DNA of 63,967 bases, filler included, from Reclinomonas americana ATCC 50394 (Eukaryota), in NCBI GenBank assembly GCA_048213135.1. It is 6 parts of 5 records of this genome, joined end to end, with 100 filler letters (N's around TTAATTAATTAA, not from the genome) between each part and the next. Parts side by side here need not be neighbours in the genome. Positions count along the whole stretch, not along the records: positions 39,905 to 48,336 come from PS015437.1; 5 more parts are not named here. One strand, written 5' to 3'. This document shows positions 1 to 63,967 of this stretch, one piece after another (position 1 is the stretch's first letter; the number at the start of each line of letters is the position of its first letter). Both the position numbers and the translations under genes were made by a program. Under the pieces are notes generated by a model. That model searched no databases, was not told the origin of the DNA, and saw only the letters and a program-made list of their open reading frames with translations.

Positions 1-344
1 CACACACACCCTTGATCGTCGGCCCATCACGCAGCGCGGACGAACGGCGCACTTGTTCGGGGGTTGCCGGCAGTCTGACCTGCTCGGCGGGTGGACGAGC
101 CGCCGCCGCCACCGCCGGTGCGGGTGACCCCGTCGCCATCACCGTCGCCGACGGCACCGGCGACCCTGTCGCCGTATTCGTGGACGGCAGCTTTGGCATG
201 CCTGGCACGGGCAACGGAGTGGCACGGGCGAGAGTTGACCCTCCCGCCGGAGGGATGACTCCAAATGCCGGTTTCGCAGGAGCCGCCACACCAGTCGCTC
301 CAGCGCCCGACTGCGGCGGAAACATCAACTTCTTGTCATGCGCC
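1..344 (-). CDS. Partial exon of an unknown Pro/Ala-rich protein
   Basis: Minus-strand open frame (..PKLPSTNTATGSPVPSATV..RDGPTIK) ending at donor AAG|GGTGTG/GTGTGT near position 10; cut by N gap. Confidence 0.4.
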
Positions 345-771
345 NNNNNNNNNNNNNNNNNNNNNNNNNNNNNNNNNNNNNNNNNNNNNNNNNNNNNNNN
401 NNNNNNNNNNNNNNNNNNNNNNNNNNNNNNNNNNNNNNNNNNNNNNNNNNNNNNNNNNNNNNNNNNNNNNNNNNNNNNNNNNNNNNNNNNNNNNNNNNNN
501 NNNNNNNNNNNNNNNNNNNNNNNNNNNNNNNNNNNNNNNNNNNNNNNNNNNNNNNNNNNNNNNNNNNNNNNNNNNNNNNNNNNNNNNNNNNNNNNNNNNN
601 NNNNNNNNNNNNNNNNNNNNNNNNNNNNNNNNNNNNNNNNNNNNNNNNNNNNNNNNNNNNNNNNNNNNNNNNNNNNNNNNNNNNNNNNNNNNNNNNNNNN
701 NNNNNNNNNNNNNNNNNNNNTCACTCGTGTGTCGCTGCTGGGATGTCGATGCTCATTTGTCGGCGCCAACA

Positions 772-3482
772 GATGCAGCGTCTGTTCGCGGTCCGCTGAC
801 CGATCTCACCCAGTTGTTTGACAAGTTGCGCGACGACACCGATGGCAGTGTGAAAAAGGTGAGAGCGAAGGGCGAGTGCTATCGCACGTCCGGTTGAATC
901 CCTGACATTGCACCTCGTGTACAGGCCTGCGCTGTGCTGGAGAAGTGCTGCAAGGACATGAAGAGTGGCGTGCCACCGGCCGAGGACCTTCCCCGACTGC
1001 AAGAGGAGGTGGGGGCGGTGCAGACAGACATGGTCGCGCTGAGGAAGCGGTCGGCGCGTCTCGAAAACATGGTGTGCGCCGTGCTCAACCAAAAGTCTCA
1101 CTGTTGCGTGTCGTCTCAGTCACGCGAGAGCACCTCTTTTTTTTTTGTATTGGCGGTGCTGACTCGCTGTTGCAGTGGAACGCCTTTCCGAGGCGGTGAT
1201 AAAGGCGGTCGCGGAGGCGCGAGATCCGTCGAATGCACCGGCCACGCGACCGCTCTCAGAGCCGCAGGCTGAGATGCGCAGCAAGATTGTGGAACGACTG
1301 CGGGTACGGCACAATCCATCGTCTCGTCTGGCTTGTGGTTGCTGTTGTTTGACATTGTTGTGATTGCTGTTTCGGCAGGCGGTGAAGCGCCAGGTTGACA
1401 ATGTGCAAAGTTGGCTGTCGGCCACAACACAGGAAGCACAACGAGCGTCGAGTGCCGCTTCCGGCGACTCGATTCCGCAGGTGGTTGTGCTTGTCGAGAC
1501 GGCCAAATTGCAGTACGAGCTCGCCTCGCGCAGCGCCGAGGTTCTTGACAAGCTGCACAGTCAGTCTCGCAGAGTTGCGGTGATAGACGGCTTTGCGAGG
1601 GGTTTATCTCGTGTCCACGGTCTCTGATCTCCTCGTCGATGCAGGTGGCCGAAGGTGTGCTGAGATCGGCGCGTGGATCGATGGCCCCGAGCATCCGTGA
1701 CCGGCAAGTGCCGGTGGATGTGAAACCGCGTGAGGCGCCGGCGTCGTCTGCGAAACGGTCGGCCGCAGGTGCCCATCGAACTACGGCGGACAGCGTTCGA
1801 CGCACGGCATTGCGGACGCTGCTCGAGAACAGGCGTGCCGAGCAGCTTCGTGTGGCGGCGCAACCAAAGCCGCTACCGGCGGGTGCCACTGCGTTGCTGG
1901 CGGCACCTGCTGCGGCCGCCGCCTCGGCCACGCCGCCACTTGCCCTGGTACCGAATCCGCTGCGTAATGCACCGGCGGCTGCCGTGGTGGCGGCTCCCGC
2001 GGCAACAGCCACGACGACAACGACGACCACTACAGCAATCACGAAACCAGCAACGACCACGGTGACGACAGTGAAGCCCCTGGCAACTCCACTGGCCAAG
2101 CCGCTGGTGGCGCCGGCCTCTGCCGCCGCCGCACCAGCACCATCGGCCACTGTCACCGTCGTCAAGCCGGCAACGTCACCATCCCCGTCGCCCTTGCCGA
2201 AACCAGCAGTAGCGGTAACGCCTGCGTCGGCGTCACCGACTCCCACACCGCAGCCCGTGTCCACTGGAGCAGCGGCAGCCGCACCAGTAAGTACGGCACC
2301 GGCCGCCAAACCGCCTCTGTCGAGCTTTGCATTCGGCAAGCCGAACGTGCTAACTGGCGGCGTTGCCAAGCCGCTGTCCGCAACAGCAAGTGGCACACCA
2401 CCTACTCTCAAGGCGTTCCCGGCGGCCACGCCCGTGACACGGTCACCACCGACCACAGCGCCGACTACTCCAGCCATTGTTAGTGTGATTGACGAGAGCA
2501 AGGCGCCATTCAGTCCGCAAGATGCGACTGCGGGCCGTCGCGTGAATGGCGACGGTGAGCAGAACGCGGCACCGGCATCCACTCCCTCGCTGCCGCCGCT
2601 GCCAGCCGATATTGACGACGACGCAGAGTTCGACGCCGTGCTCGCCGCAGGTGACGCCGACAGCATGTCCGCAGTACCTGGTGCGTAGTTTGTTGTCTTT
2701 GTCTCGACTTACGCGTTCTCTGACTCGTTTGTCGGATAATAGCTCAACCGATCAAACCTCCGTCGACGACGACCACCAAACCCGCTGGCGCGCTCAGTTT
2801 CGGCGGTCTCTCACTTGGTGGCGCTGCAGGCGGCGGAAGTGCGTCGCGGGGAGCACTCAGCTTTGGAGGCAGTGGTGGTGCTGGTGGCAGTCAGTTCCCC
2901 TCGGTAGCTCGCGGTGCTTCAGCCACTATTGCCAGTCCGCTGTTCCCCAGTGGCGCCGGGCGGGGGGCTGGTTCTCTTGCCTCGCCACCGGCTGCTGGCG
3001 GCGCTTCCCCTGCCACCGGCAAGGCGTTTGCTTTCGGCCCGTCAAACCCGCTGTTGGGCGGAGCAGGCCGATCAGCTGCGCCGCCAGCTCAATCGGGCGG
3101 CTTGTTGCGACCACCGACGTTCAGCTCCTCGGCAGTGCCCGGTGTGCAACCAGGAGGTGGAGGAGGTGGTGGTGGTGCTGCTCCCGCAGCGCAGCCACGA
3201 TTCGGCAGCAGTACGTTTGGCGCTGCGGGTGGTGGTGGTTTTGGCTCGAGCACGTTTGGCACCAGCACGTTTGGTGGCAGCTCATTCGGCAGCGGCGCTC
3301 CGGGCGCGTCGGCGAGACCAGTGGGCTCTTTTGTTGCGTTCCGCCACTTTGTGGAGTCACAACAACCATGTCGCCCATCATTGTTGTTGTTGTTGTTTCA
3401 CTAGGGAGGAGGACGGGGGACTGCCAATGCGTTCTCCACACTGGCCAGTGCTGCAGCACAGCAGCGACAAGCCGAGCAATAA
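772..3482 (+). CDS. FG-repeat nucleoporin-like protein (coiled coil + Pro/Ala/Thr linker + SFG/xFG repeats; Nup214/Nup159-like C-terminal half), 5' partial, multi-exon
   Basis: Spliced coiled-coil exons 772-1573; low-complexity exon 1646-2680 with FAFG; exon from 2742 with many SFGG/TFG repeats; likely last exon GGGRGTANAFSTLASAAAQQRQAEQ* ending 3482. Confidence 0.6.
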
Positions 3483-3553
3483 TGACACAACTGAGAGAAA
3501 TATACAGTGTGTGCAAGGAATTGGTTTATTTTCTTCTGTGTGTCTCCCTCCAA

Positions 3554-4361
3554 TCACATGTCGTCTGACACGGGTTCCGCTCGCTCCACGTCACCATCCT
3601 CCAGATCATCGGCAGCGACCGCATCGCCCGCCATTCCCTTTTCTACCACCACCACCACACCGCTCATGCGCGTGCCACTGGACGGCTTCCTATCGGCGTG
3701 GAAGCAGCGGCGGCACACGGCGACGTACTTGTCGGCGCCACCAATGACCTCCACCGCACAGTCGCTGACAATGCGCTTGGAGAAGTGCGCGTCCTCGCCA
3801 CACGACATGCACACGGCAGTGAGCTTGACCACTGCCTCGGCCATTGGCAGCAGCTCCAGCACAGCACCGAATGGCTTTTGCTGGAAGGTGCCATCGAGCG
3901 CGGCCACAATCACCGTCTTGCCGAGGTTGGCGGCCTCGTCGCAGAATGACACCAGATCGGGGAAGAACTGACCCTCATCGATGCCAATGCAGTCGTGCGA
4001 GGCCACCAAGTGCGCTGCCTCGCTCAGTCGCTCACACGGGAACGCCGAGTACAGTTGTCTGTTGAGAACAGAGAGCGAGTGTGAGGTTTTCGCGCGCGCG
4101 CATCGTATTCGCATCATGACGTGTCTGCGCAACTGGTCGTGCGTGGCCACGCAGTCGTCTGAGTACCGCACATCGCGCTTGTACTTGAGCACAAGACACT
4201 TGCGACGCGCCAGTGTGTGTCGCTTCACACGTCGCAAGAGCTCAGTCGACTTGCCAGCGAACATCGGGCCCAAGATCAACTGTGTGTGAGCGTGTGAGTG
4301 AGTGCGTGACAAAGAGAGAGTGTGAGAAGTGGCGCGAAACTTCAACACTTCCACGATCCAT
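3554..4361 (-). CDS. TK1: Thymidine kinase (TK1 type), 3 exons
   Basis: MDRGSVE|LILGPMFAGKSTEL (P-loop), IGIDEGQFF, ALDGTF, Zn-binding C-x2-C, IGGADKYVAVCRRCF; intron donors at 4340 (GTTTCG) and 4133 (GTTGCG). Confidence 0.95.
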
Positions 4362-4496
4362 GATTGGCGCGCTCGAAAGGGTTTGCGATGTGTGTGAGTG
4401 TTTGCGTTGATTTTGGCGCGCGCGGGCGTGGACAAACCACAATGCATTTGTCTATTGTCCCGTTGTGTTGTGCTGCGTGCAGTGAAGGGCACACAC

Positions 4497-7400
4497 ATGG
4501 AGCGTTTCATCCTTCTGTTTATCAAAAAGTACCTGGTGAGCATTGCATGCGTGCATGAAAAGAAAGAGTGGAGAAATATGTGATTGTTAATTTGTCCGAT
4601 GACTTTCTCTCCCTCTCCCCGCCCCTCTCTCACACACACTCATACACTCACACCATTGCCTTGTTGTGTGTGCGTGTGACGACTTGCGCAGGTGGTGTTC
4701 GTCAAGGTGCGGGACATGGCGAGGATGCGTGTCTTGCGCTCTCTCTCACTGTGTGTTTTCGCGCACAGAACTTTCACCGTGACCAGTTCAAGTTCTCGCT
4801 GTTAAAGGGACAGACGCAATTGACGGGTCTCGGTCTGTGAGAATGCTGCTGGGATCATTTTTCCTTGTTTGTTGTTGTTCATTGCGGCAATGTGGCAGAA
4901 CTCAATGTGCATGTGATCAACGACTTATTACGAACCGCGGGCCTCGGGCAGTTAGCTGTAACGCGGGCCTACATTAACAAAGTCGTCGTGCATGTTGCGT
5001 CTTGAGGCGCCTGTCGATCAACAAGAAGCTGGTGTTGAATTGCAGCGATGCAGGTGTCGGTCACCAAGCTCAAGAGCAAGCCGCTGTACTTGGCCGTCGA
5101 TCAGGTGGAGATTGAGATCGAGGAGACGGAGACGTGGGAGAAGGGCAAGGGGCTGCTCAACAAGCTGTTTGGTCTCGACAAGAAGAAGAAGAGGTGAGGC
5201 GACTGCACAGCGATCGGTGGCCTGTGCGTGTGCTGAATGTAGTGTTCGACTGGTGCAGCGACAAGCCCAAGCCGCACAAGTATGATCTCGGCGATCGCAT
5301 TGGAGACGGCATTGCGCTGAGTGTCAATCAGCTGTCGCTTGGCGTGCAGTTCGGGAAGCCCTCACTCGGCATCAATCGGTGCATTTTGCTACATGATCAT
5401 TGCGTCTCGTGTGCCTGTGGCCACTGACCGCGTGTGTGCGTGTGTGTGTGGGGACCACAGACCTGCGCGCCTGGTGGTGGAGCTGGCGGGCATTTCGATG
5501 AATGCCACGAACTGCCGATGGGAGGTGGTGCCGCTGAAGGAGTGCATCCCCAACGTGACGAAGCGCATGGAGGAGATGTATGTGTTCAAGGTTGCCAAGG
5601 TTGAGCGACTGCGGGTGTATTTGACCACGCAGTCGCGCGGTGTGCTGTCACTGGTGGAGCACCTAGGAGCGATCATTCGCATCGCCATTCGCAAGAAGGT
5701 GCAGGATGTGGCCGTCATCTCCACCAACATTGATGTGATTGTCGACCTGGTCAACGTGCGCATCGACGCACGCACCATTCTCGAGCTCGGCTGCCTCATG
5801 TCCTACGTTGGACTCGCGTTCCTGCGGAAGCCTCCATCGGCCGCTGGAGGCGCGGTGGGTCGCGTTGGCGGAAGCGCAGTGGGATCATCGTCGGAGGAAA
5901 GGTGCGGTGTGGCAGTTCTTACAATCCCTCGAATGTGTGACGTGAACTCGCTCCCGACACAGTGGCATGCTTGCTGGATCATCAATGGAGGACGATGACA
6001 TGCGGGCCATTCAGGAGGCGCTGGCAGTGGACGAGGTGCGATGTCGTATGCAATGTGAGTGCTGAAGCACTGCACCTGTTGCTCATTACGCTTGCAGGAG
6101 CTGGGCATGATTGGCGACACGGACTCGGTGATGGACACGGAGGTGGAAGATTCAAGTAGGGTGCGTAGTTGTGTGCACGTCCACACCTGCATGATGTGAT
6201 CTCATGTTGAGCTTCACAGGCCGTCGACGATCATTATGTCCCCGATTACGGTTCCGATGTGGTGCCGCCGCTGGTGGCCAACGTGTTTGTCGACAACGTC
6301 TCGCTGATGATGGTGGAACCGTCGGTGGGCGATGTGGTGTTTGGCGTCACAGCGAGAGATATTAGGGTGCGTCGTTTGGTTCATATTTCCGCTCGTGTTT
6401 CCCTTGTCCTGAGAGGTCTTTACAGTTATCTGTGATTCAAGTGGACGCTGAATCAGCACCCGTGATGCAAGCAATCATTCCCGAGTTCACGCTCGTGGAC
6501 ACGCAGCCGGGCGCGAATCACTTCAAGGTTCACACAGCGGAGGCCGAGGAACGGGATCGTTGCGTGTGCCTCGCCTTGTTGTACAGACTTCCCGCTTGCT
6601 ATTGCTCGACTCACCGTCAGTGGTCTCGCACAGCCACATCAAGGGAAGTACGCGGAGCGTTGTGGCCTCGCTTCCAGCGCTACGATTTGCCTTCGTGGAT
6701 CGAGGCGCGCGCCTTTCCCGGTGCGTCGGCTGTTGTCCGCTCTCCCGTGTTCCGTCCACTGATTGCTTTCTCCGCACAGAATTCCGTCGGCAGGGTCTGC
6801 GTCTGCGCTTTGTGTTGGAGCCGCCACCAAAGGACAAGATTGTCGAAGTACACCTTTACAATCTGGCGGTATGTGTGCGAATGTGTGTGCGTGCGAAGCG
6901 TGTGTATCGCTCACGGTGTGCACAGGTCGACATCAATCGATCACTTCTGGAGACTCTGGTGACCATGGCGCGTGGAGTGGTGGCCATGCTGCCGGACTAT
7001 CTGTTTGCCACTGGCTTCCCACCCTTCAAGCTCGACATGCAAGTGCATCTGCAGGTGGACGAGTTCAAGCTGCGCATTCTGCCGTCCACATTTTTCGAAA
7101 ACTCCCCGCCGCTGGAGATCGACGTCTATGACTGTGCGTTGCTCCTGCATACACACACACGCATGACACCATTAAGTGTCCCAGCTGTGATATATGACGT
7201 GCTGTCACTGCAGTGATTGCCATGATCAATCCTCATCTGGAGCTCGACACTATTCCGTTTGACGAGGCCTTTACGGCGCACCAGGTCGCGCTCGGCTCCA
7301 TCAAGGCTCCCGAAGGTGCGTATCTGTGACAACTGTTGCGTGCGGTGAGTGCGGATAGCTCATGCGCAAGTGCGTGCAGTGTCACCCAAGGCGCGCGAAC

Positions 7401-10335
7401 GACTGGATGCGCAGCGCCACACGCTGCAGATGATGGCCGCCAACTTGTGGGGCATCCACACGCTGAAGGCCAAGGTACTACTGTGCGCAGCTCACTCGCG
7501 TGTGCCATTGGCAGTCGCGCTCATCTGCGTCCTTTGCCAGGTCTCGTTGATGGATTTGCAAGTGCGACTCGGCGACCAAGACGGCAGCTTGGTGCATCTG
7601 TTGCTGCCGCTTTGCCTTCGCGCTCAGGCGGCTGTGCAGCTGGACACTGGGGTACGGCGTCTCTAGTGTGTGTGTGACTCGTATTGTATTCTCTGCTCAT
7701 TTGCCACCACCACCACGCAAGATCTCTGTGTTTTACCAAGCACTGGCCTCGGTGGAGATGACCGCAGTGCAGGCCACGATGACGGAGTGGCAGTTTCGTG
7801 TTTTTTTGCATTCAAGGGGAGACTGCCTGTGGTGATTGTACTTATTTCTCTGTCTCACAGGATCTCGCAACTGGAAAATGTTGTCAAGGGTCTGCAGGCC
7901 ATCATGGAGCCGCTGCTGTCGGCCGTCGAGGCTGCCGCGTCGGCTCGAAAGGCAGCCGCCGATGTGCCACAGTCGCCAGAGGTAGTGTCGTCGTTTGCCT
8001 CCGCCGCCGCCACCATGACAGCTGCACTTCTCGGACCATCGCCACCGCCACCACCGCCCCCAGAGCCCACCGGTCCGCCACTCGTGGGTCTGTGACATCT
8101 TTATTGTTGTGTCTTTGGCTTGTCACTCTGTAGACTCACTGTGTGTGGCGTGTCGCAGAGCTCATCATGAACAAGTTTATTGCCACGGTGTTTATTGAGA
8201 GGCTGAGTGTGGAGCTGCCGCGCATGCTGCAGGTGGTCGACGTGCAGCTGCAAAGCATTCACGCGACACCGTTCCAGGTGGTGGCTGAGAGGTGTGTTGC
8301 TCATTCTAATGAGGTGTTCGAAATATTGCCACTCACTGCGTCCGAGCAGGCACGGCCCTGGAATGTTGCCACAGGTCGCTGTGCGCACAAGTGTGGATCT
8401 CGGTGTGGGGAACCACAAGCTGGAAGTCTCGGTGTGTGTGTATGTGTGTCTCTCTCTCCTATACTGAATTCCCTGTCTCCAACTCACGCTTCACTCTGCG
8501 GGTATCATCGTGCAGCTCCTGGAGAGCGAGTCGCTGCGCTCGTCGGGAACTGGCATGGGCCGAATGGCGTCACAATCGGCGGCAGCGCGCAACCCAGACG
8601 AAGAAGTCGATCGCTTCCTCTTGCGCCTGCGCAGTGCCATCGACGAGGCCAAGAGTGTGACGGCGGACTTGCGCGAGGCCATGAATTCGCTGCCGGGTGC
8701 CCTCCCCAATGGCGGGAGCAGTCACGACGATCTCTCCATGTTGTCCGAGGCCACAGAGACCAGCAGCATGAGCGGCTCGTCTGGCAGCGGCCGCCACCTG
8801 CCGACGTCACCGGGCGGTATTCCCGGTGGTCCCCCGAGGTCGCCCGTGTCGCCGATGCCGCCGACTGTGGAGCAGCTCACTGCTGGTCCCTCGAGCTGGT
8901 TGCAAGACATTGTGCTGCAGGGCACCTTCCTCAAAGAAGGTGCGTGTGTTTTTCTTGAAGCCAACTGCCACTTCCCGCGGGTGTGATTCACCCGTTGTTG
9001 CAGGCTCACGTGTCAAGTCGTGGAAGAGTCGGTACTTTATCCTGAGCCGCAAGGCGCTGTTCTATTTTGAAGACGAGTCGGTGAGTGACTTCGTGCTCGG
9101 TGATGATGAGTGTACGCGCTTTGACTAAGCGTCTGTGGTGGCACAGTCGTCCAGATCGGTCTCTCGGAAGCCGCTGGGCGTACTGCTGCTGAATGGCGCG
9201 TCGCGTGCAGTACGCGACCTCTCGAAGGAGCACCAGAGCAAGAAGCGTTTCGTGTGCTTCTTTTTGTGTGCAGCGTTCGTTCTTTTCTCACACTCTCTCG
9301 CAGCGTACGTGATTGCCATCACGTCGGGAGATCGCACAATGTTTGTGTCCATGGAGCGAGAGGGCGAGATGCAGAGCTGGCTGCAGCGCATTCACATTAT
9401 CGCAGACTCCATCGGCCGCCAGGCGTTGATCAAGGTGAGCAGTTGTGGTCTTTGCTTTTCTTTTGTTGCTGCGCGCAGCGCGCTAATATATCGATTGCAC
9501 AGCCGACGACCCCACCCGAATCGCACCACCACCACCCCCATCACCATCATCATCACAGCGACCTTCCGTCCGACACGGCCACCCGCTTGGTGAGTCCCTC
9601 TGTGCGGCAGCCTGTTGTCTTTTGCATCGTTTGATGCTGATGTGATGACAGGCCGATTTGCGCGTCAACATGCTGCGTCGGCTGGAGCAACTCGAGCACA
9701 CCATGTCCAGCATGCAGCACAGTGCCGCTGGCCTGCGTGTCGTGTCGAGTTGCGCACGAACTGTCGCAGACTGCCTTGTCATCATTCCGTTCCTCACCCG
9801 CGACGGTCGCAGAGTTGCAATCGGCCGGTCGTGCACAGGAAGCGAGTGGAGCGGTGCTGGCCGACGTGCTGTCACGCCTGCCGTTTGTCACCGATCCCAC
9901 CGACGACGCCATGATTGCGCTGGAGCGACAGTACGACCGGCTCGGCGACTCGGTGGTGCGTCGTCGTCGTCGTCGTCTTCCCTCTCCACTTTCGCTCCCT
10001 CACATCCACCACCACAGCACGGCACTCCACCGCTGCACGTTGTCATGTCATCACCAGCCTTCGACTCTCCCTCCTCCGTCACGTCCTCGGTGCGTTGTAC
10101 ACACACACCCCGCCGCATAGCCCGATCGCTCATTCGCCGCGCACAGCATTCCCACGCCCTCTCAGCCGGCGGCCGCCCACGCAACGCCTCCTTTGGCGAA
10201 CTCTCCGTGGGCTCCGAAGACGGCTCCCTCAGTGCCCTCTCCCAAGCCGTGGCCGATCGCGACGCTCGACTCGCCGCCGCCGAGCGACGTCTCCAGCAGC
10301 TCGAAACATCCTCCGCCTCCGACGATCGACCATAA
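4497..10335 (+). CDS. Bridge-like lipid transfer protein, BLTP3/UHRF1BP1/SHIP164-like (Chorein-N start), with C-terminal PH domain and coiled coil; >20 exons
   Basis: Spliced N-terminus MERFILLFIKKYL|VVFVK|NFHRDQFKFSLLKGQTQLTGL|ELN..AVTRAYINKVVVH|VSVTKLKSKPLYLAVDQVEIE resembles the BLTP3 Chorein-N region; PH motif LQGTFLKEG|SRVKSWKSRYFIL..EMQSWLQRI at ~8915-9395. Confidence 0.75.
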
Positions 10336-10425
10336 TAACACACACACACAAGCGCACACACAAACCATGCTTCATTCTCACTGGCTGCTGCTTGCCTCCG
10401 ACGACNNNNNNNNNNNNNNNNNNNN

Positions 10426-11208
10426 CGCTTGTACGAGGCCCACGGCTGCGGCTCCAGCACAAAAATCCCGCCCGCCGGCAACGACCGCTCCACGCGCGAA
10501 AAGAACGCCAGCAGGCCCTCGTCGCCATAATTCAAATGAATCCACTTGCTCGTGCTAAAGCACGTAATGAGATCATACTGCTCCGTGGGATCGACCGCCT
10601 CCTGCACGACATTCTCATGCCGAAAGCGCACACAGTACGGATACTCGTCGGCCGGTCGCTCGGTCATGAGTTGCGCCACTCGCGAGGCATTCGGTCGCGT
10701 CATGCGACGCAGCGTCAACTGGAACGACAACGGCAGTCGGCTCAACGCCGCCGCCACGTCACTCGCCATGCCCTGCGTCTCCTCGGCGGTGGCAATCTCG
10801 CGCTTGAGCACATTATGCGCGCGCGACACCAGCGACTCGTCAATGTCAATGCCGACGCACAGACGACACTGCAGCTCGCGTGCTGCATGTGCCCTCAGAA
10901 GGTGAGCGCGCGCGTGGGAGGACACAGTGTGACGAGAGCAACGCACCCAGCATGCACGTGACAACGCCCGAGTTGCAGCCAATGTCGAGCATGCGACACC
11001 GTCGCAGTCGCTCGCCCACTGCATCGCGAACAACTTGCACGCGCGGGTCCAGCTCACAGAATCCATCAAACCGATAGTTATAGTAGCCTGTACGTGCCTC
11101 GTTAAGTGACACGCTCAGCTGTTGCACGTGTGAAGCAAAAGGCGCGCACCTGGGTAATTGCCAAAGCGAAACAACAAGTGATTGCTCTTGCTGCGACTTC
11201 TTGTCTCC
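10426..11208 (-). CDS. Bin3/MEPCE-type RNA 5'-phosphate methyltransferase (ends lost in N gaps)
   Basis: FGNYPG|YYNYR, LDIGCNSG (SAM motif I), GIDID, SKWIHLNYGDEGL, GGIFVLEPQPWASYK, all Bin3-family signatures. Confidence 0.9.
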
Positions 11209-11279
11209 NNNNNNNNNNNNNNNNNNNNNNNNNNNNNNNNNNNNNNNNNNNNNNNNNAAAATGACAAGCAACAACAACA

Positions 11280-13261
11280 CTATGGCCGACGAGTGGTAGT
11301 AGGTGTGTCCTCGGCAAAGAAGCTGCTGGGCTTCTCAGCAAACGGCGTCGGCTCGGGGCCCGGATCGTCGGCCAGCGAAAAATCGGTGGACATGCCGACG
11401 CCGGCCGTGGTGGGCGAGAAGAGATGTGCGGCGGCGTCGGCAAGACCGAGTCCTTGCGATGGCACCGTGTTGGTGGTCGGCGAGGCCAGTTCAGCCGTCT
11501 GACGCCGTGCGGCCGCTCGCGTGAGAGTGCCGGGCGACGGACCACTGACCGGCCCTTTCATCGGCTGCGCACGGCCATGTGGACCCGGCACCGCAATGCT
11601 CAGCCCCAACGACGGCGCACCAAGCGCGGACACCAGCGTGTTGGAGCGCTTCACTGGCGGCTGCCCATTGGCAGAGCCGCCACCCATCGGCTCGCCATTG
11701 CGCTTGCCGAGCACACTCTCCGCCAGCATGGACGAGCTGCCGCTGGCCGACGGCGTGTCGCTGCCGGCGCTGCCAGGGAACGACGGCCGCGCAGATTCGG
11801 CGGTGGGCGTCGGCTGTGGCGTAAACGGCGCAAATAGGACATTGGCCAGCACCGCCGCCGCCTCGGCATCGCTGACCGGCTGCTCATACGACGAGGACGA
11901 CGAGGAGGTGGCGCCATACGGCGCCGGCTGCCGACCACCGCTACCGCGCCGTGCATTTGCGCGAGTTGTGCGACGGCCACCCACCGCGTCGCCATCCACG
12001 AGCATCCCATCGTCGAGCGCATGATCGCCATTCACCCGCATGGGGGCGACCGCACCATTCGCAGCACCAGCAGCAGAAGCACCACTACTGCCGCCGCTGA
12101 CGCCGCCGTACCACGGAGCGACGGCGGCACCTGGCGTCTCGGCCGCCGGCATCGCCGCATCCTCATCCTCCTCCTCCTCGTCCTCTTCCTCCTCATCTTC
12201 GTCGTCGTCCTCATCGCTGTCGGACGACGCACGACGTCTCCTCGAGCCCTTACCGGCAGGCTTGCCGCGACCCTTCTTCCCACGCGTGGAGGCACGAGTC
12301 GGGGCCGGACGCGCCGCCGCCGCAGCACTGCCCAACAAGCCCAACGGCATCTGCGGCTGCGGCACCTGCTGTTGCTGCTGCGGTGGCATGGCATACGTGG
12401 CCGGGATCACACCGCCATACGGTGGCGCCCCCGGTGGCGGTGGCGGGTACGCTCCCGGTGGCGGTGGCATCCCGTACATGGCTCCGGGTGGCATACCGAA
12501 CGGCGGCATGCCAGCCGGCGGTGGCGGTGGCATGGGCATTCCACCAGCCAGCTGCACCACAGTTGATGCTGATGAGCACAGAGAGGGACAGAGAGGTAAA
12601 AGAGTGACGGACCTCATTGGGCGCCGGTGCCGCATAATAGTGCGAATTGTGCGCCACAATGCCGGCGCGACGCGACGACAGGTCATCGTAGTCGCCATTG
12701 GTCTTGAACTCGTGATCGCTGACTCGATCGCGCAGCCACTTCTCCATCATTCCGTTCGGATTGCCCGTGGAACAGTACTCAAACAGCCGTCCGCTCTCAT
12801 TGTACACAATCAGCTGCACCTCGGCGTCGCACAAAATCGACAGCTCCATCTGTAAAGAGAAAGAGAGTGTGTATGAGTGACTTTGCGCGCCTTATTTGGG
12901 CCACTGCACGGAAACGCAACAGCCTTTTTCACAAGTCCATCCTGTTATGTGCGTGTGAGGGAAGAGAGAGACAAGAAGAGTGAGTGATATATATACACAT
13001 GCGCGGAAGGTTTGCGCGTTGCTCGGGAGCGGAAAGCGCGCGTGTATAAGAATAGCATATTGCAGACAAAAATGAAAAGATGACAGCCGCACGACAGCAT
13101 CTCTTCTCACTCTCTCTGTACACGCACACTCGCACTCTTCCTCTCTCTCTGTCTCTCGCTCTCTCTTTATACACACTCGCTCATACCTTGCGCTTGCGGA
13201 AAGTTACAGTGCGCGACTTCTCATCGTCGATCCGCTGAATCGTAATCTTCTTGCGTCCCAT
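11280..13261 (-). CDS. MADS-box transcription factor (MEF2/SRF type) with low-complexity C-terminus
   Basis: MGRKKITIQRIDDEKSRTVTFRKRK|DGLVKKA|MELSILCDAEVQLIVYNESGRLFEY; 21-nt middle exon followed by a GTTGCG donor at 12920. Confidence 0.93.
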
Positions 13262-13440
13262 TGCAAAGACACACGCAGAGAGCACTCTCCCCCGAGCAAG
13301 TGCACAAATAGCAATGGAGAATGGATTCCACACGCCCAGCCGACCAACGGATCAACGATGCATCTCACTCACTCACGTCGCCTCTTTGCCTCCTTCTCCT
13401 CTTCATCGCCAGCATCAGCATCACACATTCCACTCATCCT

Positions 13441-13761
13441 TCATTTCTTGTTCTTGATCTTGGTTTCTGTAAAGAGAACGTGTTGCTTGACTACGGGATC
13501 GTACTTGAGCAGCGCCAGCTTCTTCTGGCCTGTCAACGACCGCGGGTTCTTGGTCGTTGTGTAGAAGAAGCCCGTGTTGGCTGCACTCTGTGCGTGTGGG
13601 TGCGAGCGCGTGTGAGTGAGTGAGATCGACATGTCGCGGTTACATCACTTCCCGGCGCTCGCTCCTTCTCTCGCTCTCATTCGTGTGCGACACAAGTGTG
13701 TGTGCACATGCAACGCAACAATCAGCCGCACAAACAGCGTCTTCGCCTTGCTACGCGCCAT
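13441..13761 (-). CDS. MRPL33: Mitochondrial ribosomal protein bL33, 2 exons
   Basis: [54 protein letters not shown]; intron 13588-13719 (GTTGCG..CAG). Confidence 0.92.
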
Positions 13762-13819
13762 TAGTGATTGAGTGGACAGAGGACAGACGCGCGCGAGCAC
13801 AACCGCACGACACGCGCCA

Positions 13820-15987
13820 ATGTTGCGGAGACTTTGTTGTCTCGCAGTGCTCCTCTGCTGCGGTGAGCCACACTCTCTCACACACACTCTTTCTCACAAG
13901 ACAGTCACTGTTTCCTCACTCTTTGTGTCACAGTGATTGTGGGAGCACGCGGTGGTGGACTGTCACTTGCCGCTGACATGGGTGGCATTCCCTCACAACA
14001 GCAACCTCAGGCAGAGATACATCACGAAATCGTGTGCCACGCACAGGTAAGAGAAGCAAGGGAGAAATCATNNNNNNNNNNNNNNNNNNNNNNNNNNNNN
14101 NNNNNNNNNNNNNNNNNNNNNNNNNNNNNNNNNNNNNNNNNNNNNNNNNNNNNNNNNNNNNNNNNNNNNNNNNNNCTGCAGCGCGACTGCAGCTCGTGCA
14201 GATGTGCGTCGTGTGGTCTGCGACGACGAGGAGTGAGGAGGGGAGAAGAGCACGGAGAGAGAATCTTCCTGGGTACGCAACACATCACAGCGGTAGTCGA
14301 CAGACATGCAGTTCAGCACGTCAGACGACGGCGAGGTCGACAACTCGGATCGATGCGGCAACTCAAACATGCCAGTCTCCAGCTGCACGCCGCATTTCAT
14401 GAGCGGAGACGCAGAAAAACGACGAAGCACATAGGATTCTCTCACCTCGTTGCAGTACTGCAGGCCATCGCAGGCGGTGCGCACCACGCTAGTGGCGTCC
14501 ACCGACACCGCGCCAAGCATCAGCTCCGTGTACCGATGGCGCGCACTGAGCACGTGCACCACCAGTCCCGTGCCGCACGTGAGCAGCACCGGCTCCACTC
14601 CATGCAGCTTCCCATCTGCGTCCAAGCGCACATGTAAACATCGACCGCTGGCCGGAACAAAGGATGAAAAAAGACACACCATGGCACGTATCCACCGTGA
14701 ATCCCACTTGCGACATCTCATTGTCGGCGCTCGGACGCATCATGGGCATGGGCGGAGTCGACGGCATGGAGATCTCCACGCACTCATACTCCACCTCCAA
14801 GTACTTGACCGGTGACAAGCACGGCAACAACAGCTGCGGATCATCGTAGCTCGCAAAGCCCAAGAAGCGCGCATCGGTGACCAGCTGGCACGTGGCTTGC
14901 GACTCGCACAAGTCTCGCACGTTCTCCGTCACATCCCGCGTGCACCACCGCGACTCCGCATTCGCCACCGCTCGCACCGCCTTGTGTGGACACACATCTA
15001 TGCTGCTACGACCGTACGATGCCGCGTGAATCACCAGAAGCGCGTCGGGCGGGCACACAAGCATGGTTTGCTGTGCGTTTTTTTGGCGCGCACTTTGATC
15101 AGAAGATGCCCCTACCAACTATGNNNNNNNNNNNNNNNNNNNNNNNNNNNNNNNNNNNNNNNNNNNNNNNNNNNNNNNNNNNNNNNNNNNNNNNNNNNNN
15201 NNNNNNNNNNNNNNNNNNNNNNNNNNNNNNNNNNNNNNNNNNNNNNNNNNNNNNNNNNNNNNNNNNNNNNNNNNNNNNNNNNNNNNNNNNNNNNNNNNNN
15301 NTGACTTTGGCACGCAGTCGCAGGCGGCCGACGGACATTGCATCTGCAAGGAGGACTACTATGGACCGTTCTGCGATGTGGCGTGCACGGCCGAGGATAC
15401 ATGCACGGGGGTGAGTCGCGCGATATTTTTTGTTTTTCCTCTCGCCTCGTCGTGGAACTGTGGCTGAGCAGTCGACGTGGTGTGTGTGTGTGTGTGTGTG
15501 ACGCATCGCGCAGCATGGCACCTGCGACAAGGTCTCAGGCCACTGTGTGTGCGAGCCGACCTACGACGGCGAGAACTGCGCGTCGCGCATCTGGAGTGTG
15601 AGTGTCACCGAGGGCGACACGTTTGCCATCCACTGCCCGCAGGTGGTGCGTTCCATGGGACTGAAGGTCGAGTCGGCCACGTACAGCACGCTCAACGGAG
15701 AGTGCTCGATGGACACACACGGCATGATGAGCTCGCGATGGTGCGTTTTCGCTCTCCGCTGTTTTTCCAGTGTGCGAGGTGCTCATTATCGCGCGCGCTT
15801 GTGTAGCGACGGCAAGTCCGAGTGCGAACTGGTGGTCGACGAGGGGTCCTTGCCGAATCCTTGCGAGCACAGCGATAAGGCAGTCAGTGCGGCAGACGCA
15901 CAGGCCCCCAAACTGCTGCACGTCCGCTACCGATGCACGATTGTGGTGAAGGGAAAGAAAAAGAAGGACCGCGCTGCGAGGCGGTAA
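13820..15987 (+). CDS. Secreted SUEL/galactose-rhamnose-lectin + EGF-like domain protein; middle contig 14176-15123 reads on the minus strand
   Basis: Signal peptide MLRRLCCLAVLLCC|VIVGA at 13820; EGF repeats (CICKEDYYGPFC, CVCEPTYDGENC) and SUEL domain (ATYS..CDGKSEC..PNPC..KLLHVRYRC) on +; two further SUEL-like domains (ASYGR..CP..PC..KYLEVEYEC) on - between gaps. Confidence 0.65.
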
Positions 15988-16058
15988 CGATTCGGGGAGA
16001 GGGGAGAAAAAACATATGCCACAAAATTGTAATGAAGTAAGGGGTGCACGTCGTTGCT

Positions 16059-18934
16059 CTAAAGTATGAACGTCTCCTTGTGGAAGTCGACGCGACAGTG
16101 GCTGGAAGAGTGTGTCCAACACCGTCTCTGCACATCGGTCACCAGCGACGGTGGTCCACACGCCATCACTCCGACACCTGCAATGCGGGAATTCAGTGAC
16201 TGGTCACCGCCAGAAAGAGAAGGGGAAAGTAGAGGCGCAACGCTTGCTGTGGCAGTTGATTGCAGTGTCTGTGATCGTGTCACATGTGAGCACGCAAGTC
16301 TCCCCCACAATGAAATCACTTGCAGAAGGTCGCTCACCGATGACTTCCAGGAAAATCGCGCGCAGATCGGGCCTGCCATCGTGCACCTCGCATGGGCAGT
16401 CGTTCCTCGCCGCGGCCACAATGTCAGCTGCGCCAACGGTGAGCAATCACTCGGAGGGCACGGGTACGGGAGTGGAGGAACGCAACGATCGCCAAACACG
16501 GACGTGAGATAAATGTCGACGGTGAACGTCAGATTGCGTCGCCGAGCCTCCTCTAGTGTACTGCGGAACCAATCGAGGCACTGGGGAGCAGCAGCACCAG
16601 TCAAAACATGGTGGCGTCGCGCGTGCACACGAGTGTCGAGTACGCACATTGTAGTCGCGTGCGACCCAGATCAAGCGAACACGGTGGGCCGTCGCAAACT
16701 CTTGCTGCGTGCCACCATACGACTTGGCCCAGTTGATCTGTGCTCCAGCCCACAAATGAGAACGTGAAAACATGTCGGCAGTCAACAAGTATGCGCGCTC
16801 AAAAACCATGAATGAGAACGCCGACATGATGTGAGTAATGCCGATGCCACCGGCGACGAGCAGCAGATCCGAGTACTCCGACACGGGGATCTGCGGCCGA
16901 CCGTACGGACCATCGACCAGGATGCGGACGTTCTGCGCGCAGTTTCACTTGTCAGTGGATGCATACGAGGAGTGAAAAAAGTGCACACAGCGGAACCTGT
17001 GGGACGCGTCGTGTTGGGCTGATGAGACCCTCGGTTGCCTCGGTGGTGTCTTCTTCTGGGAGGCCACCACCCTCTCGCTGTGCGCACACACACACTCTTC
17101 TACATGAGAGACGGCGTTGAAGGCTGAAGAAAGCAACCCTCTCCCCCCACACACCGCTGCCAGTCGCGCCAACTTGTGCGTCCACGTTCGATCGCCCATG
17201 TTGCGCACGAGGAACTTGAGCACGGTGACAGAGCCGTCGCGCAGCGGGCCATTGGCGTTGCTGAATGGGTGGATTTGAACCCTACACGGCGGATCGGTGA
17301 GCCAAAGCTGCTGCGGTACACGTGCGTGGACACACACACGCGGACGACATACCACGACAGCTCGGGCACACTCAAAAAGTAAAACTGTCCCGGGCGCAGG
17401 CCGCGGAACGGAGTGCCGTCGCGTTTCCACACTTCCAGTTGCGTCACATCGCCACCCAGGAGGCGCAATTGCACAGCGAAGCGGCGCGAGCGCACCATGT
17501 TGACGATACGCCAGGCCATATCAATCAACAGAAGAATGGCACCCTGCAACCGGGCACGGGGTCACACAACACGCACGCAAGCACGCACACATCGGGTGCG
17601 AGGGGAAAATGCGGACGCTCACCGGCAGCAGGAACAGCAGCACGCCTTTTACGTGCAACGCCGCAAACACCTGCAAAGTGTCGAAGTCAGTGATTGTTGG
17701 AGGCGACTCGATGTGTCCTCCCCAGAAATATTACCGCCAGCACAATCGCCAGGAACGGATGCGGCAGTTGGAAGACTTCCCACAGACGCCGTCTGAAGAA
17801 CGGCAGCGCCAACAGCGCCATGAGGACGGCCACGACCCACGCACAGAAGCCAGCCATGGGTGGGTGATGTCCCTCTGCACGCATCTTATCAGCAAAGCGA
17901 TCGACACGGCCAGCGACACAAAGACAAACAAACCCCACTCGAAAAGCAGGCCAACGCCCTGCGATGGCGCCAATCACGTCAGCACAGGTGGTAAGACAAC
18001 ATAAGAAAACACTGCACGCAGAGGCAACGCACATCGACTGCCGCATAACCGAGACCGTGCAGACCGGCCACAATGATGAACGAACGAGCGATCCTGCACA
18101 CCCCGCAGACGCGCATCAGCAACGGCAATACATGCTACACACAAGAAAAAGCAATCGTACCATCGATGAAACTTGATGGCGCGCTCAAACGAGATGCCAA
18201 ACAGCGGCAGCAGCAGCGAGTTGCGAGTCACGGGAATCAGCAGGAATCCACTGCACGAGAGAGAGAGAGAGAGAGAGACCTTCTTCAACGCTCGCAGCAC
18301 CACAAGAGAAAGAGAGAGAGAGAGAGGAACGGAGCGCAACAGCTGATACTCATTGACTTTGCCGAGGCCAAAGAACGCCGCCTCTGCAGTGAACACATCC
18401 GACTCCTGCGACGCATAAAAGAGTCACCATCTCTTGTCGCTCGCCAAGAAAACGAGAAGAACAATCAACGCACTCCGCTCATCTCGTGCTTCCACATCAA
18501 CACCATGCTGACGACGTACAGCAGCAGCATGATCAGCTCGCCCACAGACAAGTCAAACAAAAACTGCACGCCTGTCAACCGAAGCCACGACTTTTGCTCG
18601 GGAATCCGCCCGACTTTCTGCACTCCACCTATCGCATAAGAAATACACAGAGAGAGACCACGCACATAGAGAGAGACTGACCCTGTGCAGTGTCAACGAG
18701 GCAAACCAATTCCACGGTCGCAAGAACTGCACTGCAATGCCTGCAGAGATCACTGAAAGCGCAGACACTGCGAGAAAGATCGCGGCAAGAGGCCCATCGC
18801 CTTTGCCTCCACCTTCATCATCATCATCTTCTTCGCCATCCTGTGTGAGTGAGAGTGAGAGTGAGTTGCGCGCGAATCTCTGTTGTGAGAGAAAGAGAGA
18901 GACGCACATGCGCGTGCACAGTAACACAGAGGAT

Positions 18935-18966
<32 letters not shown>

Positions 18967-18985
18967 CACAGGCAACACGCCGCAT
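16059..18985 (-). CDS. Ferric reductase / NADPH-oxidase-like transmembrane oxidoreductase (FRO/FRE family), ~14 exons
   Basis: Leu-rich signal (CTG repeat), PVTRNS, FERAIKFHRW, heme His pairs, PGQF, HPFS, DGPYG, VAGGIGIT, LIWVAR, GRPDL, VGVMACGP, HKETF. Confidence 0.92.
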
Positions 18986-19086
18986 GAGCGCGCGCTCGAT
19001 CAAAGTGCACAACAACACAAACTGTGACAAATGCGACACAGTGAGTCAGTCACCACTGTCACCCACTGACTCTCTCTCACACACAC

Positions 19087-20254
19087 ATGGGCAACGCATG
19101 CTCATGCGGCTCACGCGGACCCTCCGGTGGCGCCTTATACACAGCGCACACTGCCATGATGTCCGCGCCTGTGCTCACCAGCACAGCTGCGGATGCGGAG
19201 GACATTGAAGATGAAGATGATGAGGAGAATGACACAGAGACTGCGGATGAATCGTCACGCTCAGTGGCAGTGGACAGCTCGGCAACGCGAGCAGCTTCGA
19301 CGAGGCGGCGGCAGCGACGGACGTTGCATCGTCATGTGGCGGTTGAGTCTTTCCTCAAGTGTGTGTGNNNNNNNNNNNNNNNNNNNNNNNNNNNNNNNNN
19401 NNNNNNNNNNNNNNNNNNNNNNNNNNNNNNNNNNNNNNNNNNNNNNNNNNNNNNNNNNNNNNNNNNNNNNNNNNNNNNNNNNNNNNNNNNNNNNNNNNNN
19501 NNNNNNNNNNNNNNNNNNNNNNNNNNNNNNNNNNNNNNNNNNNNNNNNNNNNNNNNNNNNNNNNNNNNNNNNNNNNNNNNNNNNNNNNNNNNNNNNNNNN
19601 NNNNNNNNNNNNNNNNNNNNNNNNNNNNNNNNNNNNNNNNNNNNNNNNNNNNNNNNNNNNNNNNNNNNNNNNNNNNNNNNNNNNNNNNNNNNNNNNNNNN
19701 NNNNNNNNNNNNNNNNNNNNNNNNNNNNNNNNNNNNNNNNNNNNNNNNNNNNNNNNNNNNNNNNNNNNNNNNNNNNNNNNNNNNNNNNNNNNNNNNNNNN
19801 NNNNNNNNNNNNNNNNNNNNNNNNNNNNNNNNNNNNNNNNNNNNNNNNNNNNNNNNNNNNNNNNNNNNNNNNNNNNNNNTGTGTCCGTCTTCTCGCGCGC
19901 TCACTGTGTGTGGCAGCTGGAGTCTGGCTGTGTGCTGCAAGTGGAGTGCGCGAGTGTGACACAGGTGCCGGTTAGCGCAGTGGTGGTGGTGGATCTGGAG
20001 GGAGTGCTGCTGCCGCAGGGGAGCATTGAGGGCGGAGGTGGGCCGGGATCGGCGGCGGTGGCGCAGGCCATGGAGAGGCGAGCGGTGCAGGCGGTGTTGA
20101 TTGAGTATAAGGCGCAGCTGGCGGCGGCCAAGTCGACGGCGTGGGGCTTGGTTGAGATGCAGGCGCTGGTCACGGATTGTCATGGTCAATTGACGGTGCC
20201 GGATGGTACTCTGCGGCATCCGGTGACCGCCCTCATTCATGCTCGTTGCGTGGC
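19087..20254 (+). CDS. Hypothetical protein with N-myristoylation/palmitoylation-like start, partial
   Basis: MGNACSCG start, acidic stretch, downstream exon after gap; divergent from the ferric reductase. Confidence 0.45.
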
Positions 20255-20354
20255 NNNNNNNNNNNNNNNNNNNNNNNNNNNNNNNNNNNNNNNNNNNNTT
20301 AATTAATTAANNNNNNNNNNNNNNNNNNNNNNNNNNNNNNNNNNNNNNNNNNNN
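20255..20354. other. Artificial scaffold linker N44-TTAATTAATTAA-N44
   Basis: Six-frame stop 12-mer at 20299-20310 flanked by N runs; the same 12-mer sits in N runs at 39849, 48381, 50588 and 62001. Confidence 0.97.
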
Positions 20355-20960
20355 GCCCACGGCTAGCGCTCATGATGGAGGACAACATGATACTAACACC
20401 GCAACAACAACAACAGCAACAACAGCAACAGCCGACGACACCAAGGTCGCCGCGAGTGGTCATGGAGACATCGCCACCGACGGACAAGTTCCTCATGCAA
20501 CGTGCCATCATGTTTGACGATTCGGTGGGCAGCAGCGGCGTTTCGGCGGATCACATGCAGCAGCACCATCACCACATGATGTACAGCCCGCAGTCGGCGA
20601 CGATGCCGCAGCAGCCCATGTCGCCACCGCCTGTGCTGCACTCGCCGGCGGCCGGCATGATGTCGACGCCGGAGACGCCACGCACTCCGCGCAGTGGTCT
20701 GGTGTCGACTCCGCGCGGCACCATGTCGGTGGAGCATCATCATCACTTGATGATGTCGCCGCAGCAGCAACAGCAGCANNNNNNNNNNNNNNNNNNNNNN
20801 NNNNNNNNNNNNNNNNNNNNNNNNNNNNNNNNNNNNNNNNNNNNNNNNNNNNNNTTCCCAGTGGCGCCTGCTGCTGCTGCTGTTGTTGTTGGCGGCCAGC
20901 GTTGAGATCGCTGACGCTGCGCGAGCGGTGCGACATTATAAACTCGTTTCCACTCATCGA
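20355..20960. CDS. Fragments of a Q/P/S/M-rich low-complexity protein (start on - at ~20960, further exon on + at 20355-20778)
   Basis: MSGNEFIMSHRSRSVSDLNAGRQQQ on -; TP/SP-rich polyQ frame on + across an N gap. Confidence 0.4.
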
Positions 20961-21268
20961 AGCCGATCCTCCTCCTCCTGTTGCGCGTGCGCGCACGTGT
21001 TGTTGCGCCGACGACTGCGTTTTTTTCTCTCACTCACTCACTCACTCGCGTGTGTGCGTGTGCGCGTGTGTGCCTTCCAGGGGAAAATGACACACACTTG
21101 AGACAAAAATGAGGTGGCGCAAGTTAAACAGAGGTACAGTACAAAAAAGCACGCGTGCTTTGTCTCTGCTCTCCTCTCGTCGCTCACTTGAAAAAAACCA
21201 CGCTCCGGACACACGCCCAAAATTTCGCAAACGTCCGAAATCGCGCCAGTTTTGTTTACTTTGCTTCG

Positions 21269-24200
21269 TCAGTCGTCGCCAAACGAGTCGTACTCCAGCA
21301 CCAGCTCGTCCTGGTGCCCGCCACCGCCTCCTCCGCTTGCCGCACTCACCGACTTTCTCCACTCTTGCATGGCCAGCTGGGCGGACGCAGTTGTTCGTAA
21401 GTCACGCATGCATGCAGAAAAATATGCCTTCTTTTTTTTTCTTCGAACGACGAACCAGTTCGGCAGCGGCCGCAGGGTTCGACACCGGATCCTGATTGTC
21501 GGGGTCGTCGGTGCTGTCGAGCACCACCAGAGTGTCCGAGTCGGTGAGGAAGTAGGGACCGGCGCGCACGTTGGCCACTGGGAAGATCGTGAGATGTACA
21601 GTCTTCCTGCCTCTTGATATGTGACACTCTCACCTCGGCTCTTCTCGCTGTCCACCAAATGCGCAAACACGCGGGCGTTGCCGACCCACTTGGCCAGCAC
21701 GAGATTTTCCGGAACAATGCTGGGGAATGTCTGCACGGGGGGAGTAGTGAGACAACTGCAACACAGCAACAGCTAAAGGTGGCCGCCGCCGCCACCGCAC
21801 CTCCTCCACGATCTTGCGCAGGGTCGCCAGGGTAATCTTTTTGCCACCTTCGACCGTGATCTCCACCGGCGCCTCAAAGATGGCACGAGATGGTACACGC
21901 CGGCGCACGTTAATGACGAGCGAGGTCGCGCCGAGGCGCTGCGGTGTGTCCATGACTTGGATCGCCACAAGCTTGTCGTTCACAAAGTGCTGCCGTCGCA
22001 GTGGGGCACTGTCGTCGCGGAGAATACGGCCGAGAGTGTGCGTATCCAGCACGTCAATCACACGCAGGTACTCGACGCCAGGCTGCGCACCACGTTGTCA
22101 GCGAGAGCGACAATGGAGGGAAAATTGCATCATGATGAACGCACCGCGTCCTGAAGCTCCGCCACCTCCTCCAACGCCTTGCGCTTCAGATCGAGGAGCG
22201 TCGACGAGTTGGACAGCTCCACGCGGATCTGCTTGCTCAGCGGCAGGAACTGCACAAGCAGTCAGAAAACAACAACAATAACACGGAGAGATATGCAAAG
22301 TACGGCCACGCAACTCCATGCATCAGCTCATCGGTCTCGGCTGGCGGCTCCACCAACAAGCGCGCCACACGGACCTCCAGCAGGCCTCCCTCTGGGATCT
22401 GTGTTGCGGCGGTGGCGAGTGAGCCAGAGGAGAAACATGACAGGAACTCTCCATATTTCCGCACCTTGCCACGCTCAAAGAACAACGAGTCGCCCTCGCG
22501 CACGTTTTCGCTGTCAAGCGTGTGCGACTCGTCGGCAATCACCTCGTCGGGCGAGCCCCACATGTCCACTCGGCGCACGCGGTACTCGGGCGGTGCAATG
22601 CCCACTTGCTCTGCAATCTGCTCCTTGCTGTGACATACACAAAATGAGCGAGTTAGCAAAAAGCGACGGCGACTGGCATTCAAAGAGCGCGCGTGCGCAA
22701 CATGAGCCGCAGTGGAGCAAACTTGCTCACAAACGCCGTGAACATGCGACCAGTCGACTTGCCATTGCTGCATTCCTCAAACTGGATGCGACGCAGTGAA
22801 TACATTGTGACGAGACGGATTCGAAAACAGGAGACGCAACATTGATCTCGATGATGCCCAGTGACGGGGCAGGACCATCCTCCAACGCCAGTCTCTGGTC
22901 GTTCGTGACGCCAACGTACTGCAGTGTCACTGTCTCGCTGCCAAAGGGCGCTCCGAGCGAGTCGTCCTCCAGCACACTGACAATCGAAAACAGTGAGACT
23001 CCACACACTTTTCGGGAGACAACAAGCAGACATATACACGTGGTCCTCACCGTCGCAAGCGCACTTTGTCGAGGTTGATGTGCGGATTGACCCAACACAC
23101 CAGCAACTCCTTCAGCTCGCCGACCGTGGTTGTGCGCGGAACACGGGCATGCAAACGTCCGTCAACAAAGCAGACACGAATGCTGCACGGGCGTCTTATT
23201 AGCAAACGAGAGAACACATGACACCCATCCGCGTGACGCACGATCCATCCTCCTGCTCGAGGTACTGGCGGGCCTCCATCTGGTTCTCTCGCAACCGCCT
23301 GATGGCCGACGCCAGCATCGGCGAGTCTGCCGTCCGACGAGACAAACACACATCATCAGCATCAGCGTAATGCACAGCATTTTACAATGGCGGGTGCGAC
23401 CGACGCAACAATTCTCAATCGTGCTGATGACCACACCAGTTGTCTCGGGGGCTGCAAAACGAGCGTGAGTCACACGTGGCGACACTCACCNNNNNNNNNN
23501 NNNNNNNNNNNNNNNNNNNNNNNNNNNNNNNNNNNNNNNNNNNNNNNNNNNNNNNNNNNNNNNNNNNNNNNNNNNNNNNNNNNNNNNNNNNNNNNNNNNN
23601 NNNNNNNNNNNNNNNNNNNNNNNNNNNNNNNNNNNNNNNNNNNNNNNNNNNNNNNNNNNNNNNNNNNNNNNNNNNNNNNNNNNNNNNNNNNNNNNNNNNN
23701 NNNNNNNNNNNNNNNNNNNNNNNNNNNNNNNNNNNNNNNNNNNNNNNNNNNNNNNNNNNNNNNNNNNNNNNNNNNNNNNNNNNNNNNNNNNNNNNNNNNN
23801 NNNNNNNNNNNNNNNNNNNNNNNNNNNNNNNNNNNNNNNNNNNNNNNNNNNNNNNNNNNNNNNNNNNNNNNNNNNNNNNNNNNNNNNNNNNNNNNNNNNN
23901 NNNNNNNNNNNNNNNNNNNNNNNNNNNNNNNNNNNNNNNNNNNNNNNNNNNNNNNNNNNNNNNNNNNNNNNNNNNNNNNNNNNNNNNNNNNNNNNNNNNN
24001 NNNNNNNNNNNNNNNNNNNNNNNNNNNNNNNNNNNNNNNNNNNNNNNNNNNNNNNNNNNNNNNNNNNNNNNNNNNNNNNNNNNNNNNNNNNNNNNNNNNN
24101 NNNNNNNNNNNNNNNNNNNNNNNNNNNNNNNNNNNNNNNNNNNNNNNNNNNNNNNNNNNNNNNNNNNNNNNNNNNNNNNNNNNNNNNNNNNNNNNNNNNN

Positions 24201-27200
24201 NNNNNNNNNNNNNNNNNNNNNNNNNNNNNNNNNNNNNNNNNNNNNNNNNNNNNNNNNNNNNNNNNNNNNNNNNNNNNNNNNNNNNNNNNNNNNNNNNNNN
24301 NNNNNNNNNNNNNNNNNNNNNNNNNNNNNNNNNNNNNNNNNNNNNNNNNNNNNNNNNNNNNNNNNNNNNNNNNNNNNNNNCGTCGTCGTGCTCCAGATCA
24401 AGGTGTACACGTCGAACGAGAGTGGTGAACCAACAATCAGCGATGCACACGTCAGCGTGTCGGCCAGTGAGACGCTGGTCGAGCTGTACAGTGCAGTGGA
24501 GGCGGCCACTGGCATTCCACTCGAATTGCTCTATGTGTGCAAGGTGCGACGCGCTCGCTTTTTTCATTGTTTCGCTCCGTTGTACGCCGATGCTGACACG
24601 ACCGAGTCGGTAGCTCGAACCCACACGCCTGGTGCAACTGTCGCGCGACGCCACGGTGGATGCCACGCTGCCGTTGTATGCGTCGGGTCTCGCATCTGGA
24701 GTGCTGACGGCCGAGGCGCTGCCGCAGGATGTGTCTCACTCGGTGCGTGACGCTAGCCACAACTGCGTGCAGTCGATCGTCAACTGAGTCACAATAATGG
24801 TGTGCAGGATTCAGTGGCGCTGGCTGTTTTCAATGAGCGCAACGAGCAGATCAATGTGATTGTCACCAACCTGGTGTCGCAGGAGCTGCTGAGAACGAGT
24901 TGCGCATGTGCAATACAAANNNNNNNNNNNNNNNNNNNNNNNNNNNNNNNNNNNNNNNNNNNNNNNNNNNNNNNNNNNNNNNNNNNNNNNNNNNNNNNNN
25001 NNNNNNNNNNNNNNNNNNNNNNNNNNNNNNNNNNNNNNNNNNNNNNNNNNNNNNNNNNNNNNNNNNNNNNNNNNNNNNNNNNNNNNNNNNNNNNNNNNNN
25101 NNNNNNNNNNNNNNNNNNNNNNNNNNNNNNNNNNNNNNNNNNNNNNNNNNNNNNNNNNNNNNNNNNNNNNNNNNNNNNNNNNNNNNNNNNNNNNNNNNNN
25201 NNNNNNNNNNNNNNNNNNNNNNNNNNNNNNNNNNNNNNNNNNNNNNNNNNNNNNNNNNNNNNNNNNNNNNNNNNNNNNNNNNNNNNNNNNNNNNNNNNNN
25301 NNNNNNNNNNNNNNNNNNNNNNNNNNNNNNNNNNNNNNNNNNNNNATGATTACTACGCTGATGACGGTGACAGGGATGTGTGTCACGTCGCATGGCACAA
25401 ACCAAAAAGTTAAGCTGCTGCTGTGCGATACTGGCGAGTGCCTCGGGGCGGCACATGAGAACAAAACTACCGCTGCAACAAAGAGAGGGAGCGGTGAGAT
25501 GAAATTGACTCCTGCGTGTGGTCACCGATTTGCAACTGGCGTCTCTCACCCGTGCAATCTTGAATCTTGAATCGCCTGATCCATCATCAGCGGTGCGCCG
25601 GCCAATGCGTACGAGTTGCCGTCGCGAGTCAGCGGATACACCAAGACATCGCCGGATTGCACGGACTCTACACGACCACAAAATCTCACGCGGTGAGTGC
25701 AACAGGAGTCACGGGAGAGAGGGGGTGGGGGCTACAAACCGTCGCTAAAGCGCTCTGACGCGGCCTGCACAAGCGACTGCACCGGGTTACGTCGGTCCAC
25801 TTGAATCACCTTCTTGCACGCGTCTGTGTATGCATGTAAGGTGAAAGCACAGGAGAGCAAAACAACGAGAGAGGCACGCAACTCTCAGTGTACATCTCCT
25901 CCCGCTGTGACCAGTACGCGGGGTCGGTGACGTCCACTGTGCTGTCGGCCATCTGCGCGCTTCCTGACCGATCGTGCAGCCGTCCATTGACAATATCCAA
26001 GCCTCCCGCCGTGAAAACGACCACGTCGAGTGCATTCATGCGTCGCACGCGCTCGTCGCGGACGGAATGCACACGGCGATTCTTCTCTTCCACGAGCGCC
26101 GCCAGGTGTGGAGGCGGCATGGGCGTGGGCATGATCTGCGAGCTCACTGATCGTGAGATGCAAAAGCGCGAGAAATGAAGGTGCAGGGCGCGCAACTGGC
26201 TCAGGGTCGCCGATGAACGGCGACGGTGCACCGATGGGACGCCGACGGTAGAATAGCATGTAGGCGCACTCGGAGGAGCCACCGAACTGATTGCAGATTT
26301 GCGTCACGTCAATCGGCGTCACCATGGAGTCATTAAAGTCGAACCAGCCCGGCTGCACAAGACCAACCACACGCGTCAACACAACAAAAGCACTACACGA
26401 CACAAATACAGGCAGACAGGTGCGCACCACATGGGCATCGGGTGCGGCCAAGTTCGTCACTCGATCGCGCAAACGCTGCTTCTCCTCCTCCGCCTTCTTC
26501 TGCGCCTTCTTGCCCGTCCCTGGCGCATTCTGCTTCTGTTGCTGCTGTTGCTGCTTCTTGCCACTCTTGCCGCCCTTGCCACCCTTGTCGCCCTTGTTTC
26601 CCTTGTTGCGCTTGCCACGCTTTCCCTTCTTGCCGCCCTCCTCGGCACCGTCCTCGGTCGCCTCACTTGCAGCGGCCTCGGCCGCTGCAGCAGCTTCGGC
26701 TTCTGCGGCCTCCGCAGCAGCGGCATCGGCGAGCTCGCTGACCAGAGCGTCGACCGTGTTGGCTGTCTCCGCAGCAATGGCCGCCGCCACTGCCGCCAAC
26801 GCCGCCTCTTCGCTGTCGTCCGCCACCACATTGGGGTCAGCCACCGTTCCCGCGGCACTCTCCTCTCCACTCTTCTCCTCCCCCGTTGTCTCCGTCGTCT
26901 CGCCCGCATCGTCATCGTCGCCGCTGCCGCTCTTCTTGTCCTTGTTCTTCTTGCGAGTCGGCGACACCCACTGGCCCTCGCGAAGCTGATCGCGGATATA
27001 GGCGTGGTAGTGACCACCCTGTGCATCACCCTTGTGAATGACCACCGAGTACAAGTCGTACACGTGCGGCTGCGGCTCCTCAGACTGCGCGCCCTGCGAC
27101 ATCAGCTGCCGCTCCGTGTACGGTGCCATGTCGATGGTCAGCGGGAACGCATAGTCGTGCGTCAACTTGACGTGTCGATTGCGAGTGTAGTCGTAGCGGA

Positions 27201-28568
27201 AGCGCAGCAGCGTGAAGGTGAGCACGTCGGGAATGCTGCGGAAACACGTGGACATGCGCGCATCGGTGCGCGCACCGCACGCATCACACTGCACGCGATT
27301 GGAGCCAACCATCAGCTCGCCCTCCACCAACGCGTCCAGTGATTGCCCCATGCTCGTCATCTCGGCCACCGTCAACGGCACATCGAGGAACTTTTCACAC
27401 CGCTCCGACGAGCATCCGCATTGCAGGCATGTGCGTCGACTGACAGACTCGCCAAAGAACGTGTCGGGGATGAAGCGCTCGTACGGAGTGCGCATCAGCT
27501 GCTTCTCCAGCGCCTCGTACAGCTTCTTGTTGAGCTCGGACACATCGTGCTGGATGCGCGCCTGATTGTCGTACCAGCCGAATGCACGCGTGAGCAGCGT
27601 CGTCGACACTGCCACCTCGTCCACCAACTGCAGATTGGCAAAGACGCGCTGCACTTGGAACGGAATCATGCGCTTCTTCTTCTTCGGCACCGCCGGCTGC
27701 TCACATGTTGTAAGAGAGCAAAGATATACACACTCAGAATGGCATACGTGCACACACCTGCTCGGCCTCGGCAGCAGCAGCCGCCGCAGGAGGTGCCTCG
27801 GCAGCAGCTGGAGGCGGTGGCGGTGGCGCCATGGTCGCCTCATCGAACGCATTGTCAAACATCCATTCCATAATGGCATCCGACGAGCCGGTAGGGTTCT
27901 GCTGGTACGCGTAGCGAATGTGCGCCTCGACAAAGCCCATGCTCGTCAGCTGCTCCATCACAGCCTCGGGGATCTCCACCTCAGCCACCACCTCCTCCAC
28001 CACGCCAGCCGCCTCCGCCGCCGCCTTCTCCGCCGCCGCACGTGCAGCCTCCAACTCCATAATGTCCTCCTCCAGCATGAGGTCGTCCTACCCGTCGCCA
28101 CACGCGTGAGCAACGACGCAACAAGTCGGAATATCTTACGACAATGCAAACAACTTTACCTCGTCGACGTTGAGTTCCTCCACTGACAACTGATAGAGTG
28201 CATGTCGCAATTCTGGAGTCATGAACATGGTCTGGAAGAGCGAGTTGAGGTAGCACGTGGCACCCCTGCAGGGAGAGGAAAGAGAGAGGAAATGTGAGAG
28301 ACTGGAGAGGGTTATTTTCGGTAGTGTAACACAACTGGTTGCGAAGGCCAATGAGCCCAACCGCCGGCCGCGGCTCCGTCACCACAGGCAACTTGCTCGC
28401 TACGACACACAAACGCACACAAAGAGAGGTGGTGTCAACAAAAAAGTGCGCGACATTGCCACTTGTTCTTCCTCGCCACGCCCTCACATGCCGACACGCA
28501 CCTGCTGCAGCCGAGGGCGCACTGGGCTGCGGGTCACTGGGCCCAAACAGCTCGCCAAACAAGTCCAT
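21269..28568 (-). CDS. Ubiquitin-specific protease (peptidase C19), USP40/USP47-like, with inserted UBA and C-terminal ubiquitin-like domains
   Basis: Cys box GLRNQ|GATCYLNSLFQ, QHDVSE, His box VVIHKGDAQGGHYHAYI, WFDFNDS, AYMLFYR; UBA-like LTSMGF..AIMEWMF; long C-terminal multi-exon region. Confidence 0.88.
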
Positions 28569-28639
28569 TCTCACGCAAGCAGAGAGTGATCAAAGTGAGC
28601 GCGAGTGTTTGTCCTTCCTTCTTCTCTCTTTGTGAAGCA

Positions 28640-31600
28640 ATGGCCTCGGCGTCCTCGGCGACCAGCACTGCTGCGTACGAGCTGTTTGCTCACACGCATC
28701 GACCGCAACTGGAGAGCATTCAGCTGTTGCGCGCGCATCACACACACACAGTAATCTTCCGATGATGCTCATTCACACATGCATGCATGCACGCACAGGC
28801 CGCAGTCGCTGTGGAGACCGCTGTACGACAAGCTCGTGTTGCAGTTGTTTGACATTGGGCACGCGGTGGCGTTTGATGAGATTGCAGAGGATGATGATGA
28901 GGATGATGAGGGATTGGGGCATCGTGCGGCGATGCGACGCCGTCGCTATCGCGTACTCAGTGCCGTGGAGATGACTCCCGGTGCAGATGTGTTTCTGGTG
29001 CGCGCGCACAAGTCGACTGACACAGACAGTGCTTGCATGCTCACGCGCGTTTGCTGGTAGATTGATCATGCGTGGTCCACGACACCGGAGAAGGCGCGCT
29101 CCGACTTGCGTGCGCATCCGGATCTCGTGCAGCGCCTGATGCGCCTCATGATGCTCGAGGACATTGAGGAGCCGGTGGAGGATGAGGCCGAGTCGCAGCA
29201 GCAGGTGCCGCAGCTGGATGAGCTGCCGGTGGCGTCGAGTGCCGAGGAGTGGCTGAGTGCGTGTGGCAAGTCGTGGGAGACGCTGGTCGATGAGGAGGGG
29301 GCGGTGCTGGAGTGGGACTGGGAGGAGGACTCGGTGGTGTCGCTCAGCGATCAGGTGCTGGTGGAACTCGTGCATGGCATGGAGGCGCATGGAGTCGGTC
29401 GCGAGGCGGTCACTCTGTCGTTCTGGGGCAACACGGCCCTCACCGACGTGGCGCGCATTGCGGATGTGGTGAGTCGCGAGTCTCGCGAATACAGAGCCCC
29501 GACCTCGTTGCTCACTCACTCCACACAGCTGCAATACTTTTCGCATCCGCGCGCCCTGTGGCTGAATCACACGCACGCCGCGTTGCATGCGGGTCTCCGT
29601 GAGCTGGTGTGCGAGAAGCTGCCGTCACTGGAGCTGCTCAACTCCAAGTTCACGCACAAGTTGTGTGGTGCCTCGTTGCCGCGTTCCTCCGCTTCTATAC
29701 CACTGCTCACTAGGTGTGCGCAGTTACACGACGTGGGCCGTGACCTTTGCGAGCGTCGGCGATGCGGTGCAGACAGCCGATCAGGCGGCCACACTGGTGC
29801 ACTTGAAGCTCACGAATCGCGATGTCACTCTTGTTGCGTCTTTTGGTGTTCAAGCGGTGGCGCGCAGGCTGTCTCACAATTACGCGCACAGTGGAAACCG
29901 GAGGTGTTTGCCGAATTCCGCAACGCACGCACGATTGATCTGCGTGGCAACAAGTTGGTGACGGAGGACGGTGCGGCGATGCGACCAGGAGTGTTGGAGG
30001 CACTGCAGGCGTTGCCGGCACTGCGCGATGTGGTGCTCGACGAGGCGACGTACAGGCGCGCCATCGTCTTGGAGGCTCTGGTTGCCGGTTTGCCAAGGTT
30101 GCAAACAATCAACGGCAGCACGCCGACTCCGCAGGTACAGAACTGTGTCAAGCATGTTACTTGGTTTGTTTCCTGGGAGTGACTCACTCTGCTTGTTGCA
30201 CAGCCGCTGTCTGTCTTTGAGCGCAACGTGGATCGTGTGGCTGCACGCATGTGGCACTACAACCACACGTACCAGTATCATGATGGCGAAATGTGGCGCA
30301 GCATCTGGTGTTGCGTCCACAATCATGTCTCTGTTATTGTTGCCAGCGAGCTCACTCGCCTCTGTGTGTGTAGACATCATGGACGAGGTCGGATCCAACA
30401 TGGGCCACAGCGACTCGCCCAACTTCAAGGTGCATCCGTTCCTCTACACCAACACAATGGAGACGTTCTCGGTGGCCTGGCCGATCAAGCCCATCAGTCG
30501 TGCACAGCAAGTGAAGCGAGACTACTATTCTGGTTGCAAGGACGACATGGAACGCATGTGTCGTGCAGTCGGCATGAGCACCGACTGGGAATCGTGGGAT
30601 ATGACGCCGTTTGCCCAGGCCTTGCAGGCCTGGCGAACGCTGCACAGTGAGCCACAGTTGCGTCGACTGGTACGATTCGGTTCACTGGCTTCATTTCTCG
30701 ACTCATATGACACGCGCGGCACAGGCTCGGCAAGCTGCGACGTCACATGGAGGAGCTTAATCTGTGTGCCATCCCGGCAGAGCGTCGATCACGGCCGGTG
30801 CCTGCCGAGGTGTCGGCAGAGGGTTCGGCCGGTCGGCGGTACAAGGTGTTTACGGATGTGTCACAAATCCAGCAGCACCTGAATGACCCCATTTTTGGTG
30901 CGGGCGCCGTGTTGTCGTTTTATTGTGGACGGCCGCTGATCGTTCTTCGTGGGCGCAGAACTCGTACCCGAGTGGGAGCAGGCCGATTTTGTGTGGGTCA
31001 ATTCCGACATTCGTGACTTTGGACAAGTGCTGCAGGGTCAAGTGGTCAACCAGTTCCCGAACGAGCGAGTGCGTGTGCATTCCATGTACTGCACATGTGT
31101 GTGTGTGAGTGTGAGTGTGCGTGACTCATGACTCGTGGTGATGCAGATGTTCACAGTCAAGGATCTGTTGGCGGAGACGGTGCAGTGTGGTCGACCTGGT
31201 GCGCGTTGGCTGCCGACCACGTTCAATCTCGAATACGAGTTGGCCGAAGTACGCGGTGCGCAGGGCAACATTGCGTCACTGCATTCTCTCACTCGACGTT
31301 GCAGTTCATTGGCGACTACTGGGAGCGGTGGTGCAACGGCGGGGACACGCACTACATTGTCAAGTCGTGGAATCTGGCTCGCAGTGCCGAAATGGCGGTG
31401 TCGAACTCGTTGCAGACGGTGGTGCGAATGAAGGAGGCAGGCCCGCGCATTGCGTGCAAGTGTTGCGTCTGCCGCTGTGTCTCCCATGCTTGTCTTGCTC
31501 TTCTGTGCTTAACTCATGGCGGCAGACATCGAGCGTCCGGGCACGCTGTGGGGACGCAAGTTCGACATGCGATGGAATGTGATTCTGCGCAAGGTGGAGC

Positions 31601-32342
31601 CGCTGGAGTTGTACGTGCATCGCGTGTTCTGGCCGCGCTTGGCCAACCAGCAGTTCGCACTCAACTCGTTCGACGAGTACGAGAAGCATTTCACGGTGCA
31701 GAACTATCGCGCGTCGGCCACTGGACTCACCAACATTCTGCCGCCCGAATTCGTACCAACGTACGAGGAGCTGTACCCGGGTCGGCGATGGGCCGATGTG
31801 CAGGTTTGTCTCTCAGCGTATTAATGAGTGGATGGAGAGCGGTGTCTGACGTGACGTGTCGGCGTCGCACAGGAACGCATTCACGCGGTGATTCGCGAGC
31901 TGTTCGAGACGATTGCGGCGTCGGTGCTCGAGGGCAACGACTATTCGGCTGCCTTCTACGGTCTCGATATCATGCTGGACGCCGATGCGAACCCATACGT
32001 CCTCGAAGTCAATTTTGGCGCAGGTGCAGTATCGGTTGTTGCCGCCTTCGTCGTCCGCGCGTGTGTCCTCATCATGCGTGTGTGGTGGTGGTGCAGACAA
32101 TACGCGCGCCTGTCGGTTCTTCCCAGAGTTGCGTTGGCAAGAGAGACGGGTGATATGTCGATAAGTTGAGCAGGAAAACCTGACGTGCGCCTCTGCAGGT
32201 TCTACAACCAGGTGTTCCGGCTCATGTTGCGTTTGTGTGCCACTGGTGTGCTTGTGATTGGTTGGATGCTCACACGTGGTACATGCCAATGCACAGGTAC
32301 TTGGGCGAGCAGAACGACGAGGTGTTTGTGCGACTGGCATAG
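28640..32342 (+). CDS. TTLL12: Tubulin-tyrosine-ligase-like 12 with LRR-like insert, ~16 exons
   Basis: VFL|IDHAWS, W|YIMDEVGS..HSDSPNF, VNQFPNE, WLPTTFNL, IVKSWNLARS, CK|YIERP, KFDMR, YGLDIMLD, LEVNF. Confidence 0.9.
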
Positions 32343-32449
32343 GTGGAAGGAAACGGTGAAGTGAACGCCAACCAAGAATCGTAATCAATGAGATACCTGA
32401 ATTGCATTTTTCGTTCGCCACCGCTGCGCGCGCGTGCGCGTCTGCCGCC

Positions 32450-34506
32450 TCAAAACGCCATCTTGTAGATCAGTGTGGCCACCAGCAGCAACACGACCAA
32501 CATGACAGCGTACAGAATGCCGTCGAGGATGCGGTCCTGTCGGTGCCAGTACTTGATCACGTCGGCGTACGGAATGTGCGAGAAGGTGACCATGGAATAC
32601 AACGGCAGGTACACGCTCTCGGGGAGGAAGCGCATGAGGAAGCGCTCCAGTTGCTTGCGACGGCGGAACCACGCGCTGAATAGACAGACACACAGGAGAA
32701 ACATAAGAAACGCGGAAGACACGGCAAGCTGCTGCACGGTGACAAACCTGGCCGTGGAGTGACGCATTTCCTTGAAATTGTACAAGGCCAGATCGGCGAC
32801 GCCGTCACTGTTGCGCTTGCGCAGACGCGTGAACTCCGGACCAATGGCCTTCCAGTCGTCACCTGCACGCCACACACAGACACGATGAAATTATGGGGAC
32901 AGCTGAAATATGTCGCTTGGGCGAGTGCTCACCGTGCTGCTGGATGAGCTCGTCGAGAATCCGACAATCCTCAAAGCCAGCGTTGCACCCTTGGCCGTAG
33001 AACGGCACCACAGCGTGTGCGGCGTCGCCCATCAGGAGGAAGCGGCCGTCGTAGTGGTACGGCTCGCAGCGGATGGTGACCAGCGACGAGGTGGGGTTGG
33101 CGATCCAATCCTGTCGCGTCGCTGTGAGGGTGCACAACAGACTGGCGGAGACGAGAAGTGGGCGTCCAAACACACGCAACGTGCAGCAAGGTGGGCATCA
33201 GAGGCACGGCATCACCGAATTCGCGGCGGAAGAACTCGAGAATCCGCTCGTCGCGGTCCAGCGTGGAGAAGTTGCAGTCGCCGTGAACGTCGTCCGGGTC
33301 GGCGTCGATGCGCATGAAGATGGTGCAGGTGAACGAGCGGTCCTTGTTCGGCAGCGCAATCATCATGAAGTTCTTGCGCGGCCAGATGTGCAGGCAGTCG
33401 GGCTTCATGGCGTAGCTGTCGGCGACGGGGTGAATCAACAAGAAAGCAACACGAACTCGAGGCGAGCACACACACCCGTCGCGTGCTCCCTCCAGTGTGG
33501 CGCCACCCGGGATCTCGGCCGCCGGCGGAATCAGCAACTCCTGCAGACGGGGTGCGTCAGTATGAGCGGAGGAGGAGGGAGGGGAAGAAGAAGACGAGAG
33601 GCGCTTCTCACCTTGTACGCGTGTGGCAGGTAATCCTGCGAGTAATTGAACCGATCCAAGAACTGCATGCCGGCACGGACTTTGCTAAAGGCACCGTCGG
33701 CGCCAATCACCAACTACGCGATCAACAGTGTGAGTCCAACGAACACACGACAGGCGAACATCATGACAGCAACGAGAAATGGACCTTGGGCTTCACATCC
33801 TGTCGGCGCCCGTCCTTGTCGATCAGCGTAATGGTGCGCGAGCGAACGTCCACTGGCGCGATGCTGGTGCCAAACTGAATGTGCACATGCGGATGCCTGC
33901 AGGAAGGTGAGACCCAGATAGAGCAAGAGAGAAAGACAAGTGACTCAACTTCTCAGCGGCCGTGATGAGAGTCTCGTTGAGATGGCGACGTGGCACACTG
34001 AGAATGTGCTGACCGGGTTTGCCATAGGGTTGCTCAATCAGCTGCCAGCGGGAGGGAGAGTCAGGCGACTGATTTCCGCACGCAAAAAGGAATCAGCGCA
34101 TCTGCAGCACCTCTCCAGATGTTGTGTGAATCATGCGACCGTACATGGGAACGCCCTCGGCCACCACCTCCTTGGCAATGCCTGTGTGACAAGTGAGCGC
34201 ACAATGCTTTCTCTCTCTTTCTCTCATGCACACACACACACCTGCTTCCTCGAGAGCGCGAATGCCGCGGTTGCTCAGGGCCAGATTGATACTGCGACCG
34301 GCAATGACCTCGGCCACACGCGAGTCAGATCGACGCTCAATCACCTGTACACGCACATGTGTGTGAGTGAGTGAGAGAGAGAGAGTGCGCGGAGTTTTGT
34401 TGGTCACATGCTCCGCAACTGTGACGGCGAATCCGCGACGGGCAAGGTTGAGAGCACACAGTGCGCCAACGAGGCCGCCTCCAGCAACAAGCACGCTCTC
34501 TTCCAT
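32450..34506 (-). CDS. KMO: Kynurenine 3-monooxygenase
   Basis: GGGLVG, GRSINLALSNRG, IGADGAFS, LHIWPR..FMMIALPN, GDAAHAVVPFYGQGCNAGFED, YLPLYSMVTFS, C-terminal TM helix. Confidence 0.96.
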
Positions 34507-34793
34507 TTCTTGATAAGTGTTGATATGAGAATGCGGAACTCCGGAGTTGTCCTTATAATTAGCTTATGTCCTTCGGAGGTCTCTTTCTCTCTCGTTGCTG
34601 TCCTCCGATGTAGAGAGTGCCGAGGACAGCTTGGGAGGTATGCACAGTGGGTGTGCTGGGAGGCGCAAAGAATCGATGCCAGCATTCGACGTTGATATCA
34701 ACGTCGACTGTTTTCGAAACAAAGCTAAACAAACTGTGCACTATGTGTATCACCACCACCACCATCGTGAAGACTATCCGCCATGACCAGCGA

Positions 34794-37700
34794 TCATGTA
34801 ACCATTCGTCGCAAAGCAACCACGACTGCGCATGAAGCGAGTGAGCCGCTGGACACAAAAGAAAGACGCTGCAGCTGGGCAATGCAGAAGAACACTCACC
34901 CTGCTCCCTCAACAGTGCCGCCAGTGGTCCCAGTGTGGCCAGCACGCCGGTGAAGACGCCAACAATCACCACCGTCATGAATAGACCGGTGGGGAACTCG
35001 AACGTGATGGGTAATTGCGAAAAGAGCGCTCGTTGCAGGGTGGTGGTGACGCCCGTGATGATGCCTGCGGTGGAGTGTTTCTGTGAGACGCATTGCGTGT
35101 ACAACACGGCACCCCAGCGTCCTCCACTCGCTCACCAATGACCACACCCATGATGGATGCCGTAATCACCAGAACAATGGCCTCGTATGTGTACACTCGG
35201 CGCACCACACTGCGACGGGCACCCATGGCGCGCACCAGACCAATCTCCTTGCTCTGCTCGTGGATGTTGGTATCTGCGATAGCCGTACACATCAGCAAGT
35301 ACTCCTATCACATGGTACAGGAGCAGCGCCGCACGCAACACATGCTGGCCAGCAACGAGAAGAAGCACAAGGCCATGGCCACCACTGTGGTGAAGATGGA
35401 AAAGGCCGTCAGCGCCAGCTGCGGACGAAGAGGAAGGTAGGGTGAGACACACGAGTTGAACAAGGCCGTGACTCGCTCCGCCAAAGAAACCAACCTGCAC
35501 TTTGTCGAGGGCGCGCACGTCGCTGGCGATCAACATAGTTAGATGTGCGACGAGTATACAGTAACTGATGGCATCGCGCGCAACTCAAAGTAGTCGCGAA
35601 GCGTGAAGCCTATGCGCCCGTCCACCACGTCGAGCAGTGTCGATTTGACGCTGTCCTTGTCGCTCATGGTGGCCTCGGGTGTCAGTCGGATCATCAGCTC
35701 CCGCAGTCCCAGCTGCAAGCACTCAATAAATACCCTGATCTGCACAGACACACACTGCAACAATCATACGCACATCATCAACGCTACGGATCCAGCCGGC
35801 ACTCATCGCCAGTGTGCTTGGAATGGACACGAGCATGTCCTGGAGAATGCACGCAATATGTGAGTCAATGCTACACGCTGTTATTGCGTTGCCCTTTGCT
35901 GCGCACACACACCTCGAGGAAAAATGTGGGATACTTGCTGAACAGGAAGCGTGGTGTGGCATCCATGAGTGCGGCCGGAGTGAATGGGAGAAAGTACTTT
36001 TGTCGCACACCATCTGCGAGGGCGTTGTCAGTGTTCACCAACGATCATGGCCCTCCGACTCCCAAAGCACTCACCGACGGTCTTTGGTAGCGTGGCGAGG
36101 TAGTAGACAAGTGGCGAGGCGGTCCTGTTCGCACCCAGCAGATCACCGTAGATGCTGCCGATGAGTCCCGACTCTGTGCCAAGGCGTGTCGTGTACATTT
36201 GCTCCGCCAAGCCCTGCACGACATCGTGATCAGTGCGTCAGATTGTGTCGCCATCTTTGAAGAAAGCTAACCAGTGTGGACGGCTGTGCCACGCTGCCGA
36301 TGACCAAGAACTCGTCGAGGAGAACGTCGTACAAATTGGGTGACACGCCACTGCGTTGCCGTGCAGTGAGAAGCAAGGATCACCTGGGACGACGCACACA
36401 GTGCGCGCAACTGAATGGTCTGAAAGTACGCTCGGAAGTTGCCAATGTTGCCAATGGCGGTGTCGTAAATTTCTCTGCTCGAAGTCAGTCGCAACACACA
36501 AGCGCAGCAACATGCAGACATGCACACGCAGCGCAACTCGAAATGATCATCTATTCGATGTGTGACCCACGAGAAATCCTGCACGGCCGGGTGCTTCTCC
36601 AGAGCATCTTCAAACTGGCGCACCAGTTCGGGGTTGTTCTGCAGGCTTCCGAGTTTGATATCCATCTGGCGAAGATCAAGAGACAGATAAGGACAGGCCA
36701 ACTCGCGCGACCGAGAGGTGGCAGTCACAAGGCGCAACCTTGACATGCACCCCGAGCCGTTGCAGCTGCTGGTACGTGGTCGACTGCACTTGCATTCGGA
36801 AGGTCACCGCAATGAAAATGACAAACGCCAGACTCATAGAGTACATCAGTGTAGTCTGCACAGCGTCGACGGTGAGCACAGTTGCGCAACATGACATACT
36901 ATGCAAACAAGCCACCTTGCGATTCCTGTCCTTGTGTGAGACGAGATTCTTGATGACCAGCAGTTTTACGGCGCGGTTGTCCCAAAAGAACAGCACGTGC
37001 GTGATGAAGCGCTCCAGCAGCTTCTCCGCATTGAGGGCTGCGCGTCACCCAGTCAGCTCTCAAACCATCACTCCATCCGCAGCTTCCGAGAACAACAAAC
37101 CTAATAACACGAGGCCAAGTAGCATGCCGAAAAGCAGGTAAAAGAGAATGTTGAGCAGCACCGAAAACTGCTGCGTCAACAGCGCCAGTGGGAACATGTA
37201 GTACGCCAGGAACCTGCGCGCGCGGAAGCATCAGCACAGTGGTCAAAGCACAGCAGTGTGTACCACGCACCCGTACAGCGTCAACATGGAGCCGACAAAC
37301 ACGAGCGACCAGCTAACACCGGCATCGGCGGCACGGTCAATTTCAAACTACGCAACACTGGAGTGGTGAGCGACGCGGCATGTGTGCATCATAGATTTGT
37401 ACTCTCGCGAGGCGCACCACCACAGCCTTGGTTCGCGGTCGCTCCGTGTCCATGGCGTCCTGCAGTCGTGTCGAGAGTGCCTGCTTGGCCGGAAAGATGC
37501 ACGCAAACACTGCCACCAGCGTGGCCAGCAAGGTGGCGCCCACCACTGCATCCGTCGCTAGACCGGAAGGCGGTTCCACACTCACCAACTGCGTCAGCAT
37601 GGACGCCACGCTGCAAAGCAATAGCGGCCAGTGAGCCGGGTGACCGAGCAGCAGGGTGAGCGTGTGACGTGACGATCTGTTGACAAACCCAATCCACGAC

Positions 37701-39678
37701 ACGCGCGCCAGGATGAGCCCCAGAACTGCGCAACAAGCGAAAGTGAATAGAAATGAGCGACACAAGCACACTCGATCACGCTACGCAACCGTATGCCGGT
37801 AATGAGTACGACAGCGCCTGAAAATGGACGAGAGAGAGATAGTGAGATGCAAGTCACGGAGTTGATGGCCTTCACGTCACTCACCTGCACAAAAATGAGC
37901 TCCACAATCCCGAACCGCGGCAGTCCAATCACGCGCATGACGCCCAACTCAAACACTCTGGTGTCCACATTGATCTGCTCATCGCCAGTGAGTAGCAGCA
38001 CCAGCGAAACGGAAGAATGGTAGTGGAAAATCACCATCAGCAACGAATAGATGAGCATCACACTCAGCGCCGTGAGGATGACCGTGATGATGTTGATGGA
38101 GAGGGAGAGGAAGAGGGAAAAGTACTGAGCCGAGTTCATGAACGTGAGAATGGGAGTGGCGCACTCCAGCTGATTGAAGCCGGCCTTGAAGCGCAGTGTC
38201 GAGGCGAAGCTCGTCATGCGCTGCAGAATGACATTGTAGTCGGCCACTCCGTACCTGCGCACACAAGTCAACAGCGTGCACACACTACTGCTACAGCGCA
38301 ACAGTCGCAACGTATCCAGCCGCGGTGGTGGCACATTGATCACCACTGATGTGGCATACCGCTGGGCATCCAGACCAGAGAGCACAGTGGCCACCGCCGA
38401 CGCCACTCGCGGCGACAGGTTGCGTGCAATCAGCGGCAGGAACGTCGACAGCTCCATGAGCATGAGATTGCTGCGCGAGTCGGCAATGAGAATCCCACCA
38501 ACGAGAGGATCGCCTTCTTTATCGCAGCTCACCCTTCCGCCGCGCTTGCCACCCTCCCTGCCGTGTCCATGTTGCCGGCCACTCGCACAGTCGCGTACGC
38601 CACTGGATTCTATCGTCGAACGCATGAGCAAGAGATGACGACAACACCTGCAACGCGCATCTCACCGATTCAAAGCTGGCAGTGGAGTTGTGGTAGCGCT
38701 GTCCGTCGGCGTCTACAGCCGCCTGCAACAACACCGAGCCAACGTCGACGCGCAGAGTCACCATGTCGCCGACTTCGACGCGCATCGAGGCCATGAGCGA
38801 CGGCGCGAGGAGCACATCGCCGGAGGCCACCGGTACTGGGCCACGGTAATCGCGAGCGAGCCCCATTCGTTGCTCCTGCCGCGAATCGACCAGCAACAGC
38901 GACGCGCCCAGTGCCATTCGCCGACACAGCACGTCGATGCACTCTGATCCCCGCGTTTTCTCCGACACTGTGTGATCGTGCGTATGTATATGAGCGACCT
39001 GCAGGCAACAAGGGGGCAGAGTGGAGCGCCGGAGACCTTTCGGATCAATGTCAGCGCACTGCTGATCGTTGCTGTACGCCCAGTCGGTCGTGGCATCGCC
39101 CGTGGTCTGCACACGGAGGCGGACGTCACCCTCCATACACACGAACACGGTCACAAACTCGTCGGCGACTGCACCTTGGCGTTCCACGGCGACAAACATC
39201 TCGACTGCGGATACACATCGGCTTCGATAGTCACTCGGGCGCTTGCATAGTCGAACTCGCCTCCGAGAACGCCATCGTCGCGTAGTTGGCGATAATCGAT
39301 CGTCCGTGCACCTCCACTGCCTCATGCACACAGAGAGCATTCAGCACGCGTGTAGGTACGCCAGGCGAGCAAGTCAAACACGCAACGAGGGAGTGAGCAG
39401 CACGTCCATCTCGCCCTGTGTGGTCTCCGCCAATCGCAGCGTGACCACAGGCACCACACGCAACGTGGTCTGTGCCAGAGCAAACACAAACACCGCCATC
39501 TGTGCACGCATCGCAAACAGTCACCTCAATGCATTCCGATGGATGACAACGAGAAGCGAACACACACCAGGCAGGAGCATACGCCGAGGCAGTACGACAC
39601 CTTGTGTCGCCGCACTTGATGCGCCGTGAGGCGGCCGTACTGTGCGTATCGCCAGAGGACGGTGGTGACGACGCCCAT
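34794..39678 (-). CDS. FtsX/MacB-like (DUF214-type) multi-pass permease, eukaryotic version, many exons
   Basis: Two FtsX-like repeats: LIYSLLM|INVDTRVFELGVMRVIG and NIHEQSKEIGLVRAMG..VYTYEA; LVIKNL..HKDRNRK|TTLMYS motif. Confidence 0.85.
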
Positions 39679-39904
39679 GCGTGGTGGTCGGTCTGTGGGA
39701 GGATCAATCGGCGATCGCAGGACGACGAAGTGAAGACAACTCCGATGCGCGTGACGTTGCGTGCCCCCGTCTCTGCTGCAGTGTGTGTGAGGGAATGCTT
39801 GCAANNNNNNNNNNNNNNNNNNNNNNNNNNNNNNNNNNNNNNNNNNNNTTAATTAATTAANNNNNNNNNNNNNNNNNNNNNNNNNNNNNNNNNNNNNNNN
39901 NNNN

Positions 39905-41529
39905 GGTTGTGCGTGCATGGGAATGCAGGCCTTCTCCAAGTAGAGGTGCGCCACCGCATTGGCTGCACTGTTGCCGACACCGAGAGTCTGCTCGAATCCG
40001 CGGTAAAAGTCAATGCTCTCCTGCTGCTGGCAAATCTCCTCAATCAGCTGCAGCTTCTGCTGATCGGCCACGTTTCGTTCTTGCTCCTGCCGCGCCGCCG
40101 CACGCTACGCAAGGACACATCGTGAGAAGGGGGAGAGAGAGAGAGATCGACGGCGGCGAAGAATGCACAAGGCCACTCAACTGCTTCAGCAGACGCCAGT
40201 TCACCAAACGAGGCCGGTGCGTCGTCCTGGTCCAGCTCATCCAATTCACCACGCTCCACCAGCGATGGCGACTCCTCGTACGGGCCACCGACTTCATCGA
40301 CGGTGGCTGTATCAGGCTGATTCGCCCACGGATCAAAGGGTCCGCGTCCCAGCCGCGACTGAAACTCGGAGGGCGGCAGCACCATGCCGGGCGGCGCAAT
40401 GTGCCGCACCGATAGCGCGTCGACCAAATCGATCTGGATGTCGCAGTACAGGTCGGGGAACTGGTCGGTGACGAAGAGGACGCGGATGGTGTAGGAGAGG
40501 ATGATCCTGTCCACGAGGGAGTGNNNNNNNNNNNNNNNNNNNNNNNNNNNNNNNNNNNNNNNNNNNNNNNNNNNNNNNNNNNNNNNNNNNNNNNNNNNNN
40601 NNNNNNNNNNNNNNNNNNNNNNNNNNNNNNNNNNNNNNNNNNNNNNNNNNNNNNNNNNNNNNNNNNNNNNNNNNNNNCCGGCACACTCACGTGTCGCCGG
40701 AGCACGTGGTGAAGCACTATTTGGAGAAGAAACTCAGCAAGGTGAGGTGGTGGTGTTCTGCCCCGACGAGTATTGTGTACACCGCTGCCCTCACTCCTGT
40801 GAGGCATGCAGGGCGGTGGCGAAAGGTCACGTGGTGGTACAGCGAGTGCCGGTGGTGCTTCGTTGGTGAGGCAGCCTCCTTACTCCCCCTTTTTTCTTTG
40901 GTTCCTTCACACACTTCGTCGCGCAGGACTCGTCTTCCTCATCCTCTCGACCTCGCCCGTCGAGCTACCTCTCCAAAGCCGATCGCCGCTACATTTACAC
41001 GGCGTGCCAGTGCCTGACACACGACGCACTGAATGTGGTCATTCACTGCACGGAGTTAGAGGCCAGTCTGTTGCACGAGGAGACCAAGTTGGTGACCACG
41101 CCGGCATCTGTGGCCTTGTGTCAGTGTGTTGCCGAACTGGCGTTGTCGCGCATCCAGCTACTGGAGTCGATCCAGGTCTCGCGGTTACGTGGCGTCTCGC
41201 TGGACTCGTTCGATGTGCGGCAGATTGATCCGAGCACGGGATTCGTCAAGAGTTGCGCTGTTTTTCTGAGCTGCTGCTGCTCCTACTCCTGCTCTCGTCC
41301 TCACCAGTCTACAGCCATGGCCATGGATGTGTGGGGCGAGCGAACCAGCGAACGTGACGACATTACGGTGCGCAGGGAACGAGCTCTCCACCACCCGTCG
41401 CTGCGGACCGACAATCCAAGTATGAGCGACCTGCTGCCACCGTGCGAACACGGCCTACCCGGCCTTCCCGCCCTTGCGCTTCCACACCAACGGCCAAATG
41501 ACTATGACTCTAGCGACTCTGTGTTGTAA
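39905..41529. CDS. Fragments of hypothetical protein(s): exons on - (39905-40523) and + (40678-41529)
   Basis: Spliced open frames with GT-AG introns on both sides of an N gap; no family recognised. Confidence 0.35.
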
Positions 41530-42816
41530 ATAAAGCGATGGACGAGGTTGTTGTCGTTGGTGGCGGGAACCTCACTCGCGAGTGGACAATCCGTCTTTGT
41601 TGTTGTTCACCGCCGTGCGCGTAGGTGTGTCGCTCCCCCTTCCTCACCTCGCGTGTGTTACGTTGCCCCTTCCATCCCCCAGGTGCTGCGACGGGCCAGC
41701 GAAACGAACTTGCGTTGCCCAGCCACAGAGAGACAAGAGAGAAAGAGTTTTATTCTTTGTGTCGTTTTCGCGCGCACTCTCTCCTCTTTCTCTGTGTGTG
41801 CCTCTCTCGTTCTCCATTGAGGGAGGTGGTTGTATCGTGTTACGTTGGATGAGGGTTGCGTTGCTCGCCAACACGGAGTGGCGCCCTGACAACTCCCAAG
41901 GGGAATACACAAGAATCCATTCATGTTACGCATACTCTCCCACGCACCCGCAACGTGTGTGTGTGTGCCTCCAAAACAAAAGTCTACGTATAAACCACGC
42001 CCTTGTTGCGTTTGTGCGCGCGCTTCGTTGCCCACTCACTGCTGCGAGGTTGGATCCGAGAAGGAGGAGAGTCCATCTTTGGTCTTCTTGATTTGTTGCG
42101 GCTTGTTACGCCCTTCCCCGCTCTCTCTCCTTCTCGTGTGGCCGTTTTCTGTAACCCTCACGGTAACACTGCGCGGTAAGCACAGGAGGAAGCAAAGCTT
42201 GTGTGCATGTAACACCCACTAAGAGCATCAAAGTTACACATCACGTTACGACTCGGTCTCGCTCTTGCTCGTCTCCCGTCTTGCGCGCTTGACACTCTGT
42301 CGCACGTGCACTGTGACGACAGTGCGTGGTCTGCGTATGTGCGCGCGCGTGTGTTGGTTGTGGACATTGCCGTTTGGGGGGTGGGGGAAAAGTTGCGGCT
42401 CAGACGCAGTGGGAGACAACGTGGACCACTGCCTCGTGTGCCCTCTGCCGCACATGTGCATACGACAGCGCACGTGCGTGTGTGCGCGTGTGTGCGTGTG
42501 TGTCGGGAGCATGGGCATCTCTGCGTTTGCCCCGCGCACGTTTGCACTTTTGCCGTCGTCGGTGCGTGCTTGGAGCAGCGAGTAGCTACGGTGGGAGTGC
42601 GTGCACAGCAGCGTGCAAGTGTGTGTACGCGCGTGCGTGTGTGGACTGCTCGTCATTGGGATGGTGGTGCGTTTTTTTTCGTTCCACTTCGCATCGTGGC
42701 GCCGAGCACGACGACACGCAGGCCACTGCCGTGTGATGCATGAGGCGTGTGTGGCGTGGGAGCGAGGCACCGAGTGTCCAGTCTGGGTGGGATTGTGCGA
42801 CATAACACGGGCGTCG

Positions 42817-42824
42817 ACCCACAA
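42817..42824 (+). promoter_or_regulatory. DUSE/USE-like snRNA upstream promoter element ACCCACAA
   Basis: Matches the Dictyostelium upstream sequence element WCCCAYAA, at -67..-60 from the U1 5' end, close to the expected spacing. Confidence 0.65.
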
Positions 42825-42883
42825 GGCGTCGCCAATTGGCGCTGGAGTGACTTGTCGCGGTACTGCACGTTAGTCCTTTCTTA

Positions 42884-43038
42884 ATACGTAACTTGGTGGG
42901 GCCCGGAACGATCAAGCAGGTTCCGACCGGCTTGGGGCTTGGCCCCAATGCACTATAGGGGTAGCCCCCTGTCTTACCACGCAAGTGGTGGACACCGAAA
43001 TTTTTTATAGGTGGGAGTCGAGTTCGCTCGCCCCGCTC
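42884..43038 (+). ncRNA. U1: U1 spliceosomal snRNA, variant 5' arm (ATACGTAAC)
   Basis: Helix H TTGGTG/CACCGA; SL1 CGGAAC-[GATCAAGCAG]-GTTCCG (U1-70K loop); SL2 CCCC-[AATGCACTATA]-GGGG (U1A loop); SL3 TACCAC-GCAA-GTGGTG; Sm site AAATTTTTTATAG; SL4 CGAG-TTCG-CTCG; ~155 nt. Confidence 0.93.
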
Positions 43039-43138
43039 TCCTCTTGTGGATGATGAAGACGAAGATGTGCGGTGAGGGGAGGGGAGTGTGGAGAGAAGAG
43101 AGGGTGTGCAGCCATGCCGGTCTCTCTTCGTGTTGGAG

Positions 43139-43290
43139 AAAGAGGAGACAGTTGCGTTTCTTTCGACATGGGTGTGGGATCCAGATATCCGTGCTGGTTT
43201 CTCTTCGTTTTGCGTGCCTCTCGTCTTGATCGCAGACCTGGGTAAAGAGGAGAGAGTTACGCTTCTTTCGATGTGGGTGCAATGCCAGAT
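43139..43290 (+). repeat. Imperfect ~47-nt direct repeat pair, 105-nt spacing
   Basis: AAAGAGGAGACAGTTGCGTTTCTTTCGACATGGGTG..CCAGAT (43139) vs AAAGAGGAGAGAGTTACGCTTCTTTCGATGTGGGTG..CCAGAT (43244). Confidence 0.7.
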
Positions 43291-43622
43291 TGTTCTTGAG
43301 TGATGCTTGTCGTGTTGGCTGCTTGTTCATGTCATGGATCGCGGGATGCTCTGCGTGTTGGCCGGGATGCTTCTCGTCTTGGCTGCCTGCTGTTCGTGGG
43401 CCTTCCGCCGTGCTTGCTGGTGCTCTTCATGTCACAGATCGCGATCGGGTGCATGCTACTTGTTACAGTTCTCTCTCTCCCTTCCCCCTCCTCTCCCTCT
43501 CTCTCCCCCTTCTCTCTCCCTTCTCTCTCTCCCTCGTTGCCTGTCAGTTGTTCCCCGTCAAACGGAATAAAAAAGAAAGGCTCTGGTTGCTGCGTTTATC
43601 GTCTACTCCCTTTCCCCAAAGC

Positions 43623-44030
43623 TCACATGAGGGCGCACTTGCACCCGCCACCGACCTCTGGCGGCTGATCGGTCCACAACTCAAACCGATCGCCATCCGA
43701 CAACTCCCTGTTGAGCACCGGGTGCTTCCAGTCGGGTGTGGTGTCGGGGCCGTACTTGGCACCATTCATCACCGCATGATGCGGCTCCCAGCACATGGGC
43801 GATCGCCTCGGATCCTCGCCAATCAGAGCGGCATATCGCTTCAGCAACTCCAACGACTCAAACAGCGTCACATCCTTCTGCGACCAGTCCCAGCTGAGCG
43901 ACAGCTGGCCCGACGATGACTTGTTGAAGCCGGGCGTGTTGACGCGCGGTGTGCTGACCACAGTGATGTACAGGCGATGCAGTTGACCTCCGTCGCGCGT
44001 CGTCACACTCCGTCCACGTTGTCGACTCAT
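43623..44030 (-). CDS. Small intronless protein with C-terminal CaaX motif (CKCALM), possibly ubiquitin-like fold
   Basis: 135-aa ORF MSRQRG..RELSDGDRFELW..GGGCKCALM*; CaaX box plus upstream Cys. Confidence 0.55.
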   Translation of the reverse strand: MSRQRGRSVTTRDGGQLHRLYITVVSTPRVNTPGFNKSSSGQLSLSWDWSQKDVTLFESLELLKRYAALIGEDPRRSPMCWEPHHAVMNGAKYGPDTTPDWKHPVLNRELSDGDRFELWTDQPPEVGGGCKCALM

Positions 44031-44199
44031 GGGTGATCTTTCTTTTCCTGCACACGCACACACACGCCCCTCCTTGTGTGAGTCCACACCGCGACACGCA
44101 CACGCACACGCTCTCTCTCTCTCTCTCCTCACCGATAAAGTTGCAATTGAGAGCCGCTGGCGCGATCGACGGAATCGACACTTTCGTGTAGACTATGTA

Positions 44200-45077
44200 A
44201 TGGAGGGCAACATGTTGCGTCCCTTCCTTGTCCATCACCCCCCTCATTCGCTCATTATTGACTCCGCAGACTCGTCGAGTATGTGCATCACATGCGGGCG
44301 CTGGATCGCGTGCACGGTGTTCGCGATGACAACGACAAGTCGGCGAGCAGCAAGCCGCTGGTTGAGATGAGTGCTGTGGAAGCACTGGAGCGGATGAGTC
44401 GACTGTCGTGGGAGCAGGTGGTGCCACCGGAGCAGTCGCCACTGCGTGAGGCGCTGCAGGCGCGTCATCCTGATCGATGGTCGGTCGACGCGCTGCAGCG
44501 TGTGCGACTGTGTTTGGCGCCAGTGGAGGAAGTGCGGCGGCAACCTCCAGAGGAGCATGCACCTGGCATGTTGCGTATTCAGGCCGTGGTGTCTCTCTCT
44601 GTTGTTTTCGACACCGTCTCAAACGCGGCCGCACAGACCGTCGCCGCTGCAATGGATGTTTCTGGCGATCAAGGAGCGCGTGTTGTCCACGACGACTTCT
44701 TCTGGGGCGCTGGAGGAGATTCGTGGATCGGTGTGGCGGCACGTGACGCAGTCGTACTCGTTCCCGAGTGTTTGTCGACGGTATTCGTCGGCATCGTCGG
44801 GCGCTGTGTTGGAGGTGCTGACACTGGACAACCTGGATCTGCACTGCTTGATGGAGTACTGCGAGCGGCATTGCGCGACGCTGTTCCCGCTGATGCGCTT
44901 GGAGAGTGAACGAGCCAAGGTGCACGCTGGTGGTCCCAACGATCCGTTCACGTGGATGCCACCGGCGCGACTGGCCGCGCGCAGCAGTGATGGTGAGGCG
45001 ATGGTGCGTGTGCACTTCTCGGAGGAGGAGATTCGGCAGGCGCGCGAGGAGCGCCTGCTCGTGCTGCAGCGCCTGCT
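44200..45077 (+). CDS. Hypothetical protein, at least 3 exons, 3' partial
   Basis: MEGNI|LVEYVHHMRALDRV..HAPGI|PSPLQWMFL..; both introns start GTTGCG (44214, 44570) and restore frame. Confidence 0.55.
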
Positions 45078-45099
45078 TNNNNNNNNNNNNNNNNNNNNT

Positions 45100-47575
45100 C
45101 GACAGTGAGAGCTCTGGTACAGAAGGAGAAAAGAGTACACACGCACCTCAATTACGCGACGAGCTTGTACACGAACTCGATCGCCGCCTGTGACGGTCGG
45201 TGTCTGCTGCAGTTTGGCAAGTCGACCCTGCGCCTCGGCCTGCACCAAGCGCAGGTGCGCAACACTGGGCAAAGGAGTGGCGGAAGCCACCTGGGCCACG
45301 TCGGCCCACAGACGACGGATGATGCCCGCAATCGTGTCGGCAGGCGACGATCGCTGCTCGCCGTTCGCGGTCTCCTCACTCTTGACCTGCACGTGTGAGC
45401 GACGGCGATTTTCACGACGCTCCACCGCTTGTGCTTTCTGCACCACAGCGAAGCAGTCAGCACGCTGTCTCGCCACACATGCGTGCACGCGATACACATA
45501 CTCGTTGCTCGATCTCGGCACGCCGAGTGGCGGCCCCCGTTGTCGGTGTTTCCGCGGCAGTCGATGACGCAATGGGGAAAACCTGCACATGCGTGGCGAG
45601 TGAGTACCTGGCAAGCACACATGCACAAAAGGGGAAACGACAAGGATCCACCTTTGGCAGCACCTCGTCCACTCGTCGTCGTTCGGATTGGAGCAGTGGT
45701 CGGAATGTTGCAAAGCGTGGCCCTTCGCGTCTGTGAAAATGAGTGTGTGAGTGACGATCCCACAGTTCGCTACCATTTTCCACGACCGACCTGACGCTGG
45801 AGGCGAGCTCGTCGACCCAACTGGCGTACTCGGTGCCNNNNNNNNNNNNNNNNNNNNNNNNNNNNNNNNNNNNNNNNNNNNNNNNNNNNNNNNNNNNNNN
45901 NNNNNNNNNNNNNNNNNNNNNNNNNNNCCTGTGCGCAGTCGTGGTGGCGTGTGGTCGAGCTGTTGCGGCTCGTTTGGTCGTCAGCGTGGCGCTGTCTTGT
46001 ACGCTGGTGGCTGTCGTTGTGGTCGCGGTGAGATGCGGCAACGTCTGTTTACTGGTGACGGAATCAACAAGTGGACTCGTCTACTCTACTGCGGCACACC
46101 TGACGCATCAGGCATGCAGCCGTGCACGGGAGGCGTGGATGGGCCTGCAACATCATTGTCGTCGTCATCAACAAGGTCGTCATCGTCGAGAGCGGCATGC
46201 ACCCGGTACCTCGCGCCTCGGCTGACGATTGTGAAGTCCGCAGTGCGGTGGCAGCCGTTCCAGTACACGCTGAAGACTCCAGGTCTTGAAGTTGGGCAGA
46301 TGCCATACGCTCGCCTGTCCCCGTCGTACTGTGCTGACACCAAAGCAGAAAATGCTCAGAATGAGTGGAATCCAACATGGCAGTCGACGGCATCTCACAG
46401 CCTACCCTTACGATGAGCAGCTGCTCGATGAGGCGCAGTCCGTGCGACATGTCGTCGGTCGCGAGGGCAAGTCTGCATACGTTGCGAGTGCGGCCACCGT
46501 CGTCCTGGCATGTATGTGCGCCGACGCGATAGTGATGTACGTCTTCATCGAGGACAGGTACTGCTGCAGTAGCTGCTGGTCATGGTGAAGTACAAGTCGT
46601 CAGTGGTGGCAGGATGCAGTGCCGCGCGAGTAACGGTGGTATAAACTCACGAGAGTCTCTGCGTGCAACAGCGCTTCCGTCCGCAACAGTGGCAGCGGCT
46701 GGTGTCAGCGTCGTCGGTGAGTGTCGGTCTCGATGCTCGGCACAGGCGCTGGGGCCGGCCGCACTTGGTGTGTCTGTGTGTGCAACAACAAAGGCAAACC
46801 GGCCCCTGTACAACTCCATCTCATCGATCTCGAAGAGAGCAGCTCTGCCATTCTTGGCTCGCCTGAGCCGAATGACGACAGGAATCCTGATTGGGTGCTC
46901 CTCCACGAAGGTAAAATCGTGAGGAGCCTCTGCTGCATCAGAATCAGTGGGCAGCTCTGTGTGAGCACAGAAATCAGTCATCTGGAGAGGTCGAGGTTGC
47001 CGGGGGCACACTGACCATCTCTGCGAGTTGCGTACGACAGATGGCCCTCCGCCACGTAACCGACGACGTAGTCTCTGAGGGATGTGTCAATCCAGATGTG
47101 AGCCAGCTGCGATCCATGCAGAGTGCAGAGTGCGTCGAGCATCAGTCGTGGGTACGCGTATCCGCTTGCGTTGAGGATAACGCGACCTTCCAGAACGAGC
47201 TGTGGTGAGCATGACAATATGTCAGTTTCGGAAGGAGAGAGAGAGAGAGAGAGAGGAGAGCACTTACCAGGGTGTCTAAGACGGAGACGAGGCCAAACTG
47301 AGCATTCTGGTGTTTTTGGAGGCACTCCAACGCAGCCTCCACGCTGTCCACGGAGGGAGTGCTGCCAAAGGTCACCATCGTTCTCCTCAACGATCGATAG
47401 TTTCTCATCGCCTTCGTGTTGTGCGCAGCATCCACTGTGTCTTTGGACCCTCGGTGCCCCATCTCTCTGCTCGCCAGTCGCTTATGTAGATTGCGAATGA
47501 TCATGACTCATGCATCCTCGTCGAACAATCCGGTTTTCCTCACTTGATCAATATTACTGGCGCTGTTCAACACCA
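45100..47575 (-). CDS. One or more hypothetical spliced genes, possibly partly degenerate
   Basis: Several minus-strand open segments with GT-AG boundaries (e.g. DTL|LVLEGRV, EQR|KAQAVERR); a continuous model could not be built. Confidence 0.3.
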
Positions 47576-47737
47576 TAGCGCATGCAGTGGCACATCACTC
47601 ACGTATCCACGCTGCCGTGCGCCAGTACCCACAAGCTGAGCACCTTTTCACAAATACAGAATATTTGCCAAAACACAAACCCGAACGCGAAAGGGTTTGC
47701 AATTGTGACCAAAGTGCCACTCGCAACAACAGAAAAA

Positions 47738-48336
47738 ATGGATGTGCGAGCACACAACAGTGCTCCAGAGCTTTTTTATCTGCAGGTCTCGTGTTGTGTG
47801 CTCACTGTTGTGCTTGTTGTTTTGCATTGACACTCGCTGCGCAGGGACCCGATTGGTTCCACTTTGAAGTACACTGTTGCTTCCAGGGGGGTGGCAATGG
47901 CTGCTGCTGCCCTTGCTTCTGGCTCACCGTTCCACGCCGGTGCGCAGCGACGTACGCTCCGGCATGCGATCCCGTGCCGGCAGGTCAGCAAGATCCACCG
48001 CCGCCATGCTGCGGCGATCTGTGTGGGGCAGATTGTTATCGGAATCCAGCTACTCGTCGACACTGCGCCAAGGCGCGATGCTGCCGACAGTGCTGGACGC
48101 GCCCTTGCGAGACGTGGGCCTGTTGGCTCCTCAACTACGCGTGTTGCTTCTGGGTGTTCCTGTGCTGCTTCTTCCGCAACAGTCCTCCGCAGACGCTCGA
48201 CGACATCGAGTTCGAGACAGGCGGCGACGAGTGCTGCTGCTGCCACATATGTGACACTCCTGGAGTTTCGGTGTGCAGCTGCTGGGGCGCCTCTTGCCTG
48301 CGGGGCAAGCGGGTGAGGCTGCGAGCCAACAGATCT
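47738..48336 (+). CDS. Very cysteine-rich hypothetical protein, 3' partial
   Basis: MDVRAHNSAPELFYLQ|GPDWFHFEVHCCFQGG..CCCPC..YACCFWVFLCCFF..ECCCCHIC. Confidence 0.55.
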
Positions 48337-48720
48337 NNNNNNNNNNNNNNNNNNNNNNNNNNNNNNNNNNNNNNNNNNNNTTAATTAATTAANNNNNNNN
48401 NNNNNNNNNNNNNNNNNNNNNNNNNNNNNNNNNNNNTGTGTGTGGAGGCGTGAGTGGTGTGCTTCTTCTATTCGCGTACGGTGGTGGTTTTGTGTGTGGG
48501 TGTTTTTTATCCGTCCCGACAGTGGTAAGCATCGGAAGCGCGTACGCGGACCCCGCACGGTATTTTCACATGTAGAGCTCCTTCCCCACACATAGATGCA
48601 CAGAGAGCATTGCACGGCAGAGAGGTACGCACATGCTGTTCATGCCACACATTGCTGACGTCTCTGCTCGTTCTCTCCTCTCCTCTTTGTGTGTTCCGTG
48701 TGTGCGTATTGTGCCGCCAG

Positions 48721-49094
48721 TCGCTCATTGAACAAGTGCCGAGCGACAAGGCAGGCCTGTACGCATACCGGGTCAACTGGGCCATTGTCGATCAGGTGTG
48801 TGTGTGTGCTTGCGTGAGGGAGGTGTTCTGTGCACATACTCACCGTTTGTGCAGACGCCGGAGATCATCACTGGCAAGCTGATTCCGTGGGTGAAGCGCA
48901 AGATGGTGGAGCTGCTGGGCGAGGAGGAGAGCACGTTGCTTGAGTTTGTGAGGCAGAAGATTGTGTCGCATGCTGCACCCAGGGAGATTGTCGTGGAGCT
49001 AGAGGCCGTGTTGGACGAGGACACTGATGCGTTTGTGATGGGGCTGTGGAAGCTGCTCATTTATGAGACACTCCGCGCACAGCACTCACACTAA
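48721..49094 (+). CDS. PWI-domain C-terminus of an RBM25/Snu71-like splicing factor, 5' partial
   Basis: IEQVPSDKAGLYAYRVNW..KLIPWVKRKMVELLGEEESTLLEFV..VLDEDTDAFVMGLWKLLIYET. Confidence 0.88.
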
Positions 49095-49189
49095 TCGTCA
49101 GCGACAGCACACTATACGTAGGAATGAATGGGTTGAAACCACAATGCATGAGCATCGTCCCTTGTCCTTCCTCCTTGCAGTCTTCCGCA

Positions 49190-50513
49190 ATGAGCGACGT
49201 GAAGACCGCACGTAGTGCCTCTGTGGCCTTTGTCAGTGGTCTGCGCCGGCACGTTCGAGGCGTTGGCGTGCGTCGAGCACTCAAGTTGCATGCACACACG
49301 CACAAAGCCCTCACTCTGTCGGTCTCACCGATCTCCTCGTCGTAGGGCGGCATTTGCTCCGTTCGGCTGCACACGGGTGCGTGTGGACAAGACCAGTGGA
49401 GGCCACTCACGCGGGTGGGCATACGTCTACATGCCGAGTGAGAGTGCACGTGACGCAGCTGTGCGTGCACTGAATGGAGTGTTGCGCATTGATGAGGAAC
49501 GTGAGCGTGAACGAGGTGATGGGGATGGAGGGGAGAGCTCGGCACCAGCAGTGGAGAAGACGCCAGGACCGCCACTGCGTGTGGCGCCTGCGTTCTCCAA
49601 GCTGGACACCTCGTTCCCGGACGTGGACTTTGAGCAGCGTGTGCGACTGCGTGTGGATCGTGAGGGCGAGTACTCGCTCATCGATCAGCACACGGCCGAC
49701 GACATTGCGGAGCTGATGGCGACGCTGATGCGCGCGGCTGGGGCCAGTGCCAGCGAGGCAGTGGACTTTGCTGCGGGCAGTGGCGGCATGTTGGCTGGCC
49801 TGGGTCGCCACTCGTTCTTTGCGCGTGTCACTGGCGTGGAGCTGGAGGCGGAGCGGGGGGCCGACTGTCGCCACAATGTGTGCGATGTGCTCGGCTTGTC
49901 GCATGTCGATGTACGTGCGCCCATGGACTGTAACGATTACCTGGCTGCGCGTCTCGCATCGACCGCGGACGAGGAGCTTCCGTGTTGCATGTTTGCTTCT
50001 CCACCGTGGGGTGGCGGCGAGTATTCTCAGCAGGAAACAATCAGTGATCTTCCGCTCGGCGCCACCACTCTCGTCGAGCTGCTCGTGCACACCTTGTCGC
50101 GTGCGTGCGACCTGGCGGTGCTGCACTTGCCCTTCAATTTCGATCTCGAGTCGCTGGTACGACGAATCACCGCCGCCGACATGGGTCAGCAGCAACAGCA
50201 GCAGCAAGACGCCAGCCTCGACGAACGACCGTCGCCGTTCTGCGTGGAGATGGGCCGTGCTCGTCTCCTGTGCGTGGGCATGGGTCCGGCACAGCGACGA
50301 TCATCGGCGCTCTTTTGCAACGCGCGTCTCGACGCCTGCATGCAAGCGTTGCATCGGTGGGATCAGGAGCGGGCTGGCGAGCATCGCCCGCAGTTCTGGG
50401 ACTGGGAGAAGGAGCGGTGGATCCTCGCGCGACGGTGGCGCGGTTGCACAGGCACGGGCGCCAAGAAGACGTCGACGGTCGCTGTCCCGCCGCCACCAGC
50501 CGTAGACGACTAA
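49190..50513 (+). CDS. RRM + TGS1-like (trimethylguanosine synthase family) SAM methyltransferase
   Basis: RNP2 AFVSGL, RNP1 RGWAYVYM; MTase DREGEYSL, VDFAAGSGG, VTGVEL, HN, MFASPPWGG..Y (TGS1 signature SPPWGG). Confidence 0.75.
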
Positions 50514-50643
50514 TTGATTAGAGCGAAGTAAACAAACCTCTGTNNNNNNNNNNNNNNNNNNNNNNNNNNNNNNNNNNNNNNNNNNNNTTAATTAATTAAN
50601 NNNNNNNNNNNNNNNNNNNNNNNNNNNNNNNNNNNNNNNNNNN

Positions 50644-50850
50644 GAGACACTGCGTGTGTGCGTGTGCATGCAGCTTGCCTTCCTCTTGCCAGTGCGCGCG
50701 AGAGTGGCCTCGGCCTCATCCAGCACACTTGCATTCTCCTCAATCTCGGTCTGTGTGCTGAGCAGACGAGCAGGCGAGGCGCACAGCGACGGTGGTCGCA
50801 GACGGGACCACACTTGTGCCACTCGCCGCACAAGTGTGGCAACAAGCATC
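50644..50850 (-). CDS. Probable first exon (mitochondrial presequence) of the MutS gene on an inverted contig
   Basis: MLVATLVRRVAQVWSRLRPPSLCASPARLLST: Arg/Leu/Ser-rich with no acidic residues; adjacent MutS lacks an N-terminus. Confidence 0.5.
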
Positions 50851-51714
50851 NNNNNNNNNNNNNNNNNNNNNNNNNNNNNNNNNNNNNNNNNNNNNNNNNN
50901 NNNNNNNNNNNNNNNNNNNNNNNNNNNNNNNNNNNNNNNNNNNNNNNNNNNNNNNNNNNNNNNNNNNNNNNNNNNNNNNNNNNNNNNNNNNNNNNNNNNN
51001 NNNNNNNNNNNNNNNNNNNNNNNNNNNNNNNNNNNNNNNNNNNNNNNNNNNNNNNNNNNNNNNNNNNNNNNNNNNNNNNNNNNNNNNNNNNNNNNNNNNN
51101 NNNNNNNNNNNNNNNNNNNNNNNNNNNNNNNNNNNNNNNNNNNNNNNNNNNNNNNNNNNNNNNNNNNNNNNNNNNNNNNNNNNNNNNNNNNNNNNNNNNN
51201 NNNNNNNNNNNNNNNNNNNNNNNNNNNNNNNNNNNNNNNNNNNNNNNNNNNNNNNNNNNNNNNNNNNNNNNNNNNNNNNNNNNNNNNNNNNNNNNNNNNN
51301 NNNNNNNNNNNNNNNNNNNNNNNNNNNNNNNNNNNNNNNNNNNNNNNNNNNNNNNNNNNNNNNNNNNNNNNNNNNNNNNNNNNNNNNNNNNNNNNNNNNN
51401 NNNNNNNNNNNNNNNNNNNNNNNNNNNNNNNNNNNNNNNNNNNNNNNNNNNNNNNNNNNNNNNNNNNNNNNNNNNNNNNNNNNNNNNNNNNNNNNNNNNN
51501 NNNNNNNNNNNNNNNNNNNNNNNNNNNNNNNNNNNNNNNNNNNNNNNNNNNNNNNNNNNNNNNNNNNNNNNNNNNNNNNNNNNNNNNNNNNNNNNNNNNN
51601 NNNNNNNNNNNNNNNNNNNNNNNNNNNNNNNNNNNNNNNNNNNNNNNNNNNNNNNTCTCTCTCTTTCTCCCTCTCGCGCACATGCAAGTGACTTGTCATT
51701 GTGTGTGTGTGCAG

Positions 51715-54700
51715 GCAGCGCCCTCTGTCACGCCAATGATCCGACAGTACCTGGAGATCAAGCGCGAACATCCGGGCTACCTGCTGCTGTACCGCATGGG
51801 CGACTTTTACGAGATGTTCTTTGACGACGCGGTGCGAGCCTCGCAGGCACTCGACATTACAGTTGCGTGCAAAGAGTTGTCTTCTCCCGCGCTCTCCAGT
51901 GGCAAACTCTCTCGCGCACATGCTGCGCAGTTGACCAAGCGAGGTCGACATCAGGGCCTTGACATTCCCATGTGTGGCATCCCGTACCACGCGCTCGACA
52001 ACTACCTGCCGCGCCTCATTCGCAAGGGCATCTTGGTGGCCGTGTGCGAACAGCAGCATGACCATCCGTCATCGCGAGGCAATGCAAGCGGTGGCGAGGG
52101 CGAAGGTGGTGAGCAGCGCTCGCGGCCGCACATTATCCATCGCGCTGTCGAGCGCATCGTCACACCCGGCACTGTCATGGAGGAGAACTTGCTGGATCCG
52201 CGCAACCACAACTACTTGTCGGCCGTGTCGGTCTCCGACGACGGTGCGCTGTATGGCATTGCCAGTGCCGACTTGTCCACCGGTGTGTGTGTGTGTGTGT
52301 GGTCCCACTTGCGCGCGCGTGCGCCTGTCTCTCTGCTCTTACACGTGGTTGCAGGCGAACTGAATGTGCTGGCGTCGTCGCCACTAACGCTGTCGGCGGA
52401 TGTGGCGCGCATGGCACCCTCGGAGGTGTTGATCAGCGATCGGCACGAGGCCGCTGTGCTGCAGGCACTGACAGCATCGCGAGTCGAGGCACACGTAACC
52501 CGTGTGCCTGTCGACGACTTTGTGTTCACCTCGCGTGATTTCACCGCCCTCTGGTCGCGTGCCATGCGCTCCGACAAGGACGCCAGCAAGTCGTCGACGA
52601 CGGCGGGGGTGAATGCAGCGATGAGCAAGCTCGGGCTGTCGCCAGTCGAACGCGCTGCCGTGTGTGCTGTGCTGCGCTACGTGGAACGAACACAAAAGGG
52701 GCGCATACCGTCGTTCAGCGCGCAGCGTGCACGTGTCGACATCACCATGTCCATCGATGCTTCCACGCGCAAGAGCCTCGAACTGACTAGTACACTGTCG
52801 GCGTCGGGCGATCCCAAGAAGGGCAGCATTCTTGGCACCATCGACTACACGGTGACGGCGCCGGGAGCACGACTGCTGGCCTCTCGTCTGAGTTGCGTCG
52901 TTGCAAGGAAAAAACGATTCGTGGTGTTGTGAGAGCTCACTGCAGTGGTGTGTGCGCATGCAAGATGCACCAATCACCGACATTGCGCAGATCAACGAGC
53001 GACTCGATCTCGTTACGTTCTTCATGAAGGAACCGGGAGTTGCCAACAAGGTACCTTGTCGTGCGTCGTCTGTTCATGGAGTGATACTCATGACACGACC
53101 ACAGATCCGCGGCCACTTGCGTGAGTGCTCGGACATTGAACGATGTCTGCAGCGGTTAAGCGTCCGCCGCGGCACACCACGCGATCTGCGTAGTGTCGGA
53201 GATACTTTGGCCCTGGCGCACAAGCTGAAGGCCATCCTGGAGACCTCGCACCGCGCATGGCCACTGCCACCGCTGTGGGACACATCTACGGCGCTCTCCA
53301 ATGCCACCCTGCTGGCACTGTCGCGACGCATCGATGCCGCCATGCTCAATCCGGCCCCCACACAGTTTGCAGAGGAGGGCTTCTTTGCGTACGGCTACAA
53401 TCAGGAACTGGACGCCCTGAAGCGCACACGCTCCAACGGCGAGCACGAGATGTCTCGACTGCAGGAGCAATATCGGCAGAAAACTGGTGCGTTCGCCGTG
53501 CTGCACAGCGAGCGTGCGTGTTTGTGCAGTGATTCTCACTGTTGTCGCGGATACAAAGGCGTGTCCAATCTGAAGATCCGCTTCAATCACGTGGTCGGCT
53601 ACTTTTGCGAGGTGTCGCCGTCGCAGGAACACAAGCTGGTCGAGTGCACCGAGGAGCAGTTCACTCTGTGCCAGTCCGTGTCGGGCTCGCGACGCTACAA
53701 GACCGAGGTGATCGAGTTGATCGAGTGGCTGACCTTTGTGTTTTCTCTCACCACTGACTGTGCGCGTGTCGAATGACAGGCCCTGCGTCACAAGGAGGAA
53801 CAGATTCATCGAGCCAAGCACGAGACTTTTGATCTGGAAATGCGTCTCTTTTACGAGCTGTGCGACGAGGTGCGTCCACCTGGTGCAATACATCGGTGCA
53901 CGCCACTTAACATCGTGCGCAGGTGGTGGCTGCGTCGTCGGACGTGCGTGCCGTGTGCAACAGTCTCTCGGTGATTGATGTCTCGTGTGCGCTGGCCAAG
54001 GTGTGTGCGAGAGATAGAGAGAGAGAGAGAGAAGTGAGAAGTGTGCTCTGGTATGCGCAAGCTCCATCCACCTGCGCACGAGTTGTCTATGTGGCATGAC
54101 CATTGTGGAAAGCATACGCTCATTCACTTTACTTCATTTGTATCGCAGCTGGCCACTGATCACAACTACTGCCGACCGGAAGTCAACGACGGGTGAGTTG
54201 TCTGCGATGTGGGTGTTTTTTCGGAAAGCAGTTGTTCATGGTCGCACGCTGTACAGTGTGGAATTCGTCGTGGAGGGCGGTCGCCATGCGGTTGTTGAGC
54301 GCAGTCGTGAGGGTCGGTTTGTGCCGAACGACTGCGCCATCGATAGCAACAGCATTGTGCACTTGATTACCGGGTGCGCTGAGACTGTATGTTGCTCTTG
54401 TTTTCTTGTTCTCACGAACTGTGACTCCCCTCTGTAGGCCGAATATGGGCGGCAAGAGCACGTATCTGCGACAAAACGCCATTATTGCCATTCTGGCACA
54501 GATGGGATCGTACGTGCCGGCAACGCGTGCACGTCTTGGTGTGGTCGACAGGCTGTTTTCCAGGGTACGCATGCTGCGGCGTACTTTGTACCCGAGGTGG
54601 TGTCATTCCCCAATGTGCGGCGGTTGTGTTGCAGGTGGGCGCCTCTGACGACCTCGCTCGCGATCAGTCCACATTCATGGTGGAGATGACGGAGACGTCG

Positions 54701-55525
54701 TTGATTCTGCATCAGGCAACTCCACGCTCACTGGTGTAGTGTTGTCGCCCGTCATGAGTGTGCTGAAGACGTGGGTGACATTAGTTGATTCACCGTCGTC
54801 GACGCAGATTATCATGGACGAAATCGGGCGTGGCACCTCGACGTACGACGGCATGGCGCTCGCCTGGGCCATTCTCGAACACATTCACGACATGAACTGG
54901 TACGTGGGGCATGCATATTTCGCGACCCTGTCTCTGTGCCTCACCGATGTGGATCGTAGTTCACGAACGCTGTTTGCCACTCACTACCACGAGTTGGCGG
55001 CCTTGTGCAAAGAGCAGCGGAAAATCGTGCCGTACACACTGGAGATCATCGAAGATGTGCGTTCACTGCTGACATGCTTCTCTGCCACAGTCCATCTTGT
55101 CAGTCTCACTCGTCGTCGTCAAGGGCGACGATCTCATCTTTGCACATCGAGTGATTCCCGGCACGGCACGCCGTTCGTACGGCATCCATGTGGCCGAGTT
55201 GGCCGGCATTCCGCCTGCCGTGGTGATTCGTGCCAACGAAGTGCTGCGACTCATTGAGTCGCGCAGCCCGAGCGCGTCGCTGACCAACGCAACACCGCCG
55301 GTCACACTACCACCGCCACCACCACCGCCACCGCCATCGCCACCACCAGTGGTTGTGCCAGAAGACCCGTCGGTGGCGCTGAATGCCAAGATCGCCGACA
55401 TGGTGCGGCGGCTCGACCCAGATGCGCTGTCACCGCGGGAGGCGATGGTGAAGCTGTTTGAGTTGCACGCTCTTGCTGGAGATGCTGAGGCGAAGCGGGG
55501 ACGTCGAAGAGGAGGAACAACATGA
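51715..55525 (+). CDS. MutS1/MSH1-like (bacterial-type, probably mitochondrial) mismatch repair ATPase, ~15 exons
   Basis: [88 protein letters not shown]. Confidence 0.93.
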
Positions 55526-55563
55526 GTGAATAACAGGAATTAGTTTCGTTCACTAGGGGATGA

Positions 55564-58500
55564 TCATCGACCGTGCTGAGAGGGTCGACGATGCGCCTGA
55601 GCATCGTCTAATCGCAGCTGCAACGAGTCCATCTCACTAGTGAATGCCCAGTCGTGTGACTCGGTCACCGACGGGTTGCTGCTCAGTGAGCTGTGTGATG
55701 TTCGCAAGTGCCGTTTGGTGGAGGCCGTCAGCGTCAACTGCGCGCAAGCAAGTGGTGAGAATACTCCAAAGGCAGGGCGACAGCGAACAATGACGGCTAC
55801 CTTGGCAACAAAATTGTCGGGGCTCGACGGATCGTACGGTCGCAAGAGTAGCGACTGTGGATGGAGAGGAATGCCGAACTCGGTCATCAGTTCGTTGGCA
55901 GGCGTACCGGGAGAGCCCATATCCCAGCGCGGAAGCGACTGATGCGACATGGACTGTACATCGACAGACATTTAGCACACACAGCTTGCAGTTGCCTCTC
56001 TCGCAGAGCGAAGACACGAAACTGCAGTCAGTGCACCGGGTCGTCGCTTCTCAATCTCCTCGCGAAGCTCGCGAGACGGTGGCGGCGTCAGCGTGTGCTT
56101 TTGTAATCTGCGCGCCAGCATGGTGACATTGGGATCGCCACGCATGTGCGCCGGCAGGGGTTCCTTTTGCATATACATACTACAAATGAGCAACAACAAA
56201 AAGTGGTCTGGTTTGTGGTAGTTGCGCGCACCATCTTTCGTCGGCGCAGCAGTGGAGTGGTCGACGGCGGCGTTGGTGGCCTGGTAGGTGCGCGAGACGG
56301 GGATCGTGACGGCGACCTTGTCTGTTGTGAGGGACTCTCCTGCACGACACTGCTGCTGATGGTGCTGGTCGTTCGCACCGGTGCCGGGGTCGATATTCCA
56401 CGGCGGCGCGACATGCTCGACGGCTGACGAGACAACACAACTGAGTGTAAATGGAAAAAATGAGACTCAGAAGTGAACATGGTGAGCTCACCTGCGACCC
56501 CCGGCGCGCACCACGGACGGGCGCTGGCGACAGAGCCCCAGCAGCAGCAGTTCCACTGGGAACTGCGGTGGAGTTCAATGACGCCATGGAAGTGCCGGTG
56601 ACGCCAGCCAACTCAGGGAATGTGGTCCCCTGCACGGTCGCTGCCGGAGCCGGTGTGCTGGCTGCCACTGGCGACCCGTGCACGCTTCCGTCTCGTCCCG
56701 TAGTCGCGCTAGACATGGTCGATGCGATGGTGCCACGTCGCTCCATGCTGCAGAGCGCGATGGCAGTGAGTTCGTGAATCAGCGACGACCCGAGAGAGCA
56801 AGTCCCCACAACAACAACGCAACGGAGGCAGCTGCCCCTCCGATCCTGCCGTCTTCAACGATTTGCCAGAGGGTGACATGTTGGTGGTGCTACCATTGCC
56901 GCCGGCAACAGAAGCCGTGTCTGAGCCATCCGACGAGAGGTACGTGTCGCCGATGCCCTCCAGCACAATGATCGACTTGTCTGTGCATTTCACACGAGGG
57001 AATTGTAAGCGACCCACCGTCACGGACATCTCTGGATCGTCGCACGAACCTCCGTGTTGCCGTGCCAGTCGCAGAGCATTGCGCTTCAGTGGCTGCGGGG
57101 TGGAAAGCACAAGACATCAACAGCATGCACGTGGATGCGTACAACAACAACACACGCACGCACACTTGCAGTGTACATCGGCGATATCTGGTCCCTCAGG
57201 CCTTCGTCAATCACCGAGCCCAGAACATGCTGCACACGCGATCGCTCCTGCGACATGTTCTTTTGTTGCGCCTGCAGTCGCAATGTGCGACCGAAGAAGT
57301 TCGATCGAGTTGTCGGACTGCACAATCAGGGTCAGTTGCTCAGACACGTTTCCATAGGCACTGTCGAAAGGAAACAATTCCAACCTGGGCGGCATCTCAG
57401 TCCCAGCAGCACCAGCACTCACAGCGGCAGGGGCGGTCTGTGGCGGTTTCCGACTACTTGTTTGCGCGCCGTCGCCCTCATCGGTGGCGGCCGTTGCCGA
57501 CACCTCTCCATCCTCAGCACTGACTTCGACAGCACTCGGCAGGCGAGGTTGACTCTCAGTGACCGACGCTCGAGCGTGACTCTGACTGGCCGCCGCAGAG
57601 GCCTCCAAAGGGTCCTTCACTCCAAACAACTTCTCAAAGTCACGGTGGAAATCCTCCACACTTCGTGCTTGTTGGAGTCGCGGAGGCAGCCATTTGCGAT
57701 TGCCCAGCGCGCTGAGGAATGACGCTGCACAACAGAGCAATGTGAGAGACGTGCTGTGCGTGCACGTGCTACTAAAGAAAGTAGGGGCACACGCACCCTT
57801 GTTCTTCTCTTGCGCGGCCTCACGCTTTTGCATCTCCTTCAGAACCTTGTCTGACGTAAAGGCACGCAGTTGTTCGGACTCGTGCATTGTCTGCCGTGGT
57901 ACCAGCTGAGCGCCCTTCAACAGCGGCGACAAGAAGCCACTCGTATCCTCGTACTCGTCCTCCTCGTCTTCGGCTGGCTGGTCGGCACCACCCATTGTCA
58001 AGTCCTGTGTGCGCGCCAGATAAGTACGGTGTGTTGGTGGTACATGACAATTAGTGAACACAAACCAACGAGGAAGACGACGTGTCGCCATCCTGACGGC
58101 TGCTCGGACGCGATTTGCGCCGCTTACTGAGCCACAACATGAGCGGCTTCTCCGCTGTACACACACACATCTTGCGTCAGTCTCGATGATGATCAGACGC
58201 GGCAAATCGATCCAGGTGNNNNNNNNNNNNNNNNNNNNNNNNNNNNNNNNNNNNNNNNNNNNNNNNNNNNNNNNNNNNNNNNNNNNNNNNNNNNNNNNNN
58301 NNNNNNNNNNNNNNNNNNNNNNNNNNNNNNNNNNNNNNNNNNNNNNNNNNNNNNNNNNNNNNNNNNNNNNNNNNNNNNNNNNNNNNNNNNNNNNNNNNNN
58401 NNNNNNNNNNNNNNNNNNNNNNNNNNNNNNNNNNNNNNNNNNNNNNNNNNNNNNNNNNNNNNNNNNNNNNNNNNNNNNNNNNNNNNNNNNNNNNNNNNNN

Positions 58501-61500
58501 NNNNNNNNNNNNNNNNNNNNNNNNNNNNNNNNNNNNNNNNNNNNNNNNNNNNNNNNNNNNNNNNNNNNNNNNNNNNNNNNNNNNNNNNNNNNNNNNNNNN
58601 NNNNNNNNNNNNNNNNNNNNNNNNNNNNNNNNNNNNNNNNNNNNNNNNNNNNNNNNNNNNNNNNNNNNNNNNNNNNNNNNNNNNNNNNNNNNNNNNNNNN
58701 NNNNNNNNNNNNNNNNNNNNNNNNNNNNNNNNNNNNNNNNNNNNNNNNNNNNNNNNNNNNNNNNNNNNNNNNNNNNNNNNNNNNNNNNNNNNNNNNNNNN
58801 NNNNNNNNNNNNNNNNNNNNNNNNNNNNNNNNNNNNNNNNNNNNNNNNNNNNNNNNNNNNNNNNNNNNNNNNNNNNNNNNNNNNNNNNNNNNNNNNNNNN
58901 NNNNNNNNNNNNNNNNNNNNNNNNNNNNNNNNNNNNNNNNNNNNNNNNNNNNNNNNNNNNNNNNNNNNNNNNNNNNNNNNNNNNNNNNNNNNNNNNCGTA
59001 CCCTTTTTCTGCGAAAACGGATCGGGCTCCTCCAGGCGCCACGCACGGATCTTGCCATCATCGGCACCAATCAATACCTGCAGCACAAGGAAAAATTAGA
59101 GGACATATCAAGCCGACAACTGAGCAGCACATGAACACAACGCAACTGTCTTGATGTCGCGAACGTACAGCATCTGGCGAACATTGCCCTCCATCACATC
59201 CCACCGCACATGTTCCTGCTCCATCATCTCATGAGCACACAACACACGAGGAGACTGACGCACAGGCCAGAGGCCGACCCAGGACGTACCTCCAGCGTTC
59301 CGTCAGGAAGCACAGAGTAAGTGTGCACGCTGTTTTTCAACGTGCTGAACATGAGCATGTTCGACTCGGGTGCAAAGAACATTTCGTGAATGATGAAATC
59401 CTCGAAAGCCACCTCCTGCACGCACATCCCGTCCGCATTCTGTCGAAGTGGGAAAAGGTTGGGTGTCAGTCAATTCATACAGAGACAGAGAGTGTGCGAG
59501 GCGGGGTGACTAACCCAAATTCTCACGGTTTCGTCTTGCGACGACGTGACCCAGAAATCGACAGCCGGCGCGTACACCACCTACATCACATTGTGCTGTC
59601 AACAACACAACGCACGTCGTCGCCACTGCCCAAGATGCGTGTACGCGACAAACCTTGAAGACCTCGCCTGTGTGTCCTTCGAGTTTGAACAGGAGCGCGG
59701 TACTGGCGAGGTCCCACACGCGCGCAAAGTCGTCGTGACCCCACGTGGCGAGGTGACCGCGTTCAGGCGACAAGGCCATGCTGCACGCAAGCATCAATGA
59801 GTGTGGGTGAGGGTGTTTGAACTGTACACGAGCATCAGCGATCCAGCTCACCCTTTCATCGGCACAGTCTCTTCCGAGCCGAGGACACGCACAGGGTCCC
59901 ACTTGTCGATGGTCCAATAGATGGCCGCACCATCTTCGGCACACGTGATCTGTGTGTGTGACAAGTAGGTCAGGAGAATGGTACTAAAAATGGGGGATGA
60001 CAACGGAGGAGCAACGCACCAGCATCTTCTTCCACCGTACCAAGCCGCGAATGGGAGCTGTGTGTGTCCTCAGTACGGCAAGTGGAGCCCGTCGAGTGCC
60101 ATCTGTGGTTCGCATGGCGTGGAACACATCTGCACACACAACCACCCCCTTGAGTGAATCGGAAAAGACTGAGAGGCAAAGCGCAAGTATACGCAACACA
60201 CGAGTCCATTTGCACATCCCACGTAGATACGCCGCAGCTGGGCGTCCAACTGCATGGCAGTCGGCGGCGCCTTGACGTCGGCATGGTGATGCGATCTGTG
60301 ATTGCGGAAACGGTGAGAAATCGATCTGAATGTGGGTTCACTCACGGACGACGCACTTGATGTTACCAAAGGTCTCCAGTTCGCACGTCCAGTAGCGCAG
60401 CGTCTTGTCGACGCCAAGACTGAACATGACAAGACTCGGAGAAATGTGGTCCACTGTGCGCAGAATAGAAAGTGAGCTCGCGACATAAAGAGTTCATCTT
60501 GCGTACTATGCCAAAGAACGCAACAATCGACATGGTACGCCAGTGCATTGACGCCCTCCACATGACCCGCCATCACACTCACGCAGGCGCGCAAGTTGAA
60601 CTGCCACAGTTCGAGATCGCCGTTCGAGCATCCACCAACCACTCGCTCGCCATGCTCGCCCTGAAATCCGTTCGGGAGCACCATGAGGTGTGTGACGCGA
60701 CGCCGGCCTTGTGGCGGATAGAACCGATTGGCCATGCGGTCGCTGATGACGGTCTTGCTCTTCATGTCCACCACCTGGGGTGCACGCGGAGATGTGAGAT
60801 ATAAACAAGCGAATCGATCACGTGACGATTGGAAGGAGACGCAACTTGAGGCGTGTACTGCGAGGTGGCCATCCACAACAGATCGGTGGAGGGCGAGTAG
60901 ATTGTGGCCATGACATTTTCGCGAATGTTGGGAATGGTGGACAGCAGCTCGCCCTGCATGCTCCAGAAGCACAGCTCTTGTTTGAAGGTGATGGTGAAGA
61001 AACTGCGATGCGACGACAGTCAATAGTGTCCGTGCGCACGACGGAGCGAAAGCAATCTCTCTCGAGTGCACGACGCAACAAGCGCGAGTCCTTGTTGAAG
61101 CCCACATCTTGCACGGCGCCACCCGTGTGGATCTCCTTCAGCTTGTTGTAGGTGGTCGAGTCGCGAATGTGCACCACACCCTCGAAACTGGTGATATCAT
61201 CATCACACACACAATAACGTGATGAGTGAATAAAGATACCGACGCGCCGCGCTGTGTACACACACACCTGGATGTAATGATGCGCTCCTCGGCAATGCGA
61301 ATGCACGAGATAATGTCGCCCTGCACCTCAATCGGATCCAGTCGCTCAATGACCGGCTTCTCACCATCGACCGTGCCCTCAATGTGCAACACCTCCATTC
61401 GATCAATAGTGCCCAACAGCATGTGATTATGCACCGCGTTCCACGCCATGCAGTACAGCGGCGACGTCAACTGCTCATAATATAGTGAGTGAAAAACCGC

Positions 61501-61815
61501 AGCGAGACCGTTTGGTCCAGCTGCTCATCCCAACGGTCTCGGCGCACCTTTCGCATATCAACGACCTCGCCACGCAGGTTCCACACCAGCAGGCGCATAT
61601 CCAGTGAGCATGAGAACAGCTGCTTGCGTTCCTCTCTGCAACGCGCAATGAGTAACCAATTGCCACCACGCAAACTTCAACAACCAATCTCACACTTCGT
61701 GCGCGCATCACTCACCCAAAGATCAATCCCGTAACCCATCCCAAATGCCCATACATGGTCCGCTCAACTTTCCCCGACTCCACATCCCACTGCCGAATCA
61801 CTCCATCACGATACC
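55564..61815 (-). CDS. Large WD40-repeat protein with low-complexity C-terminal region, 5' partial
   Basis: GYRDGVIRQWDVESG..GHLGWVT, SCSLDMRLLVWN, GCSNGDLELWQ..GHVEGVN, TWGHDDFARVWD..GHTGEV. Confidence 0.8.
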
Positions 61816-62163
61816 CTGCGTGCACACATGAATGAGAGAAAGATTTGAGTGTGTGAGAGAGAGAGCAACACACATTCTTTGTCTCCTTTTTCTCCGCGTC
61901 TTCCGTCCTTGTTCTCTCCTCTCTCTTTTGCTCTCTCTCTCTCTCTCACTGGGGGGNNNNNNNNNNNNNNNNNNNNNNNNNNNNNNNNNNNNNNNNNNNN
62001 TTAATTAATTAANNNNNNNNNNNNNNNNNNNNNNNNNNNNNNNNNNNNNNNNNNNNCCATCGTCCTCGCGAACTGTACTCTTCTCGGCTTCATTACGTAC
62101 TGAAAGGGGAGAGAATGGGAAAAAACACACACACACAGACATATGCACATGCACAAGAGCGCG

Positions 62164-63898
<1,735 letters not shown>

Positions 63899-63967
63899 CT
63901 GTTTTCATGCCCCCCCAAAACACACGTGTACACAGAGTGAGGGGAGGATGGATCCATGTGGCACGAG

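Follow-up and report, generated by a model that had tools for sequence, protein, structure and literature searches.

In a 64-kb window of draft eukaryotic sequence (the whole stretch of DNA analyzed here, 63,967 nucleotides), we found a full-length, structurally intact U1 snRNA homologue at 42884-43037 on the plus strand, with a 5' arm that departs from the family consensus. The changed arm matches a discrete minority class of 5' splice sites in the same window, those beginning with GTTGCG, and this match is real and specific. Judging from the sequence, we see the balance as about even on whether the gene encodes a functional U1 isoform that would read W/GUUGCGU donors (the slash marks the cleavage site) in a shifted register built into its arm, while a main U1 that has C at position 8 would read G/GUGCGY. 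The first-pass annotation had gone further and said that it looks like a dedicated isoform, which is a hypothesis that reaches beyond the evidence.

A U1 homologue with a changed 5' arm

The letters at 42884-43038 (plus strand) begin with ATACGTAACTTGG... and match the earlier description. A search with the Rfam U1 model, RF00003, had been proposed as a check in the first-pass annotation, and we carried it out on the window with cmscan. Under E-value thresholds, the alignment spans 42884-43037 (plus strand) and the full model (positions 1-166), with a score of 64 bits and an E value of 1.2e-15 when 501 bases were searched and of 1.5e-13 for the window as a whole. The E value is significant over the full model, but the score lies 5.5 bits below the gathering score of 69.5, and at the Rfam gathering thresholds cmscan of the window reported no match. 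The low score is partly a result of the three arm changes. Besides this match, neither a second U1 nor any other Rfam family was found within the 64-kb window up to an E value of 0.1. The gene and its parts are as follows.

42884..43038, plus strand: U1 snRNA gene (RF00003 match 42884-43037, 64 bits, E 1.2e-15)
42884..42894, plus strand: 5' arm AUACGUAACUU, from the sequence and the covariance model alignment (U5G, C8A, and G11U against the consensus)
42895..42898, plus strand: 5' strand of helix H, GGUG, which pairs with CACC at 42993-42996 (4 of 4 standard pairs)
42899..42933, plus strand: SL1, 10 standard pairs, with the 10-nt loop GAUCAAGCAG at 42910-42919
42934..42968, plus strand: SL2, 10 standard pairs in the model alignment, with the loop AAUGCACUAUA at 42947-42957
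42974..42991, plus strand: SL3, 7 standard pairs, with a GCAA tetraloop
42997..43010, plus strand: Sm-site region GAAAUUUUUUAUAG, aligned to the Sm region of the model, AUAAUUUgUGgUAG
43013..43033, plus strand: SL4, 7 standard pairs, with a UUCG tetraloop

The cloverleaf implied by the covariance model, with helix H and SL1 to SL4 in U1 order, has standard pairs at 38 of 38 positions and a folding energy of -48.6 kcal/mol. The unconstrained MFE structure is another and more stable fold (-67 kcal/mol, z -2.95), so it is the match to the family model, and not the fold alone, that carries the argument for U1. The SL1 loop GAUCAAGCAG, which we take to be the U1-70K site as in known U1s, agrees with the model consensus GAUCAaGAAG at 9 of 10 positions. 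The SL2 loop has AAUGCAC in place of AUUGCAC, which forms the U1A site of known U1s, with one change at the second position in the model alignment. The match over the full model, the 38 standard pairs, the GCAA and UUCG tetraloops, the conserved SL1 loop, and the largely conserved SL2 loop are together unlike random decay. A U1 element with helix H, SL1 to SL4, and these loops is what had first been described, and the RF00003 match (E 1e-13 to 1e-15) and the complete pairing bear this out.

The Sm-site consensus is PuAU4-6GPu (PMC2396436). Here, AAAUUUUUUAUAGG is correctly placed between SL3 and SL4, and its U run is followed by A, not by G. Two consensus G positions of the model region read U and A in this gene. 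The consensus G is missing from the Sm region (AAUUUUUUAUAG), which counts against the reading that we favor.

Over its 11 positions, the arm AUACGUAACUU departs from the Rfam consensus AUACUUACCUG at three (G at position 5, A at 8, and U at 11), and the AUACUUACCUG that marks the U1 family is not found in this gene. The changes U5G, C8A, and G11U had been pointed out at the outset, and they are present both in the sequence and in the RF00003 alignment. Few eukaryotic RNA sequences are as conserved as the U1 5' arm, which most lineages with altered donors have left as it was, and to our knowledge C8 of U1 is otherwise nearly invariant.

Donors of the mapped introns

The window, a draft sequence with about 58% G+C and 25 runs of N, contains a number of protein-coding genes. 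Pfam results for its open frames include a thymidine kinase, a Bin3/MePCE methyltransferase, a MADS-box protein, a ferric reductase/NOX, a USP-type hydrolase, a TTLL12-like ligase, a cap guanine-N2 methyltransferase, a bacterial-type MutS, and a protein kinase. The product of the MutS-type gene shares about 40% identity with alphaproteobacterial MutS and 37% with a Willaertia protein, and its homologues reach at most 41%. The homologues of the thymidine kinase are from scattered protists, with at most 59% identity.

GTTGCG occurs 50 times on the plus strand and 57 times on the minus strand, 107 times in the window, where 67.7 occurrences are expected on both strands from dinucleotide composition (a ratio of 1.58, which places the motif 468th among 4054 hexamers). 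With this ratio, the raw abundance is just modestly above chance, and we therefore mapped introns by homology instead of relying on the count. At the 106 GTTGCG sites with clean context, the -1 base is T in 48%, A in 28%, C in 15%, and G in 8%. There is no enrichment of GTTACG, which is exactly complementary to the arm (13 occurrences, with 13.0 expected).

For the MutS-type gene, 120 full-length homologues were fetched, a profile was made from 40 of them, the exon pieces were located, and every in-frame GT/GC...AG junction was scored against the profile. The gene has 12 introns of 53 to 148 nt, three of which are stop-free and in frame and lie hidden inside open frames. Their donors are GTTGCG (two), GTGCGT (three), and GTGCGC, GTACGC, GTACGT, GTGATC, GTGTGT, GTGAGT, and GTGTAG (one each). 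For the TTLL12-like gene, the profile was made from 13 weak matches (best E value of 2.3e-12). Six of the nine boundaries examined were resolved, with the donors GTTGCG (two), GTGCGG, GTGCGT, GTACGC, and GTTTGT, and three are ambiguous, including one with a sense-strand GTTGCG at 30657. The protein kinase gene has four introns with the donors GTGCGT, GTTGCG, GTTCGT, and GTGCGT, where the protein motifs were read by eye and the GTGCGT donor at 63048 is placed only by the end of the open frame.

GTTGCG is the donor of 5 of the 22 introns in these three genes, which were examined blind to the motif (MutS-type 2 of 12, TTLL12-like 2 of 6, and kinase 1 of 4). Two further GTTGCG donors were mapped in the MADS-box and TK genes, which were examined because of the motif. 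The remaining donors are mostly G/GTGCGY or GTACGY. The mapped GTTGCG donors are listed here.

51862..51868, plus strand: MutS donor aca/GTTGCGT, 69-nt in-frame intron, best junction at 171.0 bits
52892..52898, plus strand: MutS donor tga/GTTGCGT, 73-nt intron, best junction at 77.9 bits (next, 73.5 bits)
30310..30316, plus strand: TTLL12-like donor ggt/GTTGCGT, 64-nt intron, best junction at 98.9 bits (next, 92.3 bits)
31462..31468, plus strand: TTLL12-like donor agt/GTTGCGT, 64-nt intron, best junction at 112.5 bits (next, a GC donor, 109.8 bits)
63467..63473, minus strand: protein kinase donor ttt/GTTGCGT, which splits HRDL/KPGNLL, from a three-frame display read by eye and Pfam Pkinase pieces
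12914..12920, minus strand: MADS-box donor gct/GTTGCGT, which splits GLVKKA/MELSILCD, from a three-frame display, motif-chosen
4127..4133, minus strand: TK donor cca/GTTGCGC, 75-nt in-frame intron, best junction at 170.1 bits, motif-chosen

The MutS junction at 51862 yields ALDIT/LTKRG, where the profile consensus is aldialtkrG, and at the MutS intron at 52892 the tblastn HSPs abut at query residue 331. The exon downstream of the MADS-box donor covers Pfam SRF-TF positions 24-48. Removal of the TK intron restores ATHDQQLYSAFPC and gives a product at profile length. Among the eight sense-strand GTTGCG sites in the five homology-mapped genes, seven are the best-scoring donor; the eighth, at 30657, would give a frame-compatible intron of 68 nt that homology could not resolve. 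The sense-strand GTTACGT at 53012, within a MutS exon, is not a donor in the homology model.

The first-pass annotation had spoken of an abundant class of GTTGCG donors. Such donors do exist, as the seven mapped sites show, five of them among the 22 motif-blind introns. The word abundant says too much, as they are a minority of the mapped introns and the hexamer occurs at only 1.58 times its expectation. The seven donors have U at +7 in six cases, and their -1 base is A in three, T in four, and G in none. Among the 17 other donors, -1 is G in 13 and +4 is C in 11.

The possibility that the GTTGCG introns are copies of a mobile introner was considered and rejected. By eye, the two MutS introns and the TK intron are alike only at the donor. 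U12-type introns were rejected as well. The introns here are GT-AG, 64 to 91 nt long, with ordinary CAG/AAG acceptors, and none of the mapped donors is of the ATATCCTT type; they are GTTGCG or GTGCG instead.

Arm-donor pairing and its interpretation

Leaving out the TK donor, we folded 23 donors from -4 to +10 against three arms, namely, the arm of this gene, the canonical arm, and an arm ACGUACC built from the hexamer reported for Mastigamoeba in a preprint. The arm of this gene is the best of the three for all six GTTGCG donors, with -8.3 to -10.4 kcal/mol, while the canonical arm gives -1.5 to -3.7 kcal/mol on the same donors. It is the best for none of the 17 other donors, on which it mostly gives about -4 kcal/mol (range, -2.3 to -8.2), the exception being -8.2 kcal/mol at 31069. 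For 14 of these 17 donors the ACGUACC arm pairs more stably than the canonical one, and the C8 arm gives -6.0 to -12.3 kcal/mol on the donors with +4C. ACGUACC also pairs with the GTTGCG donors, at -4.4 to -8.6 kcal/mol and presumably with a U bulged out.

In the folded structures, C9 pairs with +1G, A8 with +2U, A7 with +3U, U6 with +4G as a wobble, G5 with +5C, C4 with +6G, and A3 with +7U. This is the shifted register that had been proposed, and it stands from C9:+1G to A3:+7U; the +7U of six of the seven donors agrees with pairing to A3. The additional pair U10:-1A, proposed at the same time, is not general, with -1A in three of the seven donors. The -1T of the other four makes no pair with U10, which counts against the reading that we favor.

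The seven mapped donors form a discrete class, W/GUUGCGU, that is complementary to this arm rather than to the canonical one. The arm is not complementary to the predominant donor, and just its U5G position fits the majority donors. As -1G is found in none of the seven GTTGCG donors versus 13 of the 17 others, a G faces C9 in both classes. When the donors are aligned on the UGCGU core, the base after this G differs between the classes: the majority has G there, which would call for C8, and the GTTGCG class has U, which suits A8.

Of the 4983 arms that lie no more than three substitutions from the canonical arm, 27 match the observed arm in how well they bind the six GTTGCG donors, as do 2 of the 33 single substitutions of ACGUACC; because the fit was noticed before the test, neither fraction is a clean probability. 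The match of the arm to the GTTGCG donors is unlikely to have arisen by drift.

In the reading that we favor, arm nucleotides 3-9 (ACGUAAC) would pair with intron positions +7 to +1, the pair at +4 being the one G.U wobble. C9 rather than C8 would lie opposite +1G, and A8 would lie opposite +2U. The majority donors, G/GUGCGY and GUACGY, would present the same UGCGU/ACGU core one position nearer to the cleavage site, and their best match would be an arm that has C8 (ACGUACC). Since a C8 arm best suits these donors, the gene is most likely one of two or more U1 isoforms. We infer that it would be expressed and assembled into an snRNP, and that it and a putative second isoform would divide the labor between them, this one serving the GUUGCG class, about a quarter of the mapped introns. 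Once U1 has bound, the GU dinucleotide would set the cleavage site in later steps, as at known shifted-register sites. By the usual pairing scheme, a canonical U6 in normal register has no pairing with +4 to +6 of GUUGCG. The donors prefer the +4G wobble form and GTTACG is not enriched, so something in addition to this arm selects +4G. An arm of the ACGUACC type could also reach the GTTGCG donors, so that these donors do not strictly require a dedicated isoform.

The isoform reading can be carried one step further. A single nucleus would then hold two major-spliceosome U1 snRNPs with arms that differ at position 8 (C or A), both clamping the UGCGU core, a picture that we find plausible if slightly short of an even prospect. 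The C8 form would cut after the G that faces C9 (G/GUGCGU), and the A8 form would cut before that G (/GUUGCGU).

A rather unlikely alternative is that this gene is the sole or main U1 and serves all introns, with its ACGUA core (nucleotides 3-7) clamping UGCGU in both classes. The majority donors would then tolerate a mismatch of +1G with A8, and the spliceosome would cleave at the first GU. A single clear U1 candidate is given for Mastigamoeba and for each Entamoeba species in the sections of the preprint cited here, and just one U1 is found in the 64-kb window. ACGUA complements +2 to +6 of GUGCGU as well as +3 to +7 of GUUGCGU, U5G suits the +4C of 11 of the 17 non-GTTGCG donors, and C9 faces G in both classes (-1G in 13 of 17, +1G in 7 of 7). 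However, the arm pairs weakly with the majority donors, mostly at about -4 kcal/mol, compared with the -6.0 to -12.3 kcal/mol of the C8 arm on +4C donors. A U1 tuned to a minority of the donors that mismatches the invariant +1G of most introns is also hard to explain by selection, and C8 is, as far as we know, nearly invariant elsewhere.

It is improbable, in our judgment, that the gene is a silent paralogue, or an expressed one that plays no part in choosing 5' splice sites (a drifting variant or pseudogene), with a main U1 reading GTTGCG via a bulged U. The many human variant U1 loci offer a parallel, and bulged registers are described as documented in human cells (PMC4856993). The score under the Rfam gathering threshold, the departure of the Sm region from PuAU4-6GPu, and the SL2 loop with AAUGCAC and not AUUGCAC would all suit such a paralogue, as would the -4.4 to -8.6 kcal/mol of the ACGUACC arm on the GTTGCG donors and the lack of enrichment of GTTACG. 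However, 38 of 38 stem pairs are standard and the tetraloops are stable. All three consensus-arm differences fall inside the 11-nt arm, which ranks among the best 0.5% of near-canonical arms in binding the GTTGCG donors. A bulge register with a C8/C9 arm should, moreover, favor -1G, yet this base is found at none of the seven mapped donors and at 8% of the 106 sites.

That the true arm is conventional and errors of sequencing or assembly produced the three arm differences would suit a draft sequence in which 25 N runs total 5078 bases, but we consider it very improbable, as it would take three separate substitutions within 11 bases with no N run or homopolymer nearby, U5G is independently reported in Mastigamoeba in the sections of the preprint cited here, and the resulting arm fits a real donor class.

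Comparison with known systems

Documented cases of co-evolved U1 arms were found only in Archamoebae and in one preprint (Roy and Bowser, 10.1101/2022.06.08.495308). In the sections of it cited here, positions 5 and 6 of the arm change and the register is kept. The Entamoeba species are reported there to have one U1 each, with the arm AACAAAC matched to GUUUGUU donors. They share with our gene a re-written arm and full Watson-Crick pairing with an atypical GUU... donor that reaches +7. In Entamoeba, however, the donor is nearly universal, the U1 is single, and the register is the normal one (C8:+1G), whereas here the donor class is a minority and C8 is changed.

Mastigamoeba balamuthi has, according to the same sections, a U1 candidate with the arm ACGUAC and donors that prefer GUGCGC (10.1101/2022.06.08.495308). 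It has the same U5G opposite +4C, with GUGCGC there and GUGCGY/GUACGY in 11 of the 17 non-GTTGCG donors here, and the same G.U wobble opposite U6. As U5G with +4C donors is already reported in Mastigamoeba, U5G in our gene and its fit to +4C are not new in kind. The Mastigamoeba genome is given as GC-rich (60.7% GC) and intron-rich (PMC8136499), like the window with its 58% G+C, and the 12 introns of the MutS-type gene exceed the average of 3.4 per gene given for Mastigamoeba (PMC8136499). In contrast to our gene, with A8 and a register that is shifted by one and reaches +7, the Mastigamoeba U1 keeps C8 and the normal register, and extended pairing is not reported for it in the sections cited.

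The same preprint mentions, as unpublished, a standard and a modified (ACAUAC) U1 in Physarum (10.1101/2022.06.08.495308). Thecamonas, Micromonas, and 69 yeasts are given there as keeping the canonical arm, and Giardia and Trichomonas are cited as having transformed donors with an unchanged arm (10.1101/2022.06.08.495308). In the tunicate Fritillaria, identical U1 arms are kept despite massive change of the donors, and the divergence of duplicated U1 genes is argued to be strongly constrained (2025 tunicate preprint).

For a subset of human splice sites, recognition by the canonical arm in a shifted register is proven (Roca and Krainer 2009, as summarized in PMC4856993), and bulged registers are also documented for human U1 (PMC4856993). 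In the human shifted register as summarized there, the pairs are likewise moved by one, +1G faces C9, and the U1 helix does not fix where cleavage occurs. The difference is that +2U is mismatched to C8 in the human case, whereas A8 would make the shifted register fully paired here. The human variant U1s (PMC3561869, PMC10870369) and Physarum resemble the arrangement considered here in having several arms per genome, with a proposed role at non-consensus donors. In the sections of the two papers on the human variants cited here (PMC3561869, PMC10870369), no variant arm is shown to match a donor class that is both defined and abundant. U11 and the minor spliceosome offer a likeness of another kind, a second 5' splice-site-reading snRNA with its own intron class in one nucleus. 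U11 was rejected as the identity of the gene, as cmscan picks U1 over U11, which is in the same clan.

A scan of metagenomes with the pattern ATACGTAACTTGG..GATCAAG found one locus, a chance match in bacterial-like coding DNA without an Rfam match. A scan of prokaryote genomes with a 20-mer from SL1 found one chance match, in a MAG, also without an Rfam match.

The first-pass annotation did not recognize the arrangement as a described system. An A8 U1, a fully paired shifted-register arm, and a GUUGCG donor class were indeed not found in the literature searched. The idea of co-evolved U1 arms, and U5G itself, are already in the preprint (10.1101/2022.06.08.495308), and to call this an undescribed system goes further than the evidence.

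An A8 arm that fully pairs in a shifted register with a GUUGCGU class would be a natural counterpart of suppressor-U1 experiments. If the reading is true, it would give a direct test of how the cleavage site is chosen after U1 binding and of whether duplicated U1 genes specialize for sub-populations of introns. If two U1 snRNPs do share the nucleus, one base of U1 would define two intron classes, cut at sites that, seen from the U1 helix, differ by 1 nt. Should there be no C8 copy, the only U1 of this eukaryote would be without the C that normally faces the invariant +1G.

Donors with U at +3 and complements of the U1 arm

Besides the GTTGCG donors, two more with U at +3 were found among the 22 mapped introns, which lie in the MutS-type, TTLL12-like, and kinase genes and were chosen without regard to motif.

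31804 (+), donor GTTTGT, TTLL12-like gene
63258 (-), donor GTTCGT, kinase gene, interrupting [13 protein letters not shown]

The GTTTGT donor is of the same type as the Entamoeba donor. Since both donors, like GTTGCG, carry U at +3, this base is found in 7 of the 22 mapped introns. A perfect 7-nt complement of the arm of the U1 gene (the first 11 nt of the U1 snRNA homolog) is also found on the sense strand within a MutS exon (GTTACGT, 53012 (+), in LDLVTF), and in the homology model of this gene it does not serve as a donor.

We noticed further complements in a repeat pair starting about 100 nt 3' of the U1 gene.

43134-43174 and 43239-43279 (+), 41-nt repeat, two copies, 105 nt apart

Both copies contain a heptamer complementary to the arm (GAGACA|GTTGCGT and GAGAGA|GTTACGC), and the second includes GTTACG, which is fully complementary to arm nt 4 to 9 in Watson-Crick pairing. 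These heptamers may be donors of a repetitive adjoining gene, or they may be coincidental.

Cap-enzyme genes and runs of N

Two genes for small-RNA cap enzymes share the 64-kb window with the U1 gene, which is probably a coincidence.

49203-50510 (+), cap guanine-N2 methyltransferase gene, Tgs1-like
10425-11114 (-), Bin3/MePCE-type methyltransferase gene

The window also has five pairs of runs of exactly 44 N with 12 bases between them (20255-20354, 39805-39904, 48337-48436, 50544-50643, and 61957-62056), adjoined by larger N runs. The pairs look like a scaffolding or masking artifact and not a biological feature.

Concealed introns and bacterial-type genes

Four introns keep the reading frame and contain no stop codon and are thus concealed within long open frames.

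51862-51930, 53487-53558, and 54900-54959 (+), MutS-type gene
4059-4133 (-), thymidine kinase gene

Gene calls based on open reading frames would translate them as insertions of 20 to 25 residues.

Two features are of bacterial type.

51712-55477 (+), bacterial-type MutS gene, by homology
34978-35304 (-), FtsX-like permease domain, family of bacterial type, by domain match

The MutS-type gene is about 40% identical to alphaproteobacterial MutS (37% for a Willaertia protein) and has 12 short spliceosomal introns of 53 to 148 nt, about one per 300 nt. The neighbors of the FtsX-like domain are eukaryotic genes bearing introns. Together, the domain and the MutS gene hint at genes of bacterial origin in the R. 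americana genome.
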